Part shown: positions 1 through 64,000 of the stretch, piece after piece | Position numbering within the stretch: position 1 is the first letter of the stretch | How the letters are laid out: every line of letters starts with the position of its first letter | NCBI RefSeq assembly: GCF_000315625.1 | Contig: NW_005434604.1 | Span: 366,791 to 430,790, forward strand | From: Guillardia theta CCMP2712 | Lineage: Eukaryota > Protista > Cryptophyta | Direction of reading: 5' to 3' | DNA: 64,000 bases | Made by a program: the position numbers and the translations under genes | The notes under the pieces: generated by a model | Databases searched by the model: none | Told to the model about the DNA's origin: nothing | What the model saw: only the letters and a program-made list of their open reading frames with translations

Positions 1-3000
1 GCAGGAAGCGATTGAAGGCAGCAGAGGTAAAGCATCGGCGGAGGACGAAGAACAAAGAGAGTATAAGGGCAGAGGCAGAGGAAGAAGCACGAGCTGGGGG
101 GGCGGGGCGGGGAGAGACTGGGGGGGGGGAGGGGGACGTACTGTGTTCGAACAAGAAGGTCATCGGGAAAGGTGATTCGAAGATGTCCGTGGGTGGTCCT
201 GTGAAGTTCGCCCAGCGCGTCCCATTCGAGCCCAACGCGCGACAGCAGGTCTCCCACCGCCAGCCGCTGCATCGTCATCACCCGCCTCAGGGCCCCCTGC
301 GCCGCTTCCGTCATGTCGCCCTTCCTCATGGTGGGATGGAATCGCTGCAGGAGATCGTGGCGGTCGATGCGGTAGAAGGCCTCCTCGTCCAGCTGACGGT
401 CAGCAAGGATGCCGACAAGAACCTGCCCCAGCAGGATGTCGCCGTTGGTCACCAGCACGAACTTCCCGCGGGCTCGCCGCATACCGACGTTCTTGGCGTA
501 GAACTGAGGAAACCCGTCCTTGGCCGCCTGCGGGAGAGCAGCGTGGATGCTCGCTGGGACGCGGATGATGCGGACGGGAGGAAGACCTGCCGGCCATGCG
601 AGAGCGCGACGGAGAGGAGGACGGTGATGGCTGGGAGCCCATTCGACGAGGACGAGCTCAGCGCTGAGGGTAGGATGCATCCTTGCTGCTGCCGCCAGCT
701 GGTCGAGCGACGTCTGCAGGCGCGTCATGAAGTTGCCTTCATGCCCGTCATTTCTGGCCGCGAGGATAATGCTCACGTACACCTCCTGCGGGAACTCCCG
801 GCCTGCTCTCGCCCTCCTCCTCTCCCCTGCCATGCCCCCTTCTTGAACTTGCTTCTTTTCTGTAGCCAGCGGCTCTACCGTCATGGGGTAGACTGGCTCA
901 TGCTTGTCCCTCGTCCTCCCTCCCTCCTCCCTAGAGATCGTCTTGGGAGTGGAGTAGAGGAGGCCAGTCTGCCCGCGTGAGTGAGCGATGACCTGAGGGC
1001 CGTCCACCACCACCTCCTCCTTCCCAGTCACTTTGTCCTTCAGCCGGATGTAGTCCTTGAAGGGGAGGTACGTCAACCCCTTGAACCTCCTTCTGGTGTA
1101 CAAGATCACTCCTGCATCCCTTGCCGCTGGCTCGCTGGTGTGGAGGGCGGAGAAGAGCGCAGCGTTGAATCTTCTCTCGGGGCGGAACTTGAGGCCAGCA
1201 GCATGGAGGAGGAGGCCGAGCGGCGCCATGTCGAAGTTTGAGTTGACGATGGCGACAGCGTCCTTGGGGTAGATGCAGGAGAGGCGCATCGAGCAGCCAA
1301 CCGCTGGCTCAATCACTTCCCTCATCGCTCGCCGGCCTCCTCGCGTGTCCAGGTTGATCCCCACCAGCCCTCCAGCTATGCAGGAGCGGAAGAGGAGAGG
1401 GCACTGCTCATCGGGGATGCCGAACAGCTCATGGATAAGGCCTGGCGGGGTCTTGTCGCCGACCGTACACGCCTCCTGGGGGTCGCACGGGACGTCAGGG
1501 GCATCGGCGAGATTGCAACCTTGAGTGGTGAAGAAGTATCCGTCGGAGGCCAGCATCTCCCTCAGCTCTTCGATGGAGCTGCGAAGTTCTATGCTGGAGT
1601 CGAGGTACAGGATGTTGGTCAGCTCCTCGGCCGCGTGCTGGATCAGCGGCATCTTCCATGCATAGTTCGCCAACGTCCTGACGTGCTCAGGATGCTTGTC
1701 AAAGTTGTACACGCGCAGCTCAACTCCATCCCAGCTGGATAGCTCCTTCCGCTGCTCCTTTGACAAGCCCATGTCAAAGATGACAACCGGCAGGTCAGGC
1801 TCGCTAGTGTGGACGCTGCCTATCAAGTTTCTCAGCCTGTCAAAGTAATCCTTGCTGACAGCTGAGACGAGAGTCAAAGGAGCCTCTGAAAGAATGACCT
1901 CTTCTTCCCCCTCCCCTGCCAGTCGCTGCTGCTCAATGTCTCCCTCCCCTTCTTCCATCTCTAGAGCCTTCTCTGAGCATACAGTCCAGTCCTCAAGGCC
2001 CTGTGAGCCCTTCGAAGACTCAACAGAGAATCTCGGTTTCCTCGACTTCTTCGTGTGTCCTGTCCATGAGATGGAGATCTTGGAGGTTTGCTCACCCAGC
2101 TCTTGTGTTTGCGAGGATCTTGGAGAAGCAGATGGAGAGGATGAAGTGGAAGGGATTTGGCTCTTGCATGTCTTGAGCTTCTTCACTGGACGGAAGAACT
2201 CTCCTGTGTAAGTCGACCTTGCAACCTTCTGGAAGAGAAACGCCTGTCCCTGTACGCCCCCGGAGTTCATCTGAGCCGAGAAGAAGTTGTAAACCTTGGT
2301 GAAAAATCGTGAGAGGAGTTGTCAAGGAGAGCAACTTCATGTCTACCTTCTGCTTGTACCAGTCCAGCATCAGTGGGTGCTCCAGGTCGACCGAGTCGTT
2401 CACTGATGTCGAAGTCAGCTCAAAGGTAGCAGGGAGGAGAAAACAACTCCATGCATCCTCCAGCTCGTTTGGAAGGTCCAATGGAGGATCAGCAGCAGCC
2501 GAGTATCCCCTCACACGCATCCACTGAACAACTCGACGTAGCTGAGCAGCACATTACTGCTCCCCTCTGCTCCCCTCTCCTCACCCACGCATCCCTCCTC
2601 TCCTCTACTCTCCCCTTTCCTCCCTTCTCGTCTCGTGTCCCATTCCCTTCCCCTTCCATCATCTCTGCCTCCACCTGGTAGGGATAGACAACGACGAGAA
2701 CATATCGCGGAGAGTCTTCGATGCCTCCAGCTAGCAGCGCATGCATTCCCTCCAGCACCTGAGGCTCTCGTGAACAATGAGGTAGAAGAAGAAGCAAGAG
2801 GAGGAAGAGCAGAAGGAGCCAAAGAATGCGCTGGAGGAAGCAGGTTTTACAAATTCTTCTGCTCCTTCAGCGCTGATTCTCACGATCGTGGGCTTCTCGA
2901 TGAGTCCTTCACTGCCTCGAGGTCAACATTTCACTCCACCAGCTTCTCTTCACCGCAAGGCGTTGTCGATGGTATGAGTCGGCAACGTGTAGATAGGACG

Positions 3001-3873
3001 CAGGTACTCTTCGCTGGTCTGATTCACAGTAGCGATACCGGAGTAAACGCACCCTCTCTCTGGACGATCTCAAGCTCTCAGCGCGTCCTCCTCCCTCTCG
3101 CACCCTCACCGGCCTTGCCGAACATGGTCGCATACCCCTCAACAGAGTTCGGAAGCCACGTCAGTAGTAGCACCCTGTCGGCCACTCCGTTCAATCTGAT
3201 CGACTCGTCCAGGCTCTCTGCCAGCTCTGCGTCATACTCAATGGTCGTTACCCGCGCTCCTCTCCGTGCAGCCTGTAAGAAGAGCATGAGAGACAACGGA
3301 GGAGGAGGACGAGCAGGAGAAGCTCTACCGTCAGCGTGAAAACTCCTGTCTCCCCACCAATGTCCAGGACATGATCAGAAGGTTTGAGCTCCGAGAGGAG
3401 AAACGTTGCAAGCTGACCCTCTTGCTCTCCATAGAAGAGGCGAGAGTACTGAGCCTGTCATGCCCTCAGCATGCAACATCTCCTTCCTCTTCGCTCGTCA
3501 CCTCGCTCGATAGTCGCACACTGAGTGGGGCTCCCCTTCGATCCGTAGTGGCGTTGTTGTAGAACCGCGTGTCTTGCGCTATCATGGGGAAGCTGACCTT
3601 CTCCTCCTGCTTCTCCTTCTCTCTTCCTCCCTCCCTGCTCTGCTGTCTACCTGCCTGCTCGCCCGCCAAAATTTCATTATGAAGAAGACCACAAGGCATG
3701 CTTCATACCTTATCCATCCCTTTGTTCGCCGCCTTCTTCTTCCCTGCTACCACATGGAGGAGGAGGAAGAGGGAGAGCAGCACTAGACAGGCTTTGATCC
3801 ATATTCCTCCTCTCCTCTCCCTCCTTTACCTCCCTCCCCTCCCCTCTCTCCCTCCCTCCACGCTTCCCTGCAT
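1..3873 (-). CDS. Multi-exon, multi-domain glycan-modifying protein: signal anchor + FkbM-type methyltransferase + DUF1647-like GT domain + GT2/GT-A-like domain; runs off the left edge; start approximate
   Basis: Manual minus-strand translation gives WIKACLVLLSLFLLLHVVAG (~3800-3740) and SDHVLDIGGETGVFTLT|AARRGARVTTIEYD...IVRISAEGAEEF|VLEGMHALL (FkbM motifs). One open exon ~2294-141 then contains LVSAVSKDYFDRLRNLIGSVH...VVIFDMGL...YAWKMPLI...ILYLDSS (DUF1647-like) and YAKNVGMRRARGKFVLVTNGDILL (GT-A). Confidence 0.8.
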
Positions 3874-4187
3874 TACGCCATGGATCCCAGACTTCCACCC
3901 CCTTTCGCGACCGGAACCACCCCTACCCGCTGAAGCTTCCTGCAGAGACGCAATGGCGATCAGCTAACTAAGTTTTGCTTCCTCGTTCACTGCCTGCTCC
4001 GCCAGCCCTCCCCCTCCCCCTCTTCCTCTTCTTCTTCTCATCTCGTGCTTGCTCTTGTCCTCTTCTTCTTCTCATCTCTTGCTTGCTCTTGTCCTCTCCC
4101 TCATCGTCTCGTCTCTCGGACCTTCTCTCCCTCGATTGCCTCAAGTGCTTTCCCCCAGTTCTCTCCCCCATCCTCCTCCTCGTCGTC

Positions 4188-7100
4188 ATGCTGCGCGTGT
4201 GGGCCTTGCTCGGGTGCCTCCTGGGCTCCTTGGCCTCAAGTCCGGTGGGTTTGCCGAGCCTTCGCCTTGAGAGGTGAGTGAAGCTGAATGCTCCTCCCTC
4301 CTCTCATCAACAGCAGGAGGACCATGGAGCTCCGTCCTCACCCCAGACTGCTCTTGTCTACCATCCGAGGAGGCAACTGGTTGCCGCAAGTGTCACTTTC
4401 TCATCATGGTGACTGGTGGTCAGGGACGAAGACGATGAGGATGATGATGACGACGACAACGTCGATGGCGTTGGCAAAGATAGATATAGGGACATGCCTC
4501 CTCCTGTGTGGAATTCTTATTTTTTATTTCTTGCTGCTTGCTCCTCATCGGCGTCTGCAGGATGAGATAAGATACACGCATGGCATGCGAACAGGGAAAT
4601 CAGCAAGAGAAGGCGCGATCATTCAAAACATGACGGTATGAGGCTGTGGCGAGGGTGTGATGGTGCTCACGATGTTGATACTGCAGGACAAGTCGTCGGC
4701 AGATTCTTCTGACGGTGCATGACAAGTTGTCTGTGTCACGATTGACCTGAGCTATGAAGATGATGAACCTGCATGGGTTGATGGGCAGATCAAACAGGTT
4801 CGACGCCAAAACTCTTGCACCATGGATTGATCCCACTCTGCGCAGGGAGGAAAGAAGATCAAATATTACTACGGAAGGACCAACTATTGGAGGTGAGATA
4901 GCGAAGAGGATTCACAAAGAGGATTGAGAAAGAGTCCCAACCCCTCACCTCCTGGCTTTCAGGGATGTTCTCAACCAAACAGATCCCTGGGAGCAGTTCG
5001 AGCCTGACCTCCATAAGGTGTTCTGGATGAAAGATGACGATGATGTGTATCGGATTGAATTCATTCTCTTTGAACACAGGGTCAAACATACGCAGACTTC
5101 ATGTTTGCTAAAGAGCGTTTTGACAACGTGGACGTGATGGAGCAACATGGTAGATAGAGGGACATCAATAGATATTCCCGAACTGAGATCGTGTGCAGGG
5201 CCACTCAAGGATCGGATGAGAGACTTGATCGCGGTCGCTGCTTTCTTGCATTGATCCACGATTGGGTCACCATCTCAAAACTTCTTTGCAGGAGGGACGT
5301 ACAACCCCAGCTGGATATGGCCTCGTGAGTTTGAATTGTGATGTTCCGATTCCTGATCTGCGCTTGAGGTCAGGGGGGGGTTGTGAGCGCGAATTTCAGC
5401 TTTAGTTATCCTGAAAATCGATTCGCGACGATATGTGAGAGGGAATTTGAGTCCTGTCGATTGCTAATGTTGTCGCAGATCCAAATTTGACTGGCAACTT
5501 GAGCGAGATTCCGATTTATGAGTACATCTGTCTTGGACATTGAGATTGAATTTCACTGACGAGCGCCGGTGCTAGTTATGACTCGGAAAAAGACGAATAT
5601 TTCTTGGGCACGGTCAAAGTTTGTGCCAAAAATCTTCTTGTCTGAACAACTCTTTCGAATCCAGACGATTGTTCACAACGATGATTTGTCTGTTTCGCTG
5701 TCAAACAAATCAAGGTGATGGAACAAGATTGGATCTTTTCTTTTATCGATTGTACAGATTGCTGGAGCCCGACGAAGTGTTCGCTCGCTTCGTTCCTTAC
5801 CAGAATGCTGTGTGTCTCGAATCGGAGCGTGTTTTGAGAGTATGATGGTGTTGTTGCAGTCATACCCAGAACCAACGAAGAGCAGAGACAGGTACATCAA
5901 AGGTGAGAACTCAACGATGTTCGACTCTTTATCATGTTTGATGGGGCTATAGCTTTCGAAGATCAGCTAAGGTGAAGCCTTCCTGCCTGAATGGCGGTCA
6001 TCATTTCCTTGACAACCTAAAAGATGGGAGAACGGAGAACTTCCTATGCCTCTCAATGAAGAAGGAAAGTGTTTCTTCCTTCCTGATATTTGAGATTTGT
6101 TTGATTTCCTCTTGTTTCATCCACTCCAGACTTGGAAGAGATTGAAGAAGATAAGAGAAGACAGGTTGGAAAGTGATGAGGAAAATTCGCTGAGCGGGTT
6201 GACGTTTCCAATGAATCAGATAAATGAACAACTATGCGAAGCGGCAGAGCAAGGATCAGTCGGGTTGTTCAAGTGCTGAGATTTGCGATCCCTCGATGTC
6301 AAGAGTCATTGAAACAATTTTCCTCAGATCTCTGATGCAATGTGGTGGAAATGTTTCCTGGCACATGTAAGTTTGTGGCTCCTTCCTCCTCCTCCCCTTG
6401 CACTCTTTCTCTCTCCTTCCGTGGCGTTGCCCTCCTCCTCTCCCCTTCTTCGTTCTCCTCCACTTCTTGAATCTTTGAGTTTCCTGTCAGGCCTCCCGAC
6501 ATGTTGGCGCCGTTGCACTACGCTGCGCTGAATGTGAGGAAGAGGGGAGAGGACGAGAACACAGCAAAGAAGGAGAAAAGAGACAGATAGAGAAAACCAA
6601 GGGAAGGGCAAAGGACAGGGAAGAGAAGGAACAGGGACAGGGAAAGGAAAGGAAAGCGAAAGGGAAAGGACATGGAAGGAGACAGGGAGTTGAGGTGCCT
6701 TGAAAGCTCCTGAAAGACTGTCAGGGCCATTTGGAGATCGTCAAGATTCTCATCGAGAAAGGGTGAGGCAGACCTGTTGTCTTCTTCTTGTCAATTCTCG
6801 CAGCGTCAACGTGAGCGCTCGGGATGACTGGGACCGCACGCCGCTGCACTGGGCTGGTGAGGACAGAGGTGAGGTTGTCAAGCGCGAGTGACGAGGGTCG
6901 AGCAGCATACAACGGTCACGTGGAAGTTGCGAAGGAGCTGATAGCCAACGGGGCGAACGTGATGGCCAAGGTGGGGAGGAGACGCTGGGAGGAAGAGGCG
7001 TTTGACGCAGTGGCGCAGACCAAGGGAGACTGTACCCCCTACGTGAGACTTTGCGGCTTCTTGTGGGGATGAGGTGAAACCTTGGCAGTCGTTCGCGTCG

Positions 7101-7346
7101 ATGTTCATGCACACGCACAACGACGTCATCCGCTACTTCCGCGACCAGGTCAGCTGCGGCCCTGCCTGCTTGCCTGTGATGCTCGGGCAGGAGAGCAAGT
7201 TGAACCCCTCCATCCTCAACAAAGACACCTCCACGACAAACTTCTTGGATGATGAGGTAAGCGAGCAGAAAAAGGAGGAAGAGCAGGAGGAAGAGGCTCC
7301 GATGATTTTGTTCGCAGATGTTCAAGCAGCGCAACGCGAAGTTTAG
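4188..7346 (+). CDS. Multi-exon protein with N-terminal signal peptide and C-terminal ankyrin repeats (could be two genes)
   Basis: MLRVWALLGCLLGSLASS signal peptide followed by ...STIRGG, and many short GT-AG introns. Ankyrin motifs GHLEIVKILIEKG / VNVSARDDWDRTPLHWA / AYNGHVEVAKELIANGANV lie at ~6725-6970. Confidence 0.6.
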
Positions 7347-7430
7347 TTCCCACCCGTTGCGAGCTAATCTTGGATAAAGAGCGTTGCGATGATACAATAT
7401 ACTTCAAATTGAGTACATGCACTCGTATGC

Positions 7431-7526
7431 TTGTTCCCCTACATGACTCACTCACTTGTCTTGTTCCCCTACATGACTTACTCGCTTGTCTTGTTCCCCT
7501 ACATGACTTACTCGCTTGTCTTGTTC
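7431..7526. repeat. 30-bp minisatellite, ~3.2 copies
   Basis: TTGTTCCCCTACATGACTYACTCRCTTGTC in tandem. Confidence 0.9.
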
Positions 7527-7790
7527 GACTTGTCTTGTACATACTCTGCATTCCTCACTCCCACAAAGCCACCACTACCACCCCTCATTTCACCTTCATA
7601 TGAATGGCAGAGGAAGGGTGGGTGGGAATTCGAAATGGAGTGATGCAAGGGAATGACAATGGAAGGGGATGAAGATGGTGGAACAGAACAGAGCAGAGCA
7701 GAACAGAACAGAACAGAAGATCAGGAACTCTGATCTCACACGAGGATATCTCATCTCGCAGTTGCTGTTGTTTGATTGAATACGAGTGAG

Positions 7791-10314
7791 ATGCCCTTGT
7801 CTGATGGTTCAGACTTCTCCGACATCGACGATATTTTGGAAGGTAATGTCCTCCTCGATGAAAAATGAGAATGATGATGATAATTATAATAATGATGAGG
7901 GCGGGTTGGGAAGAAAGCTGATGATGAAAACCTTGCCATAATGATGATCACGATTATGATGATCACGATGATTATATCATTATTATCTTAGCTGTAGACG
8001 TGTCGACCTATGCAAATGGATATGAGAGTGTGCGTTGAACGATCTCTGCAGATCTCTCTCGCAGAGCAAGTCAGGAGCAGGAAGATGTCAAGAAGAAGTC
8101 GAGCTCGGATACAAGCAGGTCCAACAGCAGCTCGAGCAAGACCAAGAAGTCAAAGAGCAGCAAGGACAAGTCCAAGAGCTCCAGAGACAAACCTTCCAGG
8201 AAGACCCCAGCTGAGGTGAAGACTCGGCGTCTGCTCATCCCAGCCGTGACTCTCATGCAGACACGTAAGGACGAGGATGCGGATGAGCTTCTGCGAGGCA
8301 TGGGGGCTGCTCTGTCCCAGGCTGTTCCCAAGCCCAAGCTCTTCGACCCTCTTGCCGGCCTCAGCTTCGGCCTGCCATCTAGCGGCGCAGACAGAGGAGA
8401 GAGCAAGAGGAAGGAGGAGGCCAGCCGAACTCCTGCAGCCGATGCGCGCGACTTCGGCATGGAAGATGCTGCCAACTTGATCAAGTCGTCCGGCGTGCGC
8501 ACTTTTGCTGAGCACCATGCTCCTTCTCACCCCTCCCGGTCTACCTTCGCCTCCTCCAACCTCTCCATCCTTTCTGAGGAAAGCCTTGGCGATAGCCAGA
8601 CGAAAGTTTACGCTCTGCCGAGCAGAGAGGAGGAAGAGGAGGAGGAGGAGGAGGAGACAGAAGAACAAAGATTCTCAAAGTTTGGAAACATTCGCATGGC
8701 AGGGGATCTCCTCCCCGATGAGCAAGCCCCTAGTGTGCAGAGGGAAAAGACCAAGAAGTAAGTGAAGAATCCTCCCCACATCCTCTTCTCCTCCTCCCCC
8801 TCCCCTCCCCTTCTCTCCTTCCTCGTTCAGTTCTCTCCTCTCCCTCTTCGCTATCCCTTCTCACTGTCCTCCTTTCAGGACGGTGGGTGCCGAGACTTCG
8901 GACTCCTCTTTTGACCTCTCCGACTTGTCGATCTCCGACTCTGAGCTGATGGTGGACACGACTCGTTCGGCAGGAAGGAAGGGGATCCTCAAGAAGAAAT
9001 CCTCCTCCTCCTCCCCCTCCTCTCGCCCTTCCCGTCCCAAGAAGATTCGCTTTGGTCAAGTTTCCTACCGTGACGACGATCCTTTTTCCCGCTCTCTCTC
9101 CTCCAAACCACAAACCTTCCAGACCGTCAACAATCTCGACGGGAAAGAGAAGGATGAGAAGGAGAAAGGGGGCTTGTTTGCATCGAAGTTCGGGAATATT
9201 CAGTTCGCGGACGACCTGGGAGGGAAGCAGGAGGAGCAGGAGGAGCAGGAGGAGGAGGAGGAGGAGGAGAAAGGGGGCTTATTTGCATCGAAGTTCGGGA
9301 ATATTCAGTTCGCGGACGACCTGGGAGGGAAGCAGGAGGAGGATGGATGGATGGAGGAGGAGGAGGAGGAGGAGGAGAAAGGGGGCTTATTTGCATCGAA
9401 GTTCGGGAATATTCAGTTCGCGGACGACCTGGGAGGGAAGCAGGACGGGGAGGAAATTCCAGCAGAGGTCGAGCTCGATGAAGAGGTTGTTGATGATTTT
9501 GACTCTCACGGGTATGATGAAGACTTCCATGAGGACGTCTCGGCTTGCGAGGAGGAGAGCAGACCCTCCAGCCAAGGCCCAGCTGCGTCAAGGGAGGCTG
9601 CTAGCAGGGAGCAAGAAAGATCAGCGCAGATTCAGAGGATGGAGGAGGAGCTGAGCTTCTGGAAGGTGGAGGCGATGCGCCTGGCAGCTGAGAAGGATGA
9701 GACGCATCGCACGCTCAAGGGGCTGATGAAGCTGAGAACGACGGAACAGGCGGGGGAGAGAAGAGTTGACACGGATCGAGTGAGGAGTCAGGCGACAGGG
9801 AGTGACAGCGGCACGAGCAGGTGGCAACAGTCAACATCTTGCGATGCTGACGGCAACCGCAGGCCTCAGGTCTTCCCGATCGCAAGCAGCTTGATGGATG
9901 AGTCTCAGCGGTATTTCTTCTCCCTTGTATCCTCCTCCTCCTTCTCATTCCCGCCATGTTCTTCTCCATTGTCCTCAATCACAGACAGGATCTCCATGTC
10001 CTTGCGCAAGCCTCTCTTGGATGCCTCCGAGCAGCTCCTTGCTGCCAACTTGCATCTCATCCGAGCTGCGGTGACACACCAGAGGTCGCTTGCTCCTGTG
10101 ACCCTCCCTCTCAGATGAATCGCTCTCAAGCCCGAGCTGCGTTCCAGCAGAGGAGAAATGACTTCAGTTACACGACCCTCGAAGACACTCTAGCCTACAT
10201 GCGCAGCTGCCCACTCCGACCTCAGGTCTGCTTGTCTTGCTCGCCCTGACCTCACCCATTCCTCAGGTTCGAACGTTCCGAGAGGCGCTGGAGGACATCA
10301 GGACCAAGGTTTGA
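7791..10314 (+). CDS. Low-complexity/coiled-coil protein with C-terminal DUF4614 (C19orf44-like) domain; multi-exon
   Basis: Starts MPLSDGSDFSDIDDILE and ends LLAANLHLIRAA|MNRSQ...FSYTTLEDTLAYMRSCPLRPQ|VRTFREALEDIRTKV*. This resembles the Y.TLE...YIR...P..T..EALEE motif of DUF4614. Confidence 0.6.
9161..9445 (+). repeat. Three near-identical coding repeats (EKGGLFASKFGNIQFADDLGGKQ) separated by poly-Glu
   Basis: Direct repeats at ~9161, ~9267 and ~9374. Confidence 0.95.
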
Positions 10315-10353
10315 AAATCAACACTTTGTTACTATTAAAGATTAAATGTCTGT

Positions 10354-13300
10354 CTACTTCTTGCTACTGGTCATTTCTTTCACTTTCCGTTTGCGTTCTT
10401 GCAGCTCAGACCACATCATGTAATTGTTAAAATGTGAGGAGTCGCCGCAACCGTAATCGTCATCCGACATGAGCCAGTCCTGGATCTTCTTCCACTCCTT
10501 CTCCTGCTCTTTTGCCAGATGTTTCACATAATCCCATTCGTCCTCTGCTTGTGCTCCAAACTCGAGCTTGTTGGAGTTTCGGTCCGAGACGGCTTGCATG
10601 GCGTCATGGGTCACAGCAGGCAGCATCGACTCGTTGGGGTCGTAGGCAGTGACGAGGAGGAAGTGCGGTCTCCGACCTCCACACGTCTCCTCCGAGTAAT
10701 CCTCATCGGTCAACGGCTTCCAGATCTCTTGCTTGTCTCGCGATTTCGACGAATGCACCAGCGGGATTCGAGAGATCTCCTGGAATTCCGAGTTGTGATA
10801 CTGGTTGAGCATGACGTTACTTGTGTAGTCGCCGGTCGGGCGGTGGAGGGGGAGCAGCATCAGTTTGTTCTCCTTCAGCAGCTCCAGGTTGTTGAGCACG
10901 TTGTCGCTGCCATACACATCGATGACATCATCAACCTCCTCCTTGGACCTGAACACAATGGTGGCCCACCGGCTGCTGATCTTCGACCCGAGGTCCGCCG
11001 AGGGAAACATCCGCCCCTCATGCGCAGCTCCGGTGTCGAAAACCTCCACAGCAACGATCTCGCGGTTGGGGAGAGCAGATTGAGCGTGCGTCTTCTTCCA
11101 TGCCTCCCTGTGCAAATTAGCAATATGCAAAATCCTCCTTCTCTGTCTCTCTGTCAGATGATTCGGAAGAATGCTCTGAACTTCTTCTCGAAAAGCTCGA
11201 AATTCCTCGTCTTTTTCACGTTCAGCAGCTGTGATGTCACGATCAACCTTGAGAAATGCAGTGAAGAAAGCTGTGAGGATTTCTTTCAGCTCCCAGTTCG
11301 ACAGCACATATTCTCCTCCTACTTTCTTGTCTGGCAAGTTTTGAACATAGACTTTGTTTGGAATGACATGCCTCCATTGAAAGATGGACATGTCTGTGCC
11401 TCCGGCAGATATCAAGTAGTCATCGTCGTATGAAAATCGTACTTGAGAAACAAAGCTGCCATGACCGTAATATGACCTGAAGGCTTGCTTGAACCCGAAG
11501 GCAGGCCAGCGGAAAAGCTTCACTTTCCCGTCATCATCGCCAGTGGCGCACACGTTATGTCCCCAGGACGAGCTCTGACCCTCGCCAGGAAAGTTATGAG
11601 TCTTGAAGACGTCTTCGGGTTCGGCGCTGTCATTCGGAATCTCTCCACTGACGTAGGGGTAAGGAGAAGGATCATTCCCTCCGTGACATGGAGCCCAGGG
11701 GGGCACCTTACTGTGAGATCGATCGATGGAGTTGATGTCCGAACCAGTAGACCCACGTCGCCATATGCTCTTTACGGTCCATCCCAGCACACAATTGTGT
11801 GTAGCCCACTTTTTCTTGCTCAATTCTTCGGTTTTCACGCTTTGCTTTCCGCTCGGAATCACGCAGTAAAGCAATTCATTGGACATGCTGGTCGAACGCA
11901 GATATCCGCTCTCTGCATCAAAGTCGACATGAGTGACGGCACCTGAGTGATCGTTACAACACCCTACTCGTTTGTATGGCATGGTTGACTGAAGTAAGAT
12001 TTCTTCCTCTGACATTCCCAGAGACTTCTGCTTCGCATACTCCCTCTCTCGATCACGAGAGGACGTTTCTTCTAGTCTTTCAATTCTGTGACGATAAATG
12101 TCGATACAGTTATCTCCCAGGGCAACTGCAAGGTACTTCCCATCTGGACTGTACTTGAGAGACATAACTTGAGAAGAAGAAAGGGAGCTGTCCATGCTGT
12201 AAGCTTGTCTCGGCAAGGGATTGAAGCAGCATAAGTTAATATTTCCAAATGCTTCCTCCGGATCAAAGAAAGGATCTGAAAACGTATCGCCCGCGACGTT
12301 TTCATCATCTTGATTCGCAGCATCAAAGGATGACTTCTCAGTGTTCCAGACTGAGAACGATCCATCTTCATGACCGATTGCAAATAGCGAACACGGCTTA
12401 TTGTTGATCATGGCTGCACCATGAACACCTTCCCCACTTTCCTCGTACCAGAAGGTGGCTGATCGATTTTGCTTGTAGGTATAGACACTACTGATCATGA
12501 TCTGGTCATTGATATCGAAGAAACGAGCTGAACAGTCCTTGCTCACAGACATGAAGATCCTTTCGTCTGGGATTGGTGCTATCCCATAGACAGGCTGCAT
12601 ATGACCTCTCATTACGACCCGCTTTCCACAGACTGCCCATTCCCAAGGACAACCCTGCGAGTCATTTGGCATATACCCAGGCTTACTCTCATCAAATCTT
12701 TGATACCAGAAGGTGCAAACTGGAATCCTGTTGGCAACAGCTCCATTGCTTCCCTTCCATTCTCGGACTTTGTCATGTCCCCACCATTCTTGGTCCCCAA
12801 GTCTCCCTTCAATCGAATTAGCGCTATCACCACGAATTCGGTGGTTTTCGGATAGCCCGAAGATCCATGAATCTCTATCCTTTTGACCACACCTTCGGAG
12901 TCCAAGCATGAGAATTGTGTTGTCTGTCATTCCCACCAGCAGGCAGCCTTCTACTCCAAGGTCGGCGAAGGATAAGTGCGTGGCTGGAGCCCCTCGAATT
13001 CCCTTTGCAGGCTCCTCTCTCACATACGATTCGTCGGTCATGTAGCTGAATAATGTTTTTGACGAGGACCAGTCCATCGATCGGACTGAAATCTTTGCGA
13101 TAAGACTTGGATCGCACTTCCTCGTGAAAGAACGCAGATCAATCACACACTTTGGCTTCTTGAGATCACGTAGTTCCGGATCCCACATCTATAAGTATTT
13201 GTCAGTCCAGCTTAGTTACATAGAATCGTCCAATGTACCTTCAAGTATCCTCCTTTGCCAGCTGTAAATAAACCCACTTTATCAACGTATAAGATCCCTA

Positions 13301-15690
13301 GAACTTGTTCTTTGTGTGCGCGTTCAATCTTTGCCTGCACTTTGCCTACACTCCATATGTAAACATCTCCATTTTCAACACCTGTAACAACATTTCCTTT
13401 CGGTGTAAAACATATGCATCTTTGATTGAGAGGGTCTGCGATGTCACCGAACAATCCAGTAGCCATTTCAAGTTCGACATCGCCTAATTCCCACATTTTC
13501 ATGTGTTTCTCTCCACAAGAGGCGAATGCAGCCATGCTGTACTCATTGAACTTGCAAATGTCAACTTTCCCGCCATGAGCCTGTCCTTCACGGATCTTCA
13601 TGGGGCCATTCTTATTTTTCCAATCAAAGACAGTGATATGATGCTCAAAATCGTTTGCCATTGCAACAAGGTAATTGCCTTTGCTGTTAAAACTCAAAGA
13701 CACTACTTCAATTCGCTTTGGGCCCAACGACATAGTAGCCAAGATCTGATCTTTGAATTCATGTCGTCCATCATATGGAGTTACCCTCCATACAATTATC
13801 CTTGGATTTCTCCCTTTCTGACCGCTGGCAACGATGCATCGATTAGGCAGGTCCCAATCCCTCCAATCGATGACACCTCCTGAATCAAATGCAAGTCATA
13901 CCTCCTATAGATAGAGTAGGTCACATTTCAATGATACCTTCAAACATTTGAGGGAATTCTTCAGTTGAAACTGAACAGTTGAAAATAAGTGCAAGTTTTT
14001 AGATCAATCGCCTCGTTTACCTGGCAAGGTACGGTCCGTAGGCTTCCATTTCTTGGGTCCTGGGGTATAAACTCCCTTGGTATAAGCGAAAAACATTTCC
14101 CATTGCTCAGCTGTGAGGGGGTTTGTAGGCTTTTCCATCTGTTGAAGCATGTCAATCAGGATTTGTGGAGGCAAAAATAGACCTCTGCCCAACTTGCGTC
14201 TGGCTTTTGATATACTCGTTTGAGAACTGCAATCGAAGAAACGCTGTTGGTGTGATGCAAAAATCGTTGAACATTGTTTTTGACATCGAAGACTATCACT
14301 GTAGCAGCAGCGAAATAGACGATTTCTCCTGTATGGACCATGCAACCACGATCTGAGCATGGAAAGACAATACAATCAGTTCAATAAAACTTCGAAGCAA
14401 ACTGATTGTGAGCAACCTGAATCATATGCCTGTAAAAAATGCAGGTTCTCCAAACCAGGGCCCTCTCCAAACAACTCCTGATCCCAACAGCTTGCACCTG
14501 TCAAAAGCCCGTTCAAAAAAGTCAGACAAAGCAATCATGAAATCACCTTGGTATCCATAAACAAAATCAAGAGAAAGATGGCTAGAAGGCTCCCTTTGCC
14601 ACTGTTTATGGGTGTCATCCAACCCTGTGGAGAGGATCAGTCAGTTTGCATCAACATGATTGGTACAATAGAATTACCCTGAAATTGCACAGGTGCCATC
14701 ACGGATGTGACACAAGGATTGTACTTCTCAAGTCCTCCTTGAGAAGCATTTTCCCATGGGTCTATCTGGTCTATCCTACTGTATCCTATGGATCCCTTGA
14801 ATGCCATCAATACAAATGACTGAAGAGGAGGTAGTGAACCTGGACTGGAAACGGTTCGTTTGCAGAGTCTTGATCGCCTAGTCCGAGCATTGTTTTCGTA
14901 AGACCGGTTTCAGTATGCTCCACAGGTCTGAAGCGAGGGACAATGGTCCTCTCATACTGATCTCTGATAGCATCTTGCTTCTTCTTTTCTTGTACCTTCG
15001 TAGGAAGAAAGCGAGTAAGTCTATGTGAATCTTAGGCACGTATGTTACTTGCTGTTGGAGAGCAGCTTTGAAGGCTGAAACATATCTGGACTGTTTAACG
15101 TTTCCTTCAACCTGGATTATGTAAATCAGTAATGACTTGAATCATAGTCTCCAAGTGAATTGACCTTCTTCCGGAAGTCGTTCAACATGAAAACTGGCTT
15201 TCCGTTGACCTTGACAGCGAACGTCGACCCAGTGACATAATCGTAATTGATTGGTCGATGCTTTGCAGAGGCTGCTGGAGCTCTACTGGCTGCAGTCACA
15301 AGTTACTTGTGAGGATATGCTTTCGTTGCGACTTTGCGAAACCGACCTGGCGCAGAAAATGGTCGAGAAGACATAGGTTTTGAAAGCGGTCTTTGGAAAG
15401 TTGGGGTTTGTCTTCGAGTAGAGTCTGCCCTCGTCATTGTAGGTGGCCGCTCCATCGTTGAGCACAATCGTTTCCCTAGCACAAAATGTCACAACTGGGA
15501 CCCTCAATCTCTTATGCGTTGTCCTTGTTTCCAGGCTAGATTCATAATCAACTTCCCAGTAGCCTATCAGCATGACATTCTTCTCCTTCCCTTCTCGGCC
15601 GTAAGCGTTTCATCTCATGTTCCCTCCCCTCCCGTCAAGGTCGTACGCTGCTTCACTGCTCTCCAGCGGCTCATAACTGGGAGCATGGTG
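10354..15690 (-). CDS. EML-family (echinoderm microtubule-associated protein-like) HELP + WD40 protein; multi-exon; start approximate
   Basis: HELP motif PSSHLSLDFVYGYQG (~14550-14590), GEIVYFAAATVIVFD, and WD40 repeats. The EML C-terminal signature TGDDDGKVKLFRWP...YYGHGSFVSQVRFSYDDDYLISAGGTDMSIFQW is in ORF 10354-13188. Confidence 0.9.
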
Positions 15691-16064
15691 CACAGCGGAC
15701 CGAGCACCCCGGCTATGAATTCACCCACTAGTATGGACCCCCTACCACCTACCCAGGCATTGCTCTTCGAAAGGGTTGGTCCCAATACTTCAACTACCCC
15801 ACCTCCTGGTCGTATCAAAAGCAAATCTTTCCAAAGGGAGTCCCAATTTGAAGCTTTTTCAGAGTGGCTTTGAATATGTGTGTCTTAGTTTTGAAAGTTG
15901 CATTAAGCGGTGTAATATCAGGATTCTGTACCCAAACATTTGATTTGGGTAGGTCCAATGCATTAGTAACGCAAATGTAACCGTCCAAATTTCAGTTTCG
16001 GTTGCTCAGGAGGTTTTTGTCACGGTTGTTAACTTTGAGTAAAGGTTACTACTACTCCCGCCCC

Positions 16065-16445
16065 CGGGCCAGGCCGCCGCCCACAGTGCCAGACGGTGGT
16101 GGACTCGGACTGCGGGCCCGGGACTCGGACTCGGCCGTCGGACCGCAGTGCGGCGGCACTGGGCCGCGCCGGTACCGTGCCACGACGGTGCGGCCCCAGG
16201 CCGCCTGGCACAGTGTCACGGCTAAGTCACAGCCTGTGCCGCGGCACGCGTTACTGCGGCCCCGGCCCCCGGCACTCCGAGCCGCCGTGCCCGCCGCGCC
16301 GTGGGCTTCTGGCGACCGTGCGGCCACGGTGACCCGTAGCCCTCCCGGCCGGGCGGGCCGCCGCGGGCTATCATCATCATGGCATAGTAGGCCGCCGCGA
16401 TCGCGGCCCGGCGGCCCCCGGCCGGGCCACCGCACTATTGCATGA
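16065..16445. promoter_or_regulatory. Extremely GC/CpG-rich, CCGG-palindrome-rich patch between divergent genes
   Basis: Abrupt composition shift with dense CCGG/GGCC/CCGCGG, between the EML (-) and methyltransferase (+) starts. Confidence 0.4.
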
Positions 16446-16636
16446 CGGTTATTCAACAGTTATTGTAAGGCTTGCGACCTGACGCTGCATGACGGTTTAT
16501 GCTACAGTCAAGAGCAGGTGTGTTGTGACCTGTCCCTGGTCTCAGCCACGTTGAAGCCCTGGTGCTCTCTTCTATCGTGATCTGATAGATCTAGTACCTT
16601 GCTATTGCCTTCTCTTCTTTATACAACAAAGTAGAC

Positions 16637-17454
16637 ATGTCCTTCTATGCCAAGATGAACAGCTTTCTTCGCAGATTCCCCAGGCCTCCCTTCGCTGAGC
16701 AGAGGTTTTGGGACAAAACTTATGATAAAGCACCAGGAGGTATTGAATGGGGAATTGAACCAGGGGAAATGCTGAAATATTCCTGGACACTGTGCCAAAA
16801 AACAAAACGAAACTGATGACTGGAACCCTCACGGAAATTTGTCCCAAGACAAGTAAAGTGCTGGATCTGGGTTGTGGTAGCTCCATGCTGTCGTTCTTTC
16901 TAGCACATGAAGGTTGGAGGTGAGATTTGCCTTATGAATCCGACTCTACGGTCTAACAATCGAGAAAAACAGTGACATTACCGCGGTGGATTTATCGCCA
17001 ATTGCCATTAGTCAATGCAAACAGAGGGCAGGCCTCATGGGGATTGAGAACATTGACTTCGTTGTCGCAGACTGTCGCAGGTTTTGAACTAGTCTTCTAG
17101 TCCTACGTTAATGATTGACGGCTTACTAGGCTTCACCAAAATTTTCCACCACATTCGTTTGATCGAATATTGGACAAGGGTTTGATCGATGCTTTGTATT
17201 GCAGCGGCGATCCAGACCATTCCATGCAACAAGTTTTCAGGGAGACGCATAGGGCTTTGAAACCAGGGGGAAAGATGTTGAGTGTTCAGGTTGAGCCACT
17301 CTTTGGAATCCTCCATGGTCTGAGGTATACATACATCACCGAAGTCTCTTTCAAAGAAAGGTGGGATGTTGAATGCAGGAGGGTAATGCCCATGAGTTCA
17401 GGCGCGTATTTCTATATTTTTACAAAGCAGACTGACAGGAAATGTATGAAATAA
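16637..17454 (+). CDS. Class I SAM-dependent methyltransferase (METTL13-N/EEF1AKMT4-like); spliced; frame break near 16800
   Basis: FWDKTY...IEW; KVLDLGCGSS; ITAVDLSPIAI; FVVADCR; SFDRILDKGLIDAL; ALKPGG. Confidence 0.85.
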
Positions 17455-18123
17455 ATGAAGCAGAGCCAATCGAGAGGAGTCAGCCATTTTTTTCACACAG
17501 TATTACCAGAACGATACGATAAAACCATCTAAAGCAAACCTGTTCGCCTACAGCGTTTTGATAGATAGATTTGCAAAACATTCTTGCACTATCCCTGTTT
17601 CTCAACTTGTACAGAAGGTGAGGGTTGAGAGAAAATGGTGGGCGTGGGAGTGTGAGGATCAAAGCCGATCATATTTGCGGGGGCTAGGGATATTTTAGGA
17701 TGAAATCAACAGAGCATTAAGTATAATTTGATTGAGTTTCAGTGGTGTGTTGCAAAAAAAGGAATGCAAAGAATATCAGGAGATTCGGTAGAACACTTAA
17801 GGGTTGTGAAGATCAGATCGCATTCGTGAAAGGGAAGAAATGGATGGAGAACAAGCAAAGTTTGAGTCGACGGCCACAATAACATTGGGGATCATGATAA
17901 ATGTAACGATATTGTTAAAATCGACAGTTTGCTTCGATAACATCGTTTTGCTGCATGTACAGAAATGACAACAGAAGACGAAAATATGTTGAAGACAACA
18001 GGAAAGGGACAGTCGAACGCAATTGAAACAAACAGCGCAATGAAAGAGCATGCGAGATCATAAGCTTGTCAGGGACGAGGATGAGGATTGTGGAGAATGG
18101 ACCAATGGGGAAATAGAGGTCCT

Positions 18124-18196
18124 GATGGATGGATGGATGGATGGATGGATGGATGGAGGGAGGGAGGGAGGGAGGGAGGGAGGGAGGGAGGGAGGG
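18124..18196. repeat. Compound microsatellite (GATG)n(GAGG)n
   Basis: Direct reading. Confidence 0.95.
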
Positions 18197-18290
18197 ATGA
18201 AGGTGAAGGAAGGGCACCATACCATGCAAGCCTTGGAGGTTTTGGCACAAGAGGGGGGTCATAGCGCCATAGGAACGATGTGCTAAATAA

Positions 18291-18373
18291 GCAGAGGTGG
18301 CCGAGTTGGTCTAAGGCGTCGGTTTAAGGCACCGATCTCTTCGGAGGCGCGGGTTCGAATCCCGTCCTCTGCA
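18291..18373 (+). tRNA. trnL-AAG: tRNA-Leu (anticodon AAG)
   Basis: GCAGAGG/CCTCTGC acceptor stem, A box TGGCCGAGTTGG, anticodon arm TCGGT-TTAAGGC-ACCGA, long variable arm, GTTCGAATCC T-loop, T-run downstream. Confidence 0.97.
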
Positions 18374-18573
18374 TTTTGCTCTCTGGAGGCTTTTTTTTTT
18401 TCACCTACCCCCAGCCCCACCCCCACCTTCACCGCTTCCGATTTTTTAAATTTAGTATGGCGGCAGATTTTTTTACCAAAAATTCCCCTGTAAATTTCAA
18501 AATTAAAAGAAACAAAAAGTAATTTCTCCAAAATTTCCTGATAAAACCAGTACTCACCTTGCACGAGCAATAA

Positions 18574-18656
18574 GCAGAGGTGGCCGAGTTGGTCTAAGGC
18601 GTCGGTTTAAGGCACCGATCTCTTCGGAGGCGCGGGTTCGAATCCCGTCCTCTGCA
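18574..18656 (+). tRNA. trnL-AAG: tRNA-Leu (anticodon AAG), identical second copy
   Basis: 83-nt sequence identical to 18291-18373. Confidence 0.97.
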
Positions 18657-18721
18657 ATCCTTTTATATGTTGAGCAGTCACACAAGGTTTTCAAAATCAT
18701 GGCTTTTTACCTCCTCTGGTC

Positions 18722-19720
18722 ATGACGATCAAGATCGTGCAAGTGGATTCTGCGTGCAGCGCGAAGAACACGATGCTTGACATCTTGAGGATGAAAAGGG
18801 TTTTTACATACGAAGAACGAAGCGAGGAAAGCAGGAACGCTGAGATGGAATCGGAGAACGATTAGCCAAGACCGGTCAAGCAGAAGAAGGAATAATATTA
18901 TAATGTAAGGACGAGGGTTGGTCAAAATTCTTCAAGTCATTGCAGTACAAGGAAGATCAGGTCGATAAACATTCGAATGACGATGAGAAGTGCATGATAG
19001 ATGTTTCAAAGGAATTCCCTACTGGACCTCTTATTATTGAATCTTTTGATTTAGCTGTTGCAATCATCGTTGGATAAGGAGAGGATGAAGCTGAAGCGGA
19101 GACTGGAGAAACCAGTGGTGAAAAAGGCTCGGCATCAACCCCTGTCAAGGATGATGACAATGTAAAGCTAAAGTCTGTACCCAAGTGCCATAAGATCGAT
19201 GCTTTTTAAAGAATCTTTGCAATCCATTTGGAATGTTTCATGATTAACACCGCCATGGATAGGCATGAGCATATCAATACAATGCCCCTATGATACCCTG
19301 CAATACCTCGTGGTGTGGCTTGTTTAGGTGTAATTCCTTGCAATAAAGAATGAATGATAGGATTGTTGCAACCTCAATCTTCTTCTTATGCATGCACGAA
19401 CTTATGATGCTTATGACCGCAAGACCCTTTGTCAATGGAAAGAAGATGAAGAAGAATAGGTCATCCGGTGCGTTATTGACGATGTTGAATACGTTCTCCT
19501 TGGATGTCAATGTGACGACAAACAGTGCAATGCTGATTGCAAAGGGCGATCCCTTGTAGAGTGTGATTCTATTCCTATTCACCTCAGTCCTTGGTTGCTG
19601 GATCAGGAGCACAAAAAACGGGCCAAGTATAATGTCAACCCTTGGAGTGGATGTCTTTTTACAGAATACCACTGAGTCTAGTAGTGAGTCGTCAACGATT
19701 TATCCGATTTGGTAGACCTG
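18722..19720 (+). pseudogene. Decayed intronless ORF of unknown family
   Basis: Protein-like text (MTIKIVQVDSAC..., KDEGWSKFFKSLQYKEDQVD..., RIVATSIFFLCMHELMML...) broken by scattered in-frame stops and frameshifts. Confidence 0.45.
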
Positions 19721-20010
19721 TTCTCTATGTTATCTTCCAGATCCCCAAGGTCAATCTGATTGTCGTAACTCTTTGAATGATGGACAGTGCTTGGGATGTC
19801 ATAGTTTGGATCTATGTCCTTGCCGGTCATCTTCATCATTTCATATCTCATGGTGGCAAAGAAGATAAAATAGGCATGGAACATGAGCAGGTTGATGGAT
19901 GATGTTGTGACGTGCTGTGATACCGTGGTGTGTGGTGATTCATGGCTCTCCACAGACATGAGCAACGATATGGTGAGTATGAACGACCTGGTCAAGAAAT
20001 CCAGCATCAT
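19678..20010 (-). CDS. Small hypothetical protein with two hydrophobic segments (possibly pseudogene)
   Basis: 110-aa intronless ORF. Confidence 0.3.
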   Translation of the reverse strand: MMLDFLTRSFILTISLLMSVESHESPHTTVSQHVTTSSINLLMFHAYFIFFATMRYEMMKMTGKDIDPNYDIPSTVHHSKSYDNQIDLGDLEDNIENRSTKSDKSLTTHY

Positions 20011-20107
20011 CTTTCTTTCAATGGGTTTTCTCGTGTATTGTTGCTCTGACGTGCTGATATGGGTATGAAGAGTAAATCACATAGCCGTTCACTACAACAA
20101 ATAGAAA

Positions 20108-21176
20108 TGCAACGCCCCAAAAATACAAATGGGGTATTGTTTTATAATCCTGACATGACAGAAGATCTAGAATCAATTTCTACACTGAGGAGGATCAATC
20201 GGAGCTTCGAGCTCTACCCGCTCAGTGAGGATGAGGAAGAGACATGTATCATGATGTGGCGGCAGAGCCAGCCTTCCAGCCTCTGATCATGCCAACACAC
20301 AGGATCGATGAGCATGGCGAGCTCCAGGGGTTTCGCTTCATCACGAATGCTGCAGACAGTGGAGCCGTTCTCCCCATGCACAGGAACATGTTCTTTGGCG
20401 TTACAATGACTGAATGCATGACGAATGACATCCTTCCACCCGATATCGATTATGACAATGATGAATCACATGACTTCGACTCCAAGACACACGATATCGA
20501 TACCTCTGAATGCTCGGAATATCACGTAGATATGCCCATGACTGATGTTGTCATTGATGAGATGGGTCGTGACATCAATTGGGATGACAACCATCGTTAC
20601 ATTGATAGCATTCATTGGAATCCAGAGCCTCCAACCAGCATTGGGATTTACCACGAATTTAATCGAAACTTCGTCAACGATGTCTTGGAGCACAAGCTTG
20701 TTGATGGCGGTCTTCGCAATGCGGTGGATGAGTTCTATAACTTTATGTTGGATGCTGCCAAGAAGGCCACTGCAAAGGACATCTGTGAGTCGGAAGAGGT
20801 CAATTGGCTTAGGAAAGCTTCACAGAGAGCAAAGTTGAAGAATATCAACATGGTTGCCGATGAGTTTGAGCTTGATATACCTACGGAGATCGATATCTAT
20901 GAACACTCACTCAAACCCGTAGAGATTGCACAGGCCGCTACAGAGACGATACACTGTGACATCATGAGATTGGATGAACACAATGTTGCGGTCTATAATT
21001 ATTTATGCAACACCTCTATTCAAGAGAATGGGATACTATGCCCCATGCATCCCTGTGAGGGCATGTGGCTCTTCAAAGGGCCAAAGCTGAATCATATAAC
21101 GTTTATCATACAAATGGCTCAACCGTTGGATCGAATTGTATCTGTGGTACTTTCCCGACCAGTTCATTCCCTGTAG
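20108..21176 (+). CDS. Intronless acidic hypothetical protein, apparent frameshift near 20245
   Basis: MQRPKNTNGVLFYNPD...EDEEE in one frame continues as the 310-aa ORF 20244-21176 in another. Confidence 0.55.
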
Positions 21177-21389
21177 TCAAATTGGAGAACGGGGTGTAGG
21201 GATTAGCAACATCGTCGTCTTAGCTTGAAAGTCGGGCAAGTACACTGAGAGTAGTGACTTCATTTCCAGAGTTTCCGAAGTTCGCCGGACGGTCCGTACG
21301 GTAGGTACGGCCACTGCCGCCCAACTGAGTGCCTCACCGTACGCAAGAACTTGTTAACTTCGGCTGTTCAGTGTAGTCACGCAGGTTGA

Positions 21390-23300
21390 TCAGCGAAGAC
21401 CTCCTCCAACCGCTGCAGCCCCTTGACCGTCATCGCGCATCTGAAACCGGATCAATCGGTTCAATATGCATCATGACATGACCCAAAGTGCACACCGGTT
21501 GCATTCCATCACGACTTCATCTTGTTTCCTATTTTTGGAGCTTCGCTTGTTTCCCTGTTCCTCGTTTTGTAACTGGATGATTGGTGCAAGTGTTCCGCCA
21601 CATTCTAAGGAATCCTCGCAGATAAATTGCATGAGATAAAGGAATCAGGGACAACATGAATAAAAGCATTCACCGGCATCCGTACACGAATATTTCGCCA
21701 AGTAAAGCAATAGAGCGTCAGCCTCCTCCGATTCAGAGCCTTCGTTCCGGCCTTCATGAACTCCAATCTCTTTTTCAATCTTGCATCGCTGGCAGTTGCA
21801 GACAAAGCCTGACTGAAAATCAACGTTTCTCGGGCTCGTTATGATCGCGACACCATATTCACTGCGAAGTCGTTTCTGACGATGGACAAGGTCTGCAGCA
21901 ATGCTGGTGTAGCTTCTGTGAACATACTCACGTTATCTAGCACAGTGTCGGATAGTATTGTAGCTCACATGGAGATTTCTGTACCAGCTTCCATTGGATA
22001 CATAGCACGCAATTGCACCCGAGAGTTGGGAAGGGGTATTGGTTCATCAATGACGAACGGGGGAAGGGAAAAGTCCTGACTTTCTTCGTCCCAGAAATCA
22101 AACCTTGCAACATTGGGCGAGCAATCATGATTGACAAAACTGATGTGCAGATCAAAGGTCTTAGGAAACCAATTCAAAATATGATCCCTCTCACCTTGCT
22201 GTAGGGTAAATAGCAGTCGCACGAAGGAGCATGTTCGCATCCGAATACATTCGGTGCCCACGAGAGAGAATTGCCATTCCGTTACTGCCTTCCCTATTCA
22301 ACAAAGATTCTATCTGTATTGGAACGTCATGCAAAAGATCAAAACTCAGATTCCGAATTGACCTCCTTCACATCAAGAGCCTTTCCCTCCAAAAGCTGGC
22401 TCAAGTAAAAATGCAATCTCTTGGAAGCTTTCTTGTTAGGGAACATTTCTTTTTTTTCCAGTTTGCAACTTCCTGTCGCGTTATCCCAGGGTGATGAAAG
22501 GTTGAGAAGCGATTTCCACTGAATAGGACAGTAGTCTTTGATCAGTACTGCCTTCATTGACCATCAGAGCCAGGAAGTTGCGACAGTTTCGACATCGATT
22601 CACCTTCAACAAGAATCGGATGTAACTAATATCTTCCTCATTTCTGTGGATCAAAACGTCATTCACGTCTCCGAGATCGATCACATATTCATATACTTTC
22701 TCAATCCCCGTACATTGGGAAGCAATTTGAGTGCATCACATTCAAATTGAGAATGGCAACTGGAAGGATGACCCTGACTTCGCGAATCCTTGGAGCATTT
22801 TTCACTGCAGAACCAAACTTGATTGCACTCTTTGCAATGATACTGGAAATCTTCACTGTGAGATATGCAAAATGAGTCTGTTCTCAAAGAGGGAGGTGAT
22901 CATACCTGCTATTATGAGGCATCCGGTAGCAAACACCACATACTCTTCTTTTCATGTTTTCCTCCATGTACACCAATGCAGGTTGTTCCTGAAGGAGAAG
23001 TTCTCCTCCAGTTACACTACGGGTGAGAAAAAGACCCTTTCCTTTTTCCGTTTGCCTCACCTCAAGAGGAAACGATCTATGCGTAATTATCAGCAATCGA
23101 CCAACTTCAGGAGGTGAAATAAAATGCTACAAAAGGTTTCGTTTCTACCAAACGAGTTGTTGTTATCATCCTTGTTTTGAGCAGCATGAAATAGCAAGAG
23201 GCTATGATTTCAGCAAACCCTCTTTCTCTTCGTCTCTGATCAGATGTCTACTTGCCCTCCTGCCTTTTACTTACCGTTCCGAGGGCGAAAATGCGGCCAT
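21390..23300 (-). CDS. SET-MYND (SMYD; plant ASHR2-like) lysine methyltransferase; multi-exon
   Basis: KGKGLFLTRSVTGGELLLQEQP; MYND Cys pattern CGVC...CKECNQVWFCSEKC...H...EC; SFVNHDCSPNVARFDF; EISM; FVCNCQRC; C-terminal YSC...CGGTLAP...MECNRC as in ASHR2. Confidence 0.9.
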
Positions 23301-23530
23301 GATCGCCGGGCTTATCAGAGCGTTATTTCTGTAACCGTGGAGTCGAGCTTGATCGGACCGGCAGCGCGCACCGGGCCGCATGCCGGAAGTCCTCAACTTA
23401 ACGGTAAACGCAACGGTCGGGGATTCTGCATGGCAAACCCGAGATGGGAAGGAGGACGAAGTTGAGGTAGATCTGAGAGCGTCGACAGGTCAATATCGAG
23501 CGTGTCCGGTAAAAAAGCGTCTGCTGCAAG

Positions 23531-26500
23531 ATGGAAGGGAACAGGGTAGCTGGTCTCCTCCCCTTGCTCGTCTCTGGGAATCAGGGCGAGAGGTCAGGAG
23601 CCACGATGGTACTCCGAGAGATGGAAACACAACCAGGTTTCAGTGCTCATCTGCTGGAGATTGGTGCACGTGGTGATGTGGGTGCTCAAGTTCGGTGGTT
23701 GGCAATGATGTATCTCAAGAATCAAGTACACCGGTTCTGGGTCAAGAGGTCCGGCATCCCCTATGAGATTGAAGCTGCAGAGAAGTCCGTTATCCGTGAA
23801 AACATCCTCCCCCTCTCGCTGGACGTCGACGACTCCATCGCAAACCAGTCTGCACTGATTGTGGCGAAGATCTCACGGTTTGACTTTCCCAAGGTCTGGC
23901 CGAACGTGCTCGAGAATATAATCTCTGCATTGCAGGCAGTTTCGAGCGAGAGTGACATGGCTGATAGTGAAGACAAGGTTCGTCGCTGCAACCGCGTCAT
24001 GCGTGTCTTGCATTACAGCATCAAGGACTTGAGTTCAAAACGATTGGTTTCCGATCGTAAGACATTCCTACAGCTCGCTCCAGCTGTGGTTGCTGCTGTG
24101 GTCCAGCTATGGTTCATTTTCCGGAGCAAGTACATATCATCCTGGTCAACTCAGAGTGTCTCTGAGGGCATCATACAGGGGCTCGTGCTCACTGTCAAGA
24201 CATTGAGAAGACTCTTAGTCTCGGGCTTCCAGAAATTGCATTGCGATGAGCAGGCTACCTCAATCGCTGTTTCTGTTTCTCAGTTCTTTCGTGACCTCGT
24301 AGCTTCTACGGGCAACACAAGCGCCTCGTCTTCTGGCACTTTGGAGAGAGTGGCGTACTTTCACGGAAAGTTTGTTCATAATGTATTAGCAGCACAGCCC
24401 TTGGCTCTAGTCTCCGAGGTAGATGGCATGTTCGTGCATTATTTCTCTCTCTGCGATATTTCAGTTTCTCCAAGAATGATCACTCCAAAGCTGCAAATTG
24501 TTCTTCTGAGATGTTTGCACGCTACAGTGTCTTCTAGCAAGTTCATTCCAAGTATGCAGGGGATTTCAAGAGCTGGAGATGACCCTGTGCTACAGCAGTT
24601 CATTGAAAATGTCAAAAAGAACCTCGTTGCAGATGGCTTGATGAAAATTATCAGAGGAATGACATGCCAATTTGTAAAAGTCAAGGCTGAAGAGGTGGAG
24701 GAGGTGCTGGAGGCGGGCGTGAACCAGCTTGATGCGTTCGAACGGGACGAGGAGGATGAGTTGGAGTCCGCTGGGATGAGTGAGTGTGGTCCGGCTGCGT
24801 ACTTTGCTCTGTCCATCATCGATGCACTGCTGTGTCGGTATGGCTCGACTGCTCTGCATGTTCTAGTCTTGTTGCAACGTGAGGCGTTGGAGACAAGCTC
24901 CCTCTTGCCGCCGCAGTCGGTAGAAGCCGATCTAGTCAGAGAAGCTTGCTACCATGTTATCGGCTCTGCTTGCGTGACCATGATCAAAGCTAAAGATTTG
25001 TTCGAGCAAGTTGTTGTGGTGGACATGGCGAAGTCGTATCTACAGAATGAGTTTGAAAGATTTTACGGACAACAAGGAGAAGCGCATCCGACACTTATCC
25101 TTGCACTTCGACGTGCTGTTTGGATGCTTGGGAAGCTAGTGCAGGCGGATGTCAGTGAGGAAGGCGGGGGCATAAAAAAGGGGAATACGCAAGTTTCTCC
25201 TCTCCACTCATCTCTTGTGCCTTTGCTCTACTCAGCGCTTGAATTTCCTTGCACTGCTGTACAGGTTGCAGCCGCGGCGAGCTTAGGTGATATGCTGCGC
25301 TGCTGTTGGCGATTAGATTGACAATCGATGTATTGCAGTGGTCGAGCCGGAAGCGTCGGATGATTGGTTTGATCGAGCTAGTCTATTGCTTCCTCAAGGA
25401 GATGTGCACTGTTTTCTTCCTGCCGTGTGTTCCACTATCCTCAAGGTTCCACTTTTCTCACTTGCCTGTTGTTCGAAAATGCTAAATCACAAAGTCATGT
25501 TTAAAGATGTTCGACGGACCTGGACCAGTGTCTTACTTACAGATGATTTAGGTTTCCTCGGCCGAAGATAGCCTGGAGGTGAAGAACGTTGCCGTAAGCA
25601 TGCTGCGAGGGCTGGCAAGTCAAATCGATCCGAAGGTGATGATAAAGATGATGCCAAAGAAGAAAAATACGGAAACGATGATGAAGATGAAGATGATGAG
25701 AAGGAGCAGGTGGAGGTGGAGAGGATCATAGCTGATGCATTGCAGAGTGATCAGGGCTCAAGTTTTTTCCATTTTCTTCTTCCTACCATCAGCTCCCTCT
25801 GGCTCATAATCGGCTCTGAAAGAAGATTACAAGTCTCTCTGGTTCGAATTGATTTCACCCATACTGTGTTGATCGGTTGACTCTGCAAGTGAAGCTTCAT
25901 GTCATCCTGGATTCTGCGAATGAAGATGTAATGTCAGCAAACCCTGACATCTTCTGTCAAATTATCGAGGCGGCTCTTGCGCAAGAGGTATGCTGACATT
26001 GTTCCTATCCATTGATGGAGTCATGAATGGTGAGTGATCGCACCAGGTGTTGAATGAGGCATCGTCTCCAGCAGGAGGAGGAAGCGTCATTCTTATGGAG
26101 ACTGCTACGGATCTCTGGTTGAAGCTGATGGTATAGCAGTGCAAAGTCTGAACTGCTTGATCGTTTACACTCGTGAACAGAGCACTGCTTCTTCTGTTGA
26201 AAAACATATTTCTCTCTTCGCTCGCATCCTCCCTGCGATCCAAGTTTCTCGTGGCCCAAGAGAGACCATCCTGAGAGTAAGTGAAGCAGGAAGAGTGTTG
26301 GAGGGTTAGTTGCACGGCGAAGATGAGAAAGAGAGGGAGGAGGCAGAGTTCTAGGACAACAAGCATAGGCATCACTAAAGTTTATGCACGAGCAGGTCAT
26401 GGAAGCTTATCTTCTACTGGGGGGTTGGAGCGATGCCAGCACGTCATGTTGGAGCTTTCCTACCTCCTTTCCACTTCTTGCAGGGAGATGAACCTTCGCG

Positions 26501-28381
26501 AGGTGCTTCTGCTGTCCCTCCAGCTCTTGTAACGTCAGGTCGTGTGACAGCTGAGATGGTCCCTCAACATATGTGAAATCTCGCTCGCCCTGGGACCCCG
26601 CGAAGTTTACGACAAGTTTGCTGGTCTTCTCATGGTTGTTTTCTCGTTGTAGTGTCTTGCAGCCTCCTTCTTCTCAGCTGCTCTATTTGTTTTTCTCGTC
26701 CACTCGATCGTTGCTTTTGTCTGCCTACCTCATCTCAAGCATTTCATTGCCAGGTTGCTACCGCGCAAGTGTTACTGCACAAAGCTGGGGATACAGTCGC
26801 TGCTGCTCTCTTTTCGTGCCTTGCAGGTCTACTACGGATAGATGACGATGACTGAGATTATGACTATGACTATGACTATGACTATGACTATGACTATGAC
26901 TATGACTATGACTATGACTATGACTATGACTATGACTATGACTATGACTATGACTATGACTATGACTATGACTATGACTATGACTATGACTATGACTATG
27001 ACTATGACTATGACTATGACTATGACTATGACTATGACTATGACTATGACTATGACTATGACTATGACTATGACTATGACTATGACTATGACTATGACTA
27101 TGACTATGACTATGACTATGACTATGACTATGACTATGACTATGACTATGACTATGACTATGACTATGACTATGACTATGACTATGACTATGACTATGAC
27201 TATGACTATGACTATGACTATGACTATGACTATGACTATGACTATGACTATGACTATGACTATGACTATGACTATGACTATGACTATGACTATGACTATG
27301 ACTATGACTATGACTAGACTATGACTATGACTATGACTATGACTATGATTGTGACAATGACTATGACTATAATTGTAGTTGTGACTATGACTAGACTATG
27401 ACTGTGACTATAATTATGACTATGACTAGACTATGACTGTGACTATAATTATGACTATGACTAGACTATGACTGTGACTATAATCGACTATGACTATGAC
27501 TATGACTATGGCTATGGCCATGGCTATGACTATGACTATGACTATGACTATGATTGTGAGAAGGGCAAGGAAGGATGTATTGATATTTTTCATTGACATG
27601 TTGCAGGGTTGACCTTCCTGATCGGATCGGAAGAGCCGATTATGGGAATCCTTGCAGAAGTGAGGTTTTTGTTCACACTGTGCGTCTGCTGAACCTTATC
27701 CTCCTTGTCTGTCTGCCTCTTATTTTCTGCTTCTGATCACCTTCACTGGGCAGGTGAACAAACAGGAGGGAGCGCACGTGTCGATAGAACAGTTCCTGGA
27801 CGTTTGGCTTGAGACTTGGGACGCGTGCTTGACGCTCGAGCGCCGAAGGGTACACCCCTTGCACTTGTCATCTGTCAGGTACACTTAACGTCCGGCAGAT
27901 CAACTGCCTGGGTCTCGCCCGGCTTCTCGGCTGTGGCTCGCCTCCTTTCGCGCAGAGGGTCTCAGTGATCCTCAACTTCTTCGTCGACTTTAATGGAGAG
28001 GAGCTCGTCGAGGATGACAAAACCTCCTCCTCAAGCTCCTCTCCTGTTCAGCGCTGTCGCAAGCAGCTGTAAGGTCCTGCTTGTGTCTGTCCCCTCCCTC
28101 ACGCGTTCTCTCTCCTATTCCTCTTGGCAGATGGAAAAGTTGCTATGCACAGGCGGGAGGGCTTGCTGCCTTCTTTCGTAGCATGATGGAGCAGGTGATA
28201 GTTGCAGCCCTTGGCCTTGTTTCATTCGTTTGCAGGGGAGGATGAGCGCCCTGAGTAAGTACGGGGAGGAGGGGAGAGCATTCTTTGACCAGAACCTCAA
28301 GTGAGTTTTCCCTTGTCCTGTGCTTCCTCCTGAAACTTTTACAGCTTGATTGACCCGCAACTGATGTTGCAACTAGCATAG
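23531..28381 (+). CDS. IPO11: Importin-11 (Kap120) family karyopherin; multi-exon
   Basis: IBN_N domain (VRWLAMMYLKNQVHRFW), VAKISRFDFPKVWP and KDLSSKRLVSDRKTF, which are typical of importin-11. Probable final exon ...NLIDPQLMLQLA*. Confidence 0.85.
26859..27555. repeat. Intronic hexamer microsatellite (ATGACT)n with degenerate 3' part
   Basis: Pure to ~27314, then variants including a repeated ~35-bp block. Confidence 0.98.
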
Positions 28382-28739
28382 GGAGCTAACGGCCTGCCAT
28401 GAAGCTGTTCTGTCGCATTCCTCATGCCATCACTGTCTAGATCACACAACGTCCCTCTGATGAAGCGACAAGACACACGTCACACGCCCCTCGCCCCCCT
28501 CCCCTCCTGCAAGGCATCAATTCTTCTTCTAGGCGCATCTCCTGGGGAAGCAGGGGGTTGGTGATGTGGGCCCAACCCTCAGCTCCTTCCCGCCTTTTTC
28601 GCCTCCCATGGTTCCTTAAGTGTTTGATTAACCCTCATTCCTGCTGTCCGCCCTTCCTCTAATCCCAGCGTCCTACTGCTGCCCGCAAATTCTTGATCAG
28701 GAAATTCGTAGCGTTTCAAAGACTGAGTCTCACAGCTGA

Positions 28740-29030
28740 GTGATACATGAAACAAACTATTTCTTTGAAAGACTTAGGCCTGAGCTACAAAGTTCATCCC
28801 ACAACGATACTACAAGAGCCAGGGCTATAACGAACGCGGGCCAAGAGTCAAGGTGAGAAAACGCATGTGCTTTGATAACAACAGAGTTCTTCAACGACTA
28901 GAATTAGAACGAATTGAATCCTGGTAAACAATAGATGTGGTGGATCTTGGATAACCGAAAAAACGAAATTCCAACATACCAGACAGAAGAGAACAGAAAG
29001 AAGACGATCTGATCATAGTAATCACACTAA
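28740..29030 (+). other. Possible small spliced gene/fragment abutting the array
   Basis: Exon-like blocks separated by GTGAGA...AACAG and GTAAAC...CCAG. Confidence 0.25.
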
Positions 29031-29426
29031 AGAGCCCGAGCATTGCTGAAGGCAACTAGGGCAGCTACAAGTACGCATGATGCTCTAGGGGCACGGGGAC
29101 GATAGCACAAGCTCCAGGCCACAGCCGGTCCCGTCAGCCTCTGCAGCTGCGTGAGTGTGCTTGTGCCATTCTCAGCTTCAAGACAGATCCTACAGACGAG
29201 GCGCCTGCTCGAGGCGGGGACATGAGACGTACGCCAATAGGCCAAGGCAGGCGTGAGATGCAGGAGTCTGCATGTATATACATCACTCGCGACAAACTGC
29301 TCCCTGTACACACTGCGAGCTCGGTGCTGTCCGGGGGTAAGAAGGATGCAGGTGCAGGCGACTGCGACAGTGGAATGGCCCCTGGGGCTGCTGCTACGGA
29401 CTGGCCGCTGCTCTCCGCTGTGGTTG

Positions 29427-30135
29427 TCATCGCATGACGTGCCGCAGAGCCTCGCCCCAAAGCTCCTCCCTTGACATGTGGATGGGTCGGGGCAGCCCCG
29501 CTCCCTCGCTCCAGCTGCTGTATGCAATGCCTATCGATGCCCGAGCCTNNNNNNNNNNNNNNNNNNNNNNNNNNNNNNNNNNNNNNNNNNNNNNNNNNNN
29601 NNNNNNNNNNNNNNNNNNNNNNNNNNNNNNNNNNNNNNNNNNNNNNNNCGTCCTCTTCGCTCTCGTCCTCGTCCTCCCGCTCGTCGCCTTCTGACGACGA
29701 CGATGCACCTTGCCGTACGCAGAGCTCCTGCCTGCCAGCTTGATGGCTGTCACTGGGCCGGTCAGTCCTGTCTCGGGCTTGCTCGTCTACTCTACTGGCT
29801 GCCATGCTTATCTGACCTGCCCCGATCTTTGCTCTCCGCTTCTTCGAGTCCTTGGACCCTCGAGGCCTCCCCGCCTTCCCGCATGGCTTCCGCCTCCTCG
29901 CGTAGTCCTCCCGCTCCTCCTCCGTCCATAGCGCCTCCGTCACGTTCCACCATGTCCGCCGGTTCCAGATGTCTCGGATGGCCTTGGCCGTAACGCCGTG
30001 CTTGAGGCCTACCGAGGCGCTTGCGGCGGTCTTGATTTTCTTATCGTTTGTGCGGAGCTTGTAGATCTCGACGATGGTGTCGCGGGAGAGCACTCCTCGA
30101 GTACGGAAGCAGTCGTGGTCAGGGGAGTACTTCAT
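29427..30135 (-). CDS. HTH + AT-hook protein, gene A copy 1 (spans assembly gap)
   Basis: MKYSPDHDCFRTRGVLSRDTIVEIYKL...HGVTAKAIRDIWNRRTW...GRPRGSKD. Confidence 0.6.
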
Positions 30136-30747
30136 GCTGGCTACAAAGCCGGCACGGACGACGAGGTGATACGGCGGGAAGGATCACCGAGAGGGGTCGA
30201 CTAGCCAGCCCGGCAAAGGAGATCGCCTGAAGCTTGAGGGGGCCATGCTCGGCAAGCAGAGAAGAGCTTAGGGCGAGGGCGAGGGATGGCTAAGCTGGAC
30301 GACAAAGCAAGCGGAGTCTTAGATGAGACAACAGTGATGGTCAAGAATAGACTCAACGATCGGATGGAAGTGCTGGGCGTTGGCTCAAGAGCATGGCGGA
30401 CGGGAGCAAGATGAGAAGGGACGACAGGTCAGATGAGAAGCAAAGCGGATAAGGCAGAAAGCAAGAGAAGGCGAGGAGGAAGGGACGGACGGACGGACGC
30501 GGAGAACGACGAGCAGGGGAGAGTCTGGCCGGAATCTTTCTTGGGCAAGGGGGGCATGGAAAAGGTAATGCGCACACATTTGGACCAAGCATGGCAGGAG
30601 ACGCCACACGAGAGGTGGACAGGAAAGCCCGGGATGCTGCCAGGTTGCTGAGCATGCGAAGGAGACAGCGAGACAGGAGACTAGAGACTAGGGCGCGAGC
30701 CAGAGAGACAGGGCCTATCGAGACCATTATCTGCAGAAGGGATCAGC

Positions 30748-30979
30748 GAGGAGGCGGAAGCCATGCGGGAAGGCGGGGAGGCCTCGAGGGTCCAAGGACT
30801 CGAAGCCTCGCAAGTCAAGGCGAAAGCAGGTAGAGCCCGACCAGGCGGAGGGACAAGTCAAAGCTCAGGAGAGCGAGAAGAGCGAGAGAAAGGGGGATTA
30901 GTGGATACTGGCTAGCATTGAGGAGGTGAGAGAGTGGTGCCACCAGCAGGTGCCTAGAGACCAGGGCACTACAGCATAG
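30748..30979 (+). pseudogene. Gene B 3' remnant (5' part lost in ~2-kb deletion)
   Basis: Junction GGGATCAGC|GAGGAGGCGGAAG joins the spacer directly to the middle of gene B. Confidence 0.75.
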
Positions 30980-33900
30980 GTGACGACCTTTGATTGCCGC
31001 AGGTTGACGAGGAAGAGGAAAAAGCGCACGAGCGGGTCGTAGGAGCCAGCAGCACGACCAAAGCCATAGGGCTGAACGCCACCCTCGCGGGACTGAGGCT
31101 GAGTCGAGCGATCCATCTCTGCAGGGAGGAGCTGATGAGAGAGGCGCTGGAGCATGTGACACGATGAGGAACCAAGAAGCGACGCGAGGGACAAGGAGCT
31201 TGTCGGACGGATTGTCTGAGCGTAGAAGTCGCATCTATTTGGGCGCGGGGTGACGAGGCCTTGCTGGAGCTTGTATTCATGCATATGGGATATATGCTAC
31301 CATAGGGCAAGCGTTTTGTAGATCCATCGGCTTCGGTATACTACAGTTGCGACGACCAGACGACGGGTGTAAGGATGACTTTGACACGTGACATGGACGC
31401 CTGCATGCGTTGCTTGCGATGATTGCGGGGACGGGAAGCGCTTTGTACTAGCGAGAAGTGCAAGGCGACGGGCTGGCTGAAGGGAGAGGAGCAAACGGCG
31501 GCAGAGGGGCAGGTAGACCAAAGACAGCTTCTTGTCGAGAGATGACTCATGGAACCAAGCGCCGCCATGCTGCCAGGAGACATCATCATTCAAACACATA
31601 AACACATATACCTTGCCTTCTATTACACATTATACCTTCCATGGAGTGGCCTATTCAAGGGCTCGTTCCTCGATTTCAAGGCAGGCAAGGGAGATCGGTC
31701 GAGCGCATTTGGGTCCCCCAATGAACACACATCGTCAGCTGTGCCATGCTCATAGGGCATGCTTGGCAACCATCAGTATGACAGATGAAGAGAACACGCG
31801 GTTGCGTAGCTATCTGCCGCCCACGCGAGTACGGCCCGGCAAGTATCAAATCACTCCAGGCGCAGGCAAGAAGGCGAGACTGGCCTGACTAGGCAGAAGC
31901 ATCCGTGTGATATCGCTGATCCGCTCAGGGCACAGTCTGGGCGCTTGCGATATGCGTCCAGATGATCGAGGTCGATCCGACAGGAGTTGCAGCAGGAAAC
32001 GCTTGGCGTACGTCGGTCTGGGATGCTTGTTTTTGCGTGGTGACATGGCAGACGTTTGCCGTGACAGACGCTGCATATGGTCAGGTGAGCGTATAGAGTA
32101 ATACTCCTGCAGGCTTCAGGCGCCTCACGCTCCTTCGACCTACTCGCTTACACCCTGCACAAGCGCTGGCAGCTTCTGTTTGCGTTTGACGCTGTACGGA
32201 GCCTTGCCGGTCGTGAGTGCTTCATGTATCCACGAGCAGCACGGAGGCTGATGGCGATGAGAGGAGGCTTGGAGGTCGAGGGGAAGGGGCCGTCCCTCTC
32301 CGTCTCCCGCATCCTCATCGTCTCCTCCGTGTCGCATGCTACTGGTCCTTGCTAGTCGCCATGAAGGCCGGGAAAGGAAGATGGGGGCGCATCTTGGTGG
32401 GGGCAGGGGGGGTGGGGGTGGAAGTTTAAAAGCCGATTGTTTTTTAAAACCGAGCGAAATCGTGGAGCCTGAGAACAGACATGAAGGCGAGGGCACTCAG
32501 AGGGAAGAGGAAGGGAGGGAGGCTTGGAGGAGAGAGGGAGAGGCTCGGGACGAGTCTGAGACCAAGCGCGGTCTGTGAGATGATGATGGGCGTACTCAAA
32601 ACAGCAGAGATGTCACGGGAAGGCACACTGATGCCTGTCACAGGAAGGATAGGGTCTACGGTACAGGAAGGATAGGCTTATGCTGATATAGGACATGAAA
32701 GCAAACCATACAGCTGCTGAGGCCAAACATACAGCTGCGGAGGCAAAACATACAGCAGCAGTTATGTACAGAGGCAGCCATGTTGATCGAACGATGGAGA
32801 TACATCCAGGAAGAAGAGTGAGTACCAGGGCATATCAAGAGCAGGAGCTTAGTGGAGACACACTTGAGGAGCAAGGGAGTCAGTGGGGAAGCTGCGGATG
32901 AGGAGAGGTAGCCGGATGGATAGGCAGTGCAAAGCAAGATGACATCTGTTTGCAGCGACAGCACAAGCAAGGTTGAAAGGGTTCACAAGGAGGGAGGGAG
33001 GGAGGGAGGGAGGGTGATAGAGAGGGAAAGGGAGGCTGAGAACTTGTCCCAGGCTCACTGCTGGATGAGCTTGGCAACCAGAGATCCTGACGATGCACCT
33101 TGCCGTACTCAGAGCTCCTGGCTTCCAGCTTGATGGCGGGATGCACAGGAAGGCGTCGGAGTCGAGGAGATCAGGGCATGGCATGAACAAGCAGGGCATG
33201 GTCGCAGAGAGGCAGCGGATGAGATCCGACGGGGTGAGCTGCGAGACATTTGCTCCAAACCATGGACTGACAGAAGAAGGGGGGCGAGTAGAAAGCATCC
33301 TATTTGATACGGAGCGATCAAGAGAAAATAGGCTGGGCCGAGCAAGTGCGTCGTTAGATCAGTGTCGATGATCAGAGCAAACCCAGCAGGCCGCATCTTT
33401 GGCTACGGCCCATGCTAGAAAAGGCGACTTTACGCAGGCTGCGAGGCCCAGGCCCGCGGTCCTGCGATCCTACGATCCCGCACCTGTCCACGACCAAAGT
33501 CCAGACGGATCAGGGAATGACGACCGGGATGGATCAACAGGCGCCGCAGGAAGGCGCTTTCTCCTGGCTGGTAGCACCAGTAAGATCATCATCAGCCTAT
33601 TGATTCCTCTTCTTTGTCGATGCCGGTAAGGCTTGGCCGGACCTGGAGTCACGGACGGAGAGGCTGGAGATAGGTGAGGGTATCTGTATGCGAGCCATCA
33701 GGACGAGAGTCTTGGCACGCGTGCACAGCTTCCCGTGCGGTGTAAGGCGTTCAGGAGGCGAACCGCAGATCGAGCTGGTCTAGGGGCAAGGGGACGATAG
33801 CACAAGCTCCAGGCCTAAGGATTTCTGTGATCTTGAGTCCTTTTACCCCAGGCCTGGTGAAGGCTGGACACAGCCGGTCCCGTCAGCCTCTGCAGCTGCG

Positions 33901-34175
33901 TGAGTGTGCTTGTGCCATTCTCAGCTTCAAGACAGATCCTACAGACGAGGCGCCTGCTCGAGGCGGGGACATGAGACGTACGCCAATAGGCCAAGGCAGG
34001 CGTGAGATGCAGGAGTCTGCATGTATATACATCACTCGCGACAAACTGCTCCCTGTACACACTGCGAGCTCGGTGCTGTCCGGGGGTAAGAAGGATGCAG
34101 GTGCAGGCGACTGCGACAGTGGAATGGCCCCTGGGGCTGCTGCTACGGACTGGCCGCTGCTCTCCGCTGTGGTTG

Positions 34176-34829
34176 TCATCGCATGACGTGCCGCAGAGCC
34201 TCGCCCCAAAGCTCCTCCCTTGACATGTGGATGGGTCGGGGCAGCCCCGCTCCCTCGCTCCAGCTGCTGTATGCGATGCCTATCGATGCCCGAGCCTCGT
34301 CGTCATCCCCACGACTTGTGCTCTTCTTGTCTTCGCCTTCCGCGTCCTCTTCGCTCTCGTCCTCGTCCTCCCGCTCGTCGCCTTCTGACGACGACGATGC
34401 ACCTTGCCGTACGCAGAGCTCCTGCCTGCCAGCTTGATGGCTGTCACTGGGCCGGTCAGTCCTGTCTCGGGCTTGCTCGTCTACTCTACTGGCTGCCATG
34501 CTTATCTGACCTGCCCCGATCTTTGCTCTCCGCTTCTTCGAGTCCTTGGACCCTCGAGGCCTCCCCGCCTTCCCGCATGGCTTCCGCCTCCTCGCGTAGT
34601 CCTCCCGCTCCTCCTCCGTCCATAGCGCCTCCGTCACGTTCCACCATGTCCGCCGGTTCCAGATGTCTCTGATGGCCTTGGCCGTAACGCCGTGCTTGAG
34701 GCCTACCGAGGCGCTTGCGGCGGTCTTGATTTTCTTATCGTTTGTGCGGAGCTTGTAGATCTCGACGATGGTGTCGCGGGAGAGCACTCCTCGAGTACGG
34801 AAGCAGTCGTGGTCAGGGGAGTACTTCAT
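34176..34829 (-). CDS. HTH + AT-hook protein, gene A copy 2 (217 aa)
   Basis: Same motifs; acidic C-terminal region. Confidence 0.7.
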   Translation of the reverse strand: MKYSPDHDCFRTRGVLSRDTIVEIYKLRTNDKKIKTAASASVGLKHGVTAKAIRDIWNRRTWWNVTEALWTEEEREDYARRRKPCGKAGRPRGSKDSKKRRAKIGAGQISMAASRVDEQARDRTDRPSDSHQAGRQELCVRQGASSSSEGDEREDEDESEEDAEGEDKKSTSRGDDDEARASIGIAYSSWSEGAGLPRPIHMSREELWGEALRHVMR

Positions 34830-37293
34830 GCTGGCTGCAAAGTCGGCACGGACGACGAGGTGATACGGCGGGAAGGATCACCGAGAGGGGTCGACTAGCC
34901 AGCCCGGCAAAGGAGATCGCCTGAAGCTTGAGGGGGCCACGCTCGGCAAGCAGAGAAGAGCTTAGGGCGAGGGCGAGGGATGGCTAAGCTGGACGACAAA
35001 GCAAGCGGAGTCTTAGATGAGACAACAGTGATGGTCAAGAATAGACTCAACGATCGGATGGAAGTGCTGGGCGTTGGCTCAAGAGCATGGCGGACGGGAG
35101 CAAGATGAGAAGGGACGACAGGTCAGATGAGAAGCAAAGCGGATAAGGCAGAAAGCAAGAGAAGGCGAGGAGGAAGGGACGGACGGACGGACGCGGAGAG
35201 CGACGAGCAGGGGAGACTCTGGCCGGAATCTTTCTTGGGCAAGGGGGGCATGGAAAGGGTAGGGTGGTATTCGGCTGTGGACTGCTAGAAAGGCAGGGGT
35301 GGGGTCCCGCACAAATGCGCACGCATTTGGACCAAGCATGGCAGGGGACGCCACACGAGAGGTGGACAGAAAAGCCCGGGATGCTGCCAGGTTGCTGAGC
35401 ATGCGAAGGAGACAGCGAGACAGGAGACTAGAGACTAGGGCGCGAGGCCGAGAGACAGGGCCTATCGAGACCATGATCTGCAGAAGGGATCAGCTGCGGT
35501 GGGTGCGACTAGGGTGAGGGTAGGTAAGGATGCGTGCCGTGACGAGGGTAAGCCTGAGACAGCCTGGAGCAGGCAGACGGTGTGTTGGAAGGCGGACGAC
35601 AGCGCTCGAGACCAGCGACCAGCTCACTGCGAGGCTGCAGCGCGAGGGTTTGACTTGAGCAACAATGACTTCGAGGCTTTGTAAAGGGGTGGGTGCGGGT
35701 CGTTTCAGCGCAGCGGATCCAACGCCGCTTAGAGCAGGAGGCGCCTCGCTGTTTGCTGCAGCTTGCTGCTCAGCATCGCATTCGCGGGTTGCTGCCATAC
35801 CGTACTGCTCTCTGGTTGCTGAGGGCCTGTGTGATTGTGGGAGCTCGATAACAAGGCCGAAGCAACCGCTACGGAAGGCTGCGACCGATGCCAAGCGATG
35901 TACTGCCAGCACATGGATGCCCATATATAAACCCTCGAACACAGAACACTACAAGGACGGCAAGAGATGAGCAGGCTGACTCGCCGAGTGACCGCCTTGA
36001 CTATTGAGGTCTCACGATACCCGAGCATACGAAGAGAGAGGTAGCTTGCACACAGCCGGCATAGATGGGTATAGGGCCATACCGGGTTGCAAGACTGTAA
36101 GAGGAGGATAGAGAGCGGGCGGGGCGGCAAACGAGGAGAAACGAGAGGATGTCTCACAGCAGGGAAGATGGATCAAGGATGAAAGACGATGACAGTGGAG
36201 AGGGACAGCAAACGGCAGTGAGAATCAAAGTGGGGTAGGGCGGAGTATACCAGCCAGACGATGGCAACCTACAGGACAAGAAGCAAGAGTGGAAATAAGG
36301 GATGGAGTGATACAAGGAGGGAGGGCGTCAAAAGGAGAGAGAAACCTCTCCACCTGAACCCTTCGTCCTACAGTTAGCAACAACGAGCTGGCCATGGCAG
36401 AGCGGAGACGTGTAAGAGTCGCTTGGTCGGTCTGGACTTGTATGGCCTGTACTGTCCAGTCTATCCATCCTCAAGGCAAGCTGTCAGCTACGTGTGGACG
36501 AGCATAACTCGCCGTACAGCATGTCGAAAGGATGCTCAGACCGGATGTGCATATACGATGCAGGGTATGCACTTTACCACCATCGTCACGATACACTTCT
36601 TGCATATCTCAAGTCATCGCAGACGCCTTTCAGCTCTGATTCCAGTGGCCGTGCCCTCCACGGGTGGGTTCGTAGGGTGGAACACTTGATTCTGGTACTC
36701 GAGAGCATGTTCAGATGATACATATCGACCACCAGAGTCCCAAAGGTCGGCACATGCTCGCTCATTGCTGCTAAAGAGCAGACACGTCATCGTTTCAATG
36801 CCAACACAAACAGAACGGTCGTCAACACAGAACCTCTGATCTGCAGATGGCAGTCTGATATCGTTTGCTGATCAAGCCCTCGCTCAAAGCCCTGTAGCCA
36901 TCAGAGCGCAGATGACAGATCGACTGGCCGTGCACGAGATCTCAGCTCATCGATGCATGCAGCTTGATGCCCAACTCCGGCAGCTTCCAAGCCAGCAGCT
37001 TCTCCTGCCCCCGGCATGTCTCCGTGTCGCCCTCCTGGTTCTCCTCCCGTACAAAATTAACTAATACATCGTTGATGTTCTAATCGTAAAATATGCCCCC
37101 TGCCCCCCCCCCCCCCTACAAGACACTCCTCGGCTCTCTCCATGGTTGCCACAAGAGAATATGGCAGCAAGCATGCTGAACTCCAAGGAGAAAGCAAGGC
37201 GCCAGATCACAGTAGTGCTGTGTCAAGATACCTGAAATGACAATGCGGCCATGAGCTCAAAGCAGAGTCTATCAATTAGCTCTGCGCGTTCTC

Positions 37294-37761
37294 ATGCAGA
37301 GCTCTCCTGACCACGACTGCTTCCGTACTCGAGGAGTGCTCTCCCGCGACACCATCGTCGAGATCTACAAGCTCCGCACAAACGATAAGAAAATCAAGAC
37401 CGCCGCAAGCGCCTCGGTAGGCCTCAAGCACGGCGTTACGGCCAAGGCCATCCGAGACATCTGGAACCGGCGGACATGGTGGAACGTGACGGAGGCGCTA
37501 TGGACGGAGGAGGAGCGGGAGGACTACGCGAGGAGGCGGAAGCCATGCGGGAAGGCGGGGAGGCCTCGAGGGTCCAAGGACTCGAAGCCTCGCAAGTCAA
37601 GGCGAAAGCAGGTAGAGCCCGACCAGGCGGAGGGACAAGTCAAAGCTCAGGAGAGCGAGAAGAGCGAGAGCAGTGACGACGACAAGCTCTCGGTAGACAT
37701 TGAGGAGGTGAGAGAGTGGTGCCACCAGCAGGTGCCTAGAGACCAGGGCACTACAGCATAG
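37294..37761 (+). CDS. HTH + AT-hook protein, gene B copy (155 aa)
   Basis: MQSSPDHDC...GVTAKAIRDIWNRRTW...GRPRGSKDSKPRK. Confidence 0.75.
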   Translation: MQSSPDHDCFRTRGVLSRDTIVEIYKLRTNDKKIKTAASASVGLKHGVTAKAIRDIWNRRTWWNVTEALWTEEEREDYARRRKPCGKAGRPRGSKDSKPRKSRRKQVEPDQAEGQVKAQESEKSESSDDDKLSVDIEEVREWCHQQVPRDQGTTA

Positions 37762-40700
37762 GTGACGACCTTTGATTGCCGCAGGTTGACGAGGAAGAGG
37801 AAAAAGCGCACGAGCGGGTCGTAGGAGCCAGCAGCACGACCAAAGCCATAGGGCTGAACGCCACCCTCGCGGGACTGAGGCTGAGTCGAGCGATCCATCT
37901 CTGCAGGGAGGAGCTGATGAGAGAGGCGCTGGAGCATGTGACACGATGAGGAACCAAGAAGCGACGCGAGGGACAAGGAGCTTGTCGGACGGATTGTCTG
38001 AGCGTAGAAGTCGCATCTATTTGGGCGCGGGGTGACGAGGCCTTGCTGGAGCTTGTATTCATGCATATGGGATATATGCTACCATAGGGCAAGCGTTGTG
38101 TAGATCCATCGGCTTCGGTATACTACAGTTGCGACGACCAGACGACGGGTGTAAGGATGACTTTGACACGTGACATGGACGCCTGCATGCGTTGCTTGCG
38201 ATGATTGCGGGGACGGGAAGCGCTTTGTACTAGCGAGAAGTGCAAGGCGACGGGCTGGCTGAAGGGAGAGGAGCAAACGGCGGCAGAGGGGCAGGTAGAC
38301 CAAAGACAGCTTCTTGTCGAGAGATGACTCATGGAACCAAGCGCCGCCAATGCTGCCAGGAGACATCATCATTCAAACACATAAACACATATACCTTGCC
38401 TTCTATTACACATTATACCTTCCATGGAGTGGCCTATTCAAGGGCTCGTTCCTCGATTTCAAGGCAGGCAAGGGAGATCGGTCGAGCGCATTTGGGTCCC
38501 CCAATGAACACACATCGTCAGCTGTGCCATGCTCATAGGGCATGCTTGGCAACCATCAGTATGACAGATGAAGAGAACACGCGGTTGCGTAGCTATCTGC
38601 CGCCCACGCGAGTACGGCCCGGCAAGTATCAAATCACTCCAGGCGCAGGCAAGAAGGCGAGACTGGCCTGACTAGGCAGAAGCATCCGTGTGATATCGCT
38701 GATCCGCTCAGGGCACAGTCTGGGCGCTTGCGATATGCGTCCAGATGATCGAGGTCGATCCGACAGGAGTTGCAGCAGGAAACGCTTGGCGTACGTCGGT
38801 CTGGGATGCTTGTTTTTGCGTGGTGACATGGCAGACGTTTGCCGTGACAGACGCTGCATATGGTCAGGTGAGCGTATAGAGTAATACTCCTGCAGGCTTC
38901 AGGCGCCTCACGCTCCTTCGACCTACTCGCTTACACCCTGCACAAGCGCTGGCAGCTTCTGTTTGCGTTTGACGCTGTACGGAGCCTTGCCGGTCGTGAG
39001 TGCTTCATGTATCCACGAGCAGCACGGAGGCTGATGGCGATGAGAGGAGGCTTGGAGGTCGAGGGGAAGGGGCCGTCCCTCTCCGTCTCCCGCATCCTCA
39101 TCGTCTCCTCCGTGTCGCATGCTACTGGTCCTTGCTAGTCGCCATGAAGGCCGGGAAGGAAGATGGGGGCGCATCTTGGTGGGGGCAGGGGGGGTGGGGG
39201 TGGAAGTTTAAAAGCCGATTGTTTTTTAAAACCGAGCGAAATCGGGGAGCCTGAGAACAGACATGAAGGCGAGGGCACTCAGAGGGAAGAGGAAGGGAGG
39301 GAGGCTTGGAGGAGAGAGGGAGAGGCTCGGGACGAGTCTGAGACCAAGCGCGGTCTGTGAGATGATGATGGGCGTACTCAAAACAGCAGAGATGTCACGG
39401 GAAGGCACACTGATGCCTGTCACAGGAAGGATAGGGTCTACGGTACAGGAAGGATAGGCTTATGCTGATATAGGACATGAAAGCAAACCATACAGCTGCT
39501 GAGGCCAAACATACAGCTGCGGAGGCAAAACATACAGCAGCAGTTATGTACAGAGGCAGCCATGTTGATCGAACGATGGAGATACATCCAGGAAGAAGAG
39601 TGAGTACCAGGGCATATCAAGAGCAGGAGCTTAGTGGAGACACACTTGAGGAGCAAGGGAGTCAGTGGGGAAGCTGCGGATGAGGAGAGGTAGCCGGATG
39701 GATAGGCAGTGCAAAGCAAGATGACATCTGTTTGCAGCGACAGCACAAGCAAGGTTGAAAGGGTTCACAAGGACACAAGGAGGGAGGGAGGGAGGGAGGG
39801 AGGGTGATAGAGAGGGAAAGGGAGGCTGAGAACTTGTCCCAGGCTCACTGCTGGATGGCAACCAGAGATCCTGACGATGCACCTTGCCGTACTCAGAGCT
39901 CCTGGCTTCCAGCTTGATGGCGGGATGCACAGGAAGCACAGGAAGGCGTCGGAGTCGAGGAGATCAGGGCATGGCATGAACAAGCAGGGCATGGTCGCAG
40001 AGAGGCAGCGGATGAGATCCGACGGGGTGAGCTGCGAGACATTTGCTCCAAACCATGGACTGACAGAAGAAGGGGGGCGAGTAGAAAGCATCCTATTTGA
40101 TACGGAGCGATCAAGAGAAAATAGGCTGGGCCGAGCAAGTGCGTCGTTAGATCAGTGTCGATGATCAGAGCAAACCCAGCAGGCCGCATCTTTGGCTACG
40201 GCCCATGCTAGAAAAGGCGACTTTACGCAGGCTGCGAGGCCCAGGCCCGCGGTCCTGCGATCCTACGATCCCGCACCTGTCCACGACCAAAGTCCAGACG
40301 GATCAGGGAATGACGACCGGGATGGATCAACAGGCGCCGCAGGAAGGCGCTTTCTCCTGGCTGGTAGCACCAGTAAGATCATCATCAGCCTATTGATTCC
40401 TCTTCTTTGTCGATGCCGGTAAGGCTTGGCCGGACCTGGAGTCACGGACGGAGAGGCTGGAGATAGGTGAGGGTATCTGTATGCGAGCCATCAGGACGAG
40501 AGTCTTGGCACGCGTGCACAGCTTCCCGTGCGGTGTAAGGCGTTCAGGAGGCGAACCGCAGATCGAGCTGGTCTAGGGGCAAGGGGACGATAGCACAAGC
40601 TCCAGGCCTAAGGATTTCTGTGATCTTGAGTCCTTTTACCCCAGGCCTGGTGAAGGCTGGACACAGCCGGTCCCGTCAGCCTCTGCAGCTGCGTGAGTGT

Positions 40701-40968
40701 GCTTGTGCCATTCTCAGCTTCAAGACAGATCCTACAGACGAGGCGCCTGCTCGAGGCGGGGACATGAGACGTACGCCAATAGGCCAAGGCAGGCGTGAGA
40801 TGCAGGAGTCTGCATGTATATACATCACTCGCGACAAACTGCTCCCTGTACACACTGCGAGCTCGGTGCTGTCCGGGGGTAAGAAGGATGCAGGTGCAGG
40901 CGACTGCGACAGTGGAATGGCCCCTGGGGCTGCTGCTACGGACTGGCCGCTGCTCTCCGCTGTGGTTG

Positions 40969-41622
40969 TCATCGCATGACGTGCCGCAGAGCCTCGCCCC
41001 AAAGCTCCTCCCTTGACATGTGGATGGGTCGGGGCAGCCCCGCTCCCTCGCTCCAGCTGCTGTATGCGATGCCTATCGATGCCCGAGCCTCGTCGTCATC
41101 CCCACGACTTGTGCTCTTCTTGTCTTCGCCTTCCGCGTCCTCTTCGCTCTCGTCCTCGTCCTCCCGCTCGTCGCCTTCTGACGACGACGATGCACCTTGC
41201 CGTACGCAGAGCTCCTGCCTGCCAGCTTGATGGCTGTCACTGGGCCGGTCAGTCCTGTCTCGGGCTTGCTCGTCTACTCTACTGGCTGCCATGCTTATCT
41301 GACCTGCCCCGATCTTTGCTCTCCGCTTCTTCGAGTCCTTGGACCCTCGAGGCCTCCCCGCCTTCCCGCATGGCTTCCGCCTCCTCGCGTAGTCCTCCCG
41401 CTCCTCCTCCGTCCATAGCGCCTCCGTCACGTTCCACCATGTCCGCCGGTTCCAGATGTCTCGGATGGCCTTGGCCGTAACGCCGTGCTTGAGGCCTACC
41501 GAGGCGCTTGCGGCGGTCTTGATTTTCTTATCGTTTGTGCGGAGCTTGTAGATCTCGACGATGGTGTCGCGGGAGAGCACTCCTCGAGTACGGAAGCAGT
41601 CGTGGTCAGGGGAGTACTTCAT
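40969..41622 (-). CDS. HTH + AT-hook protein, gene A copy 3
   Basis: Protein identical to copy 2. Confidence 0.7.
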   Translation of the reverse strand: MKYSPDHDCFRTRGVLSRDTIVEIYKLRTNDKKIKTAASASVGLKHGVTAKAIRDIWNRRTWWNVTEALWTEEEREDYARRRKPCGKAGRPRGSKDSKKRRAKIGAGQISMAASRVDEQARDRTDRPSDSHQAGRQELCVRQGASSSSEGDEREDEDESEEDAEGEDKKSTSRGDDDEARASIGIAYSSWSEGAGLPRPIHMSREELWGEALRHVMR

Positions 41623-43833
41623 GCTGGCTACAAAGCCGGCACGGACGACGAGGTGATAGCGGGAAGGATCACCGAGAGGGGTCGACTAGCCAGCCCGGCA
41701 AAGGAGATCGCCTGAAGCTTGAGGGGGCCACGCTCGGCAAGCAGAGAAGAGCTTAGGGCGAGGGCGAGGGATGGCTAAGCTGGACGACAAAGCAAGCGGA
41801 GTCTTAGATGAGACAACAGTGATGGTCAAGAATAGACTCAACGATCGGATGGAAGTGCTGGGCGTTGGCTCAAGAGCATGGCGGACGGGAGCAAGATGAG
41901 AAGGGACGACAGGTCAGATGAGAAGCAAAGCGGATAAGGCAGAAAGCAAGAGAAGGCGAGGAGGAAGGGACGGACGGACGGACGCGGAGAGCGACGAGCA
42001 AGGGGAGACAGCGAGACAGGAGACTAGAGACTAGGGCGCGAGGCCGAGAGACAGGGCCTATCGAGACCATGATCTGCAGAAGGGATCAGCTGCGGTGGGT
42101 GCGACTAGGGTGAGGGTAGGTAAGGATGCGTGCCGTGACGAGGGTAAGCCTGAGACAGCCTGGAGCAGGCAGACGGTGTGTTGGAAGGCGGACGACAGCG
42201 CTCGAGACCAGCGACCAGCTCACTGCGAGGCTGCAGCGCGAGGGTTTGACTTGAGCAACAATGACTTCGAGGCTTTGTAAAGGGGTGGGTGCGGGTCGTT
42301 TCAGCGCAGCGGATCCAACGCCGCTTAGAGCAGGAGGCGCCTCGCTGTTTGCTGCAGCTTGCTGCTCAGCATCGCATTCGCGGGTTGCTGCCATACCGTA
42401 CTGCTCTCTGGTTGCTGAGGGCCTGTGTGATTGTGGGAGCTCGATAACAAGGCCGAAGCAACCGCTACGGAAGGCTGCGACCGATGCCAAGCGATGTACT
42501 GCCAGCACATGGATGCCCATATATAAACCCTCGAACACAGAACACTACAAGGACGGCAAGAGATGAGCAGGCTGACTCGCCGAGTGACCGCCTTGACTAT
42601 TGAGGTCTCACGATACCCGAGCATACGAAGAGAGAGGTAGCTTGCACACAGCCGGCATAGATGGGTATAGGGCCATACCGGGTTGCAAGACTGTAAGAGG
42701 AGGATAGAGAGCGGGCGGGGCGGCAAACGAGGAGAAACGAGAGGATGTCTCACAGCAGGGAAGATGGATCAAGGATGAAAGACGATGACAGTGGAGAGGG
42801 ACAGCAAACGGCAGTGAGAATCAAAGTGGGGTAGGGCGGAGTATACCAGCCAGACGATGGCAACCTACAGGACAAGAAGCAAGAGTGGAAATAAGGGATG
42901 GAGTGATACAAGGAGGGAGGGCGTCAAAAGGAGAGAGAAACCTCTCCACCTGAACCCTTCGTCCTACAGTTAGCAACAACTATGGCCTGTACTGTCCAGT
43001 CTATCCATCCTCAAGGCAAGCTGTCAGCTACGTGTGGACGAGCATAACTCGCCGTACAGCATGTCGAAAGGATGCTCAGACCGGATGTGCATATACGATG
43101 CAGGGTATGCACTTTGCCACCATCGTCACGATACACTTCTTGCATATCTCAAGTCATCGCAGACGCCTTTCAGCTCTGATTCCAGTGGCCGTGCCCTCCA
43201 CGGGTGGGTTCGTAGGGTGGAACACTTGATTCTGGTACTCGAGAGCATGTTCAGATGATACATATCGACCACCAGAGTCCCAAAGGTCGGCACATGCTCG
43301 CTCATTGCTGCTAAAGAGCAGACACGTCATCGTTTCAATGCCAACACAAACAGAACGGTCGTCAACACAGAACCTCTGATCTGCAGATGGCAGTCTGATA
43401 TCGTTTGCTGATCAAGCCCTCGCTCAAAGCCCTGTAGCCATCAGAGCGCAGATGACAGATCGACTGGCCGTGCACGAGATCTCAGCTCATCGATGCATGC
43501 AGCTTGATGCCCAACTCCGGCAGCTTCCAAGCCAGCAGCTTCTCCTGCCCCCGGCATGTCTCCGTGTCGCCCTCCTGGTTCTCCTCCCGTACAAAATTAA
43601 CTAATACATCGTTGATGTTCTAATCGTAAAATATGCCCCCTGCCCCCCCCCCCCCCTACAAGACACTCCTCGGCTCTCTCCATGGTTGCCACAAGAGAAT
43701 ATGGCAGCAAGCATGCTGAACTCCAAGGAGAAAGCAAGGCGCCAGATCACAGTAGTGCTGTGTCAAGATACCTGATACGACAATGTGGCCATGAGCTCAA
43801 AGCAGAGTCTATCAATTAGCTCTGCGCGTTCTC

Positions 43834-44301
43834 ATGCAGAGCTCTCCTGACCACGACTGCTTCCGTACTCGAGGAGTGCTCTCCCGCGACACCATCGTCG
43901 AGATCTACAAGCTCCGCACAAACGATAAGAAAATCAAGACCGCCGCAAGCGCCTCGGTAGGCCTCAAGCACGGCGTTACGGCCAAGGCCATCCGAGACAT
44001 CTGGAACCGGCGGACATGGTGGAACGTGACGGAGGCGCTATGGACGGAGGAGGAGCGGGAGGACTACGCGAGGAGGCGGAAGCCATGCGGGAAGGCGGGG
44101 AGGCCTCGAGGGTCCAAGGACTCGAAGCCTCGCAAGTCAAGGCGAAAGCAGGTAGAGCCCGACCAGGCGGAGGGACAAGTCAAAGCTCAGGAGAGCGAGA
44201 AGAGCGAGAGCAGTGACGACGACAAGCTCTCGGTAGACATTGAGGAGGTGAGAGAGTGGTGCCACCAGCAGGTGCCTAGAGACCAGGGCACTACAGCATA
44301 G
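43834..44301 (+). CDS. HTH + AT-hook protein, gene B copy
   Basis: Protein identical to 37294-37761. Confidence 0.75.
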   Translation: MQSSPDHDCFRTRGVLSRDTIVEIYKLRTNDKKIKTAASASVGLKHGVTAKAIRDIWNRRTWWNVTEALWTEEEREDYARRRKPCGKAGRPRGSKDSKPRKSRRKQVEPDQAEGQVKAQESEKSESSDDDKLSVDIEEVREWCHQQVPRDQGTTA

Positions 44302-47300
44302 GTGACGACCTTTGATTGCCGCAGGTTGACGAGGAAGAGGAAAAAGCGCACGAGCGGGTCGTAGGAGCCAGCAGCACGACCAAAGCCATAGGGCTGAACG
44401 CCACCCTCGCGGGACTGAGGCTGAGTCGAGCGATCCATCTCTGCAGGGAGGAGCTGATGAGAGAGGCGCTGGAGCATGTGACACGATGAGGAACCAAGAA
44501 GCGACGCGAGGGACAAGGAGCTTGTCGGACGGATTGTCTGAGCGTAGAAGTCGCATCTATTTGGGCGCGGGGTGACGAGGCCTTGCTGGAGCTTGTATTC
44601 ATGCATATGGGATATATGCTACCATAGGGCAAGCGTTGTGTAGATCCATCGGCTTCGGTATACTACAGTTGCGACGACCAGACGACGGGTGTAAGGATGA
44701 CTTTGACACGTGACATGGACGCCTGCATGCGTTGCTTGCGATGATTGCGGGGACGGGAAGCGCTTTGTACTAGCGAGAAGTGCAAGGCGACGGGCTGGCT
44801 GAAGGGAGAGGAGCAAACGGCGGCAGAGGGGCAGGTAGACCAAAGACAGCTTCTTGTCGAGAGATGACTCATGGAACCAAGCGCCGCCAATGCTGCCAGG
44901 AGACATCATCATTCAAACACATAAACACATATACCTTGCCTTCTATTACACATTATACCTTCCATGGAGTGGCCTATTCAAGGGCTCGTTCCTCGATTTC
45001 AAGGCAGGCAAGGGAGATCGGTCGAGCGCATTTGGGTCCCCCAATGAACACACATCGTCAGCTGTGCCATGCTCATAGGGCATGCTTGGCAACCATCAGT
45101 ATGACAGATGAAGAGAACACGCGGTTGCGTAGCTATCTGCCGCCCACGCGAGTACGACCCGGCAAGTATCAAATCACTCCAGGCGCAGGCAAGAAGGCGA
45201 GACTGGCCTGACTAGGCAGAAGCATCCGTGTGATATCGCTGATCCGCTCAGGGCACAGTCTGGGCGCTTGCGATATGCGTCCAGATGATCGAGGTCGATC
45301 CGACAGGAGTTGCAGCAGGAAACGCTTGGCGTACGTCAGTCTGGGATGCTTGTTTTTGCGTGGTGACATGGCAGACGTTTGCCGTGACAGACGCTGCATA
45401 TGGTCAGGTGAGCGTATAGAGTAATACTCCTGCAGGCTTCAGGCGCCTCACGCTCCTTCGACCTACTCGCTTACACCCTGCACAAGCGCTGGCAGCTTCT
45501 GTTTGCGTTTGACGCTGTACGGAGCCTTGCCGGTCGTGAGTGCTTCATGTATCCACGAGCAGCACGGAGGCTGATGGCGATGAGAGGAGGCTTGGAGGTC
45601 GAGGGGAAGGGGCCGTCCCTCTCCGTCTCCCGCATCCTCATCGTCTCCTCCGTGTCGCATGCTACTGGTCCTTGCTAGTCGCCATGAAGGCCGGGAAGGA
45701 AGATGGGGGCGCATCTTGGTGGGGGCAGGGGGGGTGGGGGTGGAAGTTTAAAAGCCGATTGTTTTTTAAAACCGAGCGAAATCGGGGAGCCTGAGAACAG
45801 ACATGAAGGCGAGGGCACTCAGAGGGAAGAGGAAGGGAGGGAGGCTTGGAGGAGAGAGGGAGAGGCTCGGGACGAGTCTGAGACCAAGCGCGGTCTGTGA
45901 GATGATGATGGGCGTACTCAAAACAGCAGAGATGTCACGGGAAGGCACACTGATGCCTGTCACAGGAAGGATAGGGTCTACGGTACAGGAAGGATAGGCT
46001 TATGCTGATATAGGACATGAAAGCAAACCATACAGCTGCTGAGGCCAAACATACAGCTGCGGAGGCAAAACATACAGCAGCAGTTATGTACAGAGGCAGC
46101 CATGTTGATCGAACGATGGAGATACATCCAGGAAGAAGAGTGAGTACCAGGGCATATCAAGAGCAGGAGCTTAGTGGAGACACACTTGAGGAGCAAGGGA
46201 GTCAGTGGGGAAGCTGCGGATGAGGAGAGGTAGCCGGATGGATAGGCAGTGCAAAGCAAGATGACATCTGTTTGCAGCGACAGCACAAGCAAGGTTGAAA
46301 GGGTTCACAAGGAGGGAGGGAGGGAGGGAGGGAGGGTGATAGAGAGGGAAAGGGAGGCTGAGAACTTGTCCCAGGCTCACTGCTGGATGAGCTTGGCAAC
46401 CAGAGATCCTGACGATGCACCTTGCCGTACGCAGAGCTCCTGGCTTCCAGCTTGATGGCGGGATGCACAGGAAGGCGTCGGAGTCGAGGAGATCAGGGCA
46501 TGGCATGAACAAGCAGGGCATGGTCGCAGAGAGGCAGCGGATGAGATCCGACGGGGTGAGCTGCGAGACATTTGCTCCAAACCATGGACTGACAGAAGAA
46601 GGGGGGCGAGTAGAAAGCATCCTATTTGATACGGAGCGATCAAGAGAAAATAGGCTGGGCCGAGCAAGTGCGTCGTTAGATCAGTGTCGATGATCAGAGC
46701 AAACCCAGCAGGCCGCATCTTTGGCTACGGCCCATGCTAGAAAAGGCGACTTTACGCAGGCTGCGAGGCCCAGGCCCGCGGTCCTGCGATCCTACGATCC
46801 CGCACCTGTCCACGACCAAAGTCCAGACGGATCAGGGAATGACGACCGGGATGGATCAACAGGCGCCGCAGGAAGGCGCTTTCTCCTGGCTGGTAGCACC
46901 AGTAAGATCATCATCAGCCTATTGATTCCTCTTCTTTGTCGATGCCGGTAAGGCTTGGCCGGACCTGGAGTCACGGACGGAGAGGCTGGAGATAGGTGAG
47001 GGTATCTGTATGCGAGCCATCAGGACGAGAGTCTTGGCACGCGTGCACAGCTTCCCGTGCGGTGTAAGGCGTTCAGGAGGCGAACCGCAGATCGAGCTGG
47101 TCTAGGGGCAAGGGGACGATAGCACAAGCTCCAGGCCTAAGGATTTCTGTGATCTTGAGTCCTTTTACCCCAGGCCTGGTGAAGGCTGGACACAGCCGGT
47201 CCCGTCAGCCTCTGCAGCTGCGTGAGTGTGCTTGTGCCATTCTCAGCTTCAAGACAGATCCTACAGACGAGGCGCCTGCTCGAGGCGGGGACATGAGACG

Positions 47301-47497
47301 TACGCCAATAGGCCAAGGCAGGCGTGAGATGCAGGAGTCTGCATGTATATACATCACTCGCGACAAACTGCTCCCTGTACACACTGCGAGCTCGGTGCTG
47401 TCCGGGGGTAAGAAGGATGCAGGTGCAGGCGACTGCGACAGTGGAATGGCCCCTGGGGCTGCTGCTACGGACTGGCCGCTGCTCTCCGCTGTGGTTG

Positions 47498-48151
47498 TCA
47501 TCGCATGACGTGCCGCAGAGCCTCGCCCCAAAGCTCCTCCCTTGACATGTGGATGGGTCGGGGCAGCCCCGCTCCCTCGCTCCAGCTGCTGTATGCAATG
47601 CCTATCGATGCCCGAGCCTCGTCGTCATCCCCACGACTTGTGCTCTTCTTGTCTTCGCCTTCCGCGTCCTCTTCGCTCTCGTCCTCGTCCTCCCGCTCGT
47701 CGCCTTCTGACGACGACGATGCACCTTGCCGTACGCAGAGCTCCTGCCTGCCAGCTTGATGGCTGTCACTGGGCCGGTCAGTCCTGTCTCGGGCTTGCTC
47801 GTCTACTCTACTGGCTGCCATGCTTATCTGACCTGCCCCGATCTTTGCTCTCCGCTTCTTCGAGTCCTTGGACCCTCGAGGCCTCCCCGCCTTCCCGCAT
47901 GGCTTCCGCCTCCTCGCGTAGTCCTCCCGCTCCTCCTCCGTCCATAGCGCCTCCGTCACGTTCCACCATGTCCGCCGGTTCCAGATGTCTCTGATGGCCT
48001 TGGCCGTAACGCCGTGCTTGAGGCCTACCGAGGCGCTTGCGGCGGTCTTGATTTTCTTATCGTTTGTGCGGAGCTTGTAGATCTCGACGATGGTGTCGCG
48101 GGAGAGCACTCCTCGAGTACGGAAGCAGTCGTGGTCAGGGGAGTACTTCAT
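47498..48151 (-). CDS. HTH + AT-hook protein, gene A copy 4
   Basis: Protein identical to copy 2. Confidence 0.7.
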   Translation of the reverse strand: MKYSPDHDCFRTRGVLSRDTIVEIYKLRTNDKKIKTAASASVGLKHGVTAKAIRDIWNRRTWWNVTEALWTEEEREDYARRRKPCGKAGRPRGSKDSKKRRAKIGAGQISMAASRVDEQARDRTDRPSDSHQAGRQELCVRQGASSSSEGDEREDEDESEEDAEGEDKKSTSRGDDDEARASIGIAYSSWSEGAGLPRPIHMSREELWGEALRHVMR

Positions 48152-50462
48152 GCTGGCTGCAAAGTCGGCACGGACGACGAGGTGATACGGCGGGAAGGAT
48201 CACCGAGAGGGGTCGACTAGCCAGCCCGGCAAAGGAGATCGCCTGAAGCTTGAGGGGGCCACGCTCGGCAAGCAGAGAAGAGCTTAGGGCGAGGGCGAGG
48301 GATGGCTAAGCTGGACGACAAAGCAAGCGGAGTCTTAGATGAGACAACAGTGATGGTCAAGAATAGACTCAACGATCGGATGGAAGTGCTGGGCGTTGGC
48401 TCAAGAGCATGGCGGACGGGAGCAAGATGAGAAGGGACGACAGGTCAGATGAGAAGCAAAGCGGATAAGGCAGAAAGCAAGAGAAGGCGAGGAGGAAGGG
48501 ACGGACGGACGGACGCGGAGAGCGACGAGCAAGGGAGAGTCTGGCCGGAATCTTTCTTGGGCAAGGGGGGCATGGAAAGGGTAGGGTGGTATTCGGCTGT
48601 GGACTGCTGGAAAGGCAGGGGTGGGGTCCCGCACAAATGCGCACACATTTGGACCAAGCATGGCAGGGGACGCCACACGAGAGGTGGACAGAAAAGCCCG
48701 GGATGCTGCCAGGTTGCTGAGCATGCGAAGGAGACAGCGAGACAGGAGACTAGAGACTAGGGCGCGAGGCCGAGAGACAGGGCCTATCGAGACCATGATC
48801 TGCAGAAGGGATCAGCTGCGGTGGGTGCGACTAGGGTGAGGGTAGGTAAGGATGCGTGCCGTGACGAGGGTAAGCCTGAGACAGCCTGGAGCAGGCAGAC
48901 GGTGTGTTGGAAGGCGGACGACAGCGCTCGAGACCAGCGACCAGCTCACTGCGAGGCTGCAGCGCGAGGGTTTGACTTGAGCAACAATGACTTCGAGGCT
49001 TTGTAAAGGGGTGGGTGCGGGTCGTTTCAGCGCAGCGGATCCAACGCCGCTTAGAGCAGGAGGCGCCTCGCTGTTTGCTGCAGCTTGCTGCTCAGCATCG
49101 CATTCGCGGGTTGCTGCCATACCGTACTGCTCTCTGGTTGCTGAGGGCTGCTCAGCATCGCATTCGCGGGTTGCTGCCATACCGTACTGCTCTCTGGTTG
49201 CTGAGGGCCTGTGTGATTGTGGGACTGCCAGCACATGGATGCCCATATATAAACCCTCGAACACAGAACACTACAAGGACGGCAAGAGATGAGCAGGCTG
49301 ACTCGCCGAGTGACCGCCTTGACTATTGAGGTCTCACGATACCCGAGCATACGAAGAGAGAGGTAGCTTGCACACAGCCGGCATAGATGGGTATAGGGCC
49401 ATACCGGGTTGCAAGACTGTAAGAGGAGGATAGAGAGCGGGCGGGGCGGCAAACGAGGAGAAACGAGAGGATGTCTCACAGCAGGGAAGATGGATCAAGG
49501 ATGAAAGACGATGACAGTGGAGAGGGACAGCAAACGGCAGTGAGAATCAAAGTGGGGTAGGGCGGAGTATACCAGCCAGACGATGGCAACCTACAGGACA
49601 AGAAGCAAGAGTGGAAATAAGGGATGGAGTGATACAAGGAGGGAGGGCGTCAAAAGGAGAGAGAAACCTCTCCACCTGAACCCTTCGTCCTACAGTTAGC
49701 AACAACGAGCTGGCCATGGCAGAGCGGAGACGTGTAAGAGTCGCTTGGTCGGTCTGGACTTGTATGGCCTGTACTGTCCAGTCTATCCATCCTCAAGGCA
49801 AGCTGTCAGCTACGTGTGGACGAGCATAACTCGCCGTACAGCATGTCGAAAGGATGCTCAGACCGGATGTGCATATACGATGCAGGGTATGCACTTTACC
49901 ACCATCGTCACGATACACTTCTTGCATATCTCAAGTCATCGCAGACGCCTTTCAGCTCTGATTCCAGTGGCCGTGCCCTCCACGGGTGGGTTCGTAGGGT
50001 GGAACACTTGATTCTGGTACTCGAGAGCATGTTCAGATGATACATATCGACCACCAGAGTCCCAAAGGTCGGCACATGCTCGCTCATTGCTGCTAAAGAG
50101 CAGACACGTCATCGTTTCAATGCCAACACAAACAGAACGGTCGTCAACACAGAACCAAGCCCTCGCTCAAAGCCCTGTAGCCATCAGAGCGCAGATGACA
50201 GATCGACTGGCCGTGCACGAGATCTCAGCTCATCGATGCATGCAGCTTGATGTTCTAATCGTAAAATATGCCCCCTGCCCCCCCCTACAAGACACTCCTC
50301 GGCTCTCTCCCTGGATGCCACAAGAGAATATGGCAGCAAGCATGCTGAACTCCAAGGAGAAAGCAAGGCGCCAGATCACAGTAGTGCTGTGTCAAGATAC
50401 CTGAAATGACAATGCGGCCATGAGCTCAAAGCAGAGTCTATCAATTAGCTCTGCGCGTTCTC

Positions 50463-50930
50463 ATGCAGAGCTCTCCTGACCACGACTGCTTCCGTACTCG
50501 AGGAGTGCTCTCCCGCGACACCATCGTCGAGATCTACAAGCTCCGCACAAACGATAAGAAAATCAAGACCGCCGCAAGCGCCTCGGTAGGCCTCAAGCAC
50601 GGCGTTACGGCCAAGGCCATCAGAGACTTCTGGAACCGGCGGACATGGTGGAACGTGACGGAGGCGCTATGGACGGAGGAGGAGCGGGAGGACTACGCGA
50701 GGAGGCGGAAGCCATGCGGGAAGGCGGGGAGGCCTCGAGGGTCCAAGGACTCGAAGCCTCGCAAGTCAAGGCGAAAGCAGGTAGAGCCCGACCAGGCGGA
50801 GGGACAAGTCAAAGCTCAGGAGAGCGAGAAGAGCGAGAGCAGTGACGACGACAAGCTCTCGGTAGACATTGAGGAGGTGAGAGAGTGGTGCCACCAGCAG
50901 GTGCCTAGAGACCAGGGCACTACAGCATAG
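50463..50930 (+). CDS. HTH + AT-hook protein, gene B copy (I->F in RDIW)
   Basis: 155-aa ORF with AIRDFWN variant. Confidence 0.7.
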   Translation: MQSSPDHDCFRTRGVLSRDTIVEIYKLRTNDKKIKTAASASVGLKHGVTAKAIRDFWNRRTWWNVTEALWTEEEREDYARRRKPCGKAGRPRGSKDSKPRKSRRKQVEPDQAEGQVKAQESEKSESSDDDKLSVDIEEVREWCHQQVPRDQGTTA

Positions 50931-53900
50931 GTGACGACCTTTGATTGCCGCAGGTTGACGAGGAAGAGGAAAAAGCGCACGAGCGGGTCGTAGGAGCCAG
51001 CAGCACGACCAAAGCCATAGGGCTGAACGCCACCCTCGCGGGACTGAGGCTGAGTCGAGCGATCCATCTCTGCAGGGAGGAGCTGATGAGAGAGGCGCTG
51101 GAGCATGTGACACGATGAGGAACCAAGAAGCGACGCGAGGGACAAGGAGCTTGTCGGACGGATTGTCTGAGCGTAGAAGTCGCATCTATTTGGGCGCGGG
51201 GTGACGAGGCCTTGCTGGAGCTTGTATTCATGCATATGGGATATATGCTACCATAGGGCAAGCGTTTTGTAGATCCATCGGCTTCGGTATACTACAGTTG
51301 CGACGACCAGACGACGGGTGTAAGGATGACTTTGACACGTGACATGGACGCCTGCATGCGTTGCTTGCGATGATTGCGGGGACGGGAAGCGCTTTGTACT
51401 AGCGAGAAGTGCAAGGCGACGGGCTGGCTGAAGGGAGAGGAGCAAACGGCGGCAGAGGGGCAGGTAGACCAAAGACAGCTTCTTGTCGAGAGATGACTCA
51501 TGGAACCAAGCGCCGCCAATGCTGCCAGGAGACATCATCATTCAAACACATAAACACATATACCTTGCCTTCTATTACACATTATACCTTCCATGGAGTG
51601 GCCTATTCAAGGGCTCGTTCCTCGATTTCAAGGCAGGCAAGGGAGATCGGTCGAGCGCATTTGGGTCCCCCAATGAACACACATCGTCAGCTGTGCCATG
51701 CTCATAGGGCATGCTTGGCAACCATCAGTATGACAGATGAAGAGAACACGCGGTTGCGTAGCTATCTGCCGCCCACGCGAGTACGGCCCGGCAAGTATCA
51801 AATCACTCCAGGCGCAGGCAAGAAGGCGAGACTGGCCTGACTAGGCAGAAGCATCCGTGTGATATCGCTGATCCGCTCAGGGCACAGTCTGGGCGCTTGC
51901 GATATGCGTCCAGATGATCGAGGTCGATCCGACAGGAGTTGCAGCAGGAAACGCTTGGCGTACGTCAGTCTGGGATGCTTGTTTTTGCGTGGTGACATGA
52001 CGTTTGCCGTGACAGACGCTGCATATGGTCAGGTGAGCGTATAGAGTAATACTCCTGCAGGCTTCAGGCGCCTCACGCTCCTTCGAACTACTCGCCTACA
52101 CCCTGCACAAGCGCTGGCAGCTTCTGTTTGCGTTTGACGCTGTACGGAGCCTTGCCGGTCGTGAGTGCTTCATGTATCCACGAGCAGCACGGAGGCTGAT
52201 GGCGATGAGAGGAGGCTTGGAGGAGGGAAGCGCGGATACACCTCTGGTCCTGCACATCATCTTTGCATCCTCCTATGCCAGCAGCGCGTGCACTCTCCTC
52301 CGTGTCGCATGCTACTGGTCCTTGCTAGTCGCCATGAAGGCCGGGAAGGAAGATGGGGGCGCATCTTGGTGGGGGCAGGGGGGGTGGGGGTGGAAGTTTA
52401 AAAGCCGATTGTTTTTTAAAACCGAGCGAAATCGGGGAGCCTGAGAACAGACATGAAGGCGAGGGCACTCAGAGGGAAGAGGAAGGGAGGGAGGCTTGGA
52501 GGAGAGAGGGAGAGGCTCGGGACGAGTCTGAGACCAAGCGCGGTCTGTGAGATGATGATGGGCGTACTCAAAACAGCAGAGATGTCACGGGAAGGCACAC
52601 TGATGCCTGTCACAGGAAGGATAGGGTCTACGGTACAGGAAGGATAGGCTTATGCTGATATAGGACATGAAAGCAAACCATACAGCTGCTGAGGCCAAAC
52701 ATACAGCTGCGGAGGCAAAACATACAGCAGCAGTTATGTACAGAGGCAGCCATGTTGATCGAACGATGGAGATACATCCAGGAAGAAGAGTGAGTACCAG
52801 GGCATATCAAGAGCAGGAGCTTAGCGGAGACACACTTGAGGAGCAAGGGAGTCAGTGGGGAAGCTGCGGATGAGGAGAGGTAGCCGGATGGATAGGCACT
52901 TGAGGAGTAAGGGAGTCAGTGGGGAAGCTGCGGATGAGGAGAGGTAGCCGGATGGATAGAGAGGGGAGGGAGGGAGGGAGGGAGGGAGGGAGGGTGATAG
53001 AGAGGGAAAGGGAGGCTGAGAACTTGTCCCAGGCTCACTGCTGGATGAGCTTGGCAACCAGTGATCTTGACGATGCACCTTGCCGTACGCAGAGCTCCTG
53101 GCTTCCAGCTTGATGGCGGGATGCACAGGAAGGCGTCGGAGTCGAGGAGATCAGGGCATGGCATGAACAAGCAGGGCATGGTCGCAGAGAGGCAGCGGAT
53201 GAGATCCGACGGGGTGAGCTGCGAGACATTTGCTCCAAACCATGGACTGACAGAAGAAGGGGGGCGAGTAGAAAGCATCCTATTTGATACGGAGCGATCA
53301 AGAGAAAATAGGCTGGGCCGAGCAAGTGCGTCGTTAGATCAGTGTCGATGATCAGAGCAAACCCAGCAGGCCGCATCTTTGGCTACGGCCCATGCTAGAA
53401 AAGGCGACTTTACGCAGGCTGCGAGGCCCAGGCCCGCGGTCCTGCGATCCTACGATCCCGCACCTGTCCACGACCAAAGTCCAGACGGATCAGGGAATGC
53501 CGACCGGGATGGATCAACAGGCGCCGCAGGGAGGCGCTTTCTCCTGGCTGGTAGCACCAGTAAGATCATCATCAGCCTATTGATTCCTCTTCTTTGTCGA
53601 TGCCGGTAAGGCTTGGCCGGACCTGGAGTCACGGACGGAGAGGCTGGAGATGAGAAGCAAAGCGGATAAGGCAGAAAGCAAGAGAAGGCGAGGAGGAAGG
53701 GACGGACGGACGGACGCGGAGAGCGACGAGCAGGGGAGACTCTGGCCGGAATCTTTCTTGGGCAAGGGGGGCATGGAAAGGGTAGGGTGGTATTCGGCTG
53801 TGGACTGCTGGAAAGGCAGGGGTGGGGTCCCGCACAAATGCGCACACATTTGGACCAAGCATGGCAGGGGACGCCACACGAGAGGTGGACAGAAAAGCCC

Positions 53901-55755
53901 GGGATGCTGCCAGGTTGCTGAGCATGCGAAGGAGACAGCGAGACAGGAGACTAGAGACTAGGGCGCGAGGCCGAGAGACAGGGCCTATCGAGACCATGAT
54001 CTGCAGAAGGGATCAGCTGCGGTGGGTGCGACTAGGGTGAGGGTAGGTAAGGATGCGTGCCGTGACGAGGGTAAGCCTGAGACAGCCTGGAGCAGGCAGA
54101 CGGTGTGTTGGAAGGCGGACGACAGCGCTCGAGACCAGCGACCAGCTCACTGCGAGGCTGCAGCGCGAGGGTTTGACTTGAGCAACAATGACTTCGAGGC
54201 TTTGTAAAGGGGTGGGTGCGGGTCGTTTCAGCGCAGCGGATCCAACGCCGCTTAGAGCAGGAGGCGCCTCGCTGTTTGCTGCAGCTTGCTGCTCAGCATC
54301 GCATTCGCGGGTTGCTGCCATACCGTACTGCTCTCTGGTTGCTGAGGGCCTGTGTGATTGTGGGACTGCCAGCACATGGATGCCCATATATAAACCCTCG
54401 AACACAGAACACTACAAGGACGGCAAGAGATGAGCAGGCTGACTCGCCGAGTGACCGCCTTGACTATTGAGGTCTCACGATACCCGAGCATACGAAGAGA
54501 GAGGTAGCTTGCACACAGCCGGCATAGATGGGTATAGGGCCATACCGGGTTGCAAGACTGTAAGAGGAGGATAGAGAGCGGGCGGGGCGGCAAACGAGGA
54601 GAAACGAGAGGATGTCTCACAGCAGGGAAGATGGATCAAGGATGAAAGACGATGACAGTGGAGAGGGACAGCAAACGGCAGTGAGAATCAAAGTGGGGTA
54701 GGGCGGAGTATACCAGCCAGACGATGGCAACCTACAGGACAAGAAGCAAGAGTGGAAATAAGGGATGGAGTGATACAAGGAGGGAGGGCGTCAAAAGGAG
54801 AGAGAAACCTCTCCACCTGAACCCTTCGTCCTACAGTTAGCAACAACGAGCTGGCCATGGCAGAGCGGAGACGTGTAAGAGTCGCTTGGTCGGTCTGGAC
54901 TTGTATGGCCTGTACTGTCCAGTCTATCCATCCTCAAGGCAAGCTGTCAGCTACGTGTGGACGAGCATAACTCGCCGTACAGCATGTCGAAAGGATGCTC
55001 AGACCGGATGTGCATATACGATGCAGGGTATGCACTTTGCCACCATCGTCACGATACACTTCTTGCATATCTCAAGTCATCGCAGACGCCTTTCAGCTCT
55101 GATTCCAGTGGCCGTGCCCTCCACGGGTGGGTTCGTAGGGTGGAACACTTGATTCTGGTACTCGAGAGCATGTTCAGATGATACATATCGACCACCAGAG
55201 TCCCAAAGGTCGGCACATGCTCGCTCATTGCTGCTAAAGAGCAGACACGTCATCGTTTCAATGCCAACACAAACAGAACGGTCGTCAACACAGAACCTCT
55301 GATCTGCAGATGGCAGTCTGATATCGTTTGCTGATCAAGCCCTCGCTCAAAGCCCTGTAGCCATCAGAGCGCAGATGACAGATCGACTGGCCGTGCACGA
55401 GATCTCAGCTCATCGATGCATGCAGCTTGATGCCCAACTCCGGCAGCTTCCAAGCCAGCAGCTTCTCCTGCCCCCGGCATGTCTCCGTGTCGCCCTCCTG
55501 GTTCTCCTCCGTACAAATTACTATACATCGTGATGTCTATCGTAAAATATGCCCCCTGNNNNNNNNNNNNNNNNNNNNNNNNNNNNNNNNNNNNNNNNNN
55601 NNNNNNNNNNNNNNNNNNNNNNNNNNNNNNNNNNNNNNNNNNNNNNNNNNNNNNNNNNAGGCGCCAGATCACAGTAGTGCTGTGTCAAGATACCTGAAAC
55701 GACAATGTGGCCATGAGCTCAAAGCAGAGTCTATCAATTAGCTCTGCGCGTTCTC

Positions 55756-56213
55756 ATGCAGAGCTCTCCTGACCACGACTGCTTCCGTACTCGAGGAGTG
55801 CTCTCCCGCGACACCTTGGACCAAGCATGGCAGGGGACGCCACACGAGAGGTGGACAGGAAAGCCCGGGATGCTGCCAGGTTGCTGAGCATGCGAAGGAA
55901 ACAACGAGAAAGGAGACTAGAGACTAGGGCGCGAGGCCCAGAGACAGGGCCTATCGAGGCCATGATCTGCGGAGGACTGCGCGAGGAGGCGGAAGCCATG
56001 CGGGAAGGCGGGGAGGCCTCGAGGGTCCAAGGACTCGAAGCCTCGCAAGTCAAGGCGAAAGCAGGTAGAGCCCGACCAGGTGGAGGGACAAGTCAAAGCT
56101 CAGGAGAGCGAGAAGAGCGAGAGCAGTGACGACGACAAGCTCTCGGTAGACATTGAGGAGGTGAGAGAGTGGTGCCACCAGCAGGTGCCTAGAGACCAGG
56201 GCACTACAGCATA
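55756..56213 (+). pseudogene. Gene B copy with HTH-coding part replaced by spacer-derived sequence
   Basis: After CGCGACACC (~55815) the sequence switches to TTGGACCAAGCATGG... spacer block and rejoins gene B at ~55972. Confidence 0.75.
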
Positions 56214-57555
56214 GGTGACGACCTTTGATTGCCGCAGGTTGACGAGGAAGAGGAAAAAGCGCACGAGCGGGTCGTAGGAGCCAGCAGCACGACCAAAGCC
56301 ATAGGGCTGAACGCCACCCTCGCGGGACTGAGGCTGAGTCGAGCGATCCATCTCTGCAGGGAGGAGCTGATGAGAGAGGCGCTGGAGCATGTGACACGAT
56401 GAGGAACCAAGAAGCGACGCGAGGGACAAGGAGCTTGTCGGACGGATTGTCTGAGCGTAGAAGTCGCATCTATTTGGGCGCGGGGTGACGAGGCCTTGCT
56501 GGAGCTTGTATTCATGCATATGGGATATATGCTACCATAGGGCAAGCGTTGTGTAGATCCATCGGCTTCGGTATACTACAGTTGCGACGACCAGACGACG
56601 GGTGTAAGGATGACTTTGACACGTGACATGGACGCCTGCATGCGTTGCTTGCGATGATTGCGGGGACGGGAAGCGCTTTGTACTAGCGAGAAGTGCAAGG
56701 CGACGGGCTGGCTGAAGGGAGAGGAGCAAACGGCGGCAGAGGGGCAGGTAGACCAAAGACAGCTTCTTGTCGAGAGATGACTCATGGAACCAAGCGCCGC
56801 CAATGCTGCCAGGAGACATCATCATTCAAACACATATACACATATACCTTGCCTTCTATTACACATTATACCTTCCATGGAGTGGCCTATTCAAGGGCTC
56901 GTTCCTCGATTTCAAGGCAGGCAAGGGAGATCGGTCGAGCGCATTTGGGTCCCCCAATGAACACACATCGTCAGCTGTGCCATGCTCATAGGGCATGCTT
57001 GGCAACCATCAGTATGACAGATGAAGAGAACACGCGGTTGCGTAGCTATCTGCCGCCCACGCGAGTACGGCCCGGCAAGTATCAAATCACTCCAGGCGCA
57101 GGCAAGAAGGCGAGACTGGCCTGACTAGGCAGAAGCATCCGTGTGATATCGCTGATCCGCTCAGGGCACAGTCAGGGCGCTTGCGTTATGCGTCCAGATG
57201 ATCGAGGTCGATCCGACAGGAGTTGCAGCAGGAAACGCTTGGCGTAAGTCGGTCTGGGATGCTTGTTTTTGCGTGGTGACATGGCAGACGTTTGCCGTGA
57301 CAGACGCTGCATATGGTCAGGTGAGCGTATAGAGTAATACTCCTGCAGGCTTCAGGCGCCTCACGCTCCTTCGACCTACTCGCTTACACCCTGCACAAGC
57401 GCTGGCAGCTTCTGTTTGCGTTTGACGCTGTACGGAGCCTTGCCGGTCGTGAGTGCTTCATGTATCCACGAGCAGCACGGAGGCTGATGGCGATGAGAGG
57501 AGGCTTGGAGGTCGAGGGGAAGGGGCCGTCCCTCTCCGTCTCCCGCATCCTCATC

Positions 57556-57825
57556 TGAAGATAACGTGTTGCCAGTTCCAAATGAGACAAGATCATGACC
57601 ACCTGCATACGTTCTCGGGCGTCAAGAGATTTAGAATACACCCCATTTTCCATCGGAAGTTTCTTTCCTTTTTCACGACACCCATAATCAGGTTTCGCAT
57701 TGTTTTTTCAAGGTTTTAATCGTTATGCTTACATGAATTAGAGCAGGACCAGAATCCAAGAGACGTTTCAAACATGTCAAACTGTCGTGTTGATGAGGAT
57801 GGGCAGACAGCAGATACTCGCCCAT
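57556..57825 (-). other. Possible 5' gene fragment running into the array
   Basis: Exon-like ...MENGVYSKSLDARERMQ followed by GTGGTC...TTCAG intron ending at the array edge. Confidence 0.25.
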
Positions 57826-58429
57826 GGTAAATCCAGCCCCCATAACCCTACCCTTGGAAAAGTCGACCCCCGACCACCCTACCCCTCAGGTTTTTTTTTA
57901 GGTCCCATCAAACCACCCCTCATGTGCGTGTAGTGTATGTTCCCTTGCTTAGCGTGCATGCGTAGCTTCGAGTGGTTGGTGTAGCGGTTTGAGCAGCCTC
58001 TTGTTCTGTTCCTATCTCATTAGATCAGGTAAAATAACAATCTATCACATTATTTGCTGGGCATCGAAAGTGTTGCTCGAAACAGCAACCTGCGACCATC
58101 ACAACATGACCTGCTGAGGGATGTGGCAACGTACGTCTGCGCCAAGAGAAATCCAAATCTACCGTCTAGCAAACCAATGAGATCATCAAAAATTCTACAA
58201 CCTTTTTGACCTCACTCTAGAAGGAGGTAAATTCTGACATGAGCTCCGTGAGATCTCAGCAGCATTGAACAATTCATTCATTCGTCACAAGATATGGATG
58301 TTTGAATCGATGATTCTACCCACACGATAGTTATAACGTTTCGATGCAATGAAAGAAAAGAAATCGGCAGAGCCGTATACCATGATGAGTATTGCATGAA
58401 CAGTTAGATAGTCAATCCCCCAAATGTAC

Positions 58430-58615
58430 TTTGCTACCATGTGATCCGTAAGGTGACAGCTGTTGTAGGGATGAGTCGTCGTGAAGTCCAGCACCAGCCT
58501 TGGAAGATGACACGCAGGTGCGTAGCTATCTGCAGCCCACGCGTCAAGGCGCTTGCGATATGCGCCGAGAAGATCGAGGGCAACCCGACAGGAGCGGCAG
58601 CAGGAAACCAAGATG
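58430..58615 (-). mobile_element. Possible remnant of the C-terminus of an RLE-type non-LTR retrotransposon; homologous to a block in each array unit
   Basis: CRSCRVALDLLG-AYRKRLD...LVLDFTTTHPY...MVAKY; the array version reads CNSCRIDLDHLDAYRKRPD. Confidence 0.35.
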
Positions 58616-58859
58616 CTCTTTTGGCAATGGATCTGCTTCGAGTTCTACCACAAATCCACAACCTTGTTGCTCATTAGAATTTGATACTTTGTTGATACTT
58701 TTTAGAATCTGTCATATTTATTTCAATTTGAGTCTGATCCAAAGTTTTGGTCCTTTTCTGGAAGTGACTGCTTTGAAGATTTTCAGACATGTTATGTTCT
58801 CATACAACTGTCTTATCCTTTAGAATGATCTGAGGATACAGAATAAGTTTTTCACAATT

Positions 58860-60603
58860 CTAGTTGCCGTCATACCACAACCGGTGTAACAGCCAGAGCC
58901 TTGCAGACATCCTTTGACCTGTCAAAATTCTTATTCGTTTGCTTAAAATTGGCTCACTGTCAAGAATCAAATCATACATATTCCATGTAGAAGGATGAAA
59001 CGGCCATCGTCCATCAGTCGGTTCTTTGAGAGGTTGTAACCTGACTGGTAGAGCAGGAGCAACATCAATCCGATTTGATCCAGAAACATCACTTCTTGGT
59101 TGGAAAATTGCCTGGACATGACATTTTACAAGAATGTTACAGTCCTCAGATGACATTCCTTTGTTTGCTTCGACTTCAAGGCAATGTGCTTGTTTAACTT
59201 GGCTCTGTATCGCAGCCATGCCCGATTATTGCGTTCTCTAGATCAATATCAATCCGCAAGGATATAAGAATAGACATCCCACTCGATTTGTAGAATACTT
59301 GGATCTGGGATTGAGAGAGCGCGTTTTTTTATGTTGATTGCAGTGTCTTGGTCGATGATCTATATACTATGAAGGAAACCAATCATTTAAATGCAAACAT
59401 TCACCGGGTCATTGTTATATATATTTGTTGATGCATCAACAAAAGCGATATCCATGTTGCACATAGCTGTAGCTGTGCAACCCGTTGGCTTTCGATCAAG
59501 AACTGACTCTGGGTCTATGCAAGCTCCACGATATCTAAGCACCGACGTCAAAGGAGAATACAAACACCGTGTCAAATACAAAATGCCAATTTCAACTTCA
59601 TATTCGATACTAAGCTCGTCATCATTGAGATGTCGATGAGGCCGAAACGGAGTGGGAAGTTTACGTGCTTGCTTTTCAGCCTTTTGTGTTGTTATTCGAC
59701 ACAGCAAGTGCAACACAGTTTTGCACCTGATCATCGATAATTCGCTTAGTAATCTTGCAATGACCCGTCATAATGTATATCAGGTTTGAATTGGAAACTC
59801 CTTCATCTATGATTCTCTAGAATGCACAAGTAACGTCAGAACATTCTTTTTCAGCATCAACGGATTACCTCGCCCATCTTATATCGCTTCAATTGCATGT
59901 TTCCGACTAAGATATTTTTGGTTCGCTCATTCCAGTTGTCAAAATCTCGTATTTCATTGACAAACGTTTCTAATCTTGATCGTTCCCTCAGGTGTATAGG
60001 TTTCAAATATCGATCATATTCTGATTTGTTTACTCTAAGAAGCTTGGAGGTGACATCTGCATACACAGATGCTGTCCGAATTGAGTTATTTTGGAGCAAG
60101 GCAACGTCTCCAAAGCCTTCTTGTGACAAAATATCTTTGATGTAGCCGCGGTCGTTTCGAAACACTTTCAGAGTGCCATCGAGAACTAGATACCAAGCAT
60201 CTCCAACATCACCTTCCCTCACAACACACTCTCCGGGCTGAGCAATTTGAAGCATTGCAAATCGTGCGATATCTGCTTGTCCTTCGATAGAAACATGGAC
60301 TTTGGAAACTGCGTCGATTTTCTTAATTTCTCTCCGAACAATATCTATTTCATCCGCTCTACGCTGCCAAGGAGATTTCTTCAATATTTCTTCTATCTTT
60401 CCAATATTTACCAGTATACTCTCTACATTTTTGGGCCTACGGAGAATGAGCTCTTCTGATTCTCCTTCTTTTCCTTCATGCTTTGATTTGTACATGGACA
60501 TGACTCTTTGGAGCTCTTTCCTCCCAACCCCAAACTCTGGGAGTACCTCAATCTCCACTGGTGCATTGCGCACCCATATCTGTGTTCTCTGCTTCGTCTT
60601 CAT
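58860..60603 (-). CDS. Cyclic nucleotide-binding domain protein; multi-exon
   Basis: GECVVREGDVGDAWYLVLDGTLKV...GFGDVALLQNNSIRTASVYA cNMP signature. A second cNMP-like domain starts LKRYKMGEVI. Confidence 0.88.
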
Positions 60604-60951
60604 TCAGTCGTTGCGAAACAACTCGCCATCTTGCACGGCATCAAACAAATGTCGGCGCGCCCTCCAATCAGCTATCGCGAAGGTCCAACCAACCGCAGAT
60701 CGGTCGTTGCGCCATGCACGCCGGCCCGGCGCAGACCGACTCTCGTCGAACGCCGGGCCCGCCGCCGTAGTGACGTTAAACTGTCTGTAATAATATCTGC
60801 AATCAGTGTGTTACAAGTTCAACGAATTTCAATTCCATAACTTTAACCGGCGCAATGCCGGGGCAACCGCCGGCGCCGGCAAAGTGTTTTGAATAATTCT
60901 ACCTAATCTCTTAATTATGGTCAGTGTGAGGGGTCATGTATAGATAATTCA

Positions 60952-60968
60952 AGGGTTTAGGGTTTAGG
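60952..60968 (+). repeat. Short telomeric tract (AGGGTTT)2AGG
   Basis: Direct reading. Confidence 0.75.
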
Positions 60969-61352
60969 AGGAGGCCGGGCCGGGCTCTCGGGCCCGGTCC
61001 GGACAGAGGCCCGGGGGAAGGGACGTGAGTCCCAGAGACCCATCCACTTGAACCCACCTGCCACCTCATCCATCATCCACTCACTGGCCGAAGGCCGGCC
61101 GAGACCGCCAAGGTGTGTCGGAGCCGAGGAAGCAACACAAGTAAAGCGCGGACGACCCAGGCCAAGGCCGGCGGAGGAAACTCCACTGGCGGAGGCCTGG
61201 GAAGACCACGAAGTATATCAGAGGAGGGAGAAGAGCAGAACTTACTGAGCACGGTCACGAGATCCCTGTTATGTTAGACTAGAATAGAGCAAGATGATAA
61301 CAAGCCATGCAACCTTCCTAGCATTCTGATAAACTCAACTACTACTACTACT
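60969..61352 (+). mobile_element. 5'-truncated, divergent relative of the telomeric element (3' end with (ACT)5 tail)
   Basis: Terminal 46 nt are colinear with 63331-63376; flanked by telomeric repeats on both sides. Confidence 0.7.
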
Positions 61353-61387
61353 AGGGTTTAAGGTTTATGGTTTAGGGTTTATGGTTT
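61353..61387 (+). repeat. Five telomeric heptamers, three degenerate
   Basis: AGGGTTT AAGGTTT ATGGTTT AGGGTTT ATGGTTT. Confidence 0.9.
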
Positions 61388-61580
61388 AGAGGCGCCGTTA
61401 TTTTCGGCAGCATGGCTCCTCGCCAGGTGTAGGGGAAGCCGCCAGGGCGCCAAGGAAGCTGCAAGCGAGAGGTTTGTATACTTCAAACAGCTTTCTAAAT
61501 ATGGTTCTTCAGTATGATGAAAGTGTTCGCAACATGCTGTATCCGAGAGATCATGCCAATACCGGCGGCAGGGCGAGCTT

Positions 61581-62804
61581 GTGGATGCCGCGGTCCTCGA
61601 AGCTGATCTTGTCGAGAGGGTGAAAACATGTCAGCAGGCACGACGGGAGCTTCTACAAGAAGCGATGACTGGATGGAGTGACGCATCCAGAGAGGTCAAC
61701 CATGAAGAGAAGCTGAAGAAGAAATTTGAAGAGATCGGACTGATCGTAGACTCAGTGCAAGAGAGTAAAGCGATCATGTGGAAGGCTCCGTATAGATCCG
61801 AGATAGCGAGTGCTGATGAGATCCCGGTGACTGTTTCCTTCCTCCGCAATGCACAAGCGGAGAAGCTCTGGCAGGGAAGAGAGGACTTCGCGATCGATGG
61901 TCGCAAGTTCACAGCTGTACATGCGAGCATCGTGCACGATCGATCTTTCAAGATTCGAGCCAAGAGAGGACCCTGGGGCAAAGGGGGCAGCTTGGCAGAG
62001 CTGACTCACCTGCTAACCTTGGGCGGCATGACAACAGCCGAAATTGCTGACGTCTACCGCTATCAGCTGCTGCGCCAGTCCCTTGCAGCGGTCCAACTCC
62101 AGCCGCTGGCAGGCATGCTGGTCGCTGGGGCGCCAGGCCAGCAAGTCCACAAAGGCTTAGGTCAGAAAGGCTTCGTCGCTGTAGGGGCCCAAGTCATCTG
62201 GAGACAGAGGGAGGTGGAGTGGATCGTGTCCTCGAGCTGCCCAGAGGCGAATGATACAGCATTTCGAGCTTTCCGAGAGAGCGAAGCGATGGAGGGAGTA
62301 CACCTGACTCTGTTCAGCGAGGACCCGAAGATCAGAGAGGCGCTCGCAGTCGAGTTGACAGCCGATCGCTTTGTCTCTAGGAATAAGTTGAAGAAGGCAT
62401 CAATCAAGACTGCAGAAGAAGGCAGGCGGCAAGGACGACAAGGCGATCAAGATCCGATCATCAGGTCGACGGCGGCATCTGGTCGCTTCACGAGGAAGGA
62501 GATGGAGGGGCTGTGCAACGGCGGCAACACGTCCATCGCAAGAGTCAAGAGAGTCTTGTTGGAGATCGCTAACAGGCTCGAGATCAAAGTGGAAGGCATC
62601 GACATGGAGGAGGATTTGAACACCAAGTCCTGGAACGGGTCCAAGCTATGCATCCTCCTCGGCTCCACGGAGGATGCTCGACGCATGATGAAGGAGCTGC
62701 CCTTCTCTCTAGAAGGCGCAGCAACCAAGCTCGAAGCAGTCGGCTTCGACATGCTGTGGACCTCAAGGAGACGAGGAGACACGACTAACAGAGAACAAGC
62801 ATGA
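61581..62804 (+). CDS. 407-aa ORF1-like protein with RRM-like segments (true start probably upstream)
   Basis: Long uninterrupted ORF. EEKLKKKFEEIGLIVDSV...VTVSFLRNAQAEKLW...FAIDGRKFTAV and LCILLGSTEDARRMMKEL resemble RRM elements; no RT motifs seen. Confidence 0.7.
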   Translation: MDAAVLEADLVERVKTCQQARRELLQEAMTGWSDASREVNHEEKLKKKFEEIGLIVDSVQESKAIMWKAPYRSEIASADEIPVTVSFLRNAQAEKLWQGREDFAIDGRKFTAVHASIVHDRSFKIRAKRGPWGKGGSLAELTHLLTLGGMTTAEIADVYRYQLLRQSLAAVQLQPLAGMLVAGAPGQQVHKGLGQKGFVAVGAQVIWRQREVEWIVSSSCPEANDTAFRAFRESEAMEGVHLTLFSEDPKIREALAVELTADRFVSRNKLKKASIKTAEEGRRQGRQGDQDPIIRSTAASGRFTRKEMEGLCNGGNTSIARVKRVLLEIANRLEIKVEGIDMEEDLNTKSWNGSKLCILLGSTEDARRMMKELPFSLEGAATKLEAVGFDMLWTSRRRGDTTNREQA

Positions 62805-63094
62805 AGGATATAAGATGGTTGGAAGATGACTGGGTAAAGATCAACGAGGAAGGATCAAAAGGGAAGCCTCAAAAGCAAGCAACCAGGATCAGCATGGCAG
62901 GGAAGGGGCAAGGACACAGAAGACAGATGGAAGACGACAGGGCAACGGTCAACGAGGACAGACCGAAGGGGAAGCCTCACAGGCGAAAAACAACCAACAT
63001 GGCAAGGAAGGGGCAAGGACACAGGAGACAGATGGATGACGACAGGGGAAAGGGCAACGAGGACAGACCGATGGGGAAGCTTCACAAGCGGTAG
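62801..63094 (+). CDS. 97-aa basic ORF made of ~35-aa (105-bp) repeats, overlapping ORF1 stop (ATGA)
   Basis: GATGG.. repeat starts at 62926 and 63031. Confidence 0.4.
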   Translation: MKDIRWLEDDWVKINEEGSKGKPQKQATRISMAGKGQGHRRQMEDDRATVNEDRPKGKPHRRKTTNMARKGQGHRRQMDDDRGKGNEDRPMGKLHKR

Positions 63095-63376
63095 GCAGGG
63101 AAGGGACATGGACTTAGCGCAAAAAATAGAAAGGTGGACGGTTACACTGAAACCGTCAACCCGGGCCCGGAGGAGATACGGCACCGGCGGCTCGGAACGG
63201 AGGACTATGGAAACAACAGAAACAGCGGAACAGCGATAGAACTCTGGATGCCACAACGGGCCATCCAAGAAGGGCCGCTCTGCCAAGCGTGAGAACCCAT
63301 TTAGACTAGACTAGACCGGGAAGGTACCCGATGCGACTATTCTAGCATTCCAATAAAATCGACTACTACTACTACT

Positions 63377-63887
63377 AGGGTTTAGGGTTTAGGGTTTAGG
63401 GTTTTAGGGTTTAGGGTTTAGGGTTTAGGGTTTAGGGTTTAGGGTTTAGGGTTTAGGGTTTAGGGTTTAGGGTTTAGGGTTTAGGGTTTAGGGTTTAGGG
63501 TTTAGGGTTTAGGGTTTAGGGTTTAGGGTTTAGGGTTTAGGGTTTAGGGTTTAGGGTTTAGGGTTTAGGGTTTAGGGTTTAGGGTTTAGGGTTTAGGGTT
63601 TAGGGTTTAGGGTTTAGGGTTTAGGGTTTAGGGTTTAGGGTTTAGGGTTTAGGGTTTAGGGTTTAGGGTTTAGGGTTTAGGGTTTAGGGTTTAGGGTTTA
63701 GGGTTTAGGGTTTAGGGTTTAGGGTTTAGGGTTTAGGGTTTAGGGTTTAGGGTTTAGGGTTTAGGGTTTAGGGTTTAGGGTTTAGGGTTTAGGGTTTAGG
63801 GTTTAGGGTTTAGGGTTTAGGGTTTAGGGTTTAGGGTTTAGGGTTTAGGGTTTAGGGTTTAGGGTTTAGGGTTTAGGGTTTAGGGTT
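63377..63887 (+). repeat. Telomeric array (TTTAGGG)~73
   Basis: 511 bp, pure except one TTTT variant near 63402. Confidence 0.99.
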
Positions 63888-64000
63888 ATTTTCGGCAGCA
63901 TGGCTCCTCGCCAGGTGTAGGGGAAGCCGCCAGGGCGCCAAGGAAGCTGCAAGCGAGAGGTTTGTATACTTCAAACAGCTTTCTAAATATGGTTCTTCAG
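63885..64000 (+). mobile_element. 5' end of the next copy of the telomere-embedded element (cut by window edge)
   Basis: Identical to 61397-61512. Confidence 0.9.

Follow-up and report, generated by a model that had tools for sequence, protein, structure and literature searches.

Telomere repeats of the cryptophyte Guillardia theta are probably serially invaded by a Dualen-type retrotransposon and its non-autonomous partners

Introduction

How does a chromosome end come to carry elements stacked head to tail inside its own telomere repeats? The question is raised by a stretch of 64,000 nucleotides from the cryptophyte Guillardia theta CCMP2712, hereafter the window, the last 3 kb of which consist of TTTAGGG repeats interrupted by elements with (ACT)5 tails. 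In general, LINEs that target telomeres are known from insects (TRAS/SART), Drosophila (HeT-A/TART), Magnaporthe (MoTeR), Giardia, and Chlorella. The Dualen group of LINEs sits between the RLE and APE lineages, and telomere-targeted Dualens are described in no paper within the searchable literature. An initial annotation of the window, made from its letters alone, interpreted the stack as a site-specific non-LTR family that is non-autonomous at this locus, and predicted telomeric flanks, a location near chromosome ends, and an RT-bearing partner with the same 3' end. Here we report a computational analysis of these claims.

Results

The stack proceeds as originally described, from a telomeric tract through an element, a few heptamers, the 2.0-kb element, and about 73 heptamers to the next element, with coordinates that are corrected in Table 1. 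TTTAGGG-type repeats occur in the window on the + strand only and only from 60952 on (73 matches against 0.01 expected), and three of the five heptamers in 61353-61389 are variants (AAGGTTT, ATGGTTT). Both visible 3' junctions in the window read (ACT)5|AGGGTTT as claimed, and the coding strand is indeed the G-rich strand in every copy seen. On the 5' side the elements had been placed after GGTT(T), which we do not confirm; the window junctions read TTTAGG|AGGAGG for the short element and TTTAG|AGGCGCC for the 2.0-kb element. The third copy begins at GGGTT|ATTTTCGG with a 3-nt GTT overlap that renders its boundary ambiguous at 63885-63887, and it is, as noted before, identical to the 2.0-kb element over its visible 113 nt (63888-64000, 100% identity to element positions 8-123). 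A contig from a separate DNA run (X1) spans the innermost junction (60919-61034); the remaining window junctions, including that of the chimera described below, are bridged by none of the listed contigs from other runs. Misassembly, which had been named as a possible objection, is countered at the innermost junction, and no read evidence contradicts the others, the read data bearing on this objection in part.

Table 1. Positions of the features at the telomeric end of the window
Feature	Position	Strand	Remarks
Unique chromosomal DNA	up to 60951		Guillardia theta CCMP2712, NW_005434604.1 window
Innermost telomere-repeat remnant	60952-60968	+	AGGGTTTAGGGTTTAGG, 2.4 repeats; adjoins unique DNA directly
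0.38-kb non-coding element, SINE-like	60969-61352	+	Complete; tail CTCA(ACT)5 at 61338-61352
3' module of the short element	61274-61333	+	TTAGACTAG (61274-61283) and CTAGCATTCTGATAAA (61318-61333)
Five degenerate heptamers plus AG	61353-61389	+	AGGGTTT AAGGTTT ATGGTTT AGGGTTT ATGGTTT AG
2.0-kb element, chimeric and defective	61390-63376	+	1987 nt; non-autonomous; (ACT)5 at 63362-63376
ORF1-like remnant ORF of the 2.0-kb element	61581-62804	+	407 aa
Chimera junction	62749-62751	+	3-nt overlap between ORF1-only element and 3' end of autonomous element
105-bp tandem repeat	62820-63090	+	2.5 copies; 3' UTR derived from autonomous element
3' module and tail of the 2.0-kb element	63300-63376	+	TTTAGACTAG (63300-63309), CTAGCATTCCAATAAA (63342-63357), ATCG(ACT)5 (63362-63376)
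73 TTTAGGG repeats	63377-63887	+	Includes one TTTTAGGG; TRF: 73.0 copies, 99% matches
5' end of the sister copy	63888-64000	+	113 nt; cut by contig end

The first element had been regarded as a fragment. It is instead a full-length member of a family of about 0.4 kb, about 25 listed genomic copies of which cover the query from position 2-10 to 377 at 74-86% identity. The 0.38-kb window element contains no ORF longer than 66 aa, and only its last ~28 nt are common to the autonomous and ORF1-only elements described below. Short, non-coding, and sharing a LINE 3' end, it is a SINE-like non-autonomous partner.

A genome-wide search for the 3' module gave 156 sites, against 0 in the reversed control. 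Together with at least 40 ORF1-only copies situated at contig ends, this shows that the stack is not a segmental duplication of a single locus. Junction statistics were drawn from about 150 kb of loci together with pattern listings. The predicted telomeric flanks are present, as TAGGGTTT follows within 40 nt 3' of 57 of the first 65 listed 3' ends (about 88%). The predicted proximity to chromosome ends is also borne out; of 68 sites on contigs of known length, 62 are no more than 40 kb, and 56 no more than 20 kb, from the contig end to which they point. Orientation is outward at 62/68 sites, and internal or inverted exceptions are found at C19:810358, C31:424004, C46:487659, and C72:435849. 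More specifically, 37 of 44 tract ends on the 5' side of elements read TTTAGG| (21), TTTAG| (10), or TTTAGGG| (6), which is the usual register in the loci sampled, while 28 of 44 tracts on the 3' side begin with (T)AGGG, nine of them after 3'-truncated elements. The 3' module and the register are constant; 5' ends fall at various points of the head repeats, and truncation goes deep in some copies. Telomere tracts between elements measure from 15 to more than 500 nt, and the order of neighbours varies. This variation in tails, tract lengths, and neighbour order argues for independent insertions. The apparent target duplication is AG(G), although in an array of heptamers its length can be given only modulo 7, and this AG(G) at 5' junctions is equally compatible with microhomology or with an origin in the element itself. 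Insertion is at one fixed position of the telomere repeat and in one orientation, which places the elements in the functional class of SART1/TRAS1.

The families have only a short 3' module in common, consisting of TTTAGACTAG, about 40 nt, and CTAGCATTCYRATAAA, followed by (ACT)n or (AAT)n. Between otherwise unrelated families the common part amounts to ~28-45 nt. Tails are never poly(A) and range from none to about ten triplets. The conserved 3' blocks are able to pair (-2.1 kcal/mol), all pairs being invariant without covariation, and a stem formed by them is unproven. For a second G. theta RT subfamily, no 3' module was found in the stretches placed by the geometry of the first family; this subfamily has a diverged form of the module, which L014 and the environmental contig described below both contain.

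The predicted RT-bearing partner exists. This master element of ~10.8 kb consists of a head of 20-nt tandem repeats, ORF1 (701 aa), TAA plus 9 nt, and ORF2 (2500 aa) in the same frame. ORF2 contains a weak C48/Ulp1-protease match, an APE, an RT, a CCHC knuckle, and an R2-type restriction-like endonuclease (RLE). PF00078 matches lie in open frames of 2482-2504 aa at the contig ends of C7, C15, C64, and C176; in the partner ORF2 the RT matches PF00078 with E 3.7e-35, and its nearest solved relatives are R2 (E 1.1e-22) and L1 ORF2p (E 1.4e-18). The APE is located N-terminal to the RT (aa 447-630; PF03372, E 5.5e-8, 33.3 bits, above the cut-off of 24.5). The RLE residues C, C, H, C, PD, R, and K..Y do not vary across 30 relatives, and the AF2 model of the domain (pLDDT 94) matches R2 proteins in Foldseek at E 3.5e-9 to 1.3e-5 and TM 0.61-0.72. 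The C48 match in G. theta (PF02902, E 0.004) reaches 17.4 bits, under the cut-off of 20.7. Pfam searches with E up to 10 detected no RNase H in the G. theta ORF2; five distant relatives of its C-terminal domain carry PF00075. The contig encoding the closest metagenomic relative of that domain is 1.6 kb long and breaks off within the 3' UTR. As a protein search with the APE-RT region returned distant LINE matches only (22-26% identity), no clade was assigned from names. With APE, RT, and an R2-type RLE in one ORF, the partner is by architecture a Dualen-type dual-endonuclease LINE, its RT having been compared with solved structures only. An R1-clade or SART-type partner was rejected, as an RLE is present and the tails are (ACT)n or (AAT)n, not poly(A).

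The ORF1-only element is ~2.7 kb long and encodes 715 aa without RT or EN. At contig ends its copies are always on the outward-pointing strand; their cores are 97.6-100% identical (median 99.2%) and the reading frame is open in 27 of 29. It is possible that gene conversion or recombination between chromosome ends accounts for part of this identity. The protein is 29% identical to the master ORF1 (E 8e-80) and matches no Pfam family. Its AF2 model is poor (pLDDT 50.8), and the only Foldseek matches are weak and RRM-like (E about 0.01), a hint, not a finding, of a putative RNA-binding domain. Variants canonical for the family are present in raw RNA-seq reads, which come from canonical members and not from the window copy. 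A G. theta family of at least 35 annotated "hypothetical protein" models is thereby explained as retrotransposon ORF1 proteins.

The 2.0-kb window copy is not a typical family member, but a defective and apparently unique chimera. Its 5' 1362 nt belong to the ORF1-only family and its final 625 nt to the Dualen-type partner, with whose 3' end (C64:2462-3086) they agree at 99% identity. Among 40 candidates scored, only this locus spans the chimera junction. The remnant ORF has no Pfam match and lacks the family ATG (the ATG at 61501 is out of frame), and its final 17 codons derive from the end of the partner's ORF2. It also carries two in-frame deletions of net 96 nt (61624/61625) and 120 nt (61694/61695); introns or a processed retrocopy were rejected as the origin of these missing segments, as their boundaries are not GT-AG. 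Neither the ORF list nor Pfam revealed RT or endonuclease in the window copies, in keeping with the initial view of them as non-autonomous. The private junctions of the 2.0-kb copy are supported by no RNA read. The chimera may have arisen through template switching in reverse transcription, or through microhomology deletion within the array. Given its private deletions, lack of an in-frame ATG, unique chimera junction, and lack of RNA reads at private junctions, the copy may never have moved as such and may be a deletion product formed in place.

The same arrangement is found in the environmental contig Ga0172376_10008468, which contains an ORF1-only-like 3' end, 3.4 repeats, a full master, (AAT)4, and 15 TTTAGGG repeats. 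Its ORF2 is 44% identical to that of G. theta and has a stronger C48 match (E 2.9e-9, 37.5 bits). The junction logic is the same in this independent metagenome assembly.

Discussion

Judged from sequence, this chromosome end most likely (probability roughly 0.85) consists of telomerase-type TTTAGGG repeats that were serially invaded by a telomere-repeat-specific non-LTR system with a Dualen-type master. The site-specific non-LTR family proposed at the outset is thus supported in that copies occur at many loci, their flanks are telomeric, an RT-bearing partner exists, and no reads contradict the junctions. At least two non-autonomous families, ORF1-only and 0.4-kb non-coding, would ride on this master or on sister masters. 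The ORF1-only element is HeT-A-like in having an ORF1 related to that of its RT-encoding partner. A parasitic system of three tiers would depend on a single 3' recognition module, with the Gag-only and the non-coding elements riding on the master.

During insertion, the element's enzymes would nick the C-strand at CCCT^AAA, and the nicked 3' end would prime reverse transcription at the triplet tail of the RNA, where slippage could vary n. A second cut would fall on the G-strand at TTTAG^G or TTTAGG^G, 2-3 nt downstream (modulo 7), leaving the sense strand of the copy continuous with the G-strand and its 3' end toward the chromosome tip. The anatomy, copy distribution, junction registers, domains, and partner are observed, whereas the order of the two nicks, the assignment of endonucleases to them, mobilisation in trans, and current activity are inferred.

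Alternatively, the units could resemble the subtelomeric Y' system of yeast, spreading mainly through DNA recombination (unequal crossover, break-induced replication, gene conversion), with junctions made by telomerase healing and retrotransposition ancient or irrelevant. The high similarity of copies (median 99.2%), the head-to-tail arrays at many ends, and the identity of the second and third window elements over 113 nt would all fit such a process; the nine 3'-truncated elements that run directly into AGGGTTT could be healed breaks and the chimera a within-array deletion. However, both junctions keep fixed heptamer registers, and near-identical copies differ in tails, tract lengths, and neighbour order. 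Moreover, unrelated families have nothing but the ~28-45-nt 3' module in common, several ends still carry long uninterrupted ORFs that encode APE, RT, and RLE, and an environmental relative at 44% protein identity follows the same junction logic. We therefore regard this explanation as unlikely. Still less probable, to a degree that makes it very hard to sustain, is addition at the end in the manner of HeT-A/TART or endonuclease-deficient Penelope elements (Athena/Coprina), whereby the G-strand 3' end primes and telomerase extends later. Head-to-tail arrays at tips and an ORF1-only partner do recall HeT-A, whose tip addition directs 3' ends to the centromere, but the Guillardia orientation is opposite to that produced by G-overhang priming, as the sense strand runs on into the G-strand and the 3' tails point toward the contig end or tip; the master also encodes two endonucleases, and both junctions are in register within repeat tracts. 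Least credible of all is an artefact of collapsed or mis-joined repeats, since, even if the contig stops inside the third copy and short contigs from other runs break at repeats (none listed bridging the chimera junction), the same junction types recur at over 100 sites across dozens of contigs and in an unrelated metagenome assembly, and a contig assembled from a separate DNA run reads through the innermost junction.

Returning to invasion by a Dualen-type system, a bolder version is conceivable, if rather doubtful: cryptophyte ends might be co-built by telomerase and a dedicated Dualen, the two endonucleases splitting the C-strand (CCCT^AAA) and G-strand nicks 2-3 nt apart, with a Gag-only partner becoming dominant in convergence with Drosophila HeT-A. 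If so, this would be the first natural system in which the tasks of APE and RLE within a single LINE could be told apart, the target being a defined 7 nt. Since the 7-nt target is fixed and both junctions are in register, the long-open roles of the two Dualen endonucleases become directly testable. The findings would extend telomere-targeted LINEs to a cryptophyte and to the Dualen group.

Among known systems, HeT-A, TART, and TAHRE of Drosophila are added at the tip with their 3' end toward the centromere and replace telomerase. The Guillardia system likewise has an abundant ORF1-only (Gag-only) element with an RT-encoding relative, in head-to-tail arrays at ends; it differs from the Drosophila elements in its reversed orientation, in having endonucleases, and in the telomerase-type repeats that lie between copies. 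The I factor of Drosophila, one of several LINEs with microsatellite tails, also ends in a variable triplet tail in place of poly(A), namely (TAA)n, the variable n of which Chaboissier et al. in 2000 reportedly attributed to slippage at the initiation of reverse transcription; it differs in not being telomere-specific and in lacking an RLE.

The sense strand of SART1 runs with the G-rich strand, as in Guillardia. SART1 and TRAS1 of Bombyx mori (R1 clade) occupy a fixed telomeric-repeat position in a telomerase-bearing genome and depend on 3' UTR recognition (PMC7265360). Arrays near chromosome ends are common to both systems, whereas SART1 has an APE only and poly(A), and the Guillardia system combines APE and RLE with triplet tails, abundant non-autonomous partners, and a different clade. 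MoTeRs are described as related to CRE/SLACS-type elements, and to our knowledge they have no APE, no separate ORF1-only partner of the Guillardia kind, and a different telomere motif. MoTeR1 and MoTeR2 of Magnaporthe oryzae represent an RLE-type element and a non-autonomous partner with common termini (PMC7367193). They resemble the Guillardia elements in inserting into telomere repeats and in forming arrays separated by short repeat tracts.

Finally, the Dualens published for cryptophytes, which were reconstructed from transcriptomes and for which no genomic target is reported, encode a C48 peptidase and have very large ORFs (2500-5300 aa) (Lescot et al. 2016; PMC5029228). The active Dualen-4b of Chlamydomonas has dispersed insertion sites with duplications of median 900 bp (PMC9977147). 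As in Dualen, a single Guillardia ORF has its RT flanked by an APE on one side and by a CCHC with restriction-like endonuclease on the C-terminal side. Unlike Dualen, the Guillardia system has a separate ORF1 and ORF1-only and non-coding partners, RNase H is not detected by Pfam, and insertion is confined to one TTTAGGG register.

Organization of the contig end

The last part of the window (60000–64000) was read with Tandem Repeats Finder and a motif scan, and the layout in the table bears out the stack of elements in TTTAGGG repeats proposed in the initial annotation. Within the 64 kb, telomere-type repeats are confined to this array and occur on the plus strand only; the 5'-to-3' direction of the G-rich strand therefore points to the contig end, as expected of a genuine chromosome terminus. 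In all, the window contains a complete rider, a dead chimeric one, and the beginning of the sister of the chimera.

Features of the window end, the RT-bearing master copy, and an environmental relative
Sequence	Feature	Position	Description
Window	Unique DNA	up to 60951	
Window	Innermost telomere repeats	60952–60968	AGGGTTTAGGGTTTAGG
Window	Short element	60969–61352	3' end CTCA(ACT)5
Window	Heptamers	61353–61389	Five (three variant) plus AG
Window	2.0-kb element	61390–63376	1987 nt; 3' end ATCG(ACT)5
Window	TTTAGGG repeats	63377–63887	n = 73
Window	Start of sister copy	63888–64000	Exact match to positions 8–123 of the 2.0-kb element; runs to contig end
Contig C15	Master copy	1035717–1046525	Fetched loci L032 and L033
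Contig C15	Master, 5' side		Telomere repeats, then head of ~30 tandem 20-nt units
Contig C15	Master ORF1		701 aa, then TAA and 9 nt
Contig C15	Master ORF2		2500 aa, in frame with ORF1
Contig C15	Master, 3' side		3' UTR with 105-bp repeats, ATCG(ACT)4, telomere repeats
Ga0172376_10008468	First part		ORF1-only-like 3' end (84% identity), CACAT(AAT)1, then 3.4 repeats
Ga0172376_10008468	Full master		ORF1 754 aa; ORF2 2610 aa
Ga0172376_10008468	Last part		Diverged 3' module, (AAT)4, 15 TTTAGGG repeats

The short element had been regarded as a fragment, a description that must be abandoned, as it is not truncated: among the loci listed, about 25 match the query from position 2–10 to 377 with 74%–86% identity. 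It contains no long ORF, has only its last ~28 nt in common with the other families, and is, judged by its sequence, a complete, SINE-like rider.

A 248-aa ORF (59857–60603, minus strand), which by eye has the look of a cyclic-nucleotide-binding domain, ends ~350 bp short of where the telomere repeats begin, and a repeat-rich subtelomere therefore seems to be absent between the last gene and the telomere/retrotransposon array on this chromosome. A contig of sequencing run X2 (guessed to be RNA) spans 59869–60726. Another contig, from run X3 (organism B, 2011), tracks the window to 60948 and continues with 255 unrelated letters (CCTTGGGTATTGAAGG...), which could represent another strain or relative with an untruncated end, or an unrelated join.

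The RT-bearing master element

The best Pfam RVT_1 matches in the genome lie in open frames of 2482–2504 aa on contigs C7, C15, C64, and C176. These frames are situated at contig ends, likewise face outward, and precede an ATCG(ACT)n tail by ~3.8 kb. Master ORF1 and the ORF1-only protein share 29% identity across 682 aa (E 8e-80). ORF2 contains an APE domain and RT, as well as a C48/Ulp1 match below threshold, and its C-terminal region carries CCHC, AHN, PD, E, and K..KY motifs. When the last 422 aa of ORF2 were used as query in a full HMMER search, 105 relatives were recovered, several of which are C-termini of 1600–3900-aa proteins, five of these with RVT_1 and RNase_H. A 30-sequence alignment of these relatives shows no variation in the CCHC, PD, R, K, and Y columns, and the AF2 model of the domain (pLDDT 94) matches R2 retrotransposon proteins (E 3.5e-9 to 1.3e-5), followed by PD-(D/E)XK cap-snatching endonucleases. 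Together with the APE domain, the invariant columns and the R2 match show that the master combines an APE with a restriction-like endonuclease, the feature by which Dualen is defined. Longer copies sharing the 3' end and encoding RT with one of these endonucleases had been predicted; the master encodes both. The initial reading of a site-specific telomeric non-LTR family is thus supported in refined form, as a telomere-repeat-specific Dualen-type LINE with Gag-only and non-coding riders.

The ORF1-only family and its chimeric copy

A search of the G. theta assembly (87.1 Mb, 669 contigs) with the 2.0-kb element returned at least 40 matching loci, all on the minus strand near contig starts or on the plus strand near contig ends. 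The usual family member is a 2.7-kb ORF1-only element ending in CACAT(AAT)n, not (ACT)n, with a core 97.6%–100% identical among copies and an ORF open in 27 of 29. A Pfam search of its 715-aa protein found no domain, and a protein search confined its relatives to G. theta, Hanusia phi (37% identity), and one dinoflagellate transcriptome. The EukProt protein concerned (P0013, labelled Heterocapsa arctica) matches the G. theta protein with 100% identity along 64% of its length, and Guillardia contamination of the transcriptome is the likeliest explanation.

The family is transcribed. Raw RNA-seq reads of run X22 accumulate on 61600–61839 and show canonical-family bases and a 120-nt segment absent from the window copy; no reads specific to the window 2.0-kb copy were seen among them. 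In 22 RNA reads of run X22, an untemplated A-run directly follows 61783, inside the ORF1-like frame and ~25 nt past AGTAAA; transcripts of the ORF1-only family may be polyadenylated prematurely here.

The core of the window copy is 97.2% identical to other copies. Two in-frame segments (net 96 and 120 nt) are missing from it, and neither has the boundaries of an intron; the frame between the family ATG and the ORF is broken. From 62752 onward the sequence is not ORF1-only, and the last 625 nt are 99% identical to C64:2462–3086. The join at 62749–62751 is a 3-nt overlap particular to this locus among the candidates scored, and the doubly deleted stretch is likewise found only here. A contig of DNA run X1 spans the innermost junction (60919–61034); none of the contigs listed bridges 62751. 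Reverse transcription may have started on master RNA and jumped after 625 nt to ORF1-only RNA at the 3-nt microhomology, or a deletion inside an ORF1-only-then-master array may have joined the two; both routes fit. The identical sister copy is compatible with a second insertion or a tandem duplication.

Shared termini and target specificity

Outside a shared module, the three families have unrelated 3' UTRs. This module consists of TTTAGACTAG, ~40 variable nt, CTAGCATTCYRATAAA(C/A)TC, and a triplet tail. The two blocks can pair, with no covariation. The 16-nt module occurs at 156 genome sites and at none in the reversed control. As predicted, telomeric flanks follow (TAGGGTTT within 40 nt in 57 of the first 65 sites listed, with at least one of the other eight interrupted by a contig end), and among 68 sites on contigs of known length, 62 are no more than 40 kb from the contig end to which they point.

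In the fetched loci, telomere tracts start with (T)AGGG in 28 of 44 cases, nine of them after 3'-truncated elements, and end before the next head with TTTAGG (21), TTTAG (10), or TTTAGGG (6). Tail length, tract length, and neighbor order all vary freely. The nine truncated elements (in loci L003, L005, L008, L010, L012, L013, and L023) always adjoin AGGGTTT repeats in the same phase, reflecting either internal RT starts at the same target nick or telomerase healing of breaks from AGGG.

A few 3' ends with telomere repeats are far from contig ends or inverted (C72:435849 and 438514 (−); C19:810358, C31:424004, and C46:487659 (+)); these may reflect errors in scaffold joining, interstitial telomere tracts, or ancient fusions between chromosome ends. 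Just inside the array of contig C134, a 382-aa ORF (L031 971–2119, minus strand; C134 ~168970–170118) with a chromodomain-like C-terminus (YLVHWKGYP...) is interpreted as what is left of an LTR retrotransposon of the Ty3/gypsy type.

At the 5' side (heads in L004–L033), every family starts with a variable number of tandem 20–26-nt units, each holding a 6–8-nt palindrome (GGCGCC, GGATCC, GCCGGC, GGGGCCCC) with, in most cases, a T-rich stretch after it. These units are candidate internal promoters or protein-binding repeats. Locus L014 (~3853–3990, reverse-complement coordinates) contains a ~75-nt micro-element between two telomere tracts, in which two head units (AGGATCCCTTTATCTGAGGC...) immediately precede the final ~30 nt of the 3' module, with an (AAT)n tail. 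Its composition hints that nothing beyond head and tail is required in cis.

Proposed mechanism

Because the 3' register is fixed, a C-strand nick at CCCT^AAA would prime cDNA synthesis on the triplet tail; because the 5' register is fixed as well, the G-strand would break 2–3 nt downstream, modulo 7. Priming by the G-overhang is excluded by the outward orientation of the elements. Either of the two endonucleases may make either of the predicted nicks. AAUAAA lies 10–25 nt upstream of the 3' junction, so that a transcript extending past the junction to AGGG could base-pair with the nicked C-strand, a mode proposed for R1-type elements. Alternatively, RT may start without pairing, like R2. The variable triplet number suggests slippage.

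Environmental relatives and comparison with known elements

A pattern scan of metagenome contigs identified the 10.7-kb Ga0172376_10008468, whose ORF2 is 44% identical to that of G. theta and contains C48 (E 2.9e-9), RT, weak APE, and zf-RVT. The same arrangement in this contig shows that the layout does not stem from an error in a single assembly, and that masters with (AAT)n tails exist; the tail here is (AAT)4 in the reading phase used. Runs X12–X18 (lake, freshwater, runoff, and aquatic metagenomes) contain about one-quarter of the 31-mers of 60900–63380, and two JGI metagenome contigs (L060 and L061) carry the 3' module beside TTTAGGG. Environmental samples seem to contain close relatives of the elements, or of Guillardia itself.

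In the literature on Guillardia, Dualen, telomeres, and non-LTR elements (Repbase and Dfam being outside this scope), neither telomere-targeted Dualens nor the G. theta system were found to be described. Transcriptomes have yielded cryptophyte Dualens that carry C48, APE, RT, RNase H, CCHC, and RLE (PMC5029228), and LINE/Dualen repeats have been reported in cryptophyte genomes (PMC12747079). The active Dualen of Chlamydomonas has dispersed insertion sites and long duplications (PMC9977147), whereas the G. theta master is inserted in telomere repeats.
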